Shown: piece after piece, positions 1 to 41,471 of the stretch
How positions within the stretch are numbered: position 1 is the first letter of the stretch
Layout of the letters: each line of letters opens with the position of its first letter
UHGV virus genome: UHGV-0125347
From: a virus
Reading direction: 5' to 3' (one strand)
Length of the DNA stretch: 41,471 bases
Made by a program: the position numbers and the translations under genes
Notes under the pieces: generated by a model
The model's database searches: none
What the model saw: only the letters and a program-made list of their open reading frames with translations
What the model was told of the DNA's origin: nothing

Positions 1-141
1 TAACATATTTGCCAGTTCGTGTTTAGAGACGATACAGTTTATAGTTTCGTCCTGTGTTACTAATGAGAATCGAACTAGCATTTTTGGGTACATACTTAAC
101 ATTCTAATCTTTTCAACTACTCCTACATAATTAGTTTTCAT
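1..141 (-). CDS. Hypothetical protein, 5' portion (runs off the left edge)
   Basis: Minus-strand ATG at 139-141 preceded by a GGAGG RBS (revcomp of 152-158). Open 47 codons to position 1 (MKTNYVGVVEKIRMLSMYPKML...). Not in the ORF track because it is under 60 aa within the window. Confidence 0.35.
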   Translation of the reverse strand, partial: MKTNYVGVVEKIRMLSMYPKMLVRFSLVTQDETINCIVSKHELANML

Positions 142-213
142 AATATCGGCCTCCTAGCAATATAATTATACCGAATATATGTTCGTGTTGTCTATCGGTT
201 TGTATAAATGTAA

Positions 214-270
214 TAATTTAGGTATATGGTTTTGTTTATTAGTGTAAATAACACTATGTACCTAAAATTT
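214..270. other. Candidate att site (attP-like imperfect inverted repeat) abutting the integrase stop
   Basis: The arms TAATTTAGGTATATGG and CTATGTACCTAAAATTT are an imperfect inverted repeat flanking about 24 bp that contains the small palindrome GTGTaaataACAC. The location directly downstream of the serine-integrase stop is typical for attP of large serine recombinases. Confidence 0.25.
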
Positions 271-1656
271 ATATTTAATAATTACCTCATCATCAAATAG
301 TTCTATACGTTCAACAAACTCTTTGATGATAAGGATTTTATTTTCTGTAGTTTCAGTTTCCCAATTAAAAGTTTTTAACGTTTCAAGCTTATTAATTAAT
401 GATTCACTTTTGGTACCTTCTAAGTTTGATATATTGGCAGTTAACGCATTTATTTCATTATCAATTTTTTTCATACGTTCATTAAGCATTGTGACATCAA
501 ATGTACCATATTGATACAAATCTAGAATTTTTTGTTTTTCGTTATGCTTCTTGGAAATTTGGTTGTTAATAGTGGTGATTTTTGATTTTGTTTTATTTTC
601 AACTTGTTTTAATTCACGTTCGATTTTTTTGAAGTCCAATGATTTAAGTGAATCTATTACTTTCTTTTCAACTACTTCTTGTCTGAGACTAGGTTGTTTG
701 CAGTTCCAATCTTTTACTAACGAAGGTAGCATTTTCTTTACTGATCTACACATATAATAATTATATCGATATTTTTTGCCTCCTGATACATAACGAAATA
801 CTTTAGCTCCGCATTTACCACAATAAGTAATCCCTAATAAAAGTCCTAATTGATTTCCATGCTGTTCGCCACCTTTTTGAGCCTTTCTGACAATAATTTC
901 TTGAGCTTTATCGTACATAGATTTATCAATTATAGGTGTGTGATGGCCATCATACACTTTGCCGTCCCAACTTATTTTGCCAATGTATAATGGATTTGTT
1001 AAGGCATATTTTACTATGGTTAGTGTTTTTACCTTATCTGGGTATTTTGCAACCATACGTTTTGTTATATATTGCTGCCCTTTACCTTGGTTCACATATA
1101 AATCATAGATTTCTTGAATAATTTGCGCTTCGTAATCATTGATAATTAATTCTCCATCCACATAATCGTAACCTAATGGAACAATGCCACTTCCGTGATA
1201 GTATCCTTGTTTTGCACGTTCTGTTCTTCCCATGTGCATTCTTTCTGTAATTGTGTCTCGCTCTAATTGTGCAAAAACGGATAGCATTCCTATCGTCGCA
1301 CGGCCAAAAGGTGTTGATGTGTCAAAGCTTTCTTGCATGCTGATAAAGTCTACATTATTTTTTAGAAATACATCTTCAATTAAATACAATGTATTCTTTT
1401 GTGAACGTGAAAGCCTATCTAATTTGTAGACTAGAACCACATCAATTTTTTTATTTTGAATATCAGATATCATTTCTTGTAATGCAGGGCGCTCCATTTT
1501 TGCTCCTGAAAACCCTGGATCAGTATATACTTTTGTAACTGCCATATCTTTTGCTTTTGCAAAAGCTTTTAGTTTATCTGTTTGTGCGGGAATGCTGTAT
1601 CCTTCCTTGGCTTGTTCCATTGTGGATACACGTATATACAATGCTGCACGTTTCAT
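262..1656 (-). CDS. int: Large serine recombinase (phage integrase)
   Basis: 464 aa. The N-terminus has a resolvase catalytic-domain signature (LYIRVSTMEQ... with the serine nucleophile), followed by a recombinase domain, a Cys-rich zinc-ribbon region (YCGKCGAK...YYMCRS) and a C-terminal coiled coil. Confidence 0.92.
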   Translation of the reverse strand: MKRAALYIRVSTMEQAKEGYSIPAQTDKLKAFAKAKDMAVTKVYTDPGFSGAKMERPALQEMISDIQNKKIDVVLVYKLDRLSRSQKNTLYLIEDVFLKNNVDFISMQESFDTSTPFGRATIGMLSVFAQLERDTITERMHMGRTERAKQGYYHGSGIVPLGYDYVDGELIINDYEAQIIQEIYDLYVNQGKGQQYITKRMVAKYPDKVKTLTIVKYALTNPLYIGKISWDGKVYDGHHTPIIDKSMYDKAQEIIVRKAQKGGEQHGNQLGLLLGITYCGKCGAKVFRYVSGGKKYRYNYYMCRSVKKMLPSLVKDWNCKQPSLRQEVVEKKVIDSLKSLDFKKIERELKQVENKTKSKITTINNQISKKHNEKQKILDLYQYGTFDVTMLNERMKKIDNEINALTANISNLEGTKSESLINKLETLKTFNWETETTENKILIIKEFVERIELFDDEVIIKYKF

Positions 1657-1683
1657 ATAAAATTGCTCCTTTCAATATAAATA

Positions 1684-1857
1684 CTAGTTGTTTTCATCAA
1701 TATTTTCTAACTGTAAAAACAATTTGGCGTAGTCGGATTTCAATTTCTGATATTCTTCTTCGGTAAATATATAGCTAGGTCCAGTGCGAAGGTTTAAATT
1801 TATATATTCGATATTTAGTTCATCGCATAGTCTTTTTTCAACATCATATTTATTCAT
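1684..1857 (-). CDS. Small acidic hypothetical protein upstream of int (57 aa)
   Basis: ATG at 1857-1855 with an AAAGGA RBS, then 57 codons (MNKYDVEKRLCDELNIEYINLNLRTGPSYIFTEEEYQKLKSDYAKLFLQLENIDENN). Not in the ORF track because it is under 60 aa. It has the same orientation as int. Confidence 0.4.
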   Translation of the reverse strand: MNKYDVEKRLCDELNIEYINLNLRTGPSYIFTEEEYQKLKSDYAKLFLQLENIDENN

Positions 1858-1922
1858 AGTATAGTTCCTTTCGAATGTATGTTCTCACTTTTTGAAAAAG
1901 AAAAGCCCCAAGGCTATTCCTT

Positions 1923-2123
1923 TTACTTGAACAAATCCCAAAAGCTAAAAGTTGTTTTACTATACACTTTATTATACATAGCTTTTTTGGGGTTCTTAAT
2001 GAAACCAGTTCCTTTTTGCCCGTAACCAGGAATTACTGCTTTTTTAAGCTTACGTTTAGCTTTTCCAGTAGTACGAGCACTTATTGATTTTTTTATACTT
2101 GGTTTACGCATTCCTACTTTCAT
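1923..2123 (-). CDS. Small lysine-rich basic hypothetical protein
   Basis: 66-aa ORF with an AAAGGAAAC RBS 5 nt before the ATG, lying in the lysogeny operon. Confidence 0.5.
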   Translation of the reverse strand: MKVGMRKPSIKKSISARTTGKAKRKLKKAVIPGYGQKGTGFIKNPKKAMYNKVYSKTTFSFWDLFK

Positions 2124-2148
2124 GTTTGTTTCCTTTCATCTAGTAAAC

Positions 2149-2682
2149 TTAATCTAATGACAATTCAGCTTGTAATGCCTTGTATTTTGAGACAATTTCA
2201 GCTTGTTTAGTATCATAAAGAGCTGAATATGTTTTATAACTTCCTGTTGGATTAGTGGCCAGTTCTTTAAATTCTATGGCATTTAAATAAAATTCTTTAA
2301 CGCTATCAAATTCACTTTCCAAAGATTTATTCTTCATTTTTTTTAATTTTCCAAAAGTATCTTTAGCTTCATTTTCTTGATCCTTAATTTTTGCTAGGGT
2401 TCCTTCTTTAACAAATAAATCCTCTTGAGCAGCTATAGCACTATTAAAATCAGAGTAAGCTTTTCCATCAATAAATGCATATTTATCAAAGATAGCTTGG
2501 TTCCATACTTTCAGATACTTTAGTCCAACTTTGTCAGATGAAACGACTAAATCATAACTTTGTTTTGTTAATGTAGATAAAGATTCTGAGTATTCTTTAT
2601 TGCTAGAACCACATCCAGTTAGAATAAATATACCTACCATACAAACAATTACACTTAAAAGCTTTTTAAACTTTATTTTCAT
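2149..2682 (-). CDS. Prophage lipoprotein (superinfection-exclusion candidate)
   Basis: Signal peptide followed by the lipobox LTGC (MKIKFKKLLSVIVCMVGIFILTGCGSS). Located in the lysogeny module between ImmA and int. Confidence 0.8.
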   Translation of the reverse strand: MKIKFKKLLSVIVCMVGIFILTGCGSSNKEYSESLSTLTKQSYDLVVSSDKVGLKYLKVWNQAIFDKYAFIDGKAYSDFNSAIAAQEDLFVKEGTLAKIKDQENEAKDTFGKLKKMKNKSLESEFDSVKEFYLNAIEFKELATNPTGSYKTYSALYDTKQAEIVSKYKALQAELSLD

Positions 2683-2734
2683 TTTTAAAACTCCCCATTT
2701 CTGATATAATGTATTTATTGAATAATTCTCATAA

Positions 2735-2768
2735 ATGAGGAAAGAGTTCCGTGTTGTAGCACGGGGCT
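2735..2768. terminator. Weak hairpin plus T-run between the ImmA and lipoprotein genes
   Basis: CCGTG-ttgtag-CACGG followed by GGCTTTTTTATT. Short 5-bp GC stem. Confidence 0.3.
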
Positions 2769-2771
2769 TTT

Positions 2772-3245
2772 TTATTGTAAATTTGTATTTAAAATCATGA
2801 CTGACAAATCATTAAACTCAAAAATTCTTCCTTTATAAAAATGGGTATCACCAAATTTTTGACGATAATAGGCGAGTACATTTTTTAGCGTTTCAACGTC
2901 TACCCCTAAAAATTCAGCGCACGTGTAATGATTACTGAATCCTGATTCTGAACACTTAATTAAATCATCTAAAGTGACTAATTGTTCTAAAGCATATTGT
3001 CTAGCTTTTAATTCTTGTTTGCGATTTTCTAAACAATCCTGGTTTAATATATCGCCAAACGAGGTATCATGGTGACCAAGTTCTTCAGCTAGCACATTTC
3101 TTTTTTCAACTAGACTCAACGATTTTTCAATATAAATTCTACCATCACGGTACAACCCATAGCATCCAGTATTTTGAAACAAATCTGTTTCAATAACTGG
3201 TGCTTTTTTCTGTACCTCTGACACCAACAGTTCATATTCGTTCAT
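2772..3245 (-). CDS. ImmA/IrrE-family (DUF955-like) metallopeptidase, partner of the repressor
   Basis: Contains AEELGHH (an HEXXH-like zinc-peptidase motif). Sits immediately downstream of the XRE repressor. The preferred start is ATG at 3245 (MNEYELL..) with an AGGAGT RBS directly after the repressor stop at 3262, rather than the track start at 3329. Confidence 0.72.
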   Translation of the reverse strand: MNEYELLVSEVQKKAPVIETDLFQNTGCYGLYRDGRIYIEKSLSLVEKRNVLAEELGHHDTSFGDILNQDCLENRKQELKARQYALEQLVTLDDLIKCSESGFSNHYTCAEFLGVDVETLKNVLAYYRQKFGDTHFYKGRIFEFNDLSVMILNTNLQ

Positions 3246-3261
3246 AAAATACTCCTGAAAA

Positions 3262-3792
3262 TTATTCTTTATCATCTGATTCATCAAAAAGATGTTTACA
3301 TTCTTTTTGCTTTCTATCATAATCAGCATCCACTTTATCTAGAAATTGATTAATGTTAAGTTTCTCTTCATCAGTAAATACTTTATCAGGATCTGGTGAA
3401 TGCGCAGCTAAAGTATCATATTTTTTCTTGTTAATGTTAACCACATTATTAGAAATTTTGTTTTGTTGTACTAATTGTTCTTTCGCAGTATCATATACAA
3501 TTTTTTGTCTTTCTGGTTCTAATTGATTATATGTTTCTTCTATAGAAGAAACAGGTTTAATATTTTTTTCAATCCCAAGCATATAGTCTGTAGATATATT
3601 AAATATTTCAGCAAGTAATTTAAGCTCTTTTCCTCTAGGGAGACTATCACCACTTTCCCATTTTGAGACAGTTGTATAATTTTTATATCCTAACATCTCT
3701 GCCAGTTCAGTTTGAGTTAGATTTTTTGTTTCACGTAAGTTTTTCAGTCTTTGAGCAAAGATAGTACCATGTGTATCTTTCATTAAGTTCAC
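3262..3792 (-). CDS. XRE-family HTH repressor (CI-like)
   Basis: HTH_3 signature LTQTELAEMLGYKNYTTVSKWESGDSLP. Divergent from a Cro-like gene and sits first in the int-proximal operon. RBS GCGAGGTGA. Confidence 0.85.
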   Translation of the reverse strand: MNLMKDTHGTIFAQRLKNLRETKNLTQTELAEMLGYKNYTTVSKWESGDSLPRGKELKLLAEIFNISTDYMLGIEKNIKPVSSIEETYNQLEPERQKIVYDTAKEQLVQQNKISNNVVNINKKKYDTLAAHSPDPDKVFTDEEKLNINQFLDKVDADYDRKQKECKHLFDESDDKE

Positions 3793-3955
3793 CTCGCTTT
3801 CATGATTACAGTATATCCTTAGTATGAATTAAAATCAACATATAATATATAGAAAACACTATAAAATAAAAAAATATGAAAATAATTCATAAAACGTTTG
3901 ACTATGAATTTAATTCATGTTAGGATGTTTTTGTAAACAAAAGGAGGTGAGAAAA
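3793..3955. promoter_or_regulatory. Divergent early promoter / operator region
   Basis: Minus-strand promoter TTGATT-17-TATACT (about 3837-3809) for the repressor. Plus-strand promoter TTGACT(3897-3902)-17-TAGGAT for cro. Repeated operator-like half-sites TATGAATT/AATTCATA at about 3822-3836, 3875-3890 and 3903-3918, the last lying within the cro promoter spacer. Confidence 0.6.
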
Positions 3956-4156
3956 ATGGTTAATATTGCTGAATTAAGAATGAGACATGGAAAGATGTCT
4001 CAAAAAGAACTTGCCAAGGAGTTAGGAACAGAGCAAGCTAATATTAGTCGGTGGGAAAATAATCCATTGAGTATGAACTCTAAGAATCTCATCAAAGTAG
4101 CTTTATATTTCAATGTTTCTATTGATGATTTGTTAGGGGTAGATAAATCAGCTTAA
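3956..4156 (+). CDS. Cro-like XRE HTH protein
   Basis: 66 aa (MVNIAELRMRHGKMSQKELAKELGTEQANISRWEN). Strong RBS AAGGAGGTG. The track start at 3917 was rejected in favour of the ATG at 3956. Confidence 0.8.
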   Translation: MVNIAELRMRHGKMSQKELAKELGTEQANISRWENNPLSMNSKNLIKVALYFNVSIDDLLGVDKSA

Positions 4157-4169
4157 TTTTTTTAAATAT

Positions 4170-4190
4170 CATATGAATTTAATTCATATG
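4170..4190. promoter_or_regulatory. Perfect 21-bp palindrome operator (CATATGAATTtAATTCATATG)
   Basis: Perfect 10-bp arms around one central base. Same half-site family as the operators in 3793-3955. Overlaps the ATG of the next ORF. Confidence 0.5.
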
Positions 4191-4394
4191 AGGGAGGATG
4201 TGTTCTATTTGTCAAAAGAAATAAAAGTGCGATCATTTTTAGCTGATGGTACAGAAATTTTTGTTAATCCAAAAACAGGAATGTACGATCCGCCAGTATC
4301 ACCGCCTATTGAAAGTCAGAAGCGTGTGTTAGATATTATCAACAATAGACGAATTGCAGATGCAGAACGAGCGAATAACACGAAGGTTGTCTAA
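4173..4394 (+). CDS. Hypothetical protein
   Basis: 73-aa ORF after cro. An internal GAGGGAGG precedes an in-frame GTG at 4200, so the start is uncertain. Confidence 0.45.
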   Translation: MNLIHMREDVFYLSKEIKVRSFLADGTEIFVNPKTGMYDPPVSPPIESQKRVLDIINNRRIADAERANNTKVV

Positions 4395-4396
4395 TT

Positions 4397-4585
4397 ATGG
4401 GGTATAGCGAAAGACAACAAAAACAAATTCTAAAGTGGATTCAAAATGATAGAAGGGCTATTCAAGAAGATCGTGAAGCCTTAAAAAAAGCTGACATGCT
4501 GACCAGTAGGAAAATGGAGCAATTTCAAAGTGAATTAGAATTCTTAAGGGAAATGGAGTTAGAGAATAAGGGGCAACGTCTATGA
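4397..4585 (+). CDS. Hypothetical coiled-coil protein
   Basis: 62 aa, charged and helical. Its stop overlaps the next start (ATGA). Confidence 0.5.
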   Translation: MGYSERQQKQILKWIQNDRRAIQEDREALKKADMLTSRKMEQFQSELEFLREMELENKGQRL

Positions 4586-4722
4586 GAGCTTTAACAATAA
4601 TAACCACGACAGTATTTAGTCTAATAGCATTAGTTGATATATTTACTGGTCATTTTATTCAAGCCGGAATGTTTGGTGTCATAGCATTATTTGCCAGCGT
4701 TGCTTACAGGAGGCGGTTGTGA
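4582..4722 (+). CDS. Small two-TM membrane protein (46 aa)
   Basis: MRALTIITTTVFSLIALVDIFTGHFIQAGMFGVIALFASVAYRRRL. ATG overlaps the upstream TGA. Under 60 aa, so absent from the ORF track. Confidence 0.4.
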   Translation: MRALTIITTTVFSLIALVDIFTGHFIQAGMFGVIALFASVAYRRRL

Positions 4723-4925
4723 TGAAAGAGCTGTATAAATCACGCTTAGTCGGTGCTTTCATAGGATTAGCTATAGTTGGCGCAATATTAGCACTAAGTA
4801 CTCCTGTTGGGTGGTTAGTGGCTATAGCTGGTAGCGCAAGTCTTACATGGTTTGCAAATGATACAGAAGTCCAGTGGGATTTATATGAAAAATCGATTGA
4901 AAGGAAAGAAAAAGATGTTGAATGA
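4722..4925 (+). CDS. Small two-TM membrane protein
   Basis: Two hydrophobic helices (LVGAFIGLAIVGAILAL and VGWLVAIAGSASLTWF). TGATG overlap with the upstream ORF. Confidence 0.5.
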   Translation: MKELYKSRLVGAFIGLAIVGAILALSTPVGWLVAIAGSASLTWFANDTEVQWDLYEKSIERKEKDVE

Positions 4926-5109
4926 AAATGAGGCTTTCTTAGTGCGTGAAACCGTCCGAGAAAAGGTTGAATCATTGCAAGACACAGTACGCCATGAAAG
5001 TGCTAAACACCCAATGAAACAAGATATCCATACGTTGAAACATTTTCAAAAAGAACTAGATCGTTATGAAAGAATTTATCAAAAAATGTTAAACGAAGTG
5101 GGATGTTAA
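4915..5109 (+). CDS. Hypothetical protein
   Basis: ATG at 4915 after a GGAAAG RBS (MLNENEAFLVRE...). The track start at 4852 overlaps the previous gene and was rejected. Confidence 0.45.
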   Translation: MLNENEAFLVRETVREKVESLQDTVRHESAKHPMKQDIHTLKHFQKELDRYERIYQKMLNEVGC

Positions 5110-5215
5110 ACGATGAATGAAATCGAAAAAAAGAGCCTACCTCGTTTGCAGACGAAGTCAGGCACTAAACAAAAATTATACAAGTAAATAATAACACGGA
5201 AATAGAGAAAGTTAA

Positions 5216-5232
5216 ATGACAATGTCACATTG
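5216..5232. promoter_or_regulatory. Perfect 17-bp palindrome GACAATGTcACATTGTC upstream of the recombination module
   Basis: 8-bp perfect arms, lying about 30 bp upstream of the ATPase RBS. Confidence 0.35.
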
Positions 5233-5260
5233 TCTAGTTTCTCAGAAGGAGAGTGAAAAT

Positions 5261-6568
5261 ATGACAGTGAAGATTAACAGTTTAGAAGTAGAAAACGTTA
5301 AACGTGTTAAAGCAGTAGTAATCCAACCTAATGAAAATGGATTGACAATTCTTGGCGGGAATAATAACCAAGGAAAGACAAGTGTCTTAGATGCAATTGC
5401 ATGGGCCTTGGGTGGAAATAAGTATAAACCTTCAAATCCCTACCGTGAAGGCTCTGTGAATCCACCAAACTTAAAAATAACTATGAACAACGGCCTAGTA
5501 GTAGAGCGAAAAGGTAAAAACAGCTCTCTCACTGTTTTGGATCCAGAAGGAAATAAAGGTGGACAACAATTGCTCAATAGCTTTGTAGAAGAATTAGCCA
5601 TTAATTTACCTAAATTCATGGAATCAACAAGCAAAGAAAAAGCGGCCACTTTATTACAGATTATTGGTATTGGTGATCAATTAATGTTGCTAGATCGAAA
5701 AGAACAAGAAATATATAACGAACGCTATCAAGTTGGTCGTATTGCAGATCAAAAGAAAAAGTTCGCTGAAGAACAAATTCATTATGCTGATGCACCAAAG
5801 GAATTAGTATCAACTTTTGATTTAATTCAACAACAGCAAACTGTGCTAGCTAAGAATGGTGAGAATCAAAAAAAGAGAGAAAATGTTCAACGCCTACAAA
5901 CACAGTTTGATTATGAAACGCAAGAAGTTGAAAGAGTGCGTCATCAGTTAGCGCAAATGGAAGAAAAGCTCAAAATCACAGAAAGTGATTTAGCAACAGC
6001 GAAAATGTCCGCTCAAGATTTACAAGATCAATCAACTACTGAATTAGAACAAAATATTCAAAATATTGACGAAATCAATCGTAAAGTTCGAGCAAATCTT
6101 GATAAAGAAAAAGCTGAACAGGAAGCTGAAGACTATTTAAATCAGTACAAAGAATTATCTGATGCAATTGATCTTATACGTGAAGAGCGTATGAAGTTAT
6201 TAGAAAACGCTGACTTGCCACTACCTGAATTATCAGTAAAAGATGGTGAGTTGGTTTATAAAGGACAGCAGTGGGACAACATGAGTGGTTCAGATCAATT
6301 AAAAGTATCAACTGCAATCGTACGCAAACTAAAACCTCAATGTGGCTTTGTTTTGTTAGATAAATTGGAACAGATGGATATGATTACACTTAATGAATTT
6401 AGTCAGTGGCTGCAACAAGAAGGATTACAAGCCATTGCTACCAGAGTGTCTACTGGGGAAGAATGTAGCATAATTATTGAAGATGGATATGTAACTGAAA
6501 ATAAATTAGTTGGGGGCGGAACCCCACCTCAACAAGTAAAACCAACATGGACGAAAGGAGCATTCTAA
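5261..6568 (+). CDS. SMC/RecF/SbcC-like AAA ATPase (phage recombination/repair)
   Basis: N-terminal Walker A region (ILGGNNNQGKTSVLDAIAWALGG), a long central coiled coil and a C-terminal Walker-B-like region (GFVLLDKLEQMD). RBS AAGGAGAG. The start was moved from the track's 5216 to the ATG at 5261. Confidence 0.72.
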   Translation: MTVKINSLEVENVKRVKAVVIQPNENGLTILGGNNNQGKTSVLDAIAWALGGNKYKPSNPYREGSVNPPNLKITMNNGLVVERKGKNSSLTVLDPEGNKGGQQLLNSFVEELAINLPKFMESTSKEKAATLLQIIGIGDQLMLLDRKEQEIYNERYQVGRIADQKKKFAEEQIHYADAPKELVSTFDLIQQQQTVLAKNGENQKKRENVQRLQTQFDYETQEVERVRHQLAQMEEKLKITESDLATAKMSAQDLQDQSTTELEQNIQNIDEINRKVRANLDKEKAEQEAEDYLNQYKELSDAIDLIREERMKLLENADLPLPELSVKDGELVYKGQQWDNMSGSDQLKVSTAIVRKLKPQCGFVLLDKLEQMDMITLNEFSQWLQQEGLQAIATRVSTGEECSIIIEDGYVTENKLVGGGTPPQQVKPTWTKGAF

Positions 6569-6571
6569 TTT

Positions 6572-7618
6572 ATGAACATTACACGTGGAGTAATTGCGAA
6601 AGCACAAAAATCAGTGATTTATGGACCCGAAGGAATTGGGAAATCCACTTTGGCAGCCGAGTTCCCAGATCCACTATTTATTGATACTGAAGGAAGTACT
6701 AATAATATGAACGTTGCCCGAATGGATAAACCAACTAGTTGGAGTATGTTGATGCAGCAGATTGAATTTGTTAAGCAAACAATGCCATGTAAAACATTAG
6801 TTATAGATACAGCAGACTGGGCAGAACGGTTGTGCATTGAGTTTATAACTAGCAGCGCAAATAAAACAAGTATTACCCAATTCGGTTATGGAGAGGGCTT
6901 TATAAAATTAGAAGAAGAATTTGGGCGTTTCTTAAACAAGCTATCAGATTTAACGGAACTAGGAATTAACGTTGTTCTTACAGCTCATGCAAAAATTGTA
7001 AAGTTTGAACAGCCAGATGAAATGGGTGCTTATGACCGGTGGGAATTAAAATTAGGTAATAAGACGACAGCTAAAACAGCCTCAATAACTAAAGAATGGG
7101 GAGACATGGTTTTATTTTGTAATTACAAAACTTTATCTATTGCTGCGGATGATAAAGGAAGTAAATTTAAAGGTCAAGGTGGAAAACGAGTTATTTATAC
7201 GACACATCATCCAGCATGGGATGCTAAGAATCGTTTTAGTTTACCAGATGAAATGGACATGAGATTTGCTGGATTAGCACATATTTTTGCGCCCAAGAAT
7301 CCTTTGCCAGTGCAACAACCAGTAATGGAACCGCAAGTACAAGAGAATCATCAAGAATTACAGTCAGAACCACAAGTACAATCTATTAACGATTCATCGG
7401 TTGACTATACAGGTATTCCACAAAACTTAGTCGATTTAATGAAAGCTAACAACGTTTTACCAGAAGAAATTATGGCAGCTACAGAGTCTAAAGGTTATTA
7501 CCCAACAGGTACCCCAATTCAGAATTATGATCTTGGTTACATTGATGGAGTATTGGTTGCAGCTTGGCCAGATGTGTTTGCGATGATTCAAGAAATTAGA
7601 AAACAAAAAGTAAACTAG
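6572..7618 (+). CDS. Sak4-like (AAA_24, RecA-like) ssDNA-annealing ATPase
   Basis: VIYGPEGIGKSTLAAEF Walker A and the overall length are typical of phage Sak4 as I recall the family. Has a Q/P-rich C-terminal region. Confidence 0.75.
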   Translation: MNITRGVIAKAQKSVIYGPEGIGKSTLAAEFPDPLFIDTEGSTNNMNVARMDKPTSWSMLMQQIEFVKQTMPCKTLVIDTADWAERLCIEFITSSANKTSITQFGYGEGFIKLEEEFGRFLNKLSDLTELGINVVLTAHAKIVKFEQPDEMGAYDRWELKLGNKTTAKTASITKEWGDMVLFCNYKTLSIAADDKGSKFKGQGGKRVIYTTHHPAWDAKNRFSLPDEMDMRFAGLAHIFAPKNPLPVQQPVMEPQVQENHQELQSEPQVQSINDSSVDYTGIPQNLVDLMKANNVLPEEIMAATESKGYYPTGTPIQNYDLGYIDGVLVAAWPDVFAMIQEIRKQKVN

Positions 7619-7630
7619 GAGGAAAAAATA

Positions 7631-8215
7631 ATGACACAACAATTTCAGCAAGATAGAGAACTAGGATGGGACGATACTATCCAACAAGATAATGATGGAG
7701 GTTTATTGTTAGAGCCAGGAGATTATATTTTTGAAGTAGTTAAATTCGAAAGATCTCGTTATACACCTAGAAGTGGGGATGCAAAACTTCCAGCTTGTAA
7801 TATGGCTAAATTAGAATTGAAAATCCAAACAGCTCAAGGGACAGCCATCGTCTTCAATAATTTATATTTGCATACTTCTACAGAAGGGTTATTGTCCGCT
7901 TTCTTTGCTTCAATTGGCCAAAAGAAAAAAGGAGAGCCATTACAAATGAATTGGACTTTAGTTCCTGGATCAAAAGGTGCAGTGAAAATTAAACATCGTT
8001 CATATAATAACAACACATACAACGATGTAGATCGTTTCTATCCAAGTGACGACAGCTACTATCAAACAAAAGAAATGCCTGAGATTGTTAAACAGTTACA
8101 ACAGCCAATTCAAGGAACTCAACCAGGAATGCCACAACAAAACAATTGGCAAGCACCACAGGCACCACATCCAGCTCAACAGCCAACTCAGGGATATCAA
8201 CCAGGAGCATTTTAG
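7631..8215 (+). CDS. Putative phage ssDNA-binding protein (DUF669-like position) with a Q/P-rich C-terminal tail
   Basis: Immediately follows the Sak4-like gene. The C-terminus ends ...GYQPGAF. Confidence 0.45.
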   Translation: MTQQFQQDRELGWDDTIQQDNDGGLLLEPGDYIFEVVKFERSRYTPRSGDAKLPACNMAKLELKIQTAQGTAIVFNNLYLHTSTEGLLSAFFASIGQKKKGEPLQMNWTLVPGSKGAVKIKHRSYNNNTYNDVDRFYPSDDSYYQTKEMPEIVKQLQQPIQGTQPGMPQQNNWQAPQAPHPAQQPTQGYQPGAF

Positions 8216-8226
8216 GAGAAACAGTT

Positions 8227-8460
8227 ATGGATAAAACAAGAAAAATTAATTTTACTGGAGGATTTGTGGAACTTTTTGTTCCGCTTCCGCCAGTATATGA
8301 ACAAGGGTGTTGGAAAATGAGAGTTATTGGAAAGATTACAGCTTCTGATGAAACTACAAAAGCCGAAGGAAGAAAAATCCTAATAAATAAAGGATTTACA
8401 ACTAACGGCAATAAGGCAAACGAATTTTATAAAACGGTTATTCTTTTGGACGATTTGTAA
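8227..8460 (+). CDS. Hypothetical protein
   Basis: ATG at 8227 after AGGAGA (MDKTRKINFTGG...). The track's 8146 start lies in an overlap. Confidence 0.5.
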   Translation: MDKTRKINFTGGFVELFVPLPPVYEQGCWKMRVIGKITASDETTKAEGRKILINKGFTTNGNKANEFYKTVILLDDL

Positions 8461-9166
8461 ATTCAAGTGCTTCTTCAACTTTCAATTCAGCTGAAATGAA
8501 AAGAGCTGCAGCTGTTAAAAAATCTTTCATATCTTGAATATCTTTATCATTGTGTACTCGAATAAAATGAGTTTCATCATTTCCAATCCAAACAGCAGCT
8601 TTTGCAAGAGTTTGGATTTTAGGAAACTCTGATAGATTTTCATTAATGACTTTTCCTAAAAACTTAGATTTTACTTCTTCTGAAGAATCAGGATTTTGAT
8701 AAATAACATATTCTTTTATCAAGAATTCTATAGATTTTCTAAAGCCTACACCAGCTATTTTATTGAGACCTTGTGATTCGGCTTCCAGAGATTGCTCGTA
8801 AATATCTTTAAATTCAGGAAAAGTATTATTTACAACTGCTGGAAGTGTGTTTTCGAGTTTAACACGATACGTATAAGGAATTTTATCTGCAACCTTTGTA
8901 ATGGTAGAACTATCACTAGTATATTTCTCAAAAGGAAATTCTTGAATATGAAATTTATTACATTCACTTCGTGAACACTTAAGAAAAAGTGCTACAGAAT
9001 TATTCTTATTATCGAATAGTTTTGAAGCCATTGTTTCATACAAAATATGGGCACCAGGTTTACCGCAATGTGGACAAAATTCATCTAAGTCAAATTCTGC
9101 TTTAGAAAGAGTTGTAGTTGATGGATATTTAATGGTGATATTTCTTTTCAAATTAAAGACCTCCAT
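8438..9166 (-). CDS. Zn-ribbon + DUF4145-like (Abi/HEPN-like C-terminal) protein; antisense moron
   Basis: 242 aa on the strand opposite to the whole early module. N-terminal C-x2-C...C-x4-C ribbon (CPHCGK...CSRSECNK). The C-terminal helical domain (AGVGFRKSIEFLIKEY...WIGNDETHF) recalls DUF4145-type domains. Has its own extended -10 (TGATATAAT, revcomp of about 9177-9185) 13 nt before the ATG and no SD. Confidence 0.7.
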   Translation of the reverse strand: MEVFNLKRNITIKYPSTTTLSKAEFDLDEFCPHCGKPGAHILYETMASKLFDNKNNSVALFLKCSRSECNKFHIQEFPFEKYTSDSSTITKVADKIPYTYRVKLENTLPAVVNNTFPEFKDIYEQSLEAESQGLNKIAGVGFRKSIEFLIKEYVIYQNPDSSEEVKSKFLGKVINENLSEFPKIQTLAKAAVWIGNDETHFIRVHNDKDIQDMKDFLTAAALFISAELKVEEALEFTNRPKE

Positions 9167-9207
9167 GAGTTTTTATCTAATTATATCAATAAAGAAAGGA
9201 GAAATCT

Positions 9208-10812
9208 ATGGAACTTAGACCATATCAAAGAGAGGCTCGTTCTGCTGTTCAAAATGAATGGCAGAATAACAAAAAGAAAACATTATTAGTTTTGCCTACA
9301 GGCTGTGGGAAAACGATAGTATTTAGCAAAATCATTGAAGACCGTGTAAGGGCAGGCGAGCGTGTGCTCGTCCTTGCTCATCGTGGTGAATTATTAGATC
9401 AAGCCTCTGACAAATTAGAAAAGTCAACAGGGCTAAAAACAGCAACTGAAAAAGCAGAACAGACTAGTCTAGGCAGTTTTTTAAGAGTAGTTGTTGGTTC
9501 TGTGCAAACTATGCAACGAGAAAAACGTTTAAGTAAGTTTCCACCAGATTATTTTGACACTATAGTAGTCGATGAAGCTCACCACTGTATCAGTGAAGGA
9601 TACCAACGAGTATTAAAACACTTTGATGAATCGAATGTGTTAGGCGTAACCGCAACGCCAGATCGTGGAGACATGAGAAATTTAGGTTCTTATTTTGAAA
9701 GTTTAGCTTATGAATATTCGTTAGTACAAGCCATTAAAGAAGGCTATTTATCACCAATAAAGGCCCTAACTATTCCTTTAAAATTAGATTTATCAGGTGT
9801 AAAACAGCAAACTGGCGATTTCTCTACTAAAGATTTAGGAACGGCATTAGATCCATACTTGGAACAAATTGCTGAAGAAATGGTTAAACACTGCATAAAC
9901 AGGAAAACAGTTGTTTTTTTACCATTAGTTAAAACTTCCAAGAAATTTAGAGATATTTTAAATAGTAAAGGTTTTAGAGCTGCAGAAGTAAATGGAGATT
10001 CAAAGGATCGTCAAGAAATTTTAGAAGATTTCGACAATGACAAATATAACGTACTCTGTAACTCAATGTTACTAACAGAAGGCTGGGATTGTCCTTCGGT
10101 GGATTGTGTAGTCGTTTTAAGACCAACAAAAGTTCGATCCTTATATTCTCAAATGATAGGACGTGGCACACGTTTATTTCCTGGAAAGGAAGAATTATTG
10201 CTTTTAGATTTTTTATGGCACACAGAAAGACATGAGCTATGCCATCCAGCGCATTTGATAGCAAATAGTGATGAAGTAGCTAAAAAAATGACTGAAAACA
10301 TTGAAGAAGCAGGTGCTCAAGGTTTCGCTATGGATATTGAAGAAGCTGAAGTTCAAGCAGAAAAAGATGTTATTGCAGAAAGAGAAGAAGCATTAGCAAA
10401 GCAGCTTGAAGAAATGCGTAAGCGTAAACGAAAATTAGTTGATCCTCTTCAATTTGAAATGTCTATCCAAGCGGAAGATTTAACAGGTTATGTTCCTAGT
10501 TTTGGATGGGAAATGGGGCCGCCTTCAAGTCAACAAGTTTCAGCATTAGAAAAATTAGGAATATTACCAGATGCAATTGATAACGCTGGTAAAGCTAGTC
10601 TAATACTTGATCGATTACAAAAAAGAAAAGAAGCTGGGTTGGCAACACCTAAGCAAATCAGATTATTGGAACAACGTGGATTTAAGAATGTCGGTACATG
10701 GTCCTTTGATGGTGCAAGTAAAATGATTAATCGCATTGCTGCAAATGGATGGAGATTACCAAATGGTATTAATCCAAAAACATATCAAGAAGGTGGTACG
10801 CATGCCGTTTAA
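9208..10812 (+). CDS. SF2 DEAD/DEAH-box DNA helicase
   Basis: Walker A LPTGCGKT, DEAH box VVDEAHH and helicase C motifs (LLTEGWDCP, QMIGRGTR). RBS AAAGGAG. Confidence 0.9.
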   Translation: MELRPYQREARSAVQNEWQNNKKKTLLVLPTGCGKTIVFSKIIEDRVRAGERVLVLAHRGELLDQASDKLEKSTGLKTATEKAEQTSLGSFLRVVVGSVQTMQREKRLSKFPPDYFDTIVVDEAHHCISEGYQRVLKHFDESNVLGVTATPDRGDMRNLGSYFESLAYEYSLVQAIKEGYLSPIKALTIPLKLDLSGVKQQTGDFSTKDLGTALDPYLEQIAEEMVKHCINRKTVVFLPLVKTSKKFRDILNSKGFRAAEVNGDSKDRQEILEDFDNDKYNVLCNSMLLTEGWDCPSVDCVVVLRPTKVRSLYSQMIGRGTRLFPGKEELLLLDFLWHTERHELCHPAHLIANSDEVAKKMTENIEEAGAQGFAMDIEEAEVQAEKDVIAEREEALAKQLEEMRKRKRKLVDPLQFEMSIQAEDLTGYVPSFGWEMGPPSSQQVSALEKLGILPDAIDNAGKASLILDRLQKRKEAGLATPKQIRLLEQRGFKNVGTWSFDGASKMINRIAANGWRLPNGINPKTYQEGGTHAV

Positions 10813-11128
10813 AAACAAACAAATTGAACGGTTAGTTTATATAGTAGAAAACATTCCTGATTGGGAAAATAATCCTACACTTGTTGAAGAGGTAAAAAAG
10901 CTACGTAAGCCTTCACAAGAAGGCATTCATAAGTCGAAGACCAGAATAAGAAACAGGGCAATGGCAAGATATCGTTTATATGAAAATGGTAGTTATGTTA
11001 CTACCCAGTCTATTAATATGCTATCGGAATACACTGGTCTTTCAGAAATATCATTATATCAAATGCTGGATGTTGAGAGAGTAAACCGTGATGGTGTGCG
11101 TAGAAAAATTGAAAGATTGAAAAATTAA
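10802..11128 (+). CDS. Hypothetical protein (possible HTH)
   Basis: ATG at 10802 overlapping the helicase stop. 108 aa. Confidence 0.5.
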   Translation: MPFKNKQIERLVYIVENIPDWENNPTLVEEVKKLRKPSQEGIHKSKTRIRNRAMARYRLYENGSYVTTQSINMLSEYTGLSEISLYQMLDVERVNRDGVRRKIERLKN

Positions 11129-11184
11129 CCAGAAAGGAGTGGAGGTTTGGTCGACCACAGTAAAAAGCTTTTTACTCCTTTGAA

Positions 11185-11937
11185 ATGATGAAATTAAACA
11201 AAATATATAACGAAGATTGCTTAGAAGGAATGAGGCGAATATCAGATAAAAGCATTGACATGATTTTATGCGATCTACCCTATGGAACAACGAGAAATAA
11301 GTGGGATAGTATTATTCCTTTAGATAAACTTTGGCAGCAATATAATCGCATAATTAAAGATAATGGAGCAATCGTTTTAACTGCACAAACGCCGTTTGAC
11401 AAAGTATTAGGCATCTCTAATATATCAAATTTAAGGTATGAATGGATTTGGGAAAAAACAACGGCTACTGGTCATCTAAATGCGAAAAAGATGCCTATGA
11501 AAGCTCATGAGAACATACTGGTCTTTTATAAAAAACTACCAACGTATAATCCGCAGAAAACGATAGGTCATACGCCTGTTAATAACTATACAAAATATCA
11601 AGATGATGGCAGCAATTATGGAAAGACAAAAGTTGGAGTATCTGGTGGTGGTTCTACAGAAAGATATCCAAGAAGCGTTATCAGATTCTCTACGGATAAG
11701 CAAAAATTAGCATTGCACCCAACACAAAAGCCCGTTGCGTTGTTTGAGTATCTGATTCAGACATATACGAATAAAGGTGACATCGTGCTTGATAATTGCA
11801 TTGGTTCAGGTACAACTGCAGTTGCTGCAATTAACACTAATCGTCAGTTCATTGGATTTGAGAAAGAAAAGGAATATTTTGATATTGCTATTGAGCGAAT
11901 TAAGAAAGCGAGTGAAGAAGATGATTCCAAAGTTTAG
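11185..11937 (+). CDS. Orphan DNA amino-methyltransferase (N6-adenine/N4-cytosine, beta class)
   Basis: Motif IV DLPYG (DPPY-type) is N-terminal to motif I FxGSGTT (DNCIGSGTTAVAA). No adjacent restriction gene. Confidence 0.88.
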   Translation: MMKLNKIYNEDCLEGMRRISDKSIDMILCDLPYGTTRNKWDSIIPLDKLWQQYNRIIKDNGAIVLTAQTPFDKVLGISNISNLRYEWIWEKTTATGHLNAKKMPMKAHENILVFYKKLPTYNPQKTIGHTPVNNYTKYQDDGSNYGKTKVGVSGGGSTERYPRSVIRFSTDKQKLALHPTQKPVALFEYLIQTYTNKGDIVLDNCIGSGTTAVAAINTNRQFIGFEKEKEYFDIAIERIKKASEEDDSKV

Positions 11938-12337
11938 AGCGTGGGATACCTACGAAGAAGAAATGCTAGAAAATGTTACACCTTTGTTTGATGACTCAAA
12001 TAGCATGATGGCCATAATTACGGATTTTCAGATTAAAGGCAGTCCTGGTACGTCTGAAATAGAGATAGGAAGCTATGATACAACTTTTAATTGGGATGAA
12101 TTCCCTTATATCCTCATGCAATCAACAGGCTTGAAAGACAAGAACGGAGTTGAAATTTTTGAGGGTGGTATTGGATGGGATGACCATCAAGAAGTGCACG
12201 GACAAGTAATTTTTGAAAATGGTGCATTTAAATACGAGTGGGAAAATATATCTGAGGATTTATTTGAAGTTACCGACGATATTGAGATTGTTGGTAATAT
12301 CTACGAGAATAGTGAGTTATTGGAGGGAACGGAATGA
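11921..12337 (+). CDS. YopX-like protein
   Basis: N-terminal MIPKFRAWD... matches my recollection of YopX-family N-termini. The start is moved to the ATG at 11921. Confidence 0.5.
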   Translation: MIPKFRAWDTYEEEMLENVTPLFDDSNSMMAIITDFQIKGSPGTSEIEIGSYDTTFNWDEFPYILMQSTGLKDKNGVEIFEGGIGWDDHQEVHGQVIFENGAFKYEWENISEDLFEVTDDIEIVGNIYENSELLEGTE

Positions 12338-12495
12338 GCTTTAAAGAAGCTTTCAAAGATGAATATATTGAAATTGACATAAGTAATAACGAAGAAGCAA
12401 AAGCTTTCTTTGAAGAAAATGTATATAAAAGGGAAAGAGAAATAGTAAAGGAGTCAGAGAGCTTTTTTAAATGTATTGAGGAGGTCGCAGAATGA
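12334..12495 (+). CDS. Small hypothetical protein (53 aa)
   Basis: ATGA overlap at both ends couples it to its neighbours. Not in the ORF track (under 60 aa). Confidence 0.35.
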   Translation: MSFKEAFKDEYIEIDISNNEEAKAFFEENVYKREREIVKESESFFKCIEEVAE

Positions 12496-12857
12496 GTGAG
12501 TTGGAAAAGATGGGTAATATTCTTATGGCAACAGCTTTGAATTTTACACACCCAATATTCGAAGATACGTATCCAGAATGGTCAACGGTATGTAACATCG
12601 GGGAAGAGCTAGTCAGAATGGCAAAACCACAACTTAATAAAAATCAGCAGGTTGTGCTTGATTGGTTGAAAGAAAAATATACAGTCACAAATATTGAACC
12701 TATAGAATTATTTTGGAGACTGAGAGTCAATTCTATAAAACCAGACTATCGTGGTAGACCTGTCTATAGAAGTTACAGATATATGTCAAAAATTGGGCAA
12801 TTACAAGTCTTACAAGCGTTTGGCTGTTGGGCCATTGAACAGGAGGAAGCTGAATGA
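12492..12857 (+). CDS. Hypothetical protein
   Basis: 121-aa ORF with an ATGA-coupled start. Confidence 0.55.
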   Translation: MSELEKMGNILMATALNFTHPIFEDTYPEWSTVCNIGEELVRMAKPQLNKNQQVVLDWLKEKYTVTNIEPIELFWRLRVNSIKPDYRGRPVYRSYRYMSKIGQLQVLQAFGCWAIEQEEAE

Positions 12858-13087
12858 GTCTTGAAAAATGCAAAGCATGTTCTGACTATTTCAAATGGGA
12901 TGACGACGTTATACAAGTAGACAATGATTATTACCATAAAGACTGTGTAACGTTATACCCAACCGGCTATTGCGCTTTCCTTTATGAGGACTGTTTAGGA
13001 GAAACGGAAAATGATGATGGTGATATGGCTTTTAATCTTTTGAGTAAGGGTGAGTATATAGATTTGGATGAGGAGGAATCGGAATGA
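12854..13087 (+). CDS. Hypothetical Cys-containing acidic protein
   Basis: 77 aa with CKAC...H..C. Confidence 0.5.
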   Translation: MSLEKCKACSDYFKWDDDVIQVDNDYYHKDCVTLYPTGYCAFLYEDCLGETENDDGDMAFNLLSKGEYIDLDEEESE

Positions 13088-13407
13088 AACTATATCGATA
13101 TGAAAGTTCAAAAAATACTGGACATTGGACAGAAAGTAAAGGACAGGCAAATAAAGAATTCGAAGATGAAAAAGACTACTTAATGGCCGATGAGCCCGAT
13201 GAAGACGAAACAGTAAAATTAGTCTCAATTGAGGTACCTGATGATTTGATAGATGAACTAGAAGATGAATCCAAAGAAGTGAAACAGGCCGTATTAATGC
13301 ATGATCCAGATTGTTTGGACGAAAACCCAAGAGATGATGGCTGGGACTTCGATTATTACGCTGCTTGGTCTGATGGTGTTGAGAAACGCAAGGAGGAAGT
13401 GAAATGA
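13084..13407 (+). CDS. Hypothetical acidic protein
   Basis: 107 aa, D/E-rich. Confidence 0.55.
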   Translation: MKLYRYESSKNTGHWTESKGQANKEFEDEKDYLMADEPDEDETVKLVSIEVPDDLIDELEDESKEVKQAVLMHDPDCLDENPRDDGWDFDYYAAWSDGVEKRKEEVK

Positions 13408-13571
13408 AACAATTAAAAATAAGCTATATAGATTTAGCTGTAATAATTGAAAGCATCTATTACGGAGGAGATGAAGATGTATCTGATACTGAGGACTTAT
13501 TGAAATATTTGCGTAATAACGGACATCTGTCTACTGTTTTAACAGTTTCAAGAGGGATTAGCGATGAATAA
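13404..13571 (+). CDS. Small hypothetical protein (55 aa)
   Basis: ATGA-coupled ORF, not in the ORF track. Confidence 0.35.
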   Translation: MKQLKISYIDLAVIIESIYYGGDEDVSDTEDLLKYLRNNGHLSTVLTVSRGISDE

Positions 13572-13761
13572 ACGTCAAAAAAATAAACAATTAAAAAAAT
13601 GGCTAATTAAAAATGGGTATCCAGACAAAAAAGTAAAACTTTATTGTGTAGAATGCGACAACAGATTAAGTCTTAAAAATGAATACCATAAAAGATATAT
13701 GGTATGTAACGAATTGTGCTATATGCACAGTGTGGGATTTAGTTTGAGTGATTTTCTATGA
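13564..13761 (+). CDS. Hypothetical Cys-rich protein
   Basis: 65 aa with CVEC...CNELC. Confidence 0.5.
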   Translation: MNKRQKNKQLKKWLIKNGYPDKKVKLYCVECDNRLSLKNEYHKRYMVCNELCYMHSVGFSLSDFL

Positions 13762-13779
13762 AAGAATGGAGGAACAGCG

Positions 13780-14019
13780 ATGAATAAACTTAATAATCAA
13801 GAAATAAAAACAAGAATAGAACAAACGTTTCCTGAATTGGTTTTAGGATGGGCAAGTGATACTGGCGTACCAAGTATTTATTCAAAACGACTTTGTCGTG
13901 TAATAGCCTATACGTATCATGGAAAATGGATATTGAAATCTGAAATAAGTGAATATTCCAATCATATTGCAGCTATTATCAATTTGTTGGAACAATGGGA
14001 TGGAAAAAAGGAGAATTAG
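13780..14019 (+). CDS. Hypothetical protein
   Basis: 79 aa. RBS GGAGG. Confidence 0.5.
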   Translation: MNKLNNQEIKTRIEQTFPELVLGWASDTGVPSIYSKRLCRVIAYTYHGKWILKSEISEYSNHIAAIINLLEQWDGKKEN

Positions 14020-14021
14020 CG

Positions 14022-14573
14022 ATGAATAACCAAAAATTGATTGAGAAATGGGAAAGTAAGGAAGGTGTTCCGTCATATGAAATAAGTGCCTTTCCAGTTA
14101 ATCCATCTTTAAATGAAATGTATATTGCAGGTTATGGCGTTGCACGAAAAGAAATCCTAGACGATTTAAAACAACTAGACGAACCGAAAAAAGTCGTGAT
14201 ACCACAAGTTGTGGCTGACTGGGTTAAATATGCTAAAAGACAAGGCTATGGATTTATGCAGTCGTATGATCCAATATATATGTCTTATCCAATTAACGAT
14301 GGCCTTGATAAATGGATAGATGATAATGAAGAGACGTTTGCTCATGCTTGGCTTGACGGCTACGAAGTCGAGAAAGAACCAACGTATGTAATAAGCATTC
14401 CCAACAACAGTTTTTATAAACACTATTTAGCTAGATTTATAAATAATAATTTTGAGAAGCCTGTTTTTAGACACATTGGTGAAGAAGACCCGTTATTTTT
14501 TAAAGACAAAACAAAAGCAACTGTTATTGCTGATTGGGTGAACGGTACGGTTGAGAAGTGGGAGGATCAATAA
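14022..14573 (+). CDS. DUF1642-like phage protein
   Basis: The motif KVVIPQVVADWVKYAK is familiar from DUF1642-type proteins of streptococcal/lactococcal phages (recollection). ATG at 14022 after AAGGAG. Confidence 0.5.
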   Translation: MNNQKLIEKWESKEGVPSYEISAFPVNPSLNEMYIAGYGVARKEILDDLKQLDEPKKVVIPQVVADWVKYAKRQGYGFMQSYDPIYMSYPINDGLDKWIDDNEETFAHAWLDGYEVEKEPTYVISIPNNSFYKHYLARFINNNFEKPVFRHIGEEDPLFFKDKTKATVIADWVNGTVEKWEDQ

Positions 14574-14774
14574 ATGATTAAATTTAAAGAATTCAATACT
14601 CAACCTTACGATGTTCACATTACTGGATTTTTTAAAGATTTAAACAAGAAAAATCCAGGTGATGTTTTTGAATATGTTGACTTGAAATGCGTTGATAGAA
14701 ACTTAGTGATATTAGTTTACCGTCAAACTAATAGAGGGATACGTCAGCTCCAAAATGTACTTAAGGGAGGATAA
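14574..14774 (+). CDS. Hypothetical protein
   Basis: 66 aa. Confidence 0.5.
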   Translation: MIKFKEFNTQPYDVHITGFFKDLNKKNPGDVFEYVDLKCVDRNLVILVYRQTNRGIRQLQNVLKGG

Positions 14775-14777
14775 GCA

Positions 14778-14960
14778 ATGCTAAGTTATCCAGAAGTTTA
14801 TATTTTAGGGCGACAAGTCGACGGCGTTTATGTTGAATACCTGAGAAGAACCTTTTACACATTATCAGATGCTAAACGTAATGCAGATTTTTATAACAAA
14901 CACTACAATGGCGAATGGAAAATTTTAAAATACGGTAGACCAGTAACGATGGAGGTTTAA
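14778..14960 (+). CDS. Hypothetical protein
   Basis: 60 aa. Confidence 0.5.
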   Translation: MLSYPEVYILGRQVDGVYVEYLRRTFYTLSDAKRNADFYNKHYNGEWKILKYGRPVTMEV

Positions 14961-14962
14961 AG

Positions 14963-15193
14963 ATGGATCAAAGTAATTATACAGGCGTAGCAGAGAGCCT
15001 AACTCAAAGTTTTAAAAATTTAGCGGAATCAATTAGAAAAGGATTGGGGATTTTTAGTGAACAAGAGAACCGACGAATTCACTATTTATACAGTAAGGGA
15101 TTTTCTCTTGAAGATGCGAAGATCGTTACTAAGTTGGAAAACGGGTATGCCGTTTCGTACAAAGAGTTAAAACGATTTGCGAAGTTATTATAA
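14963..15193 (+). CDS. Hypothetical protein
   Basis: 76 aa. Confidence 0.5.
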   Translation: MDQSNYTGVAESLTQSFKNLAESIRKGLGIFSEQENRRIHYLYSKGFSLEDAKIVTKLENGYAVSYKELKRFAKLL

Positions 15194-15209
15194 TCAGGAG
15201 GCTGAATAA

Positions 15210-15401
15210 ATGGAAGATGTCTTAATTATACTAGCTTTAGTACTTTACTTTTTGTTAGGCTACATTGTTGGTGAACGTAAATATCTTAAAGCGATAAGAG
15301 CTGCAATTAAATACGAATTGAAATTACCTACAAGTGACTATCAAAAAGGGTGGATTGATTGTTTATATTTCATTCTTAACAGTAACAGAAAGGTCAGATA
15401 G
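15210..15401 (+). CDS. Small membrane protein
   Basis: 63 aa with one TM (ILALVLYFLLGYIV). RBS AGGAGG. Confidence 0.45.
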   Translation: MEDVLIILALVLYFLLGYIVGERKYLKAIRAAIKYELKLPTSDYQKGWIDCLYFILNSNRKVR

Positions 15402-15575
15402 ATGAAAACAGCTGAAGAAGAAATCAACGAATTACTCAGCAAATACAATTTTGATTTAGCGGTTTTAAAGGATATTAACTATAGATTATCTTGCTGTAGA
15501 GAGGAAGCATATGCCAGACAGCAATTGCGATATCTAAAGAATCAAATCATTATGGGGTTTGCGACTGAAAAATAA
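15402..15575 (+). CDS. Small hypothetical protein (57 aa)
   Basis: ATG directly after the upstream TAG. Not in the ORF track. Confidence 0.35.
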   Translation: MKTAEEEINELLSKYNFDLAVLKDINYRLSCCREEAYARQQLRYLKNQIIMGFATEK

Positions 15576-15597
15576 AAAAAGAGAGCTGAACACACAA

Positions 15598-17823
15598 ATG
15601 GAAAACAAGTTAGATTTAATTGAATTACTAGAATACATTGACCCAGCTTCTCTTGGTTACCAGGAGTGGGTCAATGTTGGAATGGCGCTAAAACAGGAAG
15701 GATACACAGCTGTCGATTGGGATCAATGGAGTCAATCAGATAGCCGATATCATTCAGGAGAATGTTTTAAAAAATGGGAGTCTTTTCAAGGAACTTCTTC
15801 ACCAATTACTGGTGCTACAATTACACAGTTGGCCAAAGAAAACGGATGGACTTCGCCATTCAAATCAGGAGATGGTGGTCATGAGCTGGATTGGAATGAT
15901 ACTTTACAAAAAGATGACCTGGTTATCATTGACCGAAATTGGATTGAAGGAAAAGAAATTCAGGAACCTAAGAAGTGGGAGCCAGCGAAAGAAATTATTC
16001 GCTATTTAGAAACATTGTTTGAACCGTCTGAAACAGTGGCTTACAATGTCCAGTCGTGGCAAGACGAAGATGGAAAGTGGAAACCTTCTAACAAAGGTGC
16101 ATATGATAGAACTGCCGGTCAGTTAATCGAAGAATTGACCCATTGCGGGGATGACATTGGAGCAGTACTAGGGGACTATAATGAAGAAGCTGGGGCTTGG
16201 ATTCGTTTTAATCCTATGGATGGAAAAGGCGTAAAAAATGACAATGTAACAGAATTTAGATATGCATTAGTAGAGTCTGACAATATGGGGCTTGAACAAC
16301 AAAATGCTATCATGCGAGAACTAGAGCTTCCTATTGCTGCCATGCTGTATAGTGGAAAGAAATCAATACATGCTATCGTTCGAGTAGATGCAGATAACTA
16401 TGCTGAATATAGAAAGCGTGTTGATTACTTATATGATGTCTGCAAAAAGAATGGGTTAACGAATGATAATCAAAATAGAAATCCTTCTCGTTTAAGCAGA
16501 ATGCCTGGGGTACTGCGTGGAGACAAAAAACAATTTATCATCGATACCAATTTAGGGAAATCTACTTGGGACGAGTGGAAAGAATGGATTGAAAGCGTTA
16601 ATGACGATTTGCCTGATCCAGAAAGCCTAGAAGATTTGTTCGCAAAGCCAATTGAATTAGCACCAGAACTAATTAAAGGCATGCTAAGACAAGGCCATAA
16701 GATGCTTATAGCTGGTCCATCAAAAGCCGGAAAGTCTTTTTCGTTGATACAATTAGCTATTGCAATTGCTGAGGGTCGGCAATGGTTCGGTTTTGATTGC
16801 GAAAAAGGAAAGGTATTATATGTAAACCTTGAGTTAGATGAACGGTCCGCAAAAGTTCGTTTTGTTGACATCTATAAAAAATTAGGTCAGGGCCACTCCA
16901 ATGTATCAAATATTGATATATGGAATTTACGTGGGAAGACAAGTCCAATGGATAAATTGGCGCCTAAGTTGATTAGACGTGCACAGAAATCTAATTACAT
17001 GGCTGTGATTATTGATCCAATCTATAAAGTTCTGACTGGTGATGAAAATAGTGCCCATGAAATGGCTAAGTTTACCAACCAGTTCGATAAAATAGCTACG
17101 GAATTAGATTGTGCAGTAATCTATTGCCATCATCATTCAAAAGGATCGCAAGGAGGTAAAAATTCAATTGATCGTTCAAGTGGTAGCGGAGTATTTGCCA
17201 GGGATCCCGATGCGATTTTAGATTTAATCGAGTTGCCTATTACAGAAGATAGGTATATGGCTTTAGAGAATGAAGCAATTTGTCAAACTTATGAACAAGC
17301 AATAAAAAAATATAATCCATCATATAACGCCATTAGCCAAGATGATGTGTTTAGTACAAAACAAATGGGAATGCACTTAATGAGTGCAATTAAATCTCAA
17401 GCTATTTTACAGGAAGTTGAATTAGAAAGACAAAAGGCAGTTCGTGCAGCTCGACAATGCACGGCTTGGAGAATTGATGGCACGCTTCGGGAATTCCCTA
17501 AGTTTGATCCTATCAATGCCTGGTTCAAATATCCTATTCATGTCCTCGATGATTCATTGAAAGATATTTCGCTAGAAGACAATCCTAAAGAAAACTGGAA
17601 AAAAGGCGTTAGCAAGTCTAATCAATCAAGAAGTGAAAAATCTAAGCAAGAGCTAGAAACAGCGTTCAGTGCATTGTCTATGGATGGTGGACCAGTAGAA
17701 GTTAGTCAGGTTGCAGAATACTTAGATATCGACAAAAGGTCAGTATATCCGAAAGTAAAAAAACACAATGACTTTAAAATTGATGGAGGATACATTCAGA
17801 AATTGGAGAACATTTCAAATTAA
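15598..17823 (+). CDS. Replication protein: primase C-terminal-like domain + Prim-Pol-like domain + P-loop (AAA_25/RepA-like) helicase
   Basis: W...VG.AL primase-CT-like N-terminal region. Walker A GPSKAGKS and Walker B VIIDPI, with the arrangement typical of phage primase-helicases. The track starts at TTG 15559; ATG 15598 is preferred but uncertain. Confidence 0.85.
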   Translation: MENKLDLIELLEYIDPASLGYQEWVNVGMALKQEGYTAVDWDQWSQSDSRYHSGECFKKWESFQGTSSPITGATITQLAKENGWTSPFKSGDGGHELDWNDTLQKDDLVIIDRNWIEGKEIQEPKKWEPAKEIIRYLETLFEPSETVAYNVQSWQDEDGKWKPSNKGAYDRTAGQLIEELTHCGDDIGAVLGDYNEEAGAWIRFNPMDGKGVKNDNVTEFRYALVESDNMGLEQQNAIMRELELPIAAMLYSGKKSIHAIVRVDADNYAEYRKRVDYLYDVCKKNGLTNDNQNRNPSRLSRMPGVLRGDKKQFIIDTNLGKSTWDEWKEWIESVNDDLPDPESLEDLFAKPIELAPELIKGMLRQGHKMLIAGPSKAGKSFSLIQLAIAIAEGRQWFGFDCEKGKVLYVNLELDERSAKVRFVDIYKKLGQGHSNVSNIDIWNLRGKTSPMDKLAPKLIRRAQKSNYMAVIIDPIYKVLTGDENSAHEMAKFTNQFDKIATELDCAVIYCHHHSKGSQGGKNSIDRSSGSGVFARDPDAILDLIELPITEDRYMALENEAICQTYEQAIKKYNPSYNAISQDDVFSTKQMGMHLMSAIKSQAILQEVELERQKAVRAARQCTAWRIDGTLREFPKFDPINAWFKYPIHVLDDSLKDISLEDNPKENWKKGVSKSNQSRSEKSKQELETAFSALSMDGGPVEVSQVAEYLDIDKRSVYPKVKKHNDFKIDGGYIQKLENISN

Positions 17824-18058
17824 TAAGCATATAGCCTATTAATAGCTTATTAATAAAAGGTATCCGTCTATAAGCTAAATAGCCTATGAAAGCTTATTAA
17901 CGGATTAAAACATTGTTATACCGCTGTCCGCTACCCTTATCAATAGCTCCCTTCCAGGGATAGCTATTGATAAAAGGGTGGAGCGTGACAAAAATAGAAT
18001 TTGAAAGAATGAAAAATATTGGGCTATACCAAAATAAAATAACAAGAAACGAGGCTGT
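17824..18058. repeat. Putative origin region: iteron-like direct repeats and a 15-17 bp inverted repeat
   Basis: ATAGCCTAT occurs twice and AGCTTATTAA occurs twice. Inverted repeat TTATCAATAGCTCCC-ttcca-GGGATAGCTATTGATAA. Non-coding, immediately downstream of the primase-helicase. Confidence 0.4.
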
Positions 18059-18253
18059 GTGATGGATGAATTTTTAGAAATCTATCGTCAATTAGGACAA
18101 AAAAATAAAATATTCGTTGAAATTCTATTCTATGCATATATTGTTTTTGGCACTCAAAATAAATCAATGATTGAAGTTGCTAAAAGTAACAGGAAGACTG
18201 TCAATGGAAAAAGGACGGTCAAATATGAAATTGAGGTGATGCTTGATGATTGA
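18059..18253 (+). CDS. Hypothetical protein
   Basis: 64 aa. Confidence 0.45.
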   Translation: MMDEFLEIYRQLGQKNKIFVEILFYAYIVFGTQNKSMIEVAKSNRKTVNGKRTVKYEIEVMLDD

Positions 18254-18641
18254 ATTTTTTCTAAACATAATTCCGCCAGAAACTACCCATCAGCAGAAGA
18301 AAGTCCATGTGGTGAAAAACAAGCCAGTATTTTATGAGCCAGACGATTTGAAAAAGGCACGTGCTAAGTTGATGGCCCACTTATCGAAACATGTACCGAA
18401 CGAAAAATTTGAGGTGCCTGTTCGGATGATGGTGAAGTGGTGTTTCCCAGTTGTGGGCAATCATAGTAATGGTGAGTACAAATATACAAAACCCGACTTA
18501 GATAATAGTAATAAGCTGTTGCAAGACTGTATGACAAAACTGAATTTTTGGAAAGATGACAGCTATGTTGTCAGTTTAATCACTGAAAAGTTTTGGGCTG
18601 ATGTTCCAGGGATTTATATCAAAGTGGAGGCGATTGAATGA
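18243..18641 (+). CDS. rusA: RusA-family Holliday junction resolvase
   Basis: KPDLDNSNKLLQDCMTKLNFWKDDSYVVSL matches the RusA catalytic core (KPDxDN...D..DD.QV). Confidence 0.88.
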   Translation: MMIEFFLNIIPPETTHQQKKVHVVKNKPVFYEPDDLKKARAKLMAHLSKHVPNEKFEVPVRMMVKWCFPVVGNHSNGEYKYTKPDLDNSNKLLQDCMTKLNFWKDDSYVVSLITEKFWADVPGIYIKVEAIE

Positions 18642-18871
18642 ATTGGTCCAATGTATTTATAGATATTCAACAATGGATGGCTGATTCTAACCATATATCT
18701 AAAAAATATCCAATCACTTCAGATAAATACTGGGATTGGTTAATACAGTCAATCGGAGAATTAGGAAATCGCTATAACAATCATCCAGTTGTATTAGCAT
18801 TCTTAACGGTATTGATCAAAATTCAAGAAGATAGTTATAAACAGGTTGTGGGAGGTAATGCCAATGGCTGA
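18638..18871 (+). CDS. Hypothetical protein
   Basis: 77 aa. Confidence 0.5.
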   Translation: MNWSNVFIDIQQWMADSNHISKKYPITSDKYWDWLIQSIGELGNRYNNHPVVLAFLTVLIKIQEDSYKQVVGGNANG

Positions 18872-19397
18872 AGGACTAAGCAAGCATCAAATTGAGATTA
18901 TCACAGCTAAAGTTCTTGAAATTCAAGAAAAGAAAAAGAAAGAAACAAAAAGAGAAAAAAGAGACTGGAAATTAAGAAATACAAATTTACTATTGAAAAA
19001 TTATCGTATGTTAAAAAAACATTGCGATAGCATTGTTCCGACTATTCAAGATTACGAAATAAGCGTATTTGATTCAGAAGCTTTAAACTTAGATACATTA
19101 ATGAAATATAAAGCTCGGACAAAAGAAATGCTTGATTATTTTGATTTAATGTTTTCGTCCTACAATAATTATTGCAGAAGTAATGGCGATGCAGCGGAGA
19201 GAAGATTCGATATTATAAAATCAGTTTATATAGAAGATGGTAATTTCAGAAAATCTAAATCAGAGATGGCCTCTTATTATGCTATCGATTTTCGAACGGT
19301 TGATCGAGATATCAAGAAAGCTACGGATGAGTTATCTATATTCTTGTATGGAATCGATAGCTTGGATGATTTAGCAAATGTCTTAAAGTTGTCTTGA
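18864..19397 (+). CDS. ArpU/RinA-superfamily late-gene transcriptional activator
   Basis: Lies directly upstream of terS. The C-terminus has a sigma-70 region-4-like HTH (YYAIDFRTVDRDIKKATDELSIFL). ATG at 18864 after GGAGGT. Confidence 0.55.
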   Translation: MAEGLSKHQIEIITAKVLEIQEKKKKETKREKRDWKLRNTNLLLKNYRMLKKHCDSIVPTIQDYEISVFDSEALNLDTLMKYKARTKEMLDYFDLMFSSYNNYCRSNGDAAERRFDIIKSVYIEDGNFRKSKSEMASYYAIDFRTVDRDIKKATDELSIFLYGIDSLDDLANVLKLS

Positions 19398-19455
19398 ACA
19401 TGCCCTATTCAAGATGTTACTATGGTAGCATGAAATAAATACGTAAAAACAAAGA

Positions 19456-19484
19456 CATCTCTTTCGAGGTGTCTTTTTGCATTG
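19456..19484 (+). terminator. Rho-independent terminator between the late activator and terS
   Basis: AAAGACATCTC-tttcg-GAGGTGTCTTTTTG. 8-bp stem with one G.U pair, then a T-run. Confidence 0.5.
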
Positions 19485-19491
19485 AAAGAAG

Positions 19492-20046
19492 GTGAATATC
19501 ATGGCTGAATCAAAGCAAAGCCAGTTGATTAATGAAATAGCTGATTTAGCATCAGATCTTATGAGTGAGTGGCCATCCACTCGAAATAAGCAAAAAGAAT
19601 TCGTGTTAGCATATGTTTCAAATGGTTTTATCAATGGAACAGAGGCTGCAAAAAAAGCAGGGTATAGCGCTAAAACGGCAGGAACTATTGCTTCTAACTT
19701 ATTAACAGGAATGAAAAAGTATGAACACATCCCTCCTGTTATTGAAGAACTGAAGAATGCTTATGATGAGAGAGCGATAGAATTATCTATTGCATCGGGA
19801 ACTGAAGTTTTGCAATATCTCACTTCTGTAATGCGTGGATCTCAAAAAGAGCAAACCTTAATCGGCCTTGGCGAAGGGGCTCAAGGATTAACAGATATTG
19901 ATGTTGGAGCCAAAGAAAGACTAAAAGCTGCTGAACTACTGGGCAAACGTCATGCGCTGTTCACTGATAAACAGGAGATTTCAGCGACTGTAAGAACAGA
20001 TAAACTTGATAGTATCTTACAGCAATTAGGTGATGAAGATGACTGA
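19492..20046 (+). CDS. terS: Terminase small subunit
   Basis: Terminase_2-like HTH region (EFVLAYVSNGFINGTEAAKKAGYSAKTAGTIASNLL). Immediately before TerL. Confidence 0.85.
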   Translation: MNIMAESKQSQLINEIADLASDLMSEWPSTRNKQKEFVLAYVSNGFINGTEAAKKAGYSAKTAGTIASNLLTGMKKYEHIPPVIEELKNAYDERAIELSIASGTEVLQYLTSVMRGSQKEQTLIGLGEGAQGLTDIDVGAKERLKAAELLGKRHALFTDKQEISATVRTDKLDSILQQLGDEDD

Positions 20047-21427
20047 GTTGGTTTTGTCACCTAAGTATAAAAGATTTCTGAAATATGACACAGATGTTGA
20101 ATTTCTCGAGGGGACCACAGCAGCCGGGAAGACCACTGTAGGTGCTGTAAAATTTCTTTTTAAAGTTGCTGAATCAGATAGGAAACTACACATCATTAGC
20201 GGTTTAGATTTAGGTACAATCGAAAAAAATATTATACAATCCGAATTGGGAATTATAGATATATTTGGAGATCTGGTAACCTACCATTCCAAAGGGAATA
20301 AAGATCATAGTTTACCACATTTAAAATATAAAACATCTAACGGTGAAAAAATAATCTATGTTCTTGGTTATGACAATAAAGCTCGTTGGAAAAAGGTTCT
20401 TGGTGGCCAATATGGTTGTTTGTACATTGATGAAATAAATATCGCAGACATGGAATATGTACGAGAAATTTTTATGCGTGCCGATTATGTAATGGCCACT
20501 CTAAATCCAGATGATCCTGAATTACCAATTTATCATGAGTACATAAACCATTCTAGGCCATTACCTGAGTATGAAAATGATGCACCTAGAGAGATTAATG
20601 ATCAGTTGAACCAGTCTCCCAAAGCAGGATGGGTTCACTGGTTTTTTGGTTTTTCTCATAATGATGGATTAACTGAAAAAAAGAAACAGAAAATAATATC
20701 TGCTGTACCGACAGGAACTAAATTATATAAAAATAAAATTCTAGGTATTAGAGGTCGAGCGGAAGGCCTTGTGTTCTCTAATTTCGAATACAAAAATAAC
20801 GTGATTACAGAACAGAAAGCGATGAGTAAGAACTATGTTCATTTTTCTTGTGGCGTAGATACATCTTATTCAGCGCAATCGAATGATACAATTTCGTTTA
20901 TATTTCAAGGAATCACAGATGTTGGAGAATTAGTGATACTCGAAGAAGAAGTTAAAAATAATAAAGACGAAAATATACCTTTTTCCCCAAGTGATGTAGC
21001 AGCTAATCTTATTCAATTTCTTGATAGGTGTAGAAAAAAGTGGGGCTTTTCTCGAATGGTCTATGTTGATAATGCCGATCAAGCTACTATTACAGAACTA
21101 AATAAGTTGAAACGACTTAAACCTAATGCATATACAATTGTTGGTTCTGATAAGCGCATGAAGATTATTGATCGTATTAATTTAATGTTAGGTTGGATTA
21201 ATTCAGATGGCAAAGCTCCTATATACTTAGTCGTAGATACTTGTAATGTCCACATACATGAGTTAAACACATACGCCTATGATGGAGATCAGCCAGAAGA
21301 CAAGAACGACCATACTATAAACGCTAGTCAGTATGGGTTTTTACCGATAAGAGAAAAAATAGGATATGCATACAAGAAATCTGATACAAAGAAAAAAATT
21401 AAGCGTATCAAACAATTAGGATTATAA
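20039..21427 (+). CDS. terL: Terminase large subunit
   Basis: Walker A EGTTAAGKTT and Walker B CLYIDEI. The C-terminal nuclease-domain size is typical. RBS AGGTGA. Confidence 0.9.
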   Translation: MTELVLSPKYKRFLKYDTDVEFLEGTTAAGKTTVGAVKFLFKVAESDRKLHIISGLDLGTIEKNIIQSELGIIDIFGDLVTYHSKGNKDHSLPHLKYKTSNGEKIIYVLGYDNKARWKKVLGGQYGCLYIDEINIADMEYVREIFMRADYVMATLNPDDPELPIYHEYINHSRPLPEYENDAPREINDQLNQSPKAGWVHWFFGFSHNDGLTEKKKQKIISAVPTGTKLYKNKILGIRGRAEGLVFSNFEYKNNVITEQKAMSKNYVHFSCGVDTSYSAQSNDTISFIFQGITDVGELVILEEEVKNNKDENIPFSPSDVAANLIQFLDRCRKKWGFSRMVYVDNADQATITELNKLKRLKPNAYTIVGSDKRMKIIDRINLMLGWINSDGKAPIYLVVDTCNVHIHELNTYAYDGDQPEDKNDHTINASQYGFLPIREKIGYAYKKSDTKKKIKRIKQLGL

Positions 21428-21440
21428 AGGAGAAAAAGCA

Positions 21441-22979
21441 ATGGAAAATGAAGAAGTCCTAAAAGTTAATGAATTTGAACATGGATCGGACATCAGCTAT
21501 TCAAGTGATGTGAATGAAAATTTTGTTAGCTTTGGCGTAGAATCCAATATTCATTATAGATATAGTTCTGCGGATGAATTGTTGGAGAATGCTGATGTTT
21601 TAGCAAAAATGATTGCGCACCATAATGAACACCAGGTTCCACGTCTACAGGTTTTGGATGATTATTATAAAGCGAAGAATACAAACATCATCAAAAATCG
21701 TCGCCGTAAGGAAAAAGAAAAAGCAGACCATAGAGCTGCTCATAATTTTGGAAAAGTTCTTGCAACGTTTGATGTTGGATACAATACAGGCAATCCATTA
21801 AAAGTCCAAATTAATAATAAAGCTAGTCAAGAGGCCATTGATAATTTCAATCAAGATAATGACATTGACGGATTGAATGGAGAATTGTGGTTAGATATGG
21901 ATAAATACGGCCGAGCTTATGAAATCATATATCGAGATGAAGATGACGTTGATTATGTTGATCTATGCAATGTTTTTGAAACGTTTGTTGTGTATGATAC
22001 AACGGTCAAGCGTAGACCAATACTTGCTGTTCGTTATCCTAAAACTAAATTTACTATAGATGCAGACAAACAGTATATTCAACCGATAATTTACACAAAA
22101 GACAAAATCATTACTTACGCTGAAACGACTCTTGCTACGATTAAACTAAGTGATCCAAAAGAGGATTCTCATGATTACAAAGAAGTCCAGATAACTGAGT
22201 TCTCTCCTAATCGTTTTAGAATGGGATTGTATGAAGATATTTTATCTCAAATCGATTTGTATGATGCTGGACAGTCTGACACTGCTAATTACATGACGGA
22301 TTTAAACGATGCGCTGTTAGTGATTAGTGGGGACATCGAAGCAGTGGGTCTATCAACCGAAGATGCTATTAAGCAAAAAGAAGCGAACATGCTTTTGCTT
22401 GAATCTGGCACAGATATCAACGGTAACAAGACCTCAGTGAATGCTAACTACATCTATAAACAATACGATGTAAACGGCGTTGAAGCATACAAAGAACGAG
22501 TGAGAAAAGGAATACATGAAATATCTATGATTCCAGATTTGACAGATACAAATTTTTCTGGTGTTCAATCAGGAGAAGCAATGAAGTATAAAATGTTTGG
22601 TTTCAATCAAATGACGGCAGTAAAGCAAAGACTATTTAAAAAAAGTCTTGTGCGGCGCTATCGTCTTTTATTTAATCTGAAATCAAGTGTTTCTGAGATT
22701 GATAACTCCGATTTAAAAGGCTTGCGCATTATCTTTACTCCTAATCTTCCGAAAGCAATTCTAGAAGAATTAAAAACATTGATTGACTCTGGAGCGGAGT
22801 TAAGCCAAGAAACAATTTTAGGTCTAGCTTCGTTTGTTGATGATGTTCAAGCTGAATTAGAACGTGTAAAAAATGAAAATAAACCATTAGATATTACTGA
22901 TGAAGAAGTAGCCAAAACGAAAGTAAATCAGGCAAAATTTTTAGCTAAACAATCGGAAAAGGAAACCGAGGAGGAATGA
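21441..22979 (+). CDS. Portal protein
   Basis: 512 aa, follows TerL. Acidic C-terminus. RBS AAAGGAG. Confidence 0.8.
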   Translation: MENEEVLKVNEFEHGSDISYSSDVNENFVSFGVESNIHYRYSSADELLENADVLAKMIAHHNEHQVPRLQVLDDYYKAKNTNIIKNRRRKEKEKADHRAAHNFGKVLATFDVGYNTGNPLKVQINNKASQEAIDNFNQDNDIDGLNGELWLDMDKYGRAYEIIYRDEDDVDYVDLCNVFETFVVYDTTVKRRPILAVRYPKTKFTIDADKQYIQPIIYTKDKIITYAETTLATIKLSDPKEDSHDYKEVQITEFSPNRFRMGLYEDILSQIDLYDAGQSDTANYMTDLNDALLVISGDIEAVGLSTEDAIKQKEANMLLLESGTDINGNKTSVNANYIYKQYDVNGVEAYKERVRKGIHEISMIPDLTDTNFSGVQSGEAMKYKMFGFNQMTAVKQRLFKKSLVRRYRLLFNLKSSVSEIDNSDLKGLRIIFTPNLPKAILEELKTLIDSGAELSQETILGLASFVDDVQAELERVKNENKPLDITDEEVAKTKVNQAKFLAKQSEKETEEE

Positions 22980-22983
22980 TTGA

Positions 22984-23922
22984 ATGTCCTACTTGAAAAA
23001 TCGTGAAGAATCTTGGATCAAAGAACAGATGAAGCTAGATCGCAATAGAGAAAAAGAAATTGTTCAACAGCTTCAAAATGCTATTGATGCGATTCAAACC
23101 GAAATTGAAGCTAACTGGGATAGATTTTCCAATGGCCAAAAGATTACGATTAGCGAAGCAAGAAAAATGGCTAATAAGATGGACGTAAAACGCTTTGAGA
23201 GAAAAGCGAAGGAGTATGTAAAAAATAAAGACTTTAGTCCACAGGCCAATAAAGAATTGAAAATCTATAACTTAGTAATGCGAGTGTCTAGATTAGAGCT
23301 ATTAAAGTCTCAGATTGGCTTAGAACTAATCACGTTGTTTGATGAGCTAGATAAGTGGGGATATTCTCAGTTAACTGAAGCCGCAAAAGATGAATATTTA
23401 AGACAGGCGGGAATACTAGGCGAAACCGTTAAAGAAAATTATTCGTCTATGGTTAGAAAAATTGTTAATGTCTCATTCAAATCAAGTGATTTCCCTTCGT
23501 TCAGTGATAACATTTGGCAAAATTTTGTTGAAATGAAAGCTGATTTAGAAAAAATAATCACTCAGGCAATCACTCAAGGTAAAAATCCAAGGGCCATAGC
23601 AAAAGAGATGGCTAAATTTTTAAAGCCTAACCAATTAAATATAAGATACAAGCTAAATAGGTTGATGATGACTGAAATATCTGGTATTCAAACAGATATT
23701 CAAAAGCAAAGTTACTTAGATGCAGATATCGAAGAATATGATTACATTGCAGAACCATTTGCCTGTGAAATATGTAAAAGAGTAGCTAAGGGTAGTCCTT
23801 ATAAAGTATTAAAGATGCAAAAAGGCATTAATGCTCCATACATGCATCCCCATTGCAAATGCTCTACTGTCCCTAAAGTTAGTGAAGATTATGAAAAGTC
23901 GCTGAAAGAAAGAGGTTTGTAA
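22984..23922 (+). CDS. Minor head / head-morphogenesis protein (Mu F / SPP1 gp7 family)
   Basis: C-terminal CEICKR...HPHCKCS signature of the Mu-F-like family. Confidence 0.85.
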   Translation: MSYLKNREESWIKEQMKLDRNREKEIVQQLQNAIDAIQTEIEANWDRFSNGQKITISEARKMANKMDVKRFERKAKEYVKNKDFSPQANKELKIYNLVMRVSRLELLKSQIGLELITLFDELDKWGYSQLTEAAKDEYLRQAGILGETVKENYSSMVRKIVNVSFKSSDFPSFSDNIWQNFVEMKADLEKIITQAITQGKNPRAIAKEMAKFLKPNQLNIRYKLNRLMMTEISGIQTDIQKQSYLDADIEEYDYIAEPFACEICKRVAKGSPYKVLKMQKGINAPYMHPHCKCSTVPKVSEDYEKSLKERGL

Positions 23923-24192
23923 ATGGATAATCTATATAAATGCAATCAATGCAATAAATACACTCCGTTAGTTAGAAAATCTGAAAACATCACGAAGGAT
24001 ATTGAACACCATTATGCTGAATGTGCAAATTGTGGATATAAAGCGACAATTATGTATATGAATACCGAAATCAAGTTATTAATGCATGAACAAAGAAAAA
24101 CAAACTTTGGTACAAAAAAGAAAGGTAAATTGACAGAAAAGCTAAACAGACTAATTTCTCAATTAAGAAAAGAAGTCGAGGGATCAAGTTGA
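23923..24192 (+). CDS. Small Zn-ribbon protein
   Basis: CNQC...CANC. Confidence 0.5.
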   Translation: MDNLYKCNQCNKYTPLVRKSENITKDIEHHYAECANCGYKATIMYMNTEIKLLMHEQRKTNFGTKKKGKLTEKLNRLISQLRKEVEGSS

Positions 24193-24410
24193 AAAGTTAT
24201 TCTTTAGTTTATTGGTCAGGTGTTGACGATGAAACTGGTGCGTTTAAGCAAATAGATTGTCTCATTAATGATGAAACAGTTCAGAAATTGCTTGAAGGTA
24301 AACCTAAATTTATCTCAATTATTATTGATGATGGTGAACAAATGTTAATTCAAACGGATAATATTAATCAGATAAAACAAGTTTATGAAAAATACGGCAG
24401 AAAGGCGTGA
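24189..24410 (+). CDS. Hypothetical protein
   Basis: 73 aa with a TTG start overlapping the upstream stop. Confidence 0.4.
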   Translation: MKSYSLVYWSGVDDETGAFKQIDCLINDETVQKLLEGKPKFISIIIDDGEQMLIQTDNINQIKQVYEKYGRKA

Positions 24411-24477
24411 TTCTATGAATGACGATCCTTACGATTACTTAGATGCTGATTATGAAGAATATTTAAAGAGAGAAGAG

Positions 24478-24503
24478 TCTAACAAACGTTAGGCTTTTTA
24501 TAT
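24478..24503 (+). terminator. Weak hairpin plus T-run upstream of the scaffold gene
   Basis: TCTAAC-aaac-GTTAGG followed by CTTTTTTATATT. Confidence 0.35.
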
Positions 24504-24604
24504 TGCCTTCTTACTGCTTACAGGCACTAAAGAGAAAGCTGTTTCGATTGATAGGCGTAACTTATCAAATATATCGGGTAGCGGCGTAACCGTGGAGGAT
24601 AATC

Positions 24605-25204
24605 ATGAAAACAAAAAAACTATTATTGCCAATGCATTTACAATTCTTTGCTGATAATCCAGATACTGGCACTGGAGGTACGGACCAACCGGCCGGAGGT
24701 CAAGAGCAAACACCGCCAGGAGATGGCGGCAAAGATAAAGGTAATGAAAAAACGTTTTCTCGTGGTGAAGTAGCAAAAATGATCGCTGCTGAAGTATCAA
24801 AAACAAAAGAAGCTTGGGAAAAAGAGCAACAAGAAAAACAAGCAGAAGCAGAAAAACTGGCAAAAATGAATGCTCAAGAAAAAGCTGAACATGAAAAGAA
24901 ACAGCTAGAAGCAAAAATTGCGGAATTGGAACGTAGTCAAGCATTAGTTTCCATGTCAAAGGAAGCTTCTAAAATGCTTTCAGAAGCTAGTTTGCCGCAT
25001 GATGATGATTTGCTAGGATTGATTGTTTCAGATGATGCGGAAGCCACAAAAAAAGCTGTCGCTATTGTTACGAACTATGTATCAATGATTAAGAAAGAAA
25101 ATGCTCGCCAAAAAACACCAGGTGAGGGTGGACAATTTTCAACTGATAAAAAAGAAACCGAATCAGTTGCAGCTCTTGCAGCAAGTAAACGAATTGTAAA
25201 ATAG
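24605..25204 (+). CDS. Scaffolding protein
   Basis: N-terminal MHLQFFA motif, charged and helical. Precedes the capsid gene. Confidence 0.75.
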   Translation: MKTKKLLLPMHLQFFADNPDTGTGGTDQPAGGQEQTPPGDGGKDKGNEKTFSRGEVAKMIAAEVSKTKEAWEKEQQEKQAEAEKLAKMNAQEKAEHEKKQLEAKIAELERSQALVSMSKEASKMLSEASLPHDDDLLGLIVSDDAEATKKAVAIVTNYVSMIKKENARQKTPGEGGQFSTDKKETESVAALAASKRIVK

Positions 25205-25216
25205 GAGGAAATATAA

Positions 25217-26149
25217 ATGAAGAAAAAACAATTAATGAAAATGGATATTCAAATGTTTGCTCAAACATGGAATCCAGACAACGTCACTGTATTAGAGAAA
25301 AAAGATGGAACAATTCCAGATAAGTACAACACTTTAATTTTAAAAGATGTGATGGAAAATTCTAAGTTAATGCAGTTGGCTAAATATGAAGAAATGGACG
25401 GCAAAGAAAAGAAATTCGAATACTTTGCAGAAGGTCCTGGGGCGTACTGGGTTGGTGAAGGCGAAAAGATTAAAACGTCTAAACCTAAATGGTTAAACGT
25501 AACGATGACTGCGAAAAAAATTGGTGTTATTATCCCAGTTTCTCGAGAATATTTAACTTATAAGATGTCTGATTTCTTTACTCAAATGCAACCAAAAATC
25601 GCAGAAGCATTTTATAAGAAAATTGATGCGGCTACTATCCTTGATAAAGAAAATCCATTCTCTCAATCTATTGAAAAATCTGTCATTGCAGCTAGTAATG
25701 TAATTGAGGGCGACTTGACATATGACAACATTTTAGCATTAGAGGATTTGCTTGGAGAAGGTGAATACGATCCGAATGCTTTCATTTCTAATCGTAAGAA
25801 TCGTACAGTGTTACGTGAAGCAAGTAAAAAAATTGGTGACACAACTCAATTTATTTATGATCGTGTCAGCAATACTATTGATGGACTACCTGTAGCAGAT
25901 CTAAAATCTATGGATAAAGGAAACCTTTATACTGGTGATTTTGATTACTTGCGCTATGGTATCCCATTTAACATTAATTTCAAAATTTCAGAAGAAGCTC
26001 AATTATCTACTTTAACGAATGAAGACGGAACGCCTGTCAACTTGTACGAACAAGAATTGGTTGCTTTACGAGCTACAATGGATATTGGTTTCATGGTCAT
26101 CAAAGATGAAGCATTTGCTAAGATTCAACCAAAAGCTGCGGGGGAGTAA
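25217..26149 (+). CDS. Major capsid protein
   Basis: 310 aa with an N-terminal IQMFA motif. Position after the scaffold. RBS AGGAGG. Confidence 0.85.
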   Translation: MKKKQLMKMDIQMFAQTWNPDNVTVLEKKDGTIPDKYNTLILKDVMENSKLMQLAKYEEMDGKEKKFEYFAEGPGAYWVGEGEKIKTSKPKWLNVTMTAKKIGVIIPVSREYLTYKMSDFFTQMQPKIAEAFYKKIDAATILDKENPFSQSIEKSVIAASNVIEGDLTYDNILALEDLLGEGEYDPNAFISNRKNRTVLREASKKIGDTTQFIYDRVSNTIDGLPVADLKSMDKGNLYTGDFDYLRYGIPFNINFKISEEAQLSTLTNEDGTPVNLYEQELVALRATMDIGFMVIKDEAFAKIQPKAAGE

Positions 26150-26211
26150 CTAGCCCTGTTGTTGGAAAAGTAACACCGACAACAAATGGGGCGACAATCG
26201 AACTAACTTAG
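26140..26211 (+). other. -1-frame C-terminal extension of the capsid gene (VTSPVVGKVTPTTNGATIELT)
   Basis: The -1 frame is open from 26122 to TAG 26209-26211. A GGGGG run at 26140-26144 sits immediately before the capsid stop. The peptide is conserved with the tail-gene copy. Confidence 0.45.
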
Positions 26212-26222
26212 GTGGTGTTTAG

Positions 26223-26555
26223 ATGTCAGAGATAGCAAATGATGTAAAAAAATTATTAAATGGTAGTCTTGATGAAAAATTAGAAATCATTGAAAGACGT
26301 ACAAAAGATCGGCTTCAAAATATATTGAATGTCACTGAGTTACCAAAAAGCTTTGATTCAGTTGTATATGAAGTAACTTTAAAACGATTTAATCGTATTG
26401 GCCAAGAAGGAATGCAATCTTATTCTCAAGAAGGTTTATCTATGGCATTTCCAGACTCTGATTTTTCTGAATATCAAGATGAAATTGAAGAGTATAAGAA
26501 CAAGGAAATAGAAGAACTTTATAAGCCTAAACGTGGGAGGTTTGCATTTTCATGA
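26223..26555 (+). CDS. Head-tail connector (gp6-like)
   Basis: 110 aa. Position and composition are typical. Confidence 0.7.
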   Translation: MSEIANDVKKLLNGSLDEKLEIIERRTKDRLQNILNVTELPKSFDSVVYEVTLKRFNRIGQEGMQSYSQEGLSMAFPDSDFSEYQDEIEEYKNKEIEELYKPKRGRFAFS

Positions 26556-26887
26556 GATATTTAGATGAAATTACCTTTGTAAAAAAATCTTCAGAATCGC
26601 ATTATGATCCAAATTCAGGTGAATGGATTGAAGAAGAACCGTTTAGAAAAACTGCTGATGTCAATGTAACTGACATTGGTACAGATCGTTCTATTACTAT
26701 TTTTGGAAGCATTAAAGAAGGGGCTAAGGTCATTAGGACACAGCCCCTTTTTGTTATTCCAGAATTTGATTACATTGAGTTTGAGGGTAAAACTTGGGAA
26801 GTTATTACAAGTAGAGTTCCTGCATTAAGAAATAGCTTGATTATTCAGGAAGTGATTATTGATGGCAAGAAGTCAAGTAAGAATTAA
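26552..26887 (+). CDS. Head closure / head-tail adaptor protein
   Basis: 111 aa with an ATGA overlap. Confidence 0.65.
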   Translation: MRYLDEITFVKKSSESHYDPNSGEWIEEEPFRKTADVNVTDIGTDRSITIFGSIKEGAKVIRTQPLFVIPEFDYIEFEGKTWEVITSRVPALRNSLIIQEVIIDGKKSSKN

Positions 26888-27242
26888 TGGACTAGCTGGA
26901 ATTTCAAAAAAACTAAAGAGAAATGTTCAACTTGATGATGTGAAAAAAGTTGTTAGAAATAACACAGCAGAATTAACCGCTAATATGCAAGCTGAAGCCG
27001 GAAAGGTGTTAACTGGACACTGGGAAGGTAAAAAGTTTGTTAAACCTACAGGGGCAACAAAAAGAAGTATCGTTATGAGGCTTTCGAACAATGGTTTTTC
27101 TGGGCATACAGGACCAGGAACAGAATACGCACCGTATTTAATAAACGGTACGAGATTTATGGTGAAACGTGATTTCTTTTTACCACCGCTGAAACAACAA
27201 AAAGTGAAATTTAGAACGGACTTGGAAAGGTTGATGAAATGA
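26862..27242 (+). CDS. HK97 gp10-like tail-component protein
   Basis: 127 aa. Position in the gene order. Confidence 0.6.
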
Positions 27243-27628
27243 TTAAAACAAGAGATCAATCAATCTTCGATGAAGTGTATAAGAAGTGTCAATCACTGGG
27301 TTATGAAACCTACGATTACAAACCTATGAATGATGTAGGTTATCCATTTGTCGAATTAGAAGATACTCAGACACTGCACCAAGCCAACAAGACTGATATT
27401 AAAGGTTCAGTTACATTGAATCTATCTGTATGGGGATTGGCAAAAAAACGTAAACAAATATCGGATATGGCTTCAGCAATTTTTGCTGAGGCTCTATCTA
27501 TTTCTGAAACGGAAGGTTATTATTGGTCGCTCAATATCCAATCAAGCGGTATTCGGTTAGTAGATGACATTTCGACTAACACACCATTGAAGCGGGCAAT
27601 GATATCTTTAGAATTCAAAATACTATAG
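27239..27628 (+). CDS. Tail completion / terminator-like protein
   Basis: 129 aa. Position before the major tail protein. Confidence 0.55.
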
Positions 27629-27643
27629 AGAGAAGGAATATAA

Positions 27644-28174
27644 ATGGCTAATGAAGCAAAAGTAGCGGCTAAAGGTATTGATATTATTTTACTTTTCCGT
27701 TTGTTAAAAAAATCAAAAGAGGAAGCAGCATGGAAATTAGCTTTCCAGACAGAACATGAAAATACAAAGACAAAAGATAGTGACTCCGTGGCCACTAAAG
27801 ATGGTCCGATTCGCATCCCAGGGTCATTAGAAATTGATTTTTCGGCAACATCTATTTTATCAGTTGGTGATCCATATGTTGACCAGCTAGAAGAGGCTTT
27901 AGACAATGACGATATTATTGAAATCTGGGAAATCAACAAAGCAGAAAAAGGCACAGGAGATAATGCTGACAAATACAAGGCAACCTATTACCAAGGATAT
28001 GTAACATCATTTGGCAAATCACCTAATGCTGAAGACACCGTAGAAGTTTCATTAGAATTTGGTATCAATGGTAAAGGTGCAAAAGGATTTGCGACATTAA
28101 CTGCTGATCAAGAAGAAGTAGTTCAATATGTCTTCAAAGATACGACTATTGAAACAGCTGATCCGGGAAAGTAG
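27644..28174 (+). CDS. Major tail protein
   Basis: 176 aa with a strong RBS, upstream of the chaperone and tape-measure genes. Ends at the slippery GGGAAAG followed by TAG. Confidence 0.8.
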   Translation: MANEAKVAAKGIDIILLFRLLKKSKEEAAWKLAFQTEHENTKTKDSDSVATKDGPIRIPGSLEIDFSATSILSVGDPYVDQLEEALDNDDIIEIWEINKAEKGTGDNADKYKATYYQGYVTSFGKSPNAEDTVEVSLEFGINGKGAKGFATLTADQEEVVQYVFKDTTIETADPGK

Positions 28175-28236
28175 ATAGCCCTTCTGTGGGAAGTGTAACT
28201 CCTACAGTCGATGGGGCTTCTATTGAATTAAGCTAA
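28165..28236 (+). other. -1-frame extension of the major tail gene (VDSPSVGSVTPTVDGASIELS), in frame with the downstream Ig ORF
   Basis: G GGA AAG heptamer at 28165-28171 immediately followed by the 0-frame TAG. The -1 frame is open from 28162 to TAA 28234-28236. Confidence 0.5.
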
Positions 28237-28251
28237 GAAAGGAAAATAAAT

Positions 28252-28710
28252 ATGGTGGATACTTTTAAAATTTATAAAGGCCAAACCGAAGTTGTTTCCG
28301 GCCAATCACCTTTAACTATAACAGGAATGGAACCTAACACCTCAGTGCCGGCTGGTGAGTACCAAGTAACTCGTGTTGTTAATGGAAAAGAATCAGAGCG
28401 AGTAGATATTCCAGCTTTTAAAACTTTGTCTATTGCTGTAACTGGCTTAGAGTTTTCTCCTAAAACGTCCACAGCAGATGCGGGTACTGCAGGTAGCCGA
28501 CAAATCACAGCAACTGTTTTACCTGAAAATGCAACCAACAAGAAGGTAAACTATGATATTTCACCTGTAACAGAAGGTCTTGCTGTCTCTGAAACAGGAA
28601 ATATTACTTGGACAGAAGCGGTACCGGCTGGTGTTTATACCACAACAGGAACAACAGAGGATGGTAAAAAAACAGCTCAACACACCTTAACATTGAATAA
28701 TCAAGCTTAA
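28252..28710 (+). CDS. Ig-like decoration protein (FN3-like + Big_2 domains)
   Basis: FN3-like SPLTITGMEPNTSVPAGEYQVTRVVNGKES and Big_2-like ITATVLPENATNKKVNYDISP. Confidence 0.75.
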   Translation: MVDTFKIYKGQTEVVSGQSPLTITGMEPNTSVPAGEYQVTRVVNGKESERVDIPAFKTLSIAVTGLEFSPKTSTADAGTAGSRQITATVLPENATNKKVNYDISPVTEGLAVSETGNITWTEAVPAGVYTTTGTTEDGKKTAQHTLTLNNQA

Positions 28711-28723
28711 AATATAAATTTAG

Positions 28724-28752
28724 AGGGCAGCTTAGCGGCTGTCCTTTTCTTA
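28724..28752 (+). terminator. Hairpin plus T-run after the tail/Ig genes
   Basis: AGGGCAGC-ttagcg-GCTGTCCT followed by TTTCTTA. Confidence 0.4.
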
Positions 28753-28765
28753 TGGAGGAAAAGGC

Positions 28766-29116
28766 ATGCAAATCGAAATTAAAGGAAAAAAATATAACTG
28801 TATTTTTGGAGTCAAGTTTATTCGTGAATTGGATAAGCAGCATGGGGTAGTTCGCAATGATGTAAATCTTGGGATGGGACTAACAACATTATTACCGCAG
28901 CTAGTAAGTGGAAATATCGTTGTTTTATCTGATGTACTTTACACAGCTACCATTACGGAAAAAAGTAGACCTTCTAAGGATGAAGTAGATGAGTTTGTTG
29001 AAACTGTTGATGATATTGAGGCGTTATTTGATGAAACGTTGAAAAACTTAGAAGAAAGCAATGCGGGAAAGTTAACGGTCAGAAATTTCAAGAAAGCTCT
29101 GATGGAGAACAAGTAA
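28766..29116 (+). CDS. Tail assembly chaperone (gpG-like)
   Basis: 116 aa, directly upstream of the tape measure. Contains GGGAAAG at 29065-29071. Confidence 0.75.
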   Translation: MQIEIKGKKYNCIFGVKFIRELDKQHGVVRNDVNLGMGLTTLLPQLVSGNIVVLSDVLYTATITEKSRPSKDEVDEFVETVDDIEALFDETLKNLEESNAGKLTVRNFKKALMENK

Positions 29117-29466
29117 GAGAGGAACTAACCTCAGCTGAAGCTTATGAAAATATTCTTATTAATTGTTTTCGTTACCTAGAAATTACTGACTTATCAGAAA
29201 TTGAACGAATGACTTTGTATGAATATGAAGTTAGGCTATTGGCGTTTCAGTTAAAAAGACTTGACCATGAAAGAGACCTCTATCTTCAATCTTGGCTAAA
29301 TAACCAAATTAAGGCGACTAAAGGTAAAAAATCTGAACCTTATTATAAGGAATTCAATAAGTTTTTCAATTATGAAGAACGAGAGAAGCTTATTTTGGGT
29401 AAATCATTAATTGATGAAAAAGTTGATATAGGAGCAATTGATTTATTAAGAAAAGCAAATAAGTAG
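29071..29466 (+). CDS. gpT-like portion of the G-T chaperone fusion (via -1 PRF)
   Basis: The -1 frame is open from 29035 through 29466, contiguous with the annotated 29209 ORF. Canonical slippery site G GGA AAG at 29065-29071. Confidence 0.65.
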   Translation, partial: VNGQKFQESSDGEQVREELTSAEAYENILINCFRYLEITDLSEIERMTLYEYEVRLLAFQLKRLDHERDLYLQSWLNNQIKATKGKKSEPYYKEFNKFFNYEEREKLILGKSLIDEKVDIGAIDLLRKANK

Positions 29467-29481
29467 GAAAGGAGGAAAATA

Positions 29482-32400
29482 ATGGAATCATATTCAGTCG
29501 AAGCAATACTTACTGCTACTGATAGAACGTTTAGTAGCACGATGAGTAGCGCTGAACGTTCAATGGCTGGTGTAAACAAGCAATCTGGTGAGCTAGGGGA
29601 TGGATTGGATAAAAGCACCACTAAAGGGAATCAATTAGGCAAGTCAATTCTTAGTATTGGAGCAGGTGTGGGTGCCGTAAAATTAGTATCTACGGCCGTA
29701 AATATGGTTAAGGATTCTGTTGAAGGAGCTATTAACCGTTTTGATACGTTGAATAAATATCCTGTAGTTATGAAGGCTCTAGGTTACTCAACAGAAGATG
29801 TAGATAGATCAATGACTAAGTTAAGTGATGGGATTGATGGGCTTCCTACATCGTTAGATGAAATCGTATCAAATACGCAACAGTTAGCAATTTCAACTGG
29901 TAGCTTGAGTAAAGGAACTGACACAGCTATTGCATTAAATGATGCCTTTCTTGCTTCTGGAGCTTCAACTGCTGATGCGACTCGTGGTATGCAACAATAT
30001 ATTCAAATGCTCGGTAAGGGTGAAGTTGATATGCAGTCTTGGCGAACTTTACAAGAAACAATGCCAATAGCTATGGATAAAGTTGCTAAGTCTTTCAAAG
30101 AACAAGGTGTAAACTCAGTTAACCAATTATATGATGCCTTAAAAGAAGGAGATATTACATTTAATGAGTTCAATAATCGTTTGATTGAGTTGGACAAAGG
30201 CGTAGGTGGTTTTGCGGATTTAGCAAAGAAAAACTCAAAAGGTATCAAAACATCATGGGCAAACATCAAAACAGCCACCGTTAAAGGTGTAACTACAGTT
30301 ATTAAATCGTTTGATGAATTATCCAAAGCGGTGACAGGGAAAAATATTGCCGAAAATTTGGACTCTTTAAAAAATGTAGTGAATATAACTTTTAAGGCAA
30401 TTGATGCAGCGATTCAATCAACTATCCCATTGATGAAACTATTCGGAAAAGCTATTACTTCGATAGGTACAGCTTTAACACCATTACTACCAACAATTGC
30501 CAGTTTTGCTACCACCTTTACAGCGTTGAAAGTAATTCAGCAAGTGACAGGCTATATAAAACAATCTGAATTGGCAATCAAAGCTTATACAACCGCAATA
30601 AGTTTATACAATGGAATATCAAAACTGGCTACGTTATCTACAACAGCACTCGGAAAAGCATGGATGTTAAACTTAGCAGCCGATAAAGCCAATTCTGTAG
30701 CAATAGCAATAAAAACTGGTCTTTTAGTGGCGCAAAATACAATCGTTGGTGTTTTGACGGGAACAATTAGTTTAGCTACAGTAGCTACAACTGTTTTTAG
30801 TACCGCTATGAAATTGTTGATGGGCCCTATTGGTTGGGTAACAGCTGCAATAGGTGGACTAGTAGCTGTAGGGGTAAACTTGTGGAAATGGTTAAATAAG
30901 GAAACTGAATCAACTAAGGCAGTTAAAAAAGAACAAGAAAACCTTATGAAAACTACAGATGACTTGATTAAAAAGAATCAAGAACATACCCAATCACGAA
31001 AAGATGAAGCTATTGAATTGGATAATACTAAAGAAAAATTCCAATCTATGATTTCTGAAATGGAAATGCTCTCTGCTAAAGAAAAATTAAGCAACAGCGA
31101 GAAAAAACGTATGGTGGAAATTGTTGAGGAATTGAACGGTAAAATGACAGGTTTAAACTTAGTTTATGACGATCAAAAAAATATTTTATCTGAAATGCCT
31201 GGAACAATTCAACAACAAGTTGATGCCTATAATGCTTTAGATGAAGCTTCTCAAGCTCAAGAAAACATTAATCAAATGTTAAAAGAACGAAATGATAATG
31301 AAGCGAAGCTGATGGAAATCAATGCCGCTAGAGAAAAATGGAATCAGACATTAAAAGAATCTGGCGGGAATACAAAAGAAGCTCGTGAAAATATTGAAAA
31401 GTTGGGCGAGCAAGAGCAAGTGTTAAAGGGCGTTCAACAGGAATTAACGAATGAAATTATAAATACAGCTAATGCCCATGAACAATCAATGCAGCGTGCA
31501 AGCCAAGCTGTGGAAAATGGTGTGTTAAATCAAACAGTTTCATACAATGCTTTAAGTGGTAAGACGAAAGAAACAATGGATGCAATGCGTTCAGAATATT
31601 CATCACTTGAAGAAAAAGTAGGGAGTGCCTTTGATGTTATTGAACAAAAGCAAGCTATTTCGGTTGATCAGATGGCTGCTAACTTACAGAAAAATCAAGA
31701 AGCTGTCGCACAGTGGGGACAAAATATTTCAACACTTGCAGAACGACATGTTGACCAAGGGTTATTGGAACAACTAAGAAAAATGGGGCCAGAGGGTGCA
31801 GCACAAGCAGCAGAGCTTGTTAATGCATCAGACGAACAATTACAACGCTTAAATGATGTCTATCGTAACACTGGTGAAACTTCTATGAATGCAATGAAAG
31901 AAGGTTATCAATTAGGCAAAAATGGTTTGAACGAGGAAATTCAAGCTCTTATACCAACTCAAAAAGAAACTTTGATGACTCAAATTAAGAATACAGACTT
32001 TAACAGCGTGGGCCTAAGTGTAACTGATGATTTTAAAGCAGGTATTGAAAACGGGCGTACAGCAGTCGAAGAAATGACCAAGGGAATTGTTCCTAAAGTC
32101 GGGGAAGACATAAAAGGCGAAGTTCAAAAAGCTGATTTTAGAGGTATAGGTAAGTCCATTCCTCAAGGCTTAGAAAAAGGTGTTGACGACGGCAAAGGAG
32201 TTCCTGTAAAAACATCTAATCAAATGATTGATGATATTGTTTCTGGTGCCAGAAAAGGTTTAGATTCTCACTCTCCTTCTCGTGTATTTCACTCAATTGG
32301 CGAAGATGTTGATTCTGGATTATCAAACGGTATCGAACAAAACGCAATGAATCCAGTAAGAGCTGTGGAGGCGATTGTTGATAAAATAATTTCTGCAATG

Positions 32401-32889
32401 GATAAATTGCCATCAGAAATGAATTCTATTGGTGCAAATGCAATTGATGGATTGACTAATGGCATTAATGCTAATGCTAATAGTGCTTTAGCTGCAGCAA
32501 GAGGTGTGGCAGATCAAATTGTAAGTACAATGAAAAGTGCTATGGACATTCATTCTCCCTCACGTGTAATGCGTGATGAAGTAGGTAAAATGATTCCAGC
32601 AGGAGTAGCGGTTGGTATTGATAAATATTCAAACTTTGTAGAAAAATCTATGCAACGACTAAGTAAAAAGGTAGCCATGCCAGCGCTGGATAATTTAAAT
32701 TCAAATCTGTCATTTAGTGGAGGATCACAAAGCTTAGCATTTGCCGGAGATGTATCTTCAAAATTCACTGTAGAGGTACCTGTTATTTTCGATAGTTCAG
32801 AGGTTGCAAGGGTTATTGCTAAACCAATGAGTAAAGAATTACAGAATCAACAAGATAAAAAGAATGTTTCTTTAGGAAGGAGGCGCTAA
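29482..32889 (+). CDS. Tape measure protein
   Basis: 1135 aa with TM helices and a long coiled coil. Position. Confidence 0.92.
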   Translation: MESYSVEAILTATDRTFSSTMSSAERSMAGVNKQSGELGDGLDKSTTKGNQLGKSILSIGAGVGAVKLVSTAVNMVKDSVEGAINRFDTLNKYPVVMKALGYSTEDVDRSMTKLSDGIDGLPTSLDEIVSNTQQLAISTGSLSKGTDTAIALNDAFLASGASTADATRGMQQYIQMLGKGEVDMQSWRTLQETMPIAMDKVAKSFKEQGVNSVNQLYDALKEGDITFNEFNNRLIELDKGVGGFADLAKKNSKGIKTSWANIKTATVKGVTTVIKSFDELSKAVTGKNIAENLDSLKNVVNITFKAIDAAIQSTIPLMKLFGKAITSIGTALTPLLPTIASFATTFTALKVIQQVTGYIKQSELAIKAYTTAISLYNGISKLATLSTTALGKAWMLNLAADKANSVAIAIKTGLLVAQNTIVGVLTGTISLATVATTVFSTAMKLLMGPIGWVTAAIGGLVAVGVNLWKWLNKETESTKAVKKEQENLMKTTDDLIKKNQEHTQSRKDEAIELDNTKEKFQSMISEMEMLSAKEKLSNSEKKRMVEIVEELNGKMTGLNLVYDDQKNILSEMPGTIQQQVDAYNALDEASQAQENINQMLKERNDNEAKLMEINAAREKWNQTLKESGGNTKEARENIEKLGEQEQVLKGVQQELTNEIINTANAHEQSMQRASQAVENGVLNQTVSYNALSGKTKETMDAMRSEYSSLEEKVGSAFDVIEQKQAISVDQMAANLQKNQEAVAQWGQNISTLAERHVDQGLLEQLRKMGPEGAAQAAELVNASDEQLQRLNDVYRNTGETSMNAMKEGYQLGKNGLNEEIQALIPTQKETLMTQIKNTDFNSVGLSVTDDFKAGIENGRTAVEEMTKGIVPKVGEDIKGEVQKADFRGIGKSIPQGLEKGVDDGKGVPVKTSNQMIDDIVSGARKGLDSHSPSRVFHSIGEDVDSGLSNGIEQNAMNPVRAVEAIVDKIISAMDKLPSEMNSIGANAIDGLTNGINANANSALAAARGVADQIVSTMKSAMDIHSPSRVMRDEVGKMIPAGVAVGIDKYSNFVEKSMQRLSKKVAMPALDNLNSNLSFSGGSQSLAFAGDVSSKFTVEVPVIFDSSEVARVIAKPMSKELQNQQDKKNVSLGRRR

Positions 32890-33819
32890 ATGTTATACAA
32901 CTTTATTGATGTAAATGAACAACAAACAAAAGCCTCTTTGCCTTCGGAAGCCATGAATTTTAATGGTTCCTTTTTAGAAGATTTAGTTCCGGGTTATAGA
33001 ACATTATCTGTTGTTGGAAGAGAGTTAGCTCCTACTGAGATACAAAGCTACCAGTTGGGAATTCGTGATGGAATGCGACATGTTTATGCTCGTATTCCGG
33101 AAAGAGAATTAACGGTTAAATTCAAAGTTGAGGCTAACTCTAACGAAGCGTTTAGGGATTCTTTTAACAGATTAAACGTTGCTTTGTTCACAGAAAAAGA
33201 TGTACAGATTTGGTTTAATGATGAACCAGAAATGCTTTGGTCGGGTAGTAAATCAGACATTGATGCAGTTCCTGAGGGATTGAATCGAGTCGTTGGTACA
33301 TTTACAATCTTGTTGAACAATCCATATAAATATACTCGAAGCGATGCTACTAGTGTTATGTGGGGTTCAACAGAAATAACGTTTCAGGCTAACTATCTTA
33401 TGGGTAATACTGGATCAGGGGCTGTTGATTTACCGATTGTTATCGAAGGTGGGGCTTATTGGGGTTCTACCATGATTACTTTTCAAAACCGTTCTTATCT
33501 GATGGGAGACAACGGTCAAGAGGTGAAGCCAATTGAAATATATCCAACTGTTGAAGGGTTAAAAGTAAAACCGATTATTACTATAAAAGGCACTGGTAGA
33601 GGCGTGTGGATAAAAACTAGAAGCGATACTATTGATATTGGTGATTTTGATAAGTCAGAAATAGTAATCGATACAGAACAGTTTAATATTACGAAAAATG
33701 GGAAGCCAATGATTCGTCCTATGAACGATTTTTATATTTATCCAAATGAGCCACTATACATCCAAGCGAAAGATAGTACTTTTAATCTAACTATTCGATA
33801 TCCAAATCGTTTCTTATAG
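32890..33819 (+). CDS. Distal tail protein (Dit)
   Basis: 309 aa, immediately after the tape measure. Confidence 0.8.
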   Translation: MLYNFIDVNEQQTKASLPSEAMNFNGSFLEDLVPGYRTLSVVGRELAPTEIQSYQLGIRDGMRHVYARIPERELTVKFKVEANSNEAFRDSFNRLNVALFTEKDVQIWFNDEPEMLWSGSKSDIDAVPEGLNRVVGTFTILLNNPYKYTRSDATSVMWGSTEITFQANYLMGNTGSGAVDLPIVIEGGAYWGSTMITFQNRSYLMGDNGQEVKPIEIYPTVEGLKVKPIITIKGTGRGVWIKTRSDTIDIGDFDKSEIVIDTEQFNITKNGKPMIRPMNDFYIYPNEPLYIQAKDSTFNLTIRYPNRFL

Positions 33820-33835
33820 GAGGTGTTGCTAAAAT

Positions 33836-35908
33836 ATGTTGATGGCAATGGATTTAAAAAGAGAATACACGGCAGTTTTAGATAACGCTTATAATGTTGG
33901 ATATGAAAAAATTGAAAACCAAATAGGTAATCTAGAATTTTCAATGCCGTTGGATGATCCTAAAAATGAATTTTTGCAAGAAATGTTATGGGTTGAACTA
34001 ACAGATAATGAAAATGAATATATAGGATTATACCGTGTTATGCCTTCAACGGTTCGCAAAGATGCTAGTAACAATTCAATCACGTATACGGCAAATGAAG
34101 CCCTGTGTACTTTGCTAGACACAGTTCTTTTTGGTTATCATGAACTAGTGAATCAAAAAACGGTTGATGTTATTAACTATCTTTTGAATAAACAAAGGAC
34201 AAAACACTGGGTTTTAAAAAAATGTGAATTCACTCGGTATTTTAGTTATGCATGGGAAAATGAAAATGGTCTCGCTGATGCCTTGTTTAGTATTCCTCAA
34301 GCATTTGATGAAGACTACATGTGGCAATGGAATACCAAAGTTTATCCATTTGAATTATCTTTAGTGAAGCCACCAAAAGAACCTATTGCTCGTATTCAAG
34401 AAGGATATAACATGCAAGGTTTTGAGATTGAAAGAGACCCAAATAATTTAGTTAATCGAGTTTATCCTTTGGGTGCTGGTGAAGGTGTTAACCAGATAAA
34501 TATAAAATCAGTGAATAAAAATATTCCTTATGTAGAAGATGCAAAGTCTATAAAAGAACATGGTTTAGTTGAATATGTATGGGTGGACCAACGATTCACA
34601 GTTCCACAAGCTTTAAAAGACAATGCAATCAACATGTTAAAAAAATGGGCACAGCCTAAAATTTCTTGGGATGTGACTGCGGCTGATTTATTGAAATTAA
34701 CAGATGAACCTTTAAGCATTGATAAGTTGAGACAAGGAACTGTGATTATGATCAACACAGATGACTTTGGAAGTATAAATTTGCGTATAAAAAAAGAGAC
34801 AAAACAGGATGTGTTCGGCGCCCCACAAGATATTCAGCTAGAGCTTGGTAATTTATCTGACGATTTTACTACAACAATGTCTGATTTGAAACGTAAACAG
34901 GAAATAAATGAGACATACTCGCAAGGTGCAACGAATATTTTGAACTACAGTTATCAAGATAACTGCGAAAAGGCATACCCAGCAGAAATTGAATTCTTCT
35001 TAGATGATGATGTTTTTCATGTAAATACTGTGGAACTGACTTTCAAAACAAAGAAATATCGTGGCTATACCAAAGCTGTAAAAGGTGGCGGGGCTACGGT
35101 TAAAAGTACTTCAGCTGGTGGAGCTTCCACACAAACGAGCTCAGCTGGCGGTGGTAGTCGTCAGACTAGTTCTGCTGGAGGGGGTTCAGTACAATCAACG
35201 GCTTCAGGCGGAGGCGGATCTACAACTTCAGGAGCTGGAGGCGGATCTTATCAAGGTGGATCCACAAATGCAGGAGGCGGAAGTACACAAACTAGCAGTG
35301 CTAACGGGAGTCATGACCACTTAATGTTCAATATAATTCAAGGGCCGCCACAAACAGTATCTAAGAGAACATTACGAGCTGGAGGTGGCGGTGAATTGTA
35401 TGCAGAAACAAGAGGTGATGTTTTTAGAACAGCGGGTGCTGCAGACAATCACTCACACAGTGTTAATGTTCCAAACCACTCACATAATTTCAATATAAAT
35501 ATTCCAGCGCATAGTCATAATGTAAATATTCCTAGCCATACGCATAGCGTGAACATTCCGTCACATACTCATAGCGTGAATATTCCAAGTCACACACACC
35601 AAGTGAAGATTCCCGCACATACGCACCAAGTAACATTGCCAAACCATACGCACCCTTTGGAATGGGGAATTTATGAGGCGCCAAGTAGCGCAACTAGTGT
35701 TGATATTGTTGTAGACGGTACAATCGTTCCTAACCATGAAACAAGCCAGCAAAGGTTAAACATTGTTAAATACCTGAGAAAAACAACTAGTGGCAAAATA
35801 GCAAGAGGGAATCACACAATCAAGATTATACCTAACAAACTTGCACGGATTGAAGCGCAAGTTATTTGTCGTGTTTTTATACAATCACAATTAGGAGGAC
35901 AATTTTAA
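33836..35908 (+). CDS. Tail-associated protein (Tal / baseplate hub) with Gly/Ser-rich and His-rich repeat regions
   Basis: 690 aa after Dit. Internal repeats (see the repeat features). Confidence 0.8.
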   Translation: MLMAMDLKREYTAVLDNAYNVGYEKIENQIGNLEFSMPLDDPKNEFLQEMLWVELTDNENEYIGLYRVMPSTVRKDASNNSITYTANEALCTLLDTVLFGYHELVNQKTVDVINYLLNKQRTKHWVLKKCEFTRYFSYAWENENGLADALFSIPQAFDEDYMWQWNTKVYPFELSLVKPPKEPIARIQEGYNMQGFEIERDPNNLVNRVYPLGAGEGVNQINIKSVNKNIPYVEDAKSIKEHGLVEYVWVDQRFTVPQALKDNAINMLKKWAQPKISWDVTAADLLKLTDEPLSIDKLRQGTVIMINTDDFGSINLRIKKETKQDVFGAPQDIQLELGNLSDDFTTTMSDLKRKQEINETYSQGATNILNYSYQDNCEKAYPAEIEFFLDDDVFHVNTVELTFKTKKYRGYTKAVKGGGATVKSTSAGGASTQTSSAGGGSRQTSSAGGGSVQSTASGGGGSTTSGAGGGSYQGGSTNAGGGSTQTSSANGSHDHLMFNIIQGPPQTVSKRTLRAGGGGELYAETRGDVFRTAGAADNHSHSVNVPNHSHNFNINIPAHSHNVNIPSHTHSVNIPSHTHSVNIPSHTHQVKIPAHTHQVTLPNHTHPLEWGIYEAPSSATSVDIVVDGTIVPNHETSQQRLNIVKYLRKTTSGKIARGNHTIKIIPNKLARIEAQVICRVFIQSQLGGQF
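35085..35320 (+). repeat. Gly/Ser-rich 10-11-aa tandem repeats within Tal
   Basis: SAGGGSxQTS repeated six times or more. Confidence 0.7.
35450..35660 (+). repeat. 27-nt (9-aa) His-x-His tandem repeats within Tal
   Basis: NIPSHTHSV-type units repeated seven times or more. Confidence 0.75.
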
Positions 35909-36082
35909 ATGAGATTAACAGTAAAGCTAATTAGCAAACAAGAAGAATTCATTGTTGATGATAATTCAGGAAAAACATTGGATGATTATTATGAAGAGTT
36001 GATTGACAGTAATTCGTCATTTATAAAGATTGGAAATCGTATTTTACAAAAAGCCACAATTGAATACATTAATGCAGAATAG
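35909..36082 (+). CDS. Small hypothetical protein (57 aa)
   Basis: AGGAGG RBS. Lies between the Tal and receptor-binding genes. Not in the ORF track. Confidence 0.4.
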   Translation: MRLTVKLISKQEEFIVDDNSGKTLDDYYEELIDSNSSFIKIGNRILQKATIEYINAE

Positions 36083-36093
36083 GAGTGATGGAT

Positions 36094-37812
36094 ATGGCTA
36101 TTGAGCAAATCAAAGAAACAGATACGCTAAATCAAGGTCGAATTAAGATTAATGCGATTTTGGATCAGTCTAATACTTCTGTAGAAAAAATAAAGGACTA
36201 TCAAGATCAATTAACAACAGGGATTAATGATGCCAAAAAAATTGCTGACGATGCTGGAAAAGAAGCCGTAAACATTGCAGAACAAGCAGGGAATCAAGCG
36301 AATGAAACAGCAAACCAAGCTTTAACTAATTCTCAAACTGCTATAAATACTTCCAATCAAGCGGTATCTACAGCAAATAACAATAAACAAGAATTCGATG
36401 CGTTACGAAACGATTTTGACAAGCTTGTAGGTGAAGCAGGGGACAGCAATCCAGAAATTGTTCAAGCCCGAACTGATACGCAAGGAGTCACTCAACCTAC
36501 GTTAGCTACTCGGTTACAGGTTGACTTTAATGACCGCATGACAAAATCTGAAGGTGTATCGTTACTTTCTGGAACAACAAACGTAAAAATACCTATGGAT
36601 TTCACTGGAAAAACAGCGGGTAATACGGCAACAAATGCAAATCAATATTTTACCGATGTAACAGCTAAAGTACTAAAAAAACCAAAAGATACATGGAATG
36701 AGGTTTCTCAATCTGATTACAACAAATTAGTAAGTCGTGACGATTCTGGCGTAAGCAGTGGTTCAACACAAAATGGTGTTATCCCACAACAGTTAGGTTT
36801 GTTTAACGCTTTGGAAGCTGCAAAAAAATTAATTCCTCAAAATTTTGAAGGATTAAGTCAAGAAGAAGCGGTGGCTTTATTAAAAGATAGCTTTGTGGCT
36901 TTTACTATTAGTGAAAGGGTTAAAGCCACTTCGCCTAACAACAAAACAATTAAAGTTTCCACTTATATTGAGTCAACTGACTCGTGGACCACTCAAATTC
37001 AAGAAAATGCTGGCGAATACAAAGATTTATCAGTACAAGTCACTGATAAAAATTTCATTACTAGCGAGGGTCTTATCTATCTAATTAGCTATACAGATCC
37101 ATCAAATGGAGTGACAACTGCTAATCTTGATGTTGACTATTCAGCTATTCAATTAGAAATTAGTATTAATGCACAAGATGTTTTAGCAAAAAGTGGGTTT
37201 GTAAAAGAGGAACAATTAAAGGCGCATACGGAAAATCAAGAAAATCCACATAAAGTCACAGCAATTCAAGTTGGATTAGGTAATGTGAAAAATTATAGTT
37301 TCGCTTTAGATAGCGAAGCAGTTGCAGGGACATCAACGAGTAAATATATGCATCCTAAAAATGTTTCAGAAGCTATTAGTGGACAAGCGGTGACACAAAC
37401 TGGAGATCAAGAAATATCTGGAATAAAGGATTTTAAAGATGGTATTAAAATTATAGGTAAAGAACCAGTTTTGACAAATTCGACAGTTGATTATGCAATG
37501 GTAGATAAGGATAACAACGCTTCTGTGATGTCAGCTGGTTCTCTTAAATTATATCGTCGCGGCGACCTAGTATATCTTACTGGTTCGTTCCAACTGTCAG
37601 CTTTAAAAGATAACCAAGCAGTTTGGTTTGACATTCCTTCTTGGTCATATCCAATTGAAGCTGTTCGAATGTATGGTAAAACTAGCGGTGAAAAAATGTG
37701 TTTGTTGTATATTAACTTAACAAATAACAATAATATTGTATGCGTGGATAGTGTTGCAAAAGGATCCTGGATTACTATTTCAAGTTGTTGGATGGCTAAA
37801 AACCCATACTAA
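36094..37812 (+). CDS. Receptor-binding / tail fibre protein (BppU-like N-terminus)
   Basis: N-terminal MAIEQIKETDTLNQGRIKINAIL (BppU-like as I recall), coiled-coil middle and beta-rich C-terminal head. Confidence 0.7.
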   Translation: MAIEQIKETDTLNQGRIKINAILDQSNTSVEKIKDYQDQLTTGINDAKKIADDAGKEAVNIAEQAGNQANETANQALTNSQTAINTSNQAVSTANNNKQEFDALRNDFDKLVGEAGDSNPEIVQARTDTQGVTQPTLATRLQVDFNDRMTKSEGVSLLSGTTNVKIPMDFTGKTAGNTATNANQYFTDVTAKVLKKPKDTWNEVSQSDYNKLVSRDDSGVSSGSTQNGVIPQQLGLFNALEAAKKLIPQNFEGLSQEEAVALLKDSFVAFTISERVKATSPNNKTIKVSTYIESTDSWTTQIQENAGEYKDLSVQVTDKNFITSEGLIYLISYTDPSNGVTTANLDVDYSAIQLEISINAQDVLAKSGFVKEEQLKAHTENQENPHKVTAIQVGLGNVKNYSFALDSEAVAGTSTSKYMHPKNVSEAISGQAVTQTGDQEISGIKDFKDGIKIIGKEPVLTNSTVDYAMVDKDNNASVMSAGSLKLYRRGDLVYLTGSFQLSALKDNQAVWFDIPSWSYPIEAVRMYGKTSGEKMCLLYINLTNNNNIVCVDSVAKGSWITISSCWMAKNPY

Positions 37813-37916
37813 TATGGAGCTACATTGTTAAATTATTTAATAAAAGAAAAAATTTTGGAGAACCGTTTAGCGAAAGCTAAGCGGTTTTTGAATTGGAATG
37901 GAAGGTGTAAAACAGT

Positions 37917-38216
37917 ATGACAATTGAATCGTTGGGCGCAATTGCAGGTTCTGTCATGTCGATTGTAGCGTTAATAGCCTTCTTTGTTAAGCCTTATCTA
38001 GATACGTCAAAAAGACTTGACAATACGCTAAAGGACTTAAACGTAACAATAAAACTACTACAAAAAGACTTAGAAGTAGGGAACGAAGACCGAAAAGCAA
38101 TTCACGTTCAGCTAGACAGACATGAAGAACGTTTAGATCGTCATAATGACAGACTGATTGAACACGGAGAACAACTAAAGACACTTTTTAAAGAAAGGAA
38201 GAAAACAAATGAGTAA
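37917..38216 (+). CDS. Lysis-cassette membrane-anchored coiled-coil protein
   Basis: N-terminal TM (AIAGSVMSIVALIAFFV) plus coiled coil. Precedes the holin. Confidence 0.5.
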   Translation: MTIESLGAIAGSVMSIVALIAFFVKPYLDTSKRLDNTLKDLNVTIKLLQKDLEVGNEDRKAIHVQLDRHEERLDRHNDRLIEHGEQLKTLFKERKKTNE

Positions 38217-38439
38217 TAAATTTTATAATACAGCAAAATGGATTGTGCTTACAGTGCTACCCGCTATTTCGGTATTTATTATGACGGTAGGAACAAAAAT
38301 AGGGATTGCAAATCCAGACGATGTTGTCACCGTTTTAAATGCTGGAACAGTTCTTCTGGGGGCAATTCTAGGAGTATCTAGTATCCAATATCAAAAGGGA
38401 CAGGATCAAAATACAGATAACAGTGAGGAGGAAAAATAA
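38209..38439 (+). CDS. Holin
   Basis: 76 aa, two TM helices and a charged C-terminus (DNSEEEK). Confidence 0.75.
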   Translation: MSNKFYNTAKWIVLTVLPAISVFIMTVGTKIGIANPDDVVTVLNAGTVLLGAILGVSSIQYQKGQDQNTDNSEEEK

Positions 38440-38621
38440 TGAATCCTAAAGAAAAAGCGCAAGAGATCGTTTTGGTGTTAGAAAAAGAAAATCTTTCGAA
38501 TCAAACGAAAAAAAGAATGGCTGTCGCAAAAATGAATGAGTGGGCGTTATCTACAAAAATAGAAGTCACAAATGAAGAAATCGAAAAAGAGATAGAAGGT
38601 GCTTACAATGGGCTTAAATAA
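38439..38621 (+). CDS. Hypothetical protein
   Basis: 60 aa, soluble, within the lysis cassette. Confidence 0.4.
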   Translation: MNPKEKAQEIVLVLEKENLSNQTKKRMAVAKMNEWALSTKIEVTNEEIEKEIEGAYNGLK

Positions 38622-39435
38622 TCAATTAAGTGTGGAATGGTTCTTAGAAAGAGTTGGTAAACTATCCTATTCTATGTACGGCTCTCGTAATGGTGCTGAT
38701 GGAACAGCGGATTGTTCAGGATCAATGACGCAGTCTATTAAAGATTCTGGAGGAGTAAACTATGACTACTTGTATTCAACAGTAACACTAGGAAACTATT
38801 TAGATAAAAACGGGTATCAACGTATTTCGATGAATCAAGATTGGCACGCACAAAAAGGAGATGTCGTTCTCATGAGTTGGGGAGCTGATATGTCTTCAAG
38901 CGGCGGAGCTGGCGGCCACGTTGGTGTCATGATGAACGCCACTGATTTTATTAGTTGTGATTATTGGACCGGAGGACAACCAGGAACAGCGATTACTCAG
39001 CATAATTGGGATGAGTATTATGCAGCTACCAAGCCTAATTACATTGAGGTCTGGCGGTTTCAGAACAATCAACCCACTCCACCAGTTCCTCCAGCACCTA
39101 AGCCAACTAAGCGACGTTATGGATACCGAGTAGATGACTTACAGTTCGTGAACGGTATTTGGCAAGTAAGAAATGATGTGTTAGGTCAACCAGATTTTGA
39201 CTGGACAGAAAACGGGATTAATGTTGCCTATATTGATAAAATCAATCCCGCAACTGGAGAGAATACACCTGATCAAGAGTTAAAAGTCGGAGACTATTTT
39301 GCTTTTCAACCGTCATCCGTGGGGATTATTAACGAACAATACCCTCTGAATGGAAGAACAATCTCGCATGTTCAATTCCCTGATGAGTTTATTTGGTTAT
39401 ACACAGAAAGTGTTGAAAAATTGATTTACGGATAA
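38608..39435 (+). CDS. Endolysin: Amidase_5-type N-terminal domain + C-terminal cell-wall-binding domain
   Basis: LSYSMYGSRNGADGTADCSGSM...GGHVGVMM...FISCDYW resembles the Dp-1 Pal-type amidase (recollection). A Pro-rich linker (PTPPVPPAPKP) precedes the C-terminal domain. Confidence 0.85.
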   Translation: MGLNNQLSVEWFLERVGKLSYSMYGSRNGADGTADCSGSMTQSIKDSGGVNYDYLYSTVTLGNYLDKNGYQRISMNQDWHAQKGDVVLMSWGADMSSSGGAGGHVGVMMNATDFISCDYWTGGQPGTAITQHNWDEYYAATKPNYIEVWRFQNNQPTPPVPPAPKPTKRRYGYRVDDLQFVNGIWQVRNDVLGQPDFDWTENGINVAYIDKINPATGENTPDQELKVGDYFAFQPSSVGIINEQYPLNGRTISHVQFPDEFIWLYTESVEKLIYG

Positions 39436-39518
39436 AAAGTTTTACCTAAAAAGAAAGGTAAAGGTATAATGAACGTACTTTTATAAAATAGTTTGTTAAA
39501 ATTATTATCTTTCATGAA

Positions 39519-39550
39519 CCGTCTTCCTCCCGAGGACGGTTTTTGTTTTA
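39519..39550 (+). terminator. Rho-independent terminator of the lysis operon
   Basis: CCGTCTTC-ctccc-GAGGACGG followed by TTTTTGTTTTA. Confidence 0.6.
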
Positions 39551-39599
39551 CATAGAAACACTGGTTTGGTATATTTAAATCCTAAAATCATGTATACGC

Positions 39600-39638
39600 A
39601 AAACCACCTACAATTCTTATAACAGATTGTGGGTGGTT
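39600..39638. terminator. Long hairpin (14-bp stem, 11-nt loop), putative bidirectional terminator
   Basis: AAACCACCTACAAT-tcttataacag-ATTGTGGGTGGTTT. Lies between the convergent lysis operon and the membrane-protein gene. Confidence 0.45.
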
Positions 39639-39741
39639 TTGATTTTAGTAGCATTAAATTAGTTAGTCCAAACATCTCATAACTGTTTGGGCACAGGTTT
39701 GATGTGTAGTTCGATTCCTGTATAGTCAATAGAATACACGT

Positions 39742-41061
39742 TTACTTTACTCCAGTTATTGAGTTTACCCTGTAATAATTTGACATCCATGAATTAAACC
39801 AAGAGTTTTTATCGGTAGATAAATAGGTAGTACCATTATATGGGCTTATAAGGGTGTGAGAAGGAGTTAGAAGGTGCAAATTTACATTCGAATTTTTATC
39901 TGCTTTGTTTATTGTTTCAATTTGAATATTGACTTCTTTGTAGTTCTTTAATATGTCACTAAAACCATAAATATAAGTGATAAGTGAAATGAGCGTTAAT
40001 GCAATTAAAAGATAGCTTTTTAAATTAGTATATTTATGCACGCTATTAAATAGATAAACAATTATTATAATTATGAAAATTGCTGGACCAAAAAAAGTTC
40101 TTAGGGGCGCAGAAGGTGAAACTATTAAACTAAATATTCCAGCAATATGGCCAATAAACAGTATTCCAGTAAATATAAAATCGCATTTAGTAATTTTTTT
40201 CTGATATATAAGAATAAACATCAATGAAAATACTATTAAATATGCAAAGAAAAAATGACTTACGCTTGTTGAATAAATAGAAATAGCATGGTCTTTAAGT
40301 AGATTAAAGCTTAAATCAATGGCCCCTCTTTTTTGTGATCCTGGTGATTTCATCATTATTATAAACCCTATACCGGAACTAACAACTCCTATTAACCTCC
40401 AAATGTCTAATGACTTGGTCTCTATATATTTCCATATTATTAGTAATACAATAATTAAAGTAGTTGCTGGTCCAGAATTCTCATTTGTTGCTCCGGATAG
40501 AAACCCAAGAATGATGGAGCTAGTAATTGTAAAAATATTGGTTTGAAAACTTTGTAAATTGAATAGTAAAAAAGAAGAATAAATAAGGGCCATCCATAGA
40601 TAATTTCCAGAACCAGAGAGCCATAAAACACTTTTACCAAAGTCAGGTATAAAAAGCCAAAGCAATAAAAAAATCAGTAAAAATATGCTAGTGCTATTAC
40701 GAATATTTTTTACTGTATTTGTTATTAAGTAAATCATGATTCCAAGAGATAAGAAAGCAATACTATTAAAAATGTTAAAGTAGAATTTATTAAATTGCAT
40801 AAAGAATTGAACGATCGAATGAGCTACGAATCTGCCATTCCAAATATGATAGTGGGATACTTGAGATTTAAATATACTTCTAAATCCATTAATTTTTTCA
40901 AGAGGTTGTGTGGGCATAGATGATTTGTAAACAAAGCGATAAGCATAGTCATCTGAAACATAATAGGTCATATGATTTAAAATAAACAATAGTAAAAAGA
41001 AAATTAAAAAAATAAATAAAACGAAGAAATTTTTTTTCTTAAATGAGTAGTTTGATAACAT
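39742..41061 (-). CDS. Polytopic membrane protein (Wzy/EpsG/Gtr-like; lysogenic-conversion candidate)
   Basis: 439 aa with about 10-12 TM helices. Extremely AT-rich relative to the rest of the window. RBS AAGGAGA. Confidence 0.75.
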   Translation of the reverse strand: MLSNYSFKKKNFFVLFIFLIFFLLLFILNHMTYYVSDDYAYRFVYKSSMPTQPLEKINGFRSIFKSQVSHYHIWNGRFVAHSIVQFFMQFNKFYFNIFNSIAFLSLGIMIYLITNTVKNIRNSTSIFLLIFLLLWLFIPDFGKSVLWLSGSGNYLWMALIYSSFLLFNLQSFQTNIFTITSSIILGFLSGATNENSGPATTLIIVLLIIWKYIETKSLDIWRLIGVVSSGIGFIIMMKSPGSQKRGAIDLSFNLLKDHAISIYSTSVSHFFFAYLIVFSLMFILIYQKKITKCDFIFTGILFIGHIAGIFSLIVSPSAPLRTFFGPAIFIIIIIVYLFNSVHKYTNLKSYLLIALTLISLITYIYGFSDILKNYKEVNIQIETINKADKNSNVNLHLLTPSHTLISPYNGTTYLSTDKNSWFNSWMSNYYRVNSITGVK

Positions 41062-41366
41062 ATAGTTCTCCTTGGTTATTATTTGTTTAATAAAAAATAC
41101 GGTTTAGCTAATATGATGTTTGCAGTAAGAACTTTAACGATATTTTAATGTTCAACGATTCAGGATGTTGATTTTGTAAATAATCTCTAGCACTCTTGAA
41201 AGATTTCTGATAATCTTACTAGAAAGAGTCCCTATTTTCTAAGTTGCACTCATTTGATCGCTAATATAAAAATATATATTCAGTTTTTTTATTGTAAACT
41301 TTTCATTCAATACTATATGAAAACGTTAGTTTTTTCAATAGAAATTTTTTAGATAATTCAGCGTTA

Positions 41367-41471
41367 TGCACTAATCAAAGATTTCCTCACAAGCATTTTC
41401 TCAATGACAAGTTGATTTCGTTTATTCAGATGACCATAGACAGCTAGTTCAGACTTTTCGGGCAGCATTAG
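41367..41471 (-). CDS. Open reading frame reaching the right window edge (possible 3' part of the ORF at 1-141)
   Basis: 35 open codons reading leftward from 41471 to the TAA at 41364-41366. In frame with 1-141 if the molecule is circular. Confidence 0.25.

What the first reader, a model, noticed from the sequence alone, without database searches (positions are those of the whole stretch)
8438..9210. Antisense, self-promoted Zn-ribbon/DUF4145-like gene embedded in the replication module: candidate abortive-infection or defence moron
This is a 242-aa minus-strand ORF inside an otherwise uniformly plus-strand early region. Its 3' end overlaps the convergent upstream gene by 23 nt. It has an extended -10 promoter (TGATATAAT) only 13 nt from the ATG and no Shine-Dalgarno, which implies a near-leaderless, independently expressed transcript (plausibly made in the lysogen). 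The protein has an N-terminal C2C2 zinc ribbon and a C-terminal all-helical domain that resembles DUF4145-type modules seen in Abi/HEPN-like defence proteins. A degenerate RNxxxH-like stretch (GNDETH) is present. Single-gene antisense morons in this position are frequently superinfection-immunity or Abi genes.
Basis: partly seen in the sequence, partly recalled or inferred. Interest (0 to 1): 0.8.

Follow-up and report, generated by a model that had tools for sequence, protein, structure and literature searches.

The report
Prophage zinc-ribbon HEPN defence-like gene cassette
A backward-facing gene in the replication region of an Enterococcus prophage encodes a zinc-ribbon sensor fused to an RNase-like HEPN (DUF4145) domain, the same build as the recently solved anti-phage protein RAZR, and it travels between phages as a 963-bp cassette with its own promoter and a small partner gene.

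Summary
The ORF is real, but its start was misread. The conserved start is TTG 9151 (237 aa), preceded by a GGAGG Shine-Dalgarno at 9164-9160. The gene is therefore not leaderless.

The extended -10 (TGATATAAT, 9188-9180) is conserved in homologues, including ones in unrelated phage backbones.

The family is large: 2,447 clusters at 50% identity. It spans many phyla. Some distant members sit beside CBASS, NACHT or Kiwa defence genes.

The closest characterised system is RAZR/PD-T7-4, a zinc-finger DUF4145 abortive-infection RNase. This family is not a demonstrable member of it:
- the PD-T7-4 model hits only one distant homologue (E 0.0033);
- family profiles miss the RAZR chain in the PDB;
- the position of RAZR's catalytic Arg (H-8) is never Arg here, although WIGNDETH is invariant among close relatives and GND..H is invariant across phyla.

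New here: a 963-bp mobile module (8226-9188) made of a 77-aa convergent partner gene, the HEPN gene and its promoter. The partner was never seen without the HEPN gene.

Most likely function: a lysogen-expressed abortive-infection or superinfection defence. This is inferred, not tested.

The parts
8438..9151 (-). Gene for the 237-aa zinc-ribbon + DUF4145/HEPN protein. TTG start at 9151, stop at 8438-8440. The longest ORF runs to ATG 9166.
   Evidence: ORF. Start position conserved in homologues. phrog_1305 E 4.8e-47. 318 homologues at E<=0.001. 2,447 clusters at 50% identity.
8891..9151 (-). N-terminal zinc-binding beta domain (residues 1-87 of the 237-aa protein). CPHC is at 9065-9076 and CxxxxC at 8960-8977.
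   Evidence: AF2 model shows six strands at pLDDT >85. The four Cys are invariant. Weak profile hits to RPB9/RPA12/1QYP zinc ribbons, E 0.065-0.95. This is the most variable region: 30% against 60% pairwise identity.
8840..8890 (-). Interdomain linker (residues 88-104) holding the conserved Y.Y...N.LP stretch.
   Evidence: No regular secondary structure in the AF2 model. Conserved L108/P109 in 242-aa numbering.
8441..8839 (-). C-terminal all-helical HEPN (DUF4145) domain. Invariant G-x-G-x-R-K-x-x-E-F-x-x-K in helix 1. WIGNDETH in helix 4: invariant among the 33 close homologues and W[IL]GN[DH]E[TA]H in nearly all of the wider family (GNDETH = 8567-8584).
9160..9164 (-). Shine-Dalgarno GGAGG, 8 nt upstream of TTG 9151.
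   Evidence: Sequence. Conserved as GGAGG, GGGGG or GAGG in five loci.
9180..9188 (-). Extended -10 promoter element TGATATAAT with no recognisable -35.
   Evidence: Sequence. Conserved as TGnTATA[AC]T in five loci, including a different backbone. It is the last element inside the mobile block. It was not called by the two-hexamer scan, and the motif count is not above chance.
8227..8460 (+). Convergent 77-aa partner gene (phrog_36282, function unknown). Its RBS AGGAGA is at 8214-8219. Its last 23 nt overlap the 3' end of the HEPN gene.
   Evidence: RBS and ORF. phrog_36282 E 4e-43. Only 10 homologue clusters, all enterococcal where named. In every context seen it is followed by the convergent HEPN gene. 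AF2 pLDDT 88.7, fold match inconclusive.
8226..9188 (.). Mobile two-gene cassette: partner gene, HEPN gene, SD and promoter.
   Evidence: DNA homology to loci L008/L009 (RecT/YqaJ-type backbone) spans exactly 8226-9188 at 75% identity. Homology to phage EFC-1 breaks at 8221 and 9208. L006, L090 and L091 carry the pair in addition to the EFC-1 gp15/gp16 homologues.
9152..9207 (.). 56-nt divergent intergenic region. It carries the minus-strand promoter and SD, and on the plus strand the RBS of the helicase gene (9208..10812).
   Evidence: Sequence. The helicase RBS differs from that of EFC-1, so it came with the cassette-side DNA.

Best explanation
What it is: a prophage-borne, independently promoted defence-type gene. 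The protein couples a variable four-Cys zinc-ribbon domain, the presumed sensor, to a conserved DUF4145-type HEPN domain, the presumed RNase effector.

Proposed mechanism (by analogy with RAZR/PD-T7-4):
1. In the lysogen, the gene is transcribed from its own extended -10 promoter, in the same direction as the integrase and repressor genes and antisense to the silent early lytic operon.
2. The protein is latent in the lysogen.
3. When another phage infects, the zinc domain binds a phage protein, for example an oligomeric portal or a single-strand annealing protein.
4. Binding switches on the HEPN site. RNA is then cut, translation stops and the infection aborts.
5. When the resident prophage is itself induced, early lytic transcription runs head-on through the gene and should shut it off.
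6. The 77-aa partner is made from that same early transcript. It may neutralise pre-existing protein.

Shown here: the gene, its start, promoter conservation, domain folds, family size, cassette mobility, linkage to the 77-aa gene, and the defence neighbourhoods of distant members.

Inferred: expression in the lysogen, RNase activity, the trigger, the abortive-infection outcome, and the role of the partner.
For: Architecture and fold:
- Zinc domain plus HEPN fold, model pLDDT 90.3.
- DUF4145 hits in 30 of 33 homologues.

Precedent:
- RAZR/PD-T7-4 is a zinc-finger DUF4145 abortive-infection RNase of about 220 aa. Its zinc domain is the variable specificity determinant (PMC13017515; PMC9519451).
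- Here too the zinc domain is about half as conserved as the HEPN domain.
- One distant family member (B. atrophaeus, L042) matches the PADLOC PD-T7-4 model collinearly over both domains: residues 27-221 against profile positions 15-191 of 211, E 0.0033.
- Other DUF4145 proteins act in defence: BxaP (PMC10799925) and Ishtar (bioRxiv 10.64898/2026.07.06.735840).

Moron character:
- Absent from EFC-1.
- Low GC.
- A 963-bp block including the promoter moves between backbones.
- The promoter and SD are conserved.

Orientation: the gene is on the lysogeny strand here and in streptococcal prophages.

Guilt by association:
- A Cap15 CBASS effector and a resolvase flank the Pseudomonas homologue.
- NACHT and a resolvase flank the Bacillus homologue.
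- KwaB and KwaA lie 1.7 kb from the E. hirae prophage copy.

Conservation: GND..H is invariant across phyla, and the full W[IL]GN[DH]E[TA]H motif is present in 87 of the 88 extracted members, which argues for a working site.
Against: - There are no functional data for any member of this family.
- The window protein itself scores below the Pfam gathering threshold. It has no PADLOC or NCBIfam hit.
- Family profiles do not detect the RAZR chain although 9Y6U/9Y9C are in the PDB copy. RAZR was not among the top fold hits.
- The residue eight positions before the His, where RAZR has its essential R146, is never Arg in the 87 members that carry the motif. The canonical -5 position is Gly. RNase activity is therefore uncertain.
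- PHROGs labels the family 'DNA binding protein'.
- The promoter motif is not statistically exceptional on its own. No terminator was found.
Confidence: 0.58

Rival explanations
1. It is a two-gene toxin-antitoxin or addiction module. The HEPN protein would be a toxin and the 77-aa protein its antidote. The main role would be to stabilise the prophage or the cassette, with phage defence at most a side effect.
For: - The 77-aa gene and the HEPN gene move as one 963-bp unit.
- The 77-aa gene was never seen alone: window, L005-L009 and L090-L100, with diverged versions in L010 and L011.
- The partner is better conserved than the HEPN protein: 61-68% against 42-45% identity in the most distant pairs.
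- HEPN toxins with protein antitoxins are well known; HEPN-MNT structures are among the fold hits.
Against: - The genes are convergent and on different transcripts, which is unlike type II TA operons.
- In a lysogen the putative antidote, which sits in the repressed early operon, would not be made while the toxin would be.
- Streptococcal relatives pair with an unrelated small gene (phrog_4488). At least 18 distinct streptococcal phages (26 of the 60 matching records) carry that gene without any HEPN gene. Many family members have no such neighbour.
Confidence: 0.15
2. It is a non-catalytic zinc-ribbon/HEPN-fold regulator, as in the PHROG label 'DNA binding protein'. It would act in the phage's own life cycle, for example by modulating early transcription, replication or the lysis-lysogeny decision.
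For: - PHROG annotation.
- Loss of the canonical and the RAZR-type catalytic Arg.
- Location in the replication module here, and next to the cro/cI switch in streptococcal prophages.
- Non-catalytic HEPN domains exist; sacsin and Roquin are among the fold hits.
Against: - The gene is dispensable, since EFC-1 lacks it.
- It moves between unrelated replication modules.
- It occurs outside prophages next to defence genes.
- The invariant GND..H and RK..E residues look like an active site.
- The 'DNA binding' label has no experimental basis that I could find.
Confidence: 0.12
3. It is a counter-defence or host-takeover RNase used by the phage during its own lytic growth.
For: - It is phage-encoded and has an RNase-like fold.
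- It sits among early genes.
Against: - It is antisense to the early operon, so lytic transcription should oppose its expression.
- It has its own constitutive-type promoter.
- Chromosomal relatives lie in defence islands.
Confidence: 0.05

Closest known systems
RAZR (ring-activated zinc-finger RNase; PD-T7-4, RRL46918.1; PDB 9Y6U/9Y9C; PMC13017515, PMC9519451)
   Same: - Single polypeptide of about 220-240 aa.
- N-terminal four-Cys zinc ribbon of RPB9/1QYP type, a conserved linker, and a C-terminal DUF4145-type HEPN domain.
- The zinc domain is the most variable part.
- Carried on mobile elements, and the gene overlaps its neighbour.
- A conserved His in a GN...H-type helix.
   Different: - No detectable sequence match to the RAZR chain with family profiles.
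- The PADLOC PD-T7-4 model hits only 1 of the 30 members scanned, weakly.
- The RAZR catalytic Arg position (H-8) is A/V/T/S/E/D/I here.
- The family has about 18 more residues than the profile over the aligned span, and judging from the residue numbering they lie before the His helix.
- This copy sits inside a Gram-positive prophage, antisense to early genes, and is linked to a 77-aa partner. RAZR is described as a single-gene system.
- Ring-triggered activation is untested here.
Pfam DUF4145 (PF13643), a HEPN-superfamily family (Anantharaman et al. 2013, PMC3710099)
   Same: - Helical domain with R..E in the first helix and GN...H in the catalytic helix.
- Fusion to zinc ribbons is listed for this family.
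- Found in bacteria and dsDNA viruses.
- NCBI names several homologues 'DUF4145 domain-containing protein'.
   Different: - The window protein scores 20.5 bits, below the 23.1 gathering cut-off.
- It belongs to the minority of the family without the conserved Arg of the R...H motif. That paper gives the motif as about 80% conserved.
BxaP (BREX-associated abortive-infection protein with an N-terminal DUF4145; PMC10799925) and Ishtar (anti-plasmid proteins with an N-terminal DUF4145/DUF3644 HEPN; bioRxiv 10.64898/2026.07.06.735840)
   Same: A DUF4145-type HEPN effector in experimentally supported defence proteins.
   Different: - Different partner domains: a HEAT-like domain or a beta-rich C-terminal domain instead of an N-terminal zinc ribbon.
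- Different domain order and different genomic context.
Prophage exclusion and abortive-infection morons expressed in the lysogen (general class; established knowledge, not tested here)
   Same: - An accessory gene with its own promoter.
- Lower GC than the flanks.
- Present or absent among otherwise near-identical phages.
- Oriented with the lysogeny genes.
   Different: - It sits deep inside the replication module rather than at the integrase-repressor or lysis-attachment ends.
- It moves together with a convergent, overlapping small gene of the lytic strand.

Membership tests
Pfam DUF4145 / HEPN superfamily | Significant match to the PF13643 profile | tested here: inconclusive
   Window protein: E 5e-4, 20.5 bits against a 23.1 cut-off, covering HMM positions 13-87 of 88. 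30 of 33 homologues match at E<=0.01, best 1.1e-5. NCBI annotates several homologues as DUF4145.
Pfam DUF4145 / HEPN superfamily | Four-helix up-down HEPN fold | tested here: met
Pfam DUF4145 / HEPN superfamily | Rx4-6H catalytic motif (Arg and His on the same helix) | tested here: not met
   The His is invariant across the curated alignments. The -5 position is Gly and the -8 position is never Arg in the 87 members that carry the motif. Other basic residues are conserved nearby in sequence: invariant R138/K139 in helix 1, and mostly R/K at H+3. Their position in space was not measured.
RAZR / PD-T7-4 | Architecture: N-terminal Cys4 zinc ribbon, linker, C-terminal DUF4145 HEPN, about 220 aa | tested here: met
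   (weak RPB9/1QYP zinc-ribbon matches, the same template used for RAZR in PMC13017515).
RAZR / PD-T7-4 | Sequence homology to PD-T7-4 (PADLOC model PDLC04109) or to the RAZR chain of 9Y6U/9Y9C | tested here: not met
   - No PD-T7-4 hit for the window protein at E<=1.
- One of the 30 distant members scanned hits it, at E 0.0033 and collinear over both domains.
- Profiles A1 and A3 find no RAZR chain at E<=10, although Gp77 of the same entries is found.
- I could not obtain the RAZR sequence for a direct profile-profile comparison.
RAZR / PD-T7-4 | Catalytic pair R146/H154 (Arg eight residues before His), both essential for defence | tested here: not met
   His present (H195 of the 237-aa protein). 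The residue at H-8 is Val in the window protein and A/V/T/S/E/D/I across the family. The equivalence of H195 to H154 is inferred from alignment offsets.
RAZR / PD-T7-4 | Zinc domain is the most variable region and sets specificity | tested here: met
   Variability is met: 30% against 60% (close set) and 21% against 45% (distant set) mean pairwise identity. Specificity is not testable here.
RAZR / PD-T7-4 | Activation by assembly around phage ring proteins, non-specific ssRNA cleavage, abortive infection | not testable with these tools
   This needs phage assays, biochemistry and cryo-EM.
Type II toxin-antitoxin module | Toxin and antitoxin co-transcribed in one operon; antitoxin made whenever the toxin is made | tested here: not met
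   The two genes are convergent with a 23-nt 3' overlap and lie on different transcripts.

The most novel reading that the evidence does not exclude
The enterococcal cassette would be a prophage-adapted, two-component version of a RAZR-like sensor-RNase.
- The HEPN protein, which would use an Arg-less GNDETH site, guards the lysogen.
- The tightly linked 77-aa protein is made only from the early lytic transcript that also runs antisense through the HEPN gene. It would be a dedicated self-immunity factor.
- This factor would stop the prophage's own ring-forming proteins (SPP1-type portal, annealing proteins) from triggering suicide during induction.

Probability: 0.2. Interest if true: 0.7.

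Novelty: new variant of a known kind. Interest (0 to 1): 0.45.

Why it matters
RAZR showed that a zinc-finger HEPN protein can sense the geometry of phage protein rings. This family has at least 2,447 clusters at 50% identity. It is common in prophages of enterococci and streptococci and is scattered across phyla. It has the same build, but it lacks the Arg that RAZR needs, and it has never been tested.

Three questions follow:
- If it is active, it broadens what counts as a working HEPN site.
- If it defends, it is a widespread prophage-encoded barrier relevant to phage therapy against Enterococcus faecalis.
- A prophage carrying such a sensor must avoid setting it off with its own portal. 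The antisense placement and the co-mobile 77-aa gene offer a concrete, testable answer.

Tried and rejected
- NCBIfam gave no hit.
- PADLOC gave only a spurious Cas10 match for the window protein.
- Sequence searches of the PDB with the protein, with two family profiles, with the Bacillus member and with a Serratia DUF4145 protein never reached RAZR. I could therefore not obtain the RAZR sequence for a direct comparison. No supplement text was held for the RAZR paper.
- The two-hexamer promoter scan did not call the promoter, and no terminator was found.
- A weak hairpin downstream of the stop codon (about 8372-8396) is not better than shuffles, z = -1.0.
- The Rfam scan found nothing in the cassette.
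- I tested whether all family members have a homologous convergent partner. There are three unrelated partner families (phrog_36282, phrog_4488, phrog_14088). The streptococcal partner occurs in at least 18 distinct phages without the HEPN gene. phrog_14088 relatives also occur apart from it. A universal two-gene system is therefore rejected. Only the enterococcal linkage stands.
- Gene orientation around the 80 wider family members is mixed, so antisense embedding is not a family-wide rule.
I could therefore not measure whether R138 lies near H195.
Full report
**The window.** The sequence is a temperate Enterococcus faecalis phage of the phiFC1/EFC-1 type.
- Bases 1-1687 are 98% identical to the phiFC1 integrase/attP record. 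About two thirds of the first 25 kb match phage EFC-1 at 97.6%.
- The left end carries minus-strand lysogeny genes: a serine integrase (262-1656), an ImmA/IrrE-type peptidase (2772-3329) and an XRE repressor (to 3792). The plus-strand early operon starts at 3917.
- That operon encodes an SMC-like ATPase, a Sak4-type AAA_24 protein, a DUF669 protein, a helicase and a primase. Further on there is an SPP1-type portal.

**The observation.** A minus-strand ORF at 8438-9166 exists.
- It overlaps a plus-strand gene by 23 nt. It has TGATATAAT 13 nt upstream of its first ATG.
- The claim of a near-leaderless message without a Shine-Dalgarno does not hold. A perfect GGAGG lies at 9164-9160, 8 nt before a TTG at 9151.
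- In an alignment of upstream regions from five loci, the start codon falls exactly at that position (TTG in two loci, ATG in two). The G-rich SD is kept. In L005 the upstream ATG is missing and the frame is broken.
- Gene callers give 236-237 aa for all close homologues. The gene is therefore 8438-9151, 237 aa.
- The extended -10 is conserved as TGnTATA[AC]T in all five loci. The motif occurs 3 times in the window against 3.55 expected, so only its conserved position gives it weight.
- No -35 hexamer and no terminator were detected. A weak hairpin after the stop codon is not significant.

**The protein.**
- Pfam gives DUF4145 at E 5e-4, 20.5 bits, just under the 23.1 cut-off. Thirty of 33 homologues match DUF4145. 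PHROGs places the protein in phrog_1305, labelled 'DNA binding protein', at E 4.8e-47.
- An AlphaFold2 model built on 33 sequences has pLDDT 90.3. It shows a six-stranded N-terminal domain holding the four invariant cysteines, a linker, and a helical C-terminal domain.
- A profile of distant members weakly matches RPB9/RPA12-type zinc ribbons, including 1QYP.
- Across 88 extracted homologues the helix-1 motif G-x-G-[YFL]-R-K-x-x-E is present throughout, and the helix-4 motif W-[IL]-G-N-[DH]-E-[TA]-H is present in 87 of them.

**Family and distribution.**
- A search of 1.84 billion cluster representatives finds 2,447 at E<=0.001, nearly all 220-250 aa and matched end to end.
- A scan of one genome per species finds 379 species with relatives. 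They are mostly Bacillota, but also include Pseudomonas, Desulfosarcina, Chloroflexi, Bacteroidota, Planctomycetota and Patescibacteria.
- In streptococcal prophages the gene lies just beyond cro. It is antisense to the early genes and on the strand of the repressor and integrase.
- Outside prophages, the Pseudomonas copy sits between a Cap15 CBASS effector, a DUF6602 protein and a resolvase. The Bacillus atrophaeus copy sits next to a NACHT protein and a resolvase. An E. hirae prophage copy lies 1.7 kb from KwaB/KwaA.

**A mobile cassette.**
- Homology to EFC-1 stops at 8221 and resumes at 9208. EFC-1 has two unrelated plus-strand genes there, gp15 and gp16.
- Other enterococcal prophages carry gp15/gp16 homologues and the pair together. 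The pair is therefore an insertion, not an allele.
- Against a prophage with a completely different replication module (RecT/YqaJ), DNA homology spans exactly 8226-9188. That runs from the start codon of the 77-aa gene to the -10 element.
- GC falls to 0.30-0.31 over the gene, against 0.35-0.40 in the flanks.
- The 77-aa gene has a good RBS, belongs to phrog_36282, and has only ten homologue clusters.
- In every context examined it is followed by the convergent HEPN gene. These contexts span at least four backbones. The HEPN protein has diverged to 42-45% identity where the partner is still 61-68% identical.

**Limits of the partner idea.**
- Streptococcal copies overlap an unrelated 42-45-aa gene (phrog_4488). 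Many clostridial and staphylococcal copies overlap a third family, phrog_14088.
- phrog_4488 is present in at least 18 distinct streptococcal phages (26 of the 60 matching records) that lack the HEPN gene. Nothing antisense sits beside it there. phrog_14088 relatives also occur apart from the HEPN gene.
- The overlap is therefore a recurrent way in which this gene is inserted against small early genes. PD-T7-4 homologues are likewise reported to overlap an integrase gene.
- Only the enterococcal 77-aa gene is demonstrably co-mobile.

**Comparison with what is known.**
- DUF4145 was assigned to the HEPN superfamily in 2013, with zinc-ribbon fusions noted (PMC3710099).
- PD-T7-4, a 'Zn finger-HEPN' protein of about 220 aa, was found in a functional screen (PMC9519451).
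- It was then characterised as RAZR. The zinc domain binds ring-shaped phage proteins (an Erf-like annealing protein and portals). The protein polymerises around the ring. The DUF4145/HEPN site (R146, H154) cleaves single-stranded RNA and the infection aborts. The zinc domain is the variable specificity determinant (PMC13017515).
- The present family shares the architecture, size, fold class and variability pattern: zinc domain 30% against HEPN 60% identity.
- Membership is not shown. The PD-T7-4 model misses the window protein and hits one distant member at E 0.0033, though collinearly over both domains. Family profiles do not find the RAZR chain, which is present in the PDB copy. The residue eight positions before the His is never Arg.
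- I therefore file it as a distinct zinc-ribbon DUF4145 family that probably works like RAZR.
- Other DUF4145 defence proteins, BxaP and Ishtar, show that the domain is used repeatedly in immunity.

**Mechanism proposed, with its status.**
- *Shown:* an independently promoted, horizontally mobile accessory gene on the lysogeny strand, encoding a sensor-like variable zinc domain and a conserved HEPN domain.
- *Inferred:* expression in the lysogen; activation by a protein of an incoming phage; RNA cleavage and abortive infection; silencing by head-on early transcription on induction; a protective role for the 77-aa protein.
- The missing Arg is the main reason for caution. The extreme conservation of GNDETH, and of R138/K139/E142 in helix 1, suggests a relocated basic residue rather than a dead site.

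**Verdict.**
The defence function is plausible by close analogy but untested.
- Relative to the 2026 RAZR work this is a new variant, not a new kind. Two specific, testable additions are an Arg-less invariant site and a co-mobile partner gene.

Noticed in passing
window 5127-5180 (-): Rfam Ref55 (Enterococcus sRNA 55) matches at 43.6 bits, just above its gathering score of 43. It lies in the gap upstream of the SMC-like ATPase gene and is antisense to the early operon.
   Followed up: no
window 39742-41061 (-): A 439-aa minus-strand gene at the far right end of the window is a full-length DUF6056 protein (E 7e-114). It may be another accessory gene at the prophage end, or a flanking host gene.
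   Followed up: no
window 2149-2682 (-): A 177-aa gene of unknown function (phrog_24226) sits between the serine integrase and the ImmA/XRE pair. This is a classic slot for lysogen-expressed accessory genes.
   Followed up: no
window 10814-11128 (+): A small early protein (phrog_12808) has a weak match to phrog_803, 'host nuclease inhibitor' (E 0.001).
   Followed up: no
window 2702-2710 (+) and 11053-11061 (-): Two further exact TGATATAAT motifs occur in the window. Both are antisense to the local genes. The total count is what chance predicts.
   Followed up: partly
L094 6164-7231 (E. hirae prophage): KwaB (27.8 bits, cut-off 26.3) and a weak KwaA hit lie 1.7 kb from the zinc-ribbon HEPN pair in the same prophage. 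This suggests a small defence cluster inside the early region.
   Followed up: partly
L080 2674-8381 (Pseudomonas nitroreducens) and L042 2866-5498 (Bacillus atrophaeus): Chromosomal relatives are flanked by a Cap15 CBASS effector, DUF6602 and a resolvase (L080), and by a NACHT protein and a resolvase (L042).
   Followed up: partly
L001 3629-4811 (phage EFC-1 gp15, gp16): The slot between the DUF669 gene and the helicase gene holds different cargo in close relatives. EFC-1 has a 'replication terminator' (phrog_997) and a phrog_1029 protein. Some prophages carry these plus the HEPN pair.
   Followed up: partly
L104 2474-3217 (Serratia nevei plasmid pSNEVa): A 247-aa zinc-ribbon DUF4145 protein reads K-W-L-G-N-T-G-S-H, so it has Lys at the position where RAZR has Arg. 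It lies next to umuD and an SOS-response peptidase gene.
   Followed up: no
window 8350-8445 (-) / 8372-8396: An AT-rich hairpin followed by a T run lies 45-65 nt after the HEPN gene's stop codon, inside the most conserved codons of the 77-aa gene (GRKILINKGFTT). It does not fold better than shuffled sequence.
   Followed up: yes

Follow-up and report, generated by a model that had tools for sequence, protein, structure and literature searches.

Several tailed phages extend the C-termini of their major virion proteins by programmed frameshifting. In SPP1, a frameshift in the tail-tube gene adds an FN3 domain to a subset of the subunits, giving gp17.1 and gp17.1* in a 3:1 ratio (PMC8718954), and frameshifts in both capsid and tail genes are described for Lactobacillus phage A2 (gp5A/5B and gp10A/10B) and for the Listeria phages PSA, A118 and A500 (PMC5009743). 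For the major head protein of φEf11 (ORF10), a 21-residue −1 extension was proposed at the sequence A AAA AAA TAG followed by a hairpin, and was called speculative by its authors (Stevens et al. 2016, PMC5221750). Virions of φEf11 give two bands of the major head protein, separated by about 3 kDa, and mass spectrometry did not find peptides of the extension (PMC5221750). The miss by MALDI may be explained by the C-terminal peptides VTPTTNGATIELT and VDSPSVGSVTPTVDGASIELS, because neither contains a basic residue.

The DNA analysed here (the window, 41,471 nucleotides) is that of the Enterococcus phage UHGV-0125347, a close relative of φEf11 with 92% DNA identity over the tail region. A capsid −1 extension of 21 residues is predicted for both, but their capsid genes differ, and so do the slip sites. 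The φEf11 proposal concerned the capsid shift only, and tentatively; its authors missed that ORF15 carries the same peptide in frame, that this peptide corresponds to half of an FN3 domain and that ORF16 corresponds to the other half. SPP1 and the window phage are both Bacillota siphophages in which ribosomes shift frame (in the window phage, by prediction) where the tail-tube gene ends, placing FN3 sequence on some of the subunits. SPP1 adds a whole FN3 domain in cis, whereas the extension in the window phage would supply strands A and B only, with the rest coming from another gene and the same tag placed also on the capsid. As in A2 and the Listeria phages, both major virion proteins would receive C-terminal extensions by programmed frameshifting; in those phages, however, the extensions are long (about 85 amino acids in A2, reportedly) or unrelated in sequence, with no trans-acting partner described. 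The +1 extensions of PSA, compared directly, are unrelated to the tag in sequence. We also considered the class of complete Ig-like domains appended by frameshifting (Fraser et al. 2006; SPP1 gp17.1*, A2 gp5B) and rejected it for the window phage, where the extension consists of 21 residues, or two strands, and then a stop. A split FN3 domain or docking in trans was not found described in the literature that we searched.

Related predicted extensions behind the capsid and tail genes

All features described are on the + strand. The major capsid protein gene (25217..26149; 310 amino acids, HK97 type; Pfam Phage_capsid PF05065, E 1.9e-31; PHROG 10, major head protein) ends in GCG GGG GAG TAA with its stop at 26147-26149, and translation of the −1 frame past this stop gives GGVTSPVVGKVTPTTNGATIELT* up to a stop at 26209-26211. 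The major tail tube protein gene (27644..28174; 176 amino acids; Pfam Phage_tail_2 PF06199, E 7.4e-18; PHROG 238) ends in CCG GGA AAG TAG with its stop at 28172-28174, and its −1 frame continues as GKVDSPSVGSVTPTVDGASIELS* up to a stop at 28234-28236. Read as frameshift products, the capsid extension would span 26146..26211 (V T, then SPVVGKVTPTTNGATIELT and TAG) and the tail extension 28171..28236 (V D, then SPSVGSVTPTVDGASIELS and TAA), each adding 21 residues and lengthening the proteins from 310 to 331 and from 176 to 197 amino acids, respectively. The added peptide is conserved in related loci.

The capsid and tail tags are identical at 13 of 19 core residues. Twelve codons differ, six synonymously and six non-synonymously, and the Nei-Gojobori method gives nine synonymous and nine non-synonymous differences with a pN/pS of 0.38. 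When each tag was scored against the six frames of the window (82,830 positions), the match between the two tags reached a BLOSUM score of 66 (z 7.3) and the next best matches 24-31, so that their likeness is far above chance. An earlier sequence-only reading had pointed to two similar 21-residue −1-frame peptides after these stops, differing at about 12 codons with half of the changes synonymous; its coordinates and sequences proved exact.

Both gene ends carry a candidate shift site abutting the stop codon. At the tail gene, G GGA AAG (28165..28171, before TAG) is a canonical X XXY YYZ heptamer in the zero frame, and the same heptamer occurs in register at the tail-chaperone G/GT site of the window phage (29065-29071). 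At the capsid gene, G GGG GAG (26140..26146, before TAA) does not follow the X XXY YYZ pattern, perfect re-pairing being possible for the Gly tRNA only; the motif GGGGGAGTAR nevertheless lies at the same position in 53 related tag sites, 34 of them in capsid genes and 19 in tail genes. These observations agree with the −1 shift sites proposed from the sequence at both gene ends, and frameshifting in the window phage is inferred from them. The predicted junction peptides are AAG[E/G]VTSPVVGK, VTPTTNGATIELT and ...DPGKVDSPSVGSVTPTVDGASIELS, and at G GGG GAG a tandem slip and a P-site slip would be distinguished by AAGEVTSPVVGK and AAGGVTSPVVGK.

Across related phages the tag is reached through −1 sites, through +1 sites (CCC next to the stop) or by direct in-frame fusion. 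There are at least ten kinds of −1 site, among them G GGG GAG, G GGA AAG, G GGA AAC, G GGA AAA, C CCA AAA G, A AAA AAA, G GAA AAG, TCA AAA and G GGG AAG, and the +1 classes are CCC TAG, CCC TAA and TTA CCC AGC TAA (Efquatrovirus, a Logan contig and Staphylococcus phage 3A). All slip sites lie directly at the stop or one codon upstream of it. One class, C CCA AAA, is also the slip site of A2. Carriers of the tag span Enterococcus, Staphylococcus and Bacillaceae phages, and in 74 of the 86 sources scanned each genome has two copies of the tag, which always form the very 3′ terminus of one ORF of capsid size and one of tail size. Within a genome the capsid and tail tags are closer to each other than tags are between genomes (0.63 versus 0.56, permutation p about 2e-4), a difference that is confounded by shared ancestry and linkage, as is the correlation between tag and partner.

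Homology to one FN3 domain, divided between tag and partner

The gene following the tail gene (28252-28710; 152 amino acids, 16.5 kDa; PHROG 341, E 5e-53), here called the partner gene, is annotated as a 'major tail protein'. We tried and rejected this assignment: its product has no match to a tail-tube family, only an FN3-like and a putative Big_2 domain, and the true tube gene is 27644-28174 (PF06199). The putative Big_2 Ig-like domain is C-terminal (28435..28683; Pfam Big_2, 16.7 bits, under the 22.8 cut-off). A precomputed PF02368 match is present in many partner homologues, and a profile of the homologues compared with the PDB matched the Big_2/Ig domains of 7quz (E 5e-12), T5 pb6 and the major capsid protein 6qvk (phi29). 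Depending on the phage, the partner gene lies behind the capsid gene or behind the tail gene.

The N-terminal 58 residues of the partner (28252..28425) are FN3-like and, by homology to a related partner protein (P0059 from locus L085), would comprise strands C, C', E, F and G only. The two N-domains are 34% identical end to end (E 9e-8). Alone, the N-domain of P0059 matches Pfam fn3 with 31.7 bits over profile positions 29-82 of 84 only; joined to its tag, it matches positions 2-82 of 84 with 46.4 bits (E 4.8e-12). The window N-domain has no match at the Pfam fn3 (PF00041) threshold, and its link to fn3 runs via P0059 and unsplit domains; Pfam searches with the chimera of window tag and N-domain returned nothing new but a weak match to the RGI_lyase beta-sandwich. 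The unsplit domains are natural single chains that contain both parts. The chimera made with the window tail tag aligns to one of them (P0143, residues 575-668) without a break, at 39% identity (E 3e-20), and that made with the capsid tag aligns to P0100 (E 5e-15). Compared as a profile with the PDB, the chimera gave about 43 FN3 domains among 46 matches, several of them end to end, and none of the remaining matches rivalled these.

Predicted structures point the same way. AF2 modelled P0132 with an unsplit domain of seven strands, the number in the FN3 sandwich A-B-E / C'-C-F-G. The tag-like segment forms the first two of them, and the N-terminal truncated domain of the same protein has five strands. 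About 70 of 108 representative partner homologues share the truncated start, beginning at residue 1-5. By homology, the tag is the equivalent of FN3 strands A and B, and the partner begins exactly at strand C. The phages encode, side by side, an Ig-like fold that lacks strands and a separate peptide with homology to the strands that are missing. The suggestion from the sequence that the tag might be an anchoring strand for a decoration protein supplied in trans, which would be the 28252-28710 product, gains support from this homology, in which tag and partner N-domain make up strands A-B and C-G of the same domain.

We therefore propose the following mechanism. In both genes, some ribosomes would slip by −1 on the final codon pair, at G GGG GAG|TAA in the capsid gene and at G GGA AAG|TAG in the tail gene, probably aided by a hairpin 5-6 nt downstream and by the adjacent stop codon, and would add 21 residues to a subset of the capsid and tail subunits. 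The added peptide would provide strands A and B, and the 58 N-terminal residues of the partner strands C, C', E, F and G, so that the tag would complete the FN3 domain of the partner in trans and one product would be hung on both head and tail. Occupancy would be set by the efficiency of frameshifting and would reach 100% for tails with an in-frame tag such as that of φEf11. We consider it likely, from the sequence comparisons, that one Ig-domain protein docks on head and tail by such fold completion in trans and that frameshifting sets the number of tagged subunits. Binding between tag and partner would presumably be non-covalent, since the tags show no invariant Lys/Asp/Asn-Glu set. The Ig domain so displayed may serve adhesion to cell-wall or mucosal glycans.

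A different reading, which we regard as improbable though the best placed of the rivals, is that the tag is made by frameshifting but acts by itself as an inter-subunit arm, or is the stump of a once complete Ig-like extension, and that the 152-residue protein is independent and binds elsewhere. It draws on the AF2 models: the N-domain of a partner homologue is predicted with five strands at pLDDT 95-98 with the tag absent, and in partner-like proteins that have a tag of their own at the C-terminus this tag is left undocked and unstructured (pLDDT 59-69 and below 50 in P0012 and P0132). In these two proteins, docking in cis is probably forbidden by geometry, their linkers being too short; a Foldseek search with the P0012 model retrieved generic tandem Ig proteins only. 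Tail-tube C-terminal arms that pack on neighbouring subunits also exist, for example the C-arm of 80α gp53 (PMC8718954). Against a self-acting arm, however, tag and partner are two halves of one FN3 domain that is cut at the same loop everywhere, and tags are also found at the C-termini of proteins other than capsid and tail, whose genes adjoin those for the receptor half. A stump would not be expected to stay under purifying selection in two genes per genome across Enterococcus, Staphylococcus and Bacillaceae phages.

Selection on the peptide and a possible role of the RNA

In 46 distinct tag DNAs from related loci, the tag frame has no internal stop in any, whereas the other two frames are stopped in 43 and 34 of the 46, and pN/pS is 0.53 in the tag frame versus 1.25 in controls. 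We also scanned IMG/VR for the tag first, with a DNA pattern that makes no requirement for a stop. In 131 of the 132 matches a stop lies exactly one codon past the motif, and in 105 the partner gene is at the same locus, most of the others ending short of the expected partner position. Both data sets indicate that the overlapping −1 frame is open and conserved as protein in relatives, and in distant phages the peptide is kept on DNA that is unrelated. In two independent tail alleles, the φEf11-type (ORF15, 197 amino acids) and the L030-type, the tag is in frame 0, which shows that it is made as protein, extending the C-terminus. The purifying selection on the peptide that had been read from the codon differences between the two window tags thus holds up at the codon level in relatives, and also in these two alleles and several other C-termini, where no frameshift is involved.

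Candidate stimulatory structures lie downstream of both heptamers, with hairpin onset after 5-6 nt. The capsid stem-loop (26153..26192) starts 6 nt past the heptamer and has a centroid energy of −17.4 kcal/mol, indistinguishable from shuffles (z −1.2). The tail stem-loop (28170..28224, core 28177-28218) has a minimum free energy of −24.8 kcal/mol (z −2.4), with equal folding in 6 of 200 shuffles. A hairpin drawn by hand in the capsid register is 71% paired across 31 sequences, versus 35-53% when slid, with a modest covariation score of 0.119 that was matched by 2 of 500 shuffles; RNAalifold gave no consensus structure for the 31 sites. The outer stem, GCCC/GGGC, overlies the invariant Pro and Gly-Ala codons, so that the codons for Pro2 and Gly13-Ala14 double as RNA stem, and conservation in these columns may in part be RNA-driven.

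The folding of both stretches, the stem on invariant codons and the covariation would also suit RNA elements alone (hairpins unrelated to frameshifting, terminators or mRNA stabilisers), with peptide conservation as a by-product. We find this very unlikely, as it runs against the frame-specific openness and pN/pS of the tag, the stop fixed one codon past the motif, the several proteins that carry this peptide in frame 0 and the lack of a consensus fold from RNAalifold.

Similarly small is the probability that readthrough of the TAA, or re-initiation, at the tail locus yields a covalent tail-FN3-Big_2 fusion, which would be of roughly 38 kDa. The tag and the partner ORF are in the same frame there, 5 codons apart with TAA and ERKIN between them, and the stop falls at the position of the conserved Trp of FN3. 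We rejected stop-codon readthrough on the grounds that the preceding tag and the partner ORF do not share a frame in about half of the loci; in the window itself, moreover, the capsid tag is followed by a head-tail adaptor gene instead. A Shine-Dalgarno-like sequence, AAAGGAAA (28238..28245), whose AGGA core lies 8 nt ahead of the partner ATG, favours independent initiation over readthrough, and the homologues all start at that Met. Readthrough of TAA is also rare in bacteria.

That the stretch is kept as a module-boundary linker for homologous recombination among mosaic phages, as the combination of a φEf11-type capsid gene and a window-type tail gene with a retained tag region in four loci (L006, L008, L012 and L014) might suggest, is scarcely credible given that it is the amino acids that are conserved, amid many synonymous differences, and that distant phages have the peptide on unrelated DNA.

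A proposed portable tag and its relation to other split Ig-like folds

Completion of an Ig-like fold by a peptide from another polypeptide has a precedent in chaperone-usher pili, where a fold lacking a strand is completed by donor-strand complementation. Pilus subunits with both a donor peptide and an incomplete fold can chain, and the same would hold for the phage system. A tag-to-receptor chain is encoded by three consecutive genes in Kayvirus, and the partner-like proteins P0012, P0132 and P0142 have a C-terminal tag of their own. In the pilins, however, it is the last strand (G) that is missing, and a single N-terminal donor strand is received, whereas the phage receptor half lacks the first two strands (A and B), its tag is C-terminal and would be delivered by recoding, and a chaperone is not evident.

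SpyTag/SpyCatcher and other engineered split Ig-like domains likewise rebuild a domain from a tag and a truncated catcher and are used to attach cargo. They are engineered and locked by an isopeptide bond, whereas the corresponding invariant Lys/Asp/Asn-Glu set was not seen in the phage tags. T4 Hoc is a separately encoded Ig-domain protein that decorates the virion. The partner would resemble it as a separate, probably dispensable Ig-domain decoration; but Hoc recognises the assembled capsid lattice, and the docking site in the phages described here would be a recoded peptide, portable among capsid, tail and other proteins.

For Bacillota phages in general, we lean towards a portable tag-and-catcher code, in which an FN3 half of about 20 residues, reached by a −1 or +1 shift or in frame, marks docking points on capsid, tail or accessory proteins for proteins that start with the other half. 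One gene could in this way decorate head and tail, Kayvirus proteins could be daisy-chained, and recoding efficiency would set the number of sites.

The system suggests a naturally tolerated display handle, with cargo placed on the 58-residue half-domain or the 21-residue tag transplanted. Where frameshifting is known to extend capsid and tail proteins of phages, it adds whole domains in cis only; if the proposal is correct, a domain split between a free protein and a recoded tag would be a new mode of attachment for decoration proteins. Further consequences would be a recurrent non-canonical site, G GGG GAG beside the stop, several more unannotated recoding sites per genome, and an explanation for the misannotated second "major tail protein" in hundreds of Enterococcus and Staphylococcus phages, including therapeutic Kayvirus.

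The tags of the capsid and tail genes

The major capsid gene of the window (25217-26149; Pfam PF05065, E 1.9e-31) ends in GCG GGG GAG TAA, with its stop codon at 26147-26149, and the tail tube gene (27644-28174; PF06199, E 7.4e-18) ends in CCG GGA AAG TAG, with its stop codon at 28172-28174. In both cases the −1 frame past the stop encodes a 21-residue peptide, or tag, closed by a stop codon of its own (GGVTSPVVGKVTPTTNGATIELT after capsid and GKVDSPSVGSVTPTVDGASIELS after tail), exactly as the sequence-only reading had given them. Thirteen of the 19 core residues are identical between the two tags. Their codons show six synonymous-only and six non-synonymous differences (pN/pS 0.38), bearing out the earlier count that half of about 12 changes are synonymous. 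Each tag, scanned over the window in six frames (82,830 positions), retrieves the other at score 66 (z 7.3), with the runner-up at 24-31. Two siphophages of Enterococcus faecalis, vB_EfaS_IME197 and EFC-1, are 98% identical to the region; φEf11 is 92% identical to it, starting at the head-tail adaptor gene.

Using the 152-residue product of the gene at 28252-28710 (the partner) as query, we fetched 80 viral loci. In nearly every one, a tag-like peptide sits at the extreme end of an ORF of capsid size and a second closes an ORF of tail size. The tag frame is uninterrupted in all 46 distinct tag DNA sequences, the other two frames being interrupted in 43 and 34, and pN/pS stands at 0.53 for the tag frame compared to 1.25 for control frames. 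The earlier claim of selection on the peptide thus holds at codon level across related phages. The conserved columns (P2, V4, V7, P9, T10, G13, A14, I16 and L18) fit a strand-turn-strand. Independently of the partner gene, we also searched IMG/VR for DNA encoding these nine residues, using a degenerate pattern that did not require a stop. This returned 132 matches, 131 of them with a stop exactly one codon past the motif; the partner gene was at the same locus in 105, and most partner-less loci stop short of its expected position. Four loci (L006, L008, L012 and L014, about 2380-2470) are mosaic, combining a φEf11-type capsid gene (A AAA AAA TAG) with a window-type tail gene carrying a −1 site; here the capsid module was swapped and the tag retained.

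In φEf11 (197-residue ORF15) and four further loci the tag continues the tail gene in frame 0, so that the tube protein is made with it as a C-terminal extension and full tag occupancy is tolerated in these phages. Two distinct one-base differences produce this arrangement (GAT CCA GAA AAA GTA GAT and GAT CAC GGG AAA GTA GAT). The differences are independent, CCA GAA AAA GTA occurring in locus L002 (4500-4520) and CAC GGG AAA GTA in locus L030 (4400-4426). The φEf11 tail hairpin is weakened as well (GGGA to GGAA). ORF15 of φEf11, at 21.5 kDa, runs at 28–30 kDa on SDS-PAGE, which its authors left unexplained.

Shift sites and hairpins

Every shift site in the tag loci either adjoins the stop codon or precedes it by one codon. 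Sites of −1 type fall into the classes G GGA AAG, G GGA AAC, G GGA AAA, C CCA AAA G, A AAA AAA, G GGG GAG, G GAA AAG, TCA AAA and G GGG AAG. The tail heptamer of the window, G GGA AAG, is canonical, as had been proposed, and recurs in register at 29065-29071, near the end of the tail-chaperone ORF (28766-29116), where the −1 frame is open through 29466. We read this second site as the predicted classical gpG/GT tail assembly chaperone frameshift; the next ORF is 29209-29466, and relatives' annotation treats the two ORFs as separate genes. The capsid site, G GGG GAG, is non-canonical but outnumbers every other class (53 sites); its junction residue would be Glu after a tandem slip and Gly after a P-site slip. 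Other genera appear to reach the same kind of tag by a +1 shift at a proline codon adjoining the stop. Putative sites of this kind are ACA CCC TAG and TTA CCC AGC TAA in Efquatrovirus PricklyPear and ACC CCC TAA in a Logan contig; in Staphylococcus phage 3A, the capsid gene and the tail gene each have TTA CCC AGC TAA. TTA CCC AGC TAA, identical in phage 3A (L088, 1236-1250 and 3397-3411) and in the tail gene of Enterococcus phage PricklyPear (L086, 5862-5876), is probably a recurrent +1 site, for which we found no annotation.

Hairpins begin 5–6 nt past the heptamers, with −24.8 kcal/mol (z −2.4) for tail, −17 to −19 kcal/mol (z −1.2) for capsid and −19.9 kcal/mol (z −3.1) for the φEf11 capsid gene. 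In a common register 71% of positions are paired across 31 sequences, versus 35–53% when the register is slid; covariation is modest and RNAalifold returned no consensus structure at tag sites. In the outer stem, the Pro2 codon base-pairs with those of Gly13-Ala14, which places these codons under constraint from RNA and peptide alike.

Frameshifting in the window phage is predicted; experimental support for a shift of this kind comes from φEf11 only. Virions of that phage gave two prominent bands of 38 and 41 kDa, both the major head protein ORF10, which its authors tentatively put down to a 21-residue addition by a −1 shift; the extension was not detected by mass spectrometry (PMC5221750).

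Tag and partner as parts of one FN3 domain

Homologues of the partner all share the start point M..[FY].[IV]Y[KR]G. Searching its 60-residue N-domain against 1.84 billion representative proteins gave 108 matches, about 70 of them small proteins aligning from residue 1–5 and about 30 giant multi-repeat surface proteins matching the FN3 core only. A few of the matches have the domain internally (P0143, P0100, P0095, P0068, P0115 and P0132), with a tag-like segment directly N-terminal to it. The window tail tag joined to the N-domain aligns unbroken with P0143 575-668 (39% identity, E 3e-20, a 3-residue gap at the joint), and the capsid tag so joined with P0100 245-328 (E 5e-15). In locus L085, whose partner (P0059) has an N-domain 34% identical end to end to that of the window, this N-domain alone passes Pfam fn3 over profile positions 29-82 of 84 (31.7 bits); with the neighbouring capsid-gene tag, NKPVNVDASNVTETSVTLAWD, the match extends to positions 2-82 (46.4 bits). 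A profile of 25 tag plus N-domain sequences matches mostly FN3 domains in the PDB, several at full length. AF2 gave five strands for the truncated domain (pLDDT above 95) and seven for the unsplit P0132 domain, the tag-like segment forming the first two.

Together these alignments, the extended fn3 match, the PDB matches and the modelled strand counts argue that the tag is FN3 strands A and B, and that the partner begins with strands C, C′, E, F and G and continues into a Big_2 domain. By sequence, the profile matched 5e7t_B residues 221-282 best among PDB entries (E 4e-4), over the half-domain part only; this is the C-terminal domain of 'Minor structural protein 5', Lactococcus phage Tuc2009 BppA. 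Besides this and generic FN3 domains, the half-domain family had no PDB relatives by sequence.

RefSeq labels the partner gene "major tail protein". PHROG 341 is the sole firm match of its product; those to Big_2 and a beta-sandwich family are weak. Given the FN3-half and Big_2 content and the lack of any tail-tube signature, the label is probably wrong in hundreds of records. Relatives carrying it include AU086_gp14, PI32_gp45 and PHIEF11_0016.

Proposed docking in trans

The best reading is that tag and partner form a complex in trans. The earlier suggestion that the tag anchors the 28252-28710 protein gains from the finding that the two are homologous to halves of one FN3 domain; their binding we infer. 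Both halves are kept together, under selection, in Enterococcus, Staphylococcus and Bacillaceae phages, with the partner gene 3′ of the tail gene in some and 3′ of the capsid gene in others. If the TAA separating tail tag and partner, which share a frame in the window, were read through, the two would instead be joined in cis. Readthrough is not a general explanation, however, as the frames differ in about half of the loci, the window capsid tag is followed by the adaptor gene, and the partner has its own Shine-Dalgarno sequence and ATG.

Several arrangements bear on docking in trans. The PricklyPear partner is a 66-residue half-domain and nothing else. Staphylococcus Kayvirus Baghdad (L087, 1928-3336) has three consecutive genes, the first for a 210-residue protein whose C-terminal tag is in frame, the second for a half-FN3 joined to Big_2 and a C-terminal tag, and the third for a 75-residue half-FN3 only, which suggests that the three proteins may assemble head-to-tail. 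The partner-like proteins P0012, P0132 (half-FN3, full FN3, tag) and P0142 have their own in-frame C-terminal tags, making self-polymerisation or capping possible; AF2 left C-terminal tags disordered in cis. Tags are more alike within than between genomes (permutation p about 2e-4), and their identity correlates with that of the partners (r 0.67–0.87); both measures are confounded by shared ancestry.

In A2, PSA, A118 and A500 the capsid and tail proteins are both known to gain extensions by frameshift, and SPP1 gp17.1* gains an FN3 domain by frameshift (PMC5009743, PMC8718954). This class of recoding is thus already known, but those extensions are a whole domain or unrelated sequence, whereas here the tag is part of a half-domain pair; the PSA extensions, compared with the tag, are not tag-like. 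The closest parallels in mechanism are the donor-strand complementation of pili and the tag/catcher pairs engineered from split Ig-like domains. Our literature searches turned up no account of phages docking proteins through a split FN3 domain, and the combination of a split domain, a shared tag and a trans partner appears undescribed so far. Judging by other Ig-like domains of phages, the displayed Big_2 domain may serve in adhesion to wall or mucosal glycans.

What the first reader, a model, noticed from the sequence alone, without database searches (positions are those of the whole stretch)
28162..28710. Major tail protein, -1 extension and FN3+Big_2 ORF are colinear in one frame, interrupted only by a single TAA
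The -1-frame extension of the tail gene ends at TAA 28234-28236. Five codons later, in the same frame, the ATG of the 152-aa Ig-like protein begins (28252; its own RBS is AAAGGAAA). So tail protein, then GGGAAAG shift, then 21-aa linker, then TAA, then the FN3-Big_2 domains would form a classic frameshift-appended Ig decoration if the TAA were read through or were sense in an ancestor. Either this is a recently split decoration module (Ig protein now made separately and possibly attached via the linker peptide), or the stop is bypassed at low frequency. The capsid gene carries the same linker but no Ig module behind it.
Basis: partly seen in the sequence, partly recalled or inferred. Interest (0 to 1): 0.75.

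Follow-up and report, generated by a model that had tools for sequence, protein, structure and literature searches.

The report
Split FN3 tag-and-catcher phage decoration
The short peptide that frameshifting adds to this phage's capsid and tail-tube proteins is the first two strands of a fibronectin-type-III domain, the rest of which starts the small Ig-like protein encoded next door. The phage therefore probably snaps one separately made decoration protein onto both head and tail, rather than reading through the stop codon.

Summary
G_GGA_AAG (28165-71) ends the tail-tube gene, the -1 frame adds 21 aa up to TAA 28234-36, and the ATG of the 152-aa Ig ORF (28252) is in that frame. The capsid gene carries a similar -1 tag (26146-26211).

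The colinearity is a coincidence. Across about 48 non-redundant junctions in related phages the tag and the Ig start codon are in frame 0, +1 and +2 about equally often. Each Ig ORF has its own SD and start codon. Read-through is therefore not supported, and the split is old and widespread, not recent.

The tag is not a linker. It is homologous to β-strands A-B of the FN3 domain that SPP1 gp17.1* carries unsplit, and the Ig ORF begins at strand C (Pfam fn3 positions 32-83). Nearly every relative has two tags, one on the capsid protein and one on the tail tube. These are made by -1 or +1 frameshifting, or lie in frame, on unrelated protein families. Each relative has only one truncated-FN3 ORF.

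Best model (inferred, about 0.6): the free protein docks on tagged subunits by completing the FN3 fold. AlphaFold did not dock the peptide, and no experiment exists. This is a new variant of frameshift-appended Ig decoration.

The parts
25217..26149 (+). Major capsid protein gene (310 aa), 0 frame
   Evidence: Pfam Phage_capsid PF05065, E 1.9e-31
26140..26149 (+). Capsid recoding site G_GGG_GAG followed by TAA (non-canonical -1 site)
   Evidence: Sequence. The same GGGGGAGTAA motif precedes the tag in more than 20 other lineages on both capsid and tail genes.
26146..26211 (+). Capsid -1-frame tag VTSPVVGKVTPTTNGATIELT* (FN3 strands A-B)
   Evidence: Peptide HMM hit of 27.7 bits for the identical capsid tag in IME197 (L002); the window has two hits above threshold. 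Stevens 2016 proposed the equivalent 21-aa extension for phiEf11 and saw two MCP bands.
26153..26192 (+). Hairpin 3' of the capsid shift site (AGCCC...GGGGC plus inner stem)
   Evidence: MFE -24.1 kcal/mol, z -1.55. The core pairs are conserved in the family.
27644..28174 (+). Major tail (tube) protein gene, 176 aa, 0 frame
   Evidence: Pfam Phage_tail_2 PF06199, E 7e-18
28165..28171 (+). Slippery heptamer G_GGA_AAG in phase, followed by TAG 28172-74
   Evidence: Sequence. The heptamer is identical to the lambda G/GT site (established knowledge). It is replaced by in-frame variants in phiEf11, L040 and L052.
28171..28236 (+). Tail -1-frame tag VDSPSVGSVTPTVDGASIELS* (FN3 strands A-B), ending at TAA 28234-36
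   Evidence: Peptide HMM hit of 27.9 bits for the identical tail tag in IME197 (L002). It is homologous by position and pattern to EC99P1, L098 and L099 tags, which align to the SPP1 gp17.1* FN3.
28177..28218 (+). Hairpin 6 nt 3' of the slippery site (AGCCCU/GGGGCU plus CUGUGGGA/UCCUACAG); probable frameshift stimulator
   Evidence: MFE -24.8 kcal/mol, z -2.0. 62% of cells are paired versus 33-51% in slid controls, and col27:42 covaries UA10/CG7.
28238..28245 (+). Shine-Dalgarno AAAGGAAA of the Ig ORF, inside the 15-nt spacer that replaces the FN3 B-C loop
   Evidence: Sequence. Every relative has an SD plus start codon 1-40 nt after the tag stop.
28252..28425 (+). Truncated FN3 (strands C-G only), aa 1-58 of the Ig ORF; proposed 'catcher'
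   Evidence: All homologues start at M..FKIYKG. Homologous L098 and L099 ORFs match Pfam fn3 positions 32-83 only. AF2 pLDDT exceeds 90, and the conserved SPLTITG segment has no strand partner.
28435..28683 (+). Big_2 Ig-like display domain, aa 62-144
   Evidence: Pfam Big_2, 16.7 bits, below cut-off. The profile against PDB hits the 7quz Big_2 at E 4e-15. Foldseek hits 7quz at rmsd 1.8 A and E 3e-7, plus phi29, T5 and lambda Ig domains.
28252..28710 (+). Whole 152-aa decoration-protein ORF (phiEf11 ORF16 homologue, mis-annotated 'major tail protein')

Best explanation
The module is a two-component decoration system built from a split FN3 domain.

Step 1 (inferred from sequence and conservation). 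A fraction of ribosomes shift -1 at G_GGA_AAG (tail tube, 28165-71) and at G_GGG_GAG (capsid, 26140-46), helped by a hairpin 6-8 nt downstream. They append a 21-aa tag to those subunits.

Step 2 (shown by homology). The tag is β-strands A and B of an FN3 domain. The stop codon, SD and ATG occupy the position of the B-C loop. The downstream 152-aa ORF starts at strand C and continues with a Big_2 Ig-like domain.

Step 3 (inferred, not shown). The separately translated protein cannot complete its FN3 sandwich alone. It docks non-covalently on tagged capsid and tail subunits by using their A-B hairpin as the missing sheet, with B pairing with the conserved SPLTITG E-strand. One gene thus decorates both head and tail, and occupancy is set by frameshift efficiency.

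The displayed Big_2 domain presumably mediates weak carbohydrate or surface adhesion, as proposed for other phage Ig-like domains (established view, not tested here). The colinearity of tag and ORF in this window is a chance frame relation left by the ancestral continuous FN3.
For: Homology of tag plus ORF to one FN3.
- L099 ORF alone matches Pfam fn3 positions 32-83 (34.2 bits). With its tag prepended it matches positions 2-83 (49.0 bits). L098 rises from 27.5 to 31.1 bits.
- The fused L099 sequence aligns in one tblastn piece (q3-79) to SPP1 gene 17.1* (42.7% identity, E 7e-8) and to SPP1-like phages (46-49%, E about 1e-13).
- EC99P1 uses the same CCC_TAA_TGC_NCC_CCA +1 cassette as SPP1 and reads NAPQNLTSSDVTATNVTLTWE*, then SD and start, then ATTYNVYKG. 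SPP1 reads continuously NAPQNLTYTATTDSVTVKWDAVEGADSYNVYRG.

System-level pattern.
- The peptide HMM finds two tags in nearly all loci with enough flank. One follows a capsid-size ORF and one a tail-tube-size ORF. The host proteins belong to unrelated families (PF05065 and PF25209; PF06199 and PF04630). The tags are made by -1 at four kinds of site, by +1 at CCC_N, or in frame.
- Only one truncated-FN3 ORF is present, directly after either the tail or the capsid tag.
- Reverse search from the recoding cassette gives 16 of 21 loci with the ORF, and the other five are cut short or ambiguous.
- A related tail tube without the Ig ORF (L003) has no tag.

Conservation and modularity.
- Tag pairwise identity is 0.50-0.51, against 0.22-0.27 for the 21 aa before the shift.
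- Tag divergence tracks the N-domain (Spearman 0.71 tail, 0.39 capsid) more than its host protein (0.28).
- The two tags within a genome are more alike than tags between genomes (0 of 5000 permutations).
- The N-domain is a module joined to different payloads: one or two Big_2 domains, G5, PF20622, or none.

Expression.
- The payload-less 7-kDa version in vB_EfaS-271 was detected by MS at 94% coverage (PMC7503890).
- Two MCP bands were seen in phiEf11 (PMC5221750).

Structure prediction.
- In the AF2 models the most conserved motif, SPLTITG, is extended but has no pairing partner.
Against: - AF2 given the conceptual fusion left the tag disordered (pLDDT about 43) and modelled the truncated domain confidently without it. 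The MSA had no tag coverage, so this is weak but real counter-evidence.
- For the window's own lineage no profile detects FN3, either in Pfam on the fusion or with the family profile against PDB. The assignment rests on homology to the L098, L099 and EC99P1 branch.
- Part of the tag's conservation (the Pro and Gly codons) is explained by the overlapping RNA hairpin.
- No experiment shows the Ig protein in phiEf11-type virions. The published gel resolved only 27-85 kDa.
- The vB_EfaS-271 MS sample was a purified lysate that also contained non-structural proteins.
- The identity and correlation statistics are not phylogenetically independent.
Confidence: 0.6

Rival explanations
1. Stop-codon read-through of TAA 28234-36 (or a sense codon there in close relatives) makes a covalent MTP-tag-FN3-Big_2 fusion.
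For: In this window, and in the phiEf11 group, L015, L016/L102, L020, BtpYZU02 and EC99P1, tag and ORF are in one frame separated by a single stop. A read-through product would be a topologically normal FN3.
Against: Frame 0 is not enriched among lineages (about 6:12:8 by distinct spacer). All close relatives keep the TAA. The stops are TAA or TAG in 48 of 49 junctions and the single TGA (L008) is not colinear, so no leaky stop is favoured where read-through would be possible. Every ORF has its own SD and start. Homologues in the protein database all begin at M..FKIYKG, and none extends upstream. The capsid tag has no ORF behind it. The phiEf11 MTP runs at 28-30 kDa, not about 38 kDa.
Confidence: 0.03
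2. Ribosomal bypassing (hopping), or another frame-independent recoding event, joins tag and ORF covalently in all lineages.
For: It would explain adjacency regardless of frame. The tag stop lies 1-40 nt from the start codon.
Against: There are no matched take-off and landing codons in the window (AGC before the stop, and no AGC/AGU near the ATG). Spacer length and sequence vary. Strong SD motifs and canonical start codons are conserved, which bypassing does not need. The second tag in each genome has no ORF downstream.
Confidence: 0.03
3. Tag and Ig protein are functionally independent. The 21-aa extension would be a relic or a by-product of a conserved frameshift element, or would act on its own, for example by contacting neighbouring subunits. 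The Ig protein would bind the virion through another surface or would not be structural.
For: AF2 models the N-domain confidently without the tag and does not dock it. The RNA hairpin constrains part of the tag sequence. No direct binding data exist.
Against: Tag and truncated ORF co-occur in both search directions. The tag is kept when it is in frame, where no frameshift stimulator is needed (phiEf11, L040, L052). The tag is conserved on non-homologous capsid and tail proteins and through three recoding mechanisms with unrelated nucleotide contexts. Tag and ORF together form one FN3 by homology, and an FN3 lacking two of the three strands of one sheet is unlikely to be the final state (inference from the FN3 fold).
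Confidence: 0.25
4. The complementation is followed by a covalent (isopeptide-type) lock, as in SpyTag/SpyCatcher.
For: It is an Ig-like fold split into a peptide and a remainder. Anomalous gel mobility of MTP and MCP has been reported.
Against: The reported shifts (+3 to +8 kDa) do not match a 16-kDa adduct. No Lys/Asp/Glu triad was looked for or seen. FN3 domains are not known to form such bonds (own knowledge).
Confidence: 0.03

Closest known systems
Bacillus phage SPP1 gp17.1* (tail tube protein with an FN3 domain appended by +1 frameshift at CCC_TAA)
   Same: The FN3 is homologous (about 43% identity to the fused L099 tag plus ORF). The recoding logic at the 3' end of the tube gene is the same, and EC99P1 uses an identical +1 cassette. 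Only a fraction of subunits is modified.
   Different: In SPP1 the whole FN3 is one polypeptide and only the tail carries it. Here a stop, SD and start split the domain in the B-C loop, the second part carries an extra Big_2, and both capsid and tail carry the first part.
Dual capsid-and-tail frameshift extensions of Lactobacillus phage A2 (C_CCA_AAA, -1) and Listeria phages PSA/A118/A500 (CCC_N +1 or -1); the Ig-like 'promiscuous' domains of Fraser et al. 2006
   Same: Both major capsid and major tail genes are recoded at their 3' ends. The same slippery motifs occur in relatives (C_CCA_AAA, CCC_TAA/CCC_AGN). The system is indifferent to -1, +1 or in-frame attachment (review PMC5009743).
   Different: Those extensions are described as complete covalent domains (85 aa in A2). 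Here the extension is 20-24 aa and the domain is completed in trans. Whether the Listeria or A2 extensions share this split was not examined.
Trans-acting Ig-like decoration proteins (T4 Hoc, T5 pb10)
   Same: A separately translated protein with Ig-like display domain(s) plus a dedicated anchoring module binds the assembled virion.
   Different: Hoc and pb10 recognise the folded capsid surface. Here the anchor is proposed to be an incomplete domain completed by a peptide on the target, the number of sites is set by recoding, and head and tail share the same ligand.
Donor-strand complementation in chaperone-usher pili; engineered split domains (SpyTag/SpyCatcher, split FN3/GFP)
   Same: An Ig-like fold lacking strand(s) is completed by strand(s) from another polypeptide, giving very stable association.
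   Different: Pilins lack one C-terminal strand (G). Here the two N-terminal strands (A-B) are missing. No chaperone and no covalent bond are implied. This is an analogy only, not homology, and complex formation is untested.

Membership tests
Frameshift-appended Ig-like/FN3 extension of major capsid or tail proteins (Fraser 2006 class; SPP1 gp17.1*) | Recoding site at the 3' end of the major capsid or tail gene, opening an alternative frame | tested here: met
   G_GGA_AAG is in phase at 28165-71 and G_GGG_GAG at 26140-46. The -1 frames are conserved as protein in relatives. A hairpin lies downstream.
Frameshift-appended Ig-like/FN3 extension of major capsid or tail proteins (Fraser 2006 class; SPP1 gp17.1*) | The extension encodes a complete Ig-like domain covalently joined to the structural protein | tested here: not met
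   The extension is 21 aa and closed by TAA or TAG. It corresponds to fn3 profile positions of about 2-22 only.
Frameshift-appended Ig-like/FN3 extension of major capsid or tail proteins (Fraser 2006 class; SPP1 gp17.1*) | Sequence homology of the extension to a known appended domain | tested here: met
   Tag plus ORF of L099 aligns to the SPP1 17.1* FN3 in one piece. EC99P1 and SPP1 were compared side by side. For the window's lineage this holds only through homology to those branches.
Frameshift-appended Ig-like/FN3 extension of major capsid or tail proteins (Fraser 2006 class; SPP1 gp17.1*) | Two protein species (short and extended) in virions | not testable with these tools
   Literature only. 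Two MCP bands (38 and 41 kDa) were seen in phiEf11, and no extension peptide was seen by MS (PMC5221750).
Pfam fn3 (PF00041) | Match to the profile above the gathering score over the whole domain | tested here: not met
   The window ORF and the window fusion give no fn3 hit at E<=10, only RGI_lyase positions 34-80. Homologues L098 and L099 pass the cut-off but only over positions 32-83 unless the tag is added.
Pfam Big_2 (PF02368) | Profile match above the gathering score, and a Big_2 fold | tested here: inconclusive
   16.7 bits against a 22.8-bit cut-off. However, the family profile hits the 7quz Big_2 at E 4e-15, and the AF2 model superposes at 1.8 A with 37% identity.
Programmed stop-codon read-through | The downstream ORF is conserved in frame with the upstream one, with a leaky stop context and no independent initiation signals | tested here: not met
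   The frames are 0, +1 and +2 across lineages. The stops are TAA or TAG apart from one TGA (L008, not colinear). An SD and a start codon are always present.
Split-domain / strand-complementation assemblies (works-like comparison, not homology) | One partner is an Ig-like fold lacking strands, and the other partner carries exactly those strands | tested here: met
   Profile coordinates are 32-83 for the ORF and 2-22 for the tag. An unsplit homologue exists.
Split-domain / strand-complementation assemblies (works-like comparison, not homology) | The two partners form a physical complex | tested here: inconclusive
   The AF2 single-chain fusion did not dock the tag. No multimer prediction or experiment was possible.

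The most novel reading that the evidence does not exclude
Hundreds of Firmicutes phages may use a natural tag/catcher system. These include S. aureus Triavirus prophages and therapeutic E. faecalis Efquatrovirus phages. An FN3 domain is split at the B-C loop. Strands A-B are written onto a tunable fraction of both capsid and tail-tube subunits by programmed frameshifting. A single free protein carrying strands C-G, with interchangeable payload domains, clicks onto them after or during assembly. Because the tag's stop codon lies 1-40 nt from the catcher's start codon, frameshifted ribosomes may also be handed directly to the catcher ORF, which would couple tag and catcher output.
Probability: 0.55. 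Interest if true: 0.82.

Novelty: new variant of a known kind. Interest (0 to 1): 0.72.

Why it matters
Frameshift-appended Ig-like domains are a textbook feature of phage capsids and tails, but they have been described as covalent, whole-domain extensions. If the split is functional, it has several consequences:

- It is a previously unrecognised way to attach decoration proteins, by domain completion rather than surface recognition.
- It explains why many phages carry puzzling extensions of only about 20 aa on both capsid and tail proteins. Stevens et al. 2016 could not account for these in phiEf11.
- It corrects a widespread mis-annotation. The small ORF is labelled 'major tail protein' in hundreds of GenBank records.
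- It offers a ready-made, naturally tuned peptide-tag display system for engineering Enterococcus and Staphylococcus therapeutic phages.

The idea can be tested directly with a synthetic 21-mer and one recombinant protein.

Tried and rejected
- Pfam scan of the window's conceptual fusion gave no fn3 hit and no gain over the ORF alone.
- A profile of fused tag plus N-domain from 27 lineages, searched against PDB sequences, gave nothing significant.
- AF2 of the fusion did not dock the tag. The ORF-alone control is confident. Both AF2 jobs are now used, so a paired-MSA fusion could not be tried.
- Foldseek of the ORF model was dominated by the Big_2 half and says nothing about the N-domain.
- PDB sequence searches with phi12p38 and with the family profile hit only Big_2.
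- RNAalifold gave no consensus structure on 33 cassettes. Explicit pair counting was needed, and its +3 slid control scored as high on covariation, so the hairpin is only moderately supported.
- The terminator scan found nothing after the Ig ORF.
- Kwan et al. 2005 (S. aureus phage virion proteomes) is not held in the library.
- Six literature searches for a described split or strand complementation in phage decoration found none. Absence from this library does not prove that it is unpublished.
- Read-through, hopping and a covalent lock were considered and rejected (see the rival explanations).
Full report
**1. What is in the sequence**

The window is a phiEf11-like Enterococcus faecalis siphophage. 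It is 95-97% identical over 27600-28800 to IME197, EFC-1 and phiEf11.

- The tail-tube gene (27644-28174; Pfam Phage_tail_2) ends GAT CCG GGA AAG TAG. G_GGA_AAG therefore sits at 28165-71 in X_XXY_YYZ phase.
- The -1 frame reads VDSPSVGSVTPTVDGASIELS and stops at TAA 28234-36.
- Fifteen nucleotides later, after the SD AAAGGAAA, the ATG at 28252 opens a 152-aa ORF in that same frame.
- The capsid gene (25217-26149; Phage_capsid) ends GCG GGG GAG TAA. Its -1 frame reads VTSPVVGKVTPTTNGATIELT* (26146-26211).

**2. The extension is a real, selected coding element**

- In phiEf11 the tail tag is simply in frame (GAT CCA GAA AAA GTA GAT...). L052 reaches the same result through a different indel.
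- The phiEf11 capsid is a different allele with an A_AAA_AAA site, yet it carries a similar tag, IEAPKVESVIPTTDGASIVLS.
- Stevens et al. 2016 had already proposed this capsid -1 shift and 21-aa extension to explain two MCP bands. They found no explanation for it and did not link it to the tail gene or to ORF16. Their gel covered only 27-85 kDa, so the 16-kDa protein was not assessed (PMC5221750).

**3. The colinearity is not conserved**

The Ig ORF belongs to a large family of free-standing proteins of about 150-165 aa, some of about 250 aa with a second Big_2. All of them begin M..FKIYKG, and none extends upstream.

I fetched 102 related loci and translated the upstream regions. The tag is always there and is always closed by a stop. 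Its frame relative to the Ig start codon is 0, +1 or +2 in 20, 12 and 17 of 49 non-redundant junctions.

- One of the 17 is a regex false positive.
- Frame 0 is inflated by near-identical phiEf11-like phages. By distinct spacer sequence the ratio is about 6:12:8.
- Each junction has its own SD and start codon 1-40 nt after the stop.
- The stops are TAA or TAG apart from one TGA (L008), which is not in a colinear junction.

In many lineages the ORF follows the capsid gene rather than the tail gene.

**4. What the tag is**

- In L098 and L099 the tag reads PKQPVNLEASTTTDTVTLTWD* and the ORF starts MVTYNVYRN.
- The ORFs alone match Pfam fn3 only at profile positions 32-83. With the tag prepended the match runs from position 2 to 83 and the score rises from 34.2 to 49.0 bits (L099) and from 27.5 to 31.1 bits (L098).
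- The fused L099 sequence aligns in a single piece across the junction to SPP1 gene 17.1*, the classical FN3 appended to a tail tube by +1 frameshift (42.7% identity). It also aligns to SPP1-like phages at 46-49%.
- SPP1 reads NAPQNLTYTATTDSVTVKWDAVEGADSYNVYRG without interruption.
- Enterococcus phage EC99P1 uses the same CCC_TAA_TGC_NCC_CCA cassette, but behind its capsid gene. It reads NAPQNLTSSDVTATNVTLTWE*, then ERGK (the SD) and a GTG start, then ATTYNVYKG..., followed by Big_2.

The 'linker' is therefore strands A-B of the FN3, and the stop, SD and start replace the B-C loop.

For the window's own lineage the FN3 signal is too weak for profiles. The assignment rests on homology of the ORF to the L098/L099 branch (49-52% identity), on the identical start point, and on the aligned tag pattern.

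**5. System-level pattern**

An HMM of the tag finds exactly two copies in nearly every locus with sufficient flank. One follows a capsid-size ORF and one a tail-tube-size ORF.

| Feature | What was found |
|---|---|
| Capsid families carrying the tag | PF05065, PF25209 |
| Tail-tube families carrying the tag | PF06199, PF04630 |
| -1 recoding sites | G_GGG_GAG_TAA (commonest), G_GGA_AAG, C_CCA_AAA, A_AAA_AAA/G |
| +1 recoding sites | CCC_TAA, CCC_TAG, CCC_AGY |
| No recoding (tag in frame) | phiEf11, L040, L052 |

The arrangement is also present in named phages:

- S. aureus phi12: TTA_CCC_AGC_TAA on both genes, tags AKPQKVNVTAKAKSAVISAE* and ANPQNVEVAVNSKSATVSAE*.
- Brochothrix BtpYZU02 and Enterococcus EFAP-1.
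- vB_EfaS-271.

The truncated N-domain hits 628 phage records, 503 of them Staphylococcus.

Only one truncated-FN3 ORF is present per genome, directly after one of the two tags.

Searching from the recoding cassette alone returned 21 loci. Sixteen contain the ORF, and the other five are cut short or ambiguous. A related tail tube that lacks the ORF (vB_ElaS_B1578, L003) has no tag.

**6. Conservation**

- Tags are about 50% identical across lineages. The preceding 21 aa are 22-27% identical, and the last 120 aa of the host proteins are 34-45% identical.
- Tag divergence correlates with N-domain divergence (ρ 0.71 for tail, 0.39 for capsid) better than with host-protein divergence (0.28).
- The two tags of one genome resemble each other more than tags of different genomes do (0 of 5000 permutations).
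- These statistics are not corrected for phylogeny.

The N-domain behaves as an adaptor module. It is joined to one or two Big_2 domains, to G5, to an unrelated PF20622 domain (P0119, N-domain about 95% identical to the window's over the aligned third of the query), or to nothing. The payload-less forms are 66-72 aa in EFAP-1 and vB_EfaS-271. The payload-less form was detected by MS with 94% coverage in purified vB_EfaS-271 lysate (PMC7503890).

**7. RNA level**

Both window shift sites are followed, 6-8 nt downstream, by a hairpin built from the tag's own codons.

- The outer stem is AGCCC...GGGGC.
- The inner stems are CUGUGGGA/UCCUACAG in the tail copy and GUUGUUGG/CCGACAAC in the capsid copy.
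- The z-scores are -2.0 and -1.55.
- Across 33 cassettes the core pairs are kept in 24-33 sequences, and one pair covaries (UA 10, CG 7).
- Synonymous positions are conserved: Gly is almost always GGG, and the base before the Pro codon is almost always C.

A frameshift stimulator is thus superimposed on the peptide code and explains part of the Pro and Gly conservation. RNAalifold found no consensus, and one slid control scored as high, so the support is moderate.

**8. Structure prediction**

- AF2 of the ORF alone gives pLDDT 94.9. The Big_2 half superposes on solved Big_2 domains and on the Ig domains of the phi29 capsid, T5 pb6 and lambda gpV.
- The N-domain shows strands C, C', F and G. 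The family's most conserved motif, SPLTITG (strand E), is extended but has no pairing partner, as expected if strand B is missing.
- AF2 of the conceptual fusion did not place the tag (pLDDT about 43). The alignment had no tag coverage and no further jobs were available. This is weak evidence against docking, and I report it as such.
- No solved structure contains this N-domain.

**9. Interpretation**

What is shown:

- The tag plus the start of the ORF are the two halves of one FN3.
- The split is ancient and widespread.
- Two tags and one ORF per genome is the rule.
- Read-through is not a family feature.

What is inferred (about 0.6): the free protein docks on tagged capsid and tail subunits by completing its FN3 with their A-B hairpin.

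Rivals:

- Tag and ORF are functionally independent (about 0.25).
- Read-through, hopping, or a covalent lock (about 0.03 each).

**10. Novelty**

Frameshift-appended Ig/FN3 domains on capsid and tail are well known (Fraser 2006; SPP1, A2, PSA; review PMC5009743; PMC8718954). I found no description of a split FN3 or of trans completion in six literature searches. A 2026 paper on Efquatrovirus evolution does not mention frameshifting at all. I therefore rate it a new variant of a known kind.

Noticed in passing
window 29065-29071 (within TAC gene 28766-29116) through 29466: A second in-phase G_GGA_AAG lies in the tail assembly chaperone gene (Pfam Phage_TAC_12). The -1 frame is open from 29071 to 29466 and runs into ORF 29209-29466. 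This is the classical lambda G/GT-type chaperone frameshift, using the same heptamer as the tail-tube tag.
   Followed up: partly
window 26140-26149; also L005, L006, L007, L008, L010, L013, L020, L021, L088, L092, L094, L095, L101 and others: GGGGGAGTAA (N.G_GGG_GAG_TAA) is the commonest -1 site for the tag on both capsid and tail genes, yet it is not an X_XXY_YYZ heptamer. tRNA-Glu would have to re-pair GAG to GGA, or a single P-site slip would occur on GGG next to the stop. Which event occurs is unknown.
   Followed up: no
L001 (phiEf11) 4060-4138; L040; L052 5905-5985: Two different indels (CCAGAAAAAGTA and CACGGGAAAGTA, against CCGGGAAAGTAG) put the tail tag in frame. In these phages every tail-tube subunit would carry it. 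Full occupancy is therefore tolerated on the tail, unless these are sequencing errors.
   Followed up: partly
L001, L028, L030, L036, L052 versus window, L002, L026: phiEf11-like phages share the same tail tube and Ig ORF but carry one of two different capsid alleles, of 342 aa with A_AAA_AAA or of 310 aa with G_GGG_GAG. Each allele has its own tag variant. This is mosaic exchange of the capsid-plus-tag module.
   Followed up: no
L103, L104, L105 (about 5960-6280 in L103): A capsid very like the window's (...KDEAFGKIQPAGE*) continues in the -1 frame at G_GGG_GAG straight into GGVTIPATGVTVSPKTS... and a Big_2 domain. There is no FN3 and no split, so this is the classical covalent arrangement in a close relative.
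   Followed up: partly
L107 (EFAP-1) 4501-4719; L132 (vB_EfaS-271) 3201-3401: In Efquatrovirus-type phages the ORF after the capsid gene is only 66-72 aa. It is the truncated FN3 with no payload domain, and it is annotated 'major tail protein'. It was detected by MS at 94% coverage (PMC7503890).
   Followed up: partly
one search hits H177-H198 (e.g. Staphylococcus phages SA11, Remus, phiIBB-SEP1, Twillingate; 130-145 kb): The truncated N-domain also matches large Staphylococcus myoviruses at 40-48% identity. The matches lie in genes annotated variously as major tail, minor tail or hydrolase-domain protein. Their context, and whether tags exist there, was not examined.
   Followed up: no
P0119 (180 aa): The N-domain is about 95% identical to the window's over the aligned third of the query (the 57 N-terminal residues differ at about four positions). 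It is fused to an unrelated C-terminal domain (PF20622) instead of Big_2, which suggests payload swapping on a constant adaptor.
   Followed up: no
L106 (phi12) 2248-2607: A 359-nt stretch after the phi12 capsid gene has no annotated gene. Only its first 60 nt or so are accounted for by the +1 tag.
   Followed up: no
PMC5221750 (phiEf11 virion gel): The phiEf11 MTP (21.5 kDa with the in-frame tag) migrates at 28-30 kDa. The upper MCP band is 3-4 kDa heavier, against 2.1 kDa predicted for the tag. Neither is explained by the present model or by a 16-kDa covalent adduct.
   Followed up: no
GenBank/RefSeq annotations seen: The small Ig/FN3 ORF is annotated 'major tail protein' in hundreds of phage records. 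phiEf11, IME197 and EFC-1 therefore appear to have two major tail proteins. This is a propagated mis-annotation.
   Followed up: partly
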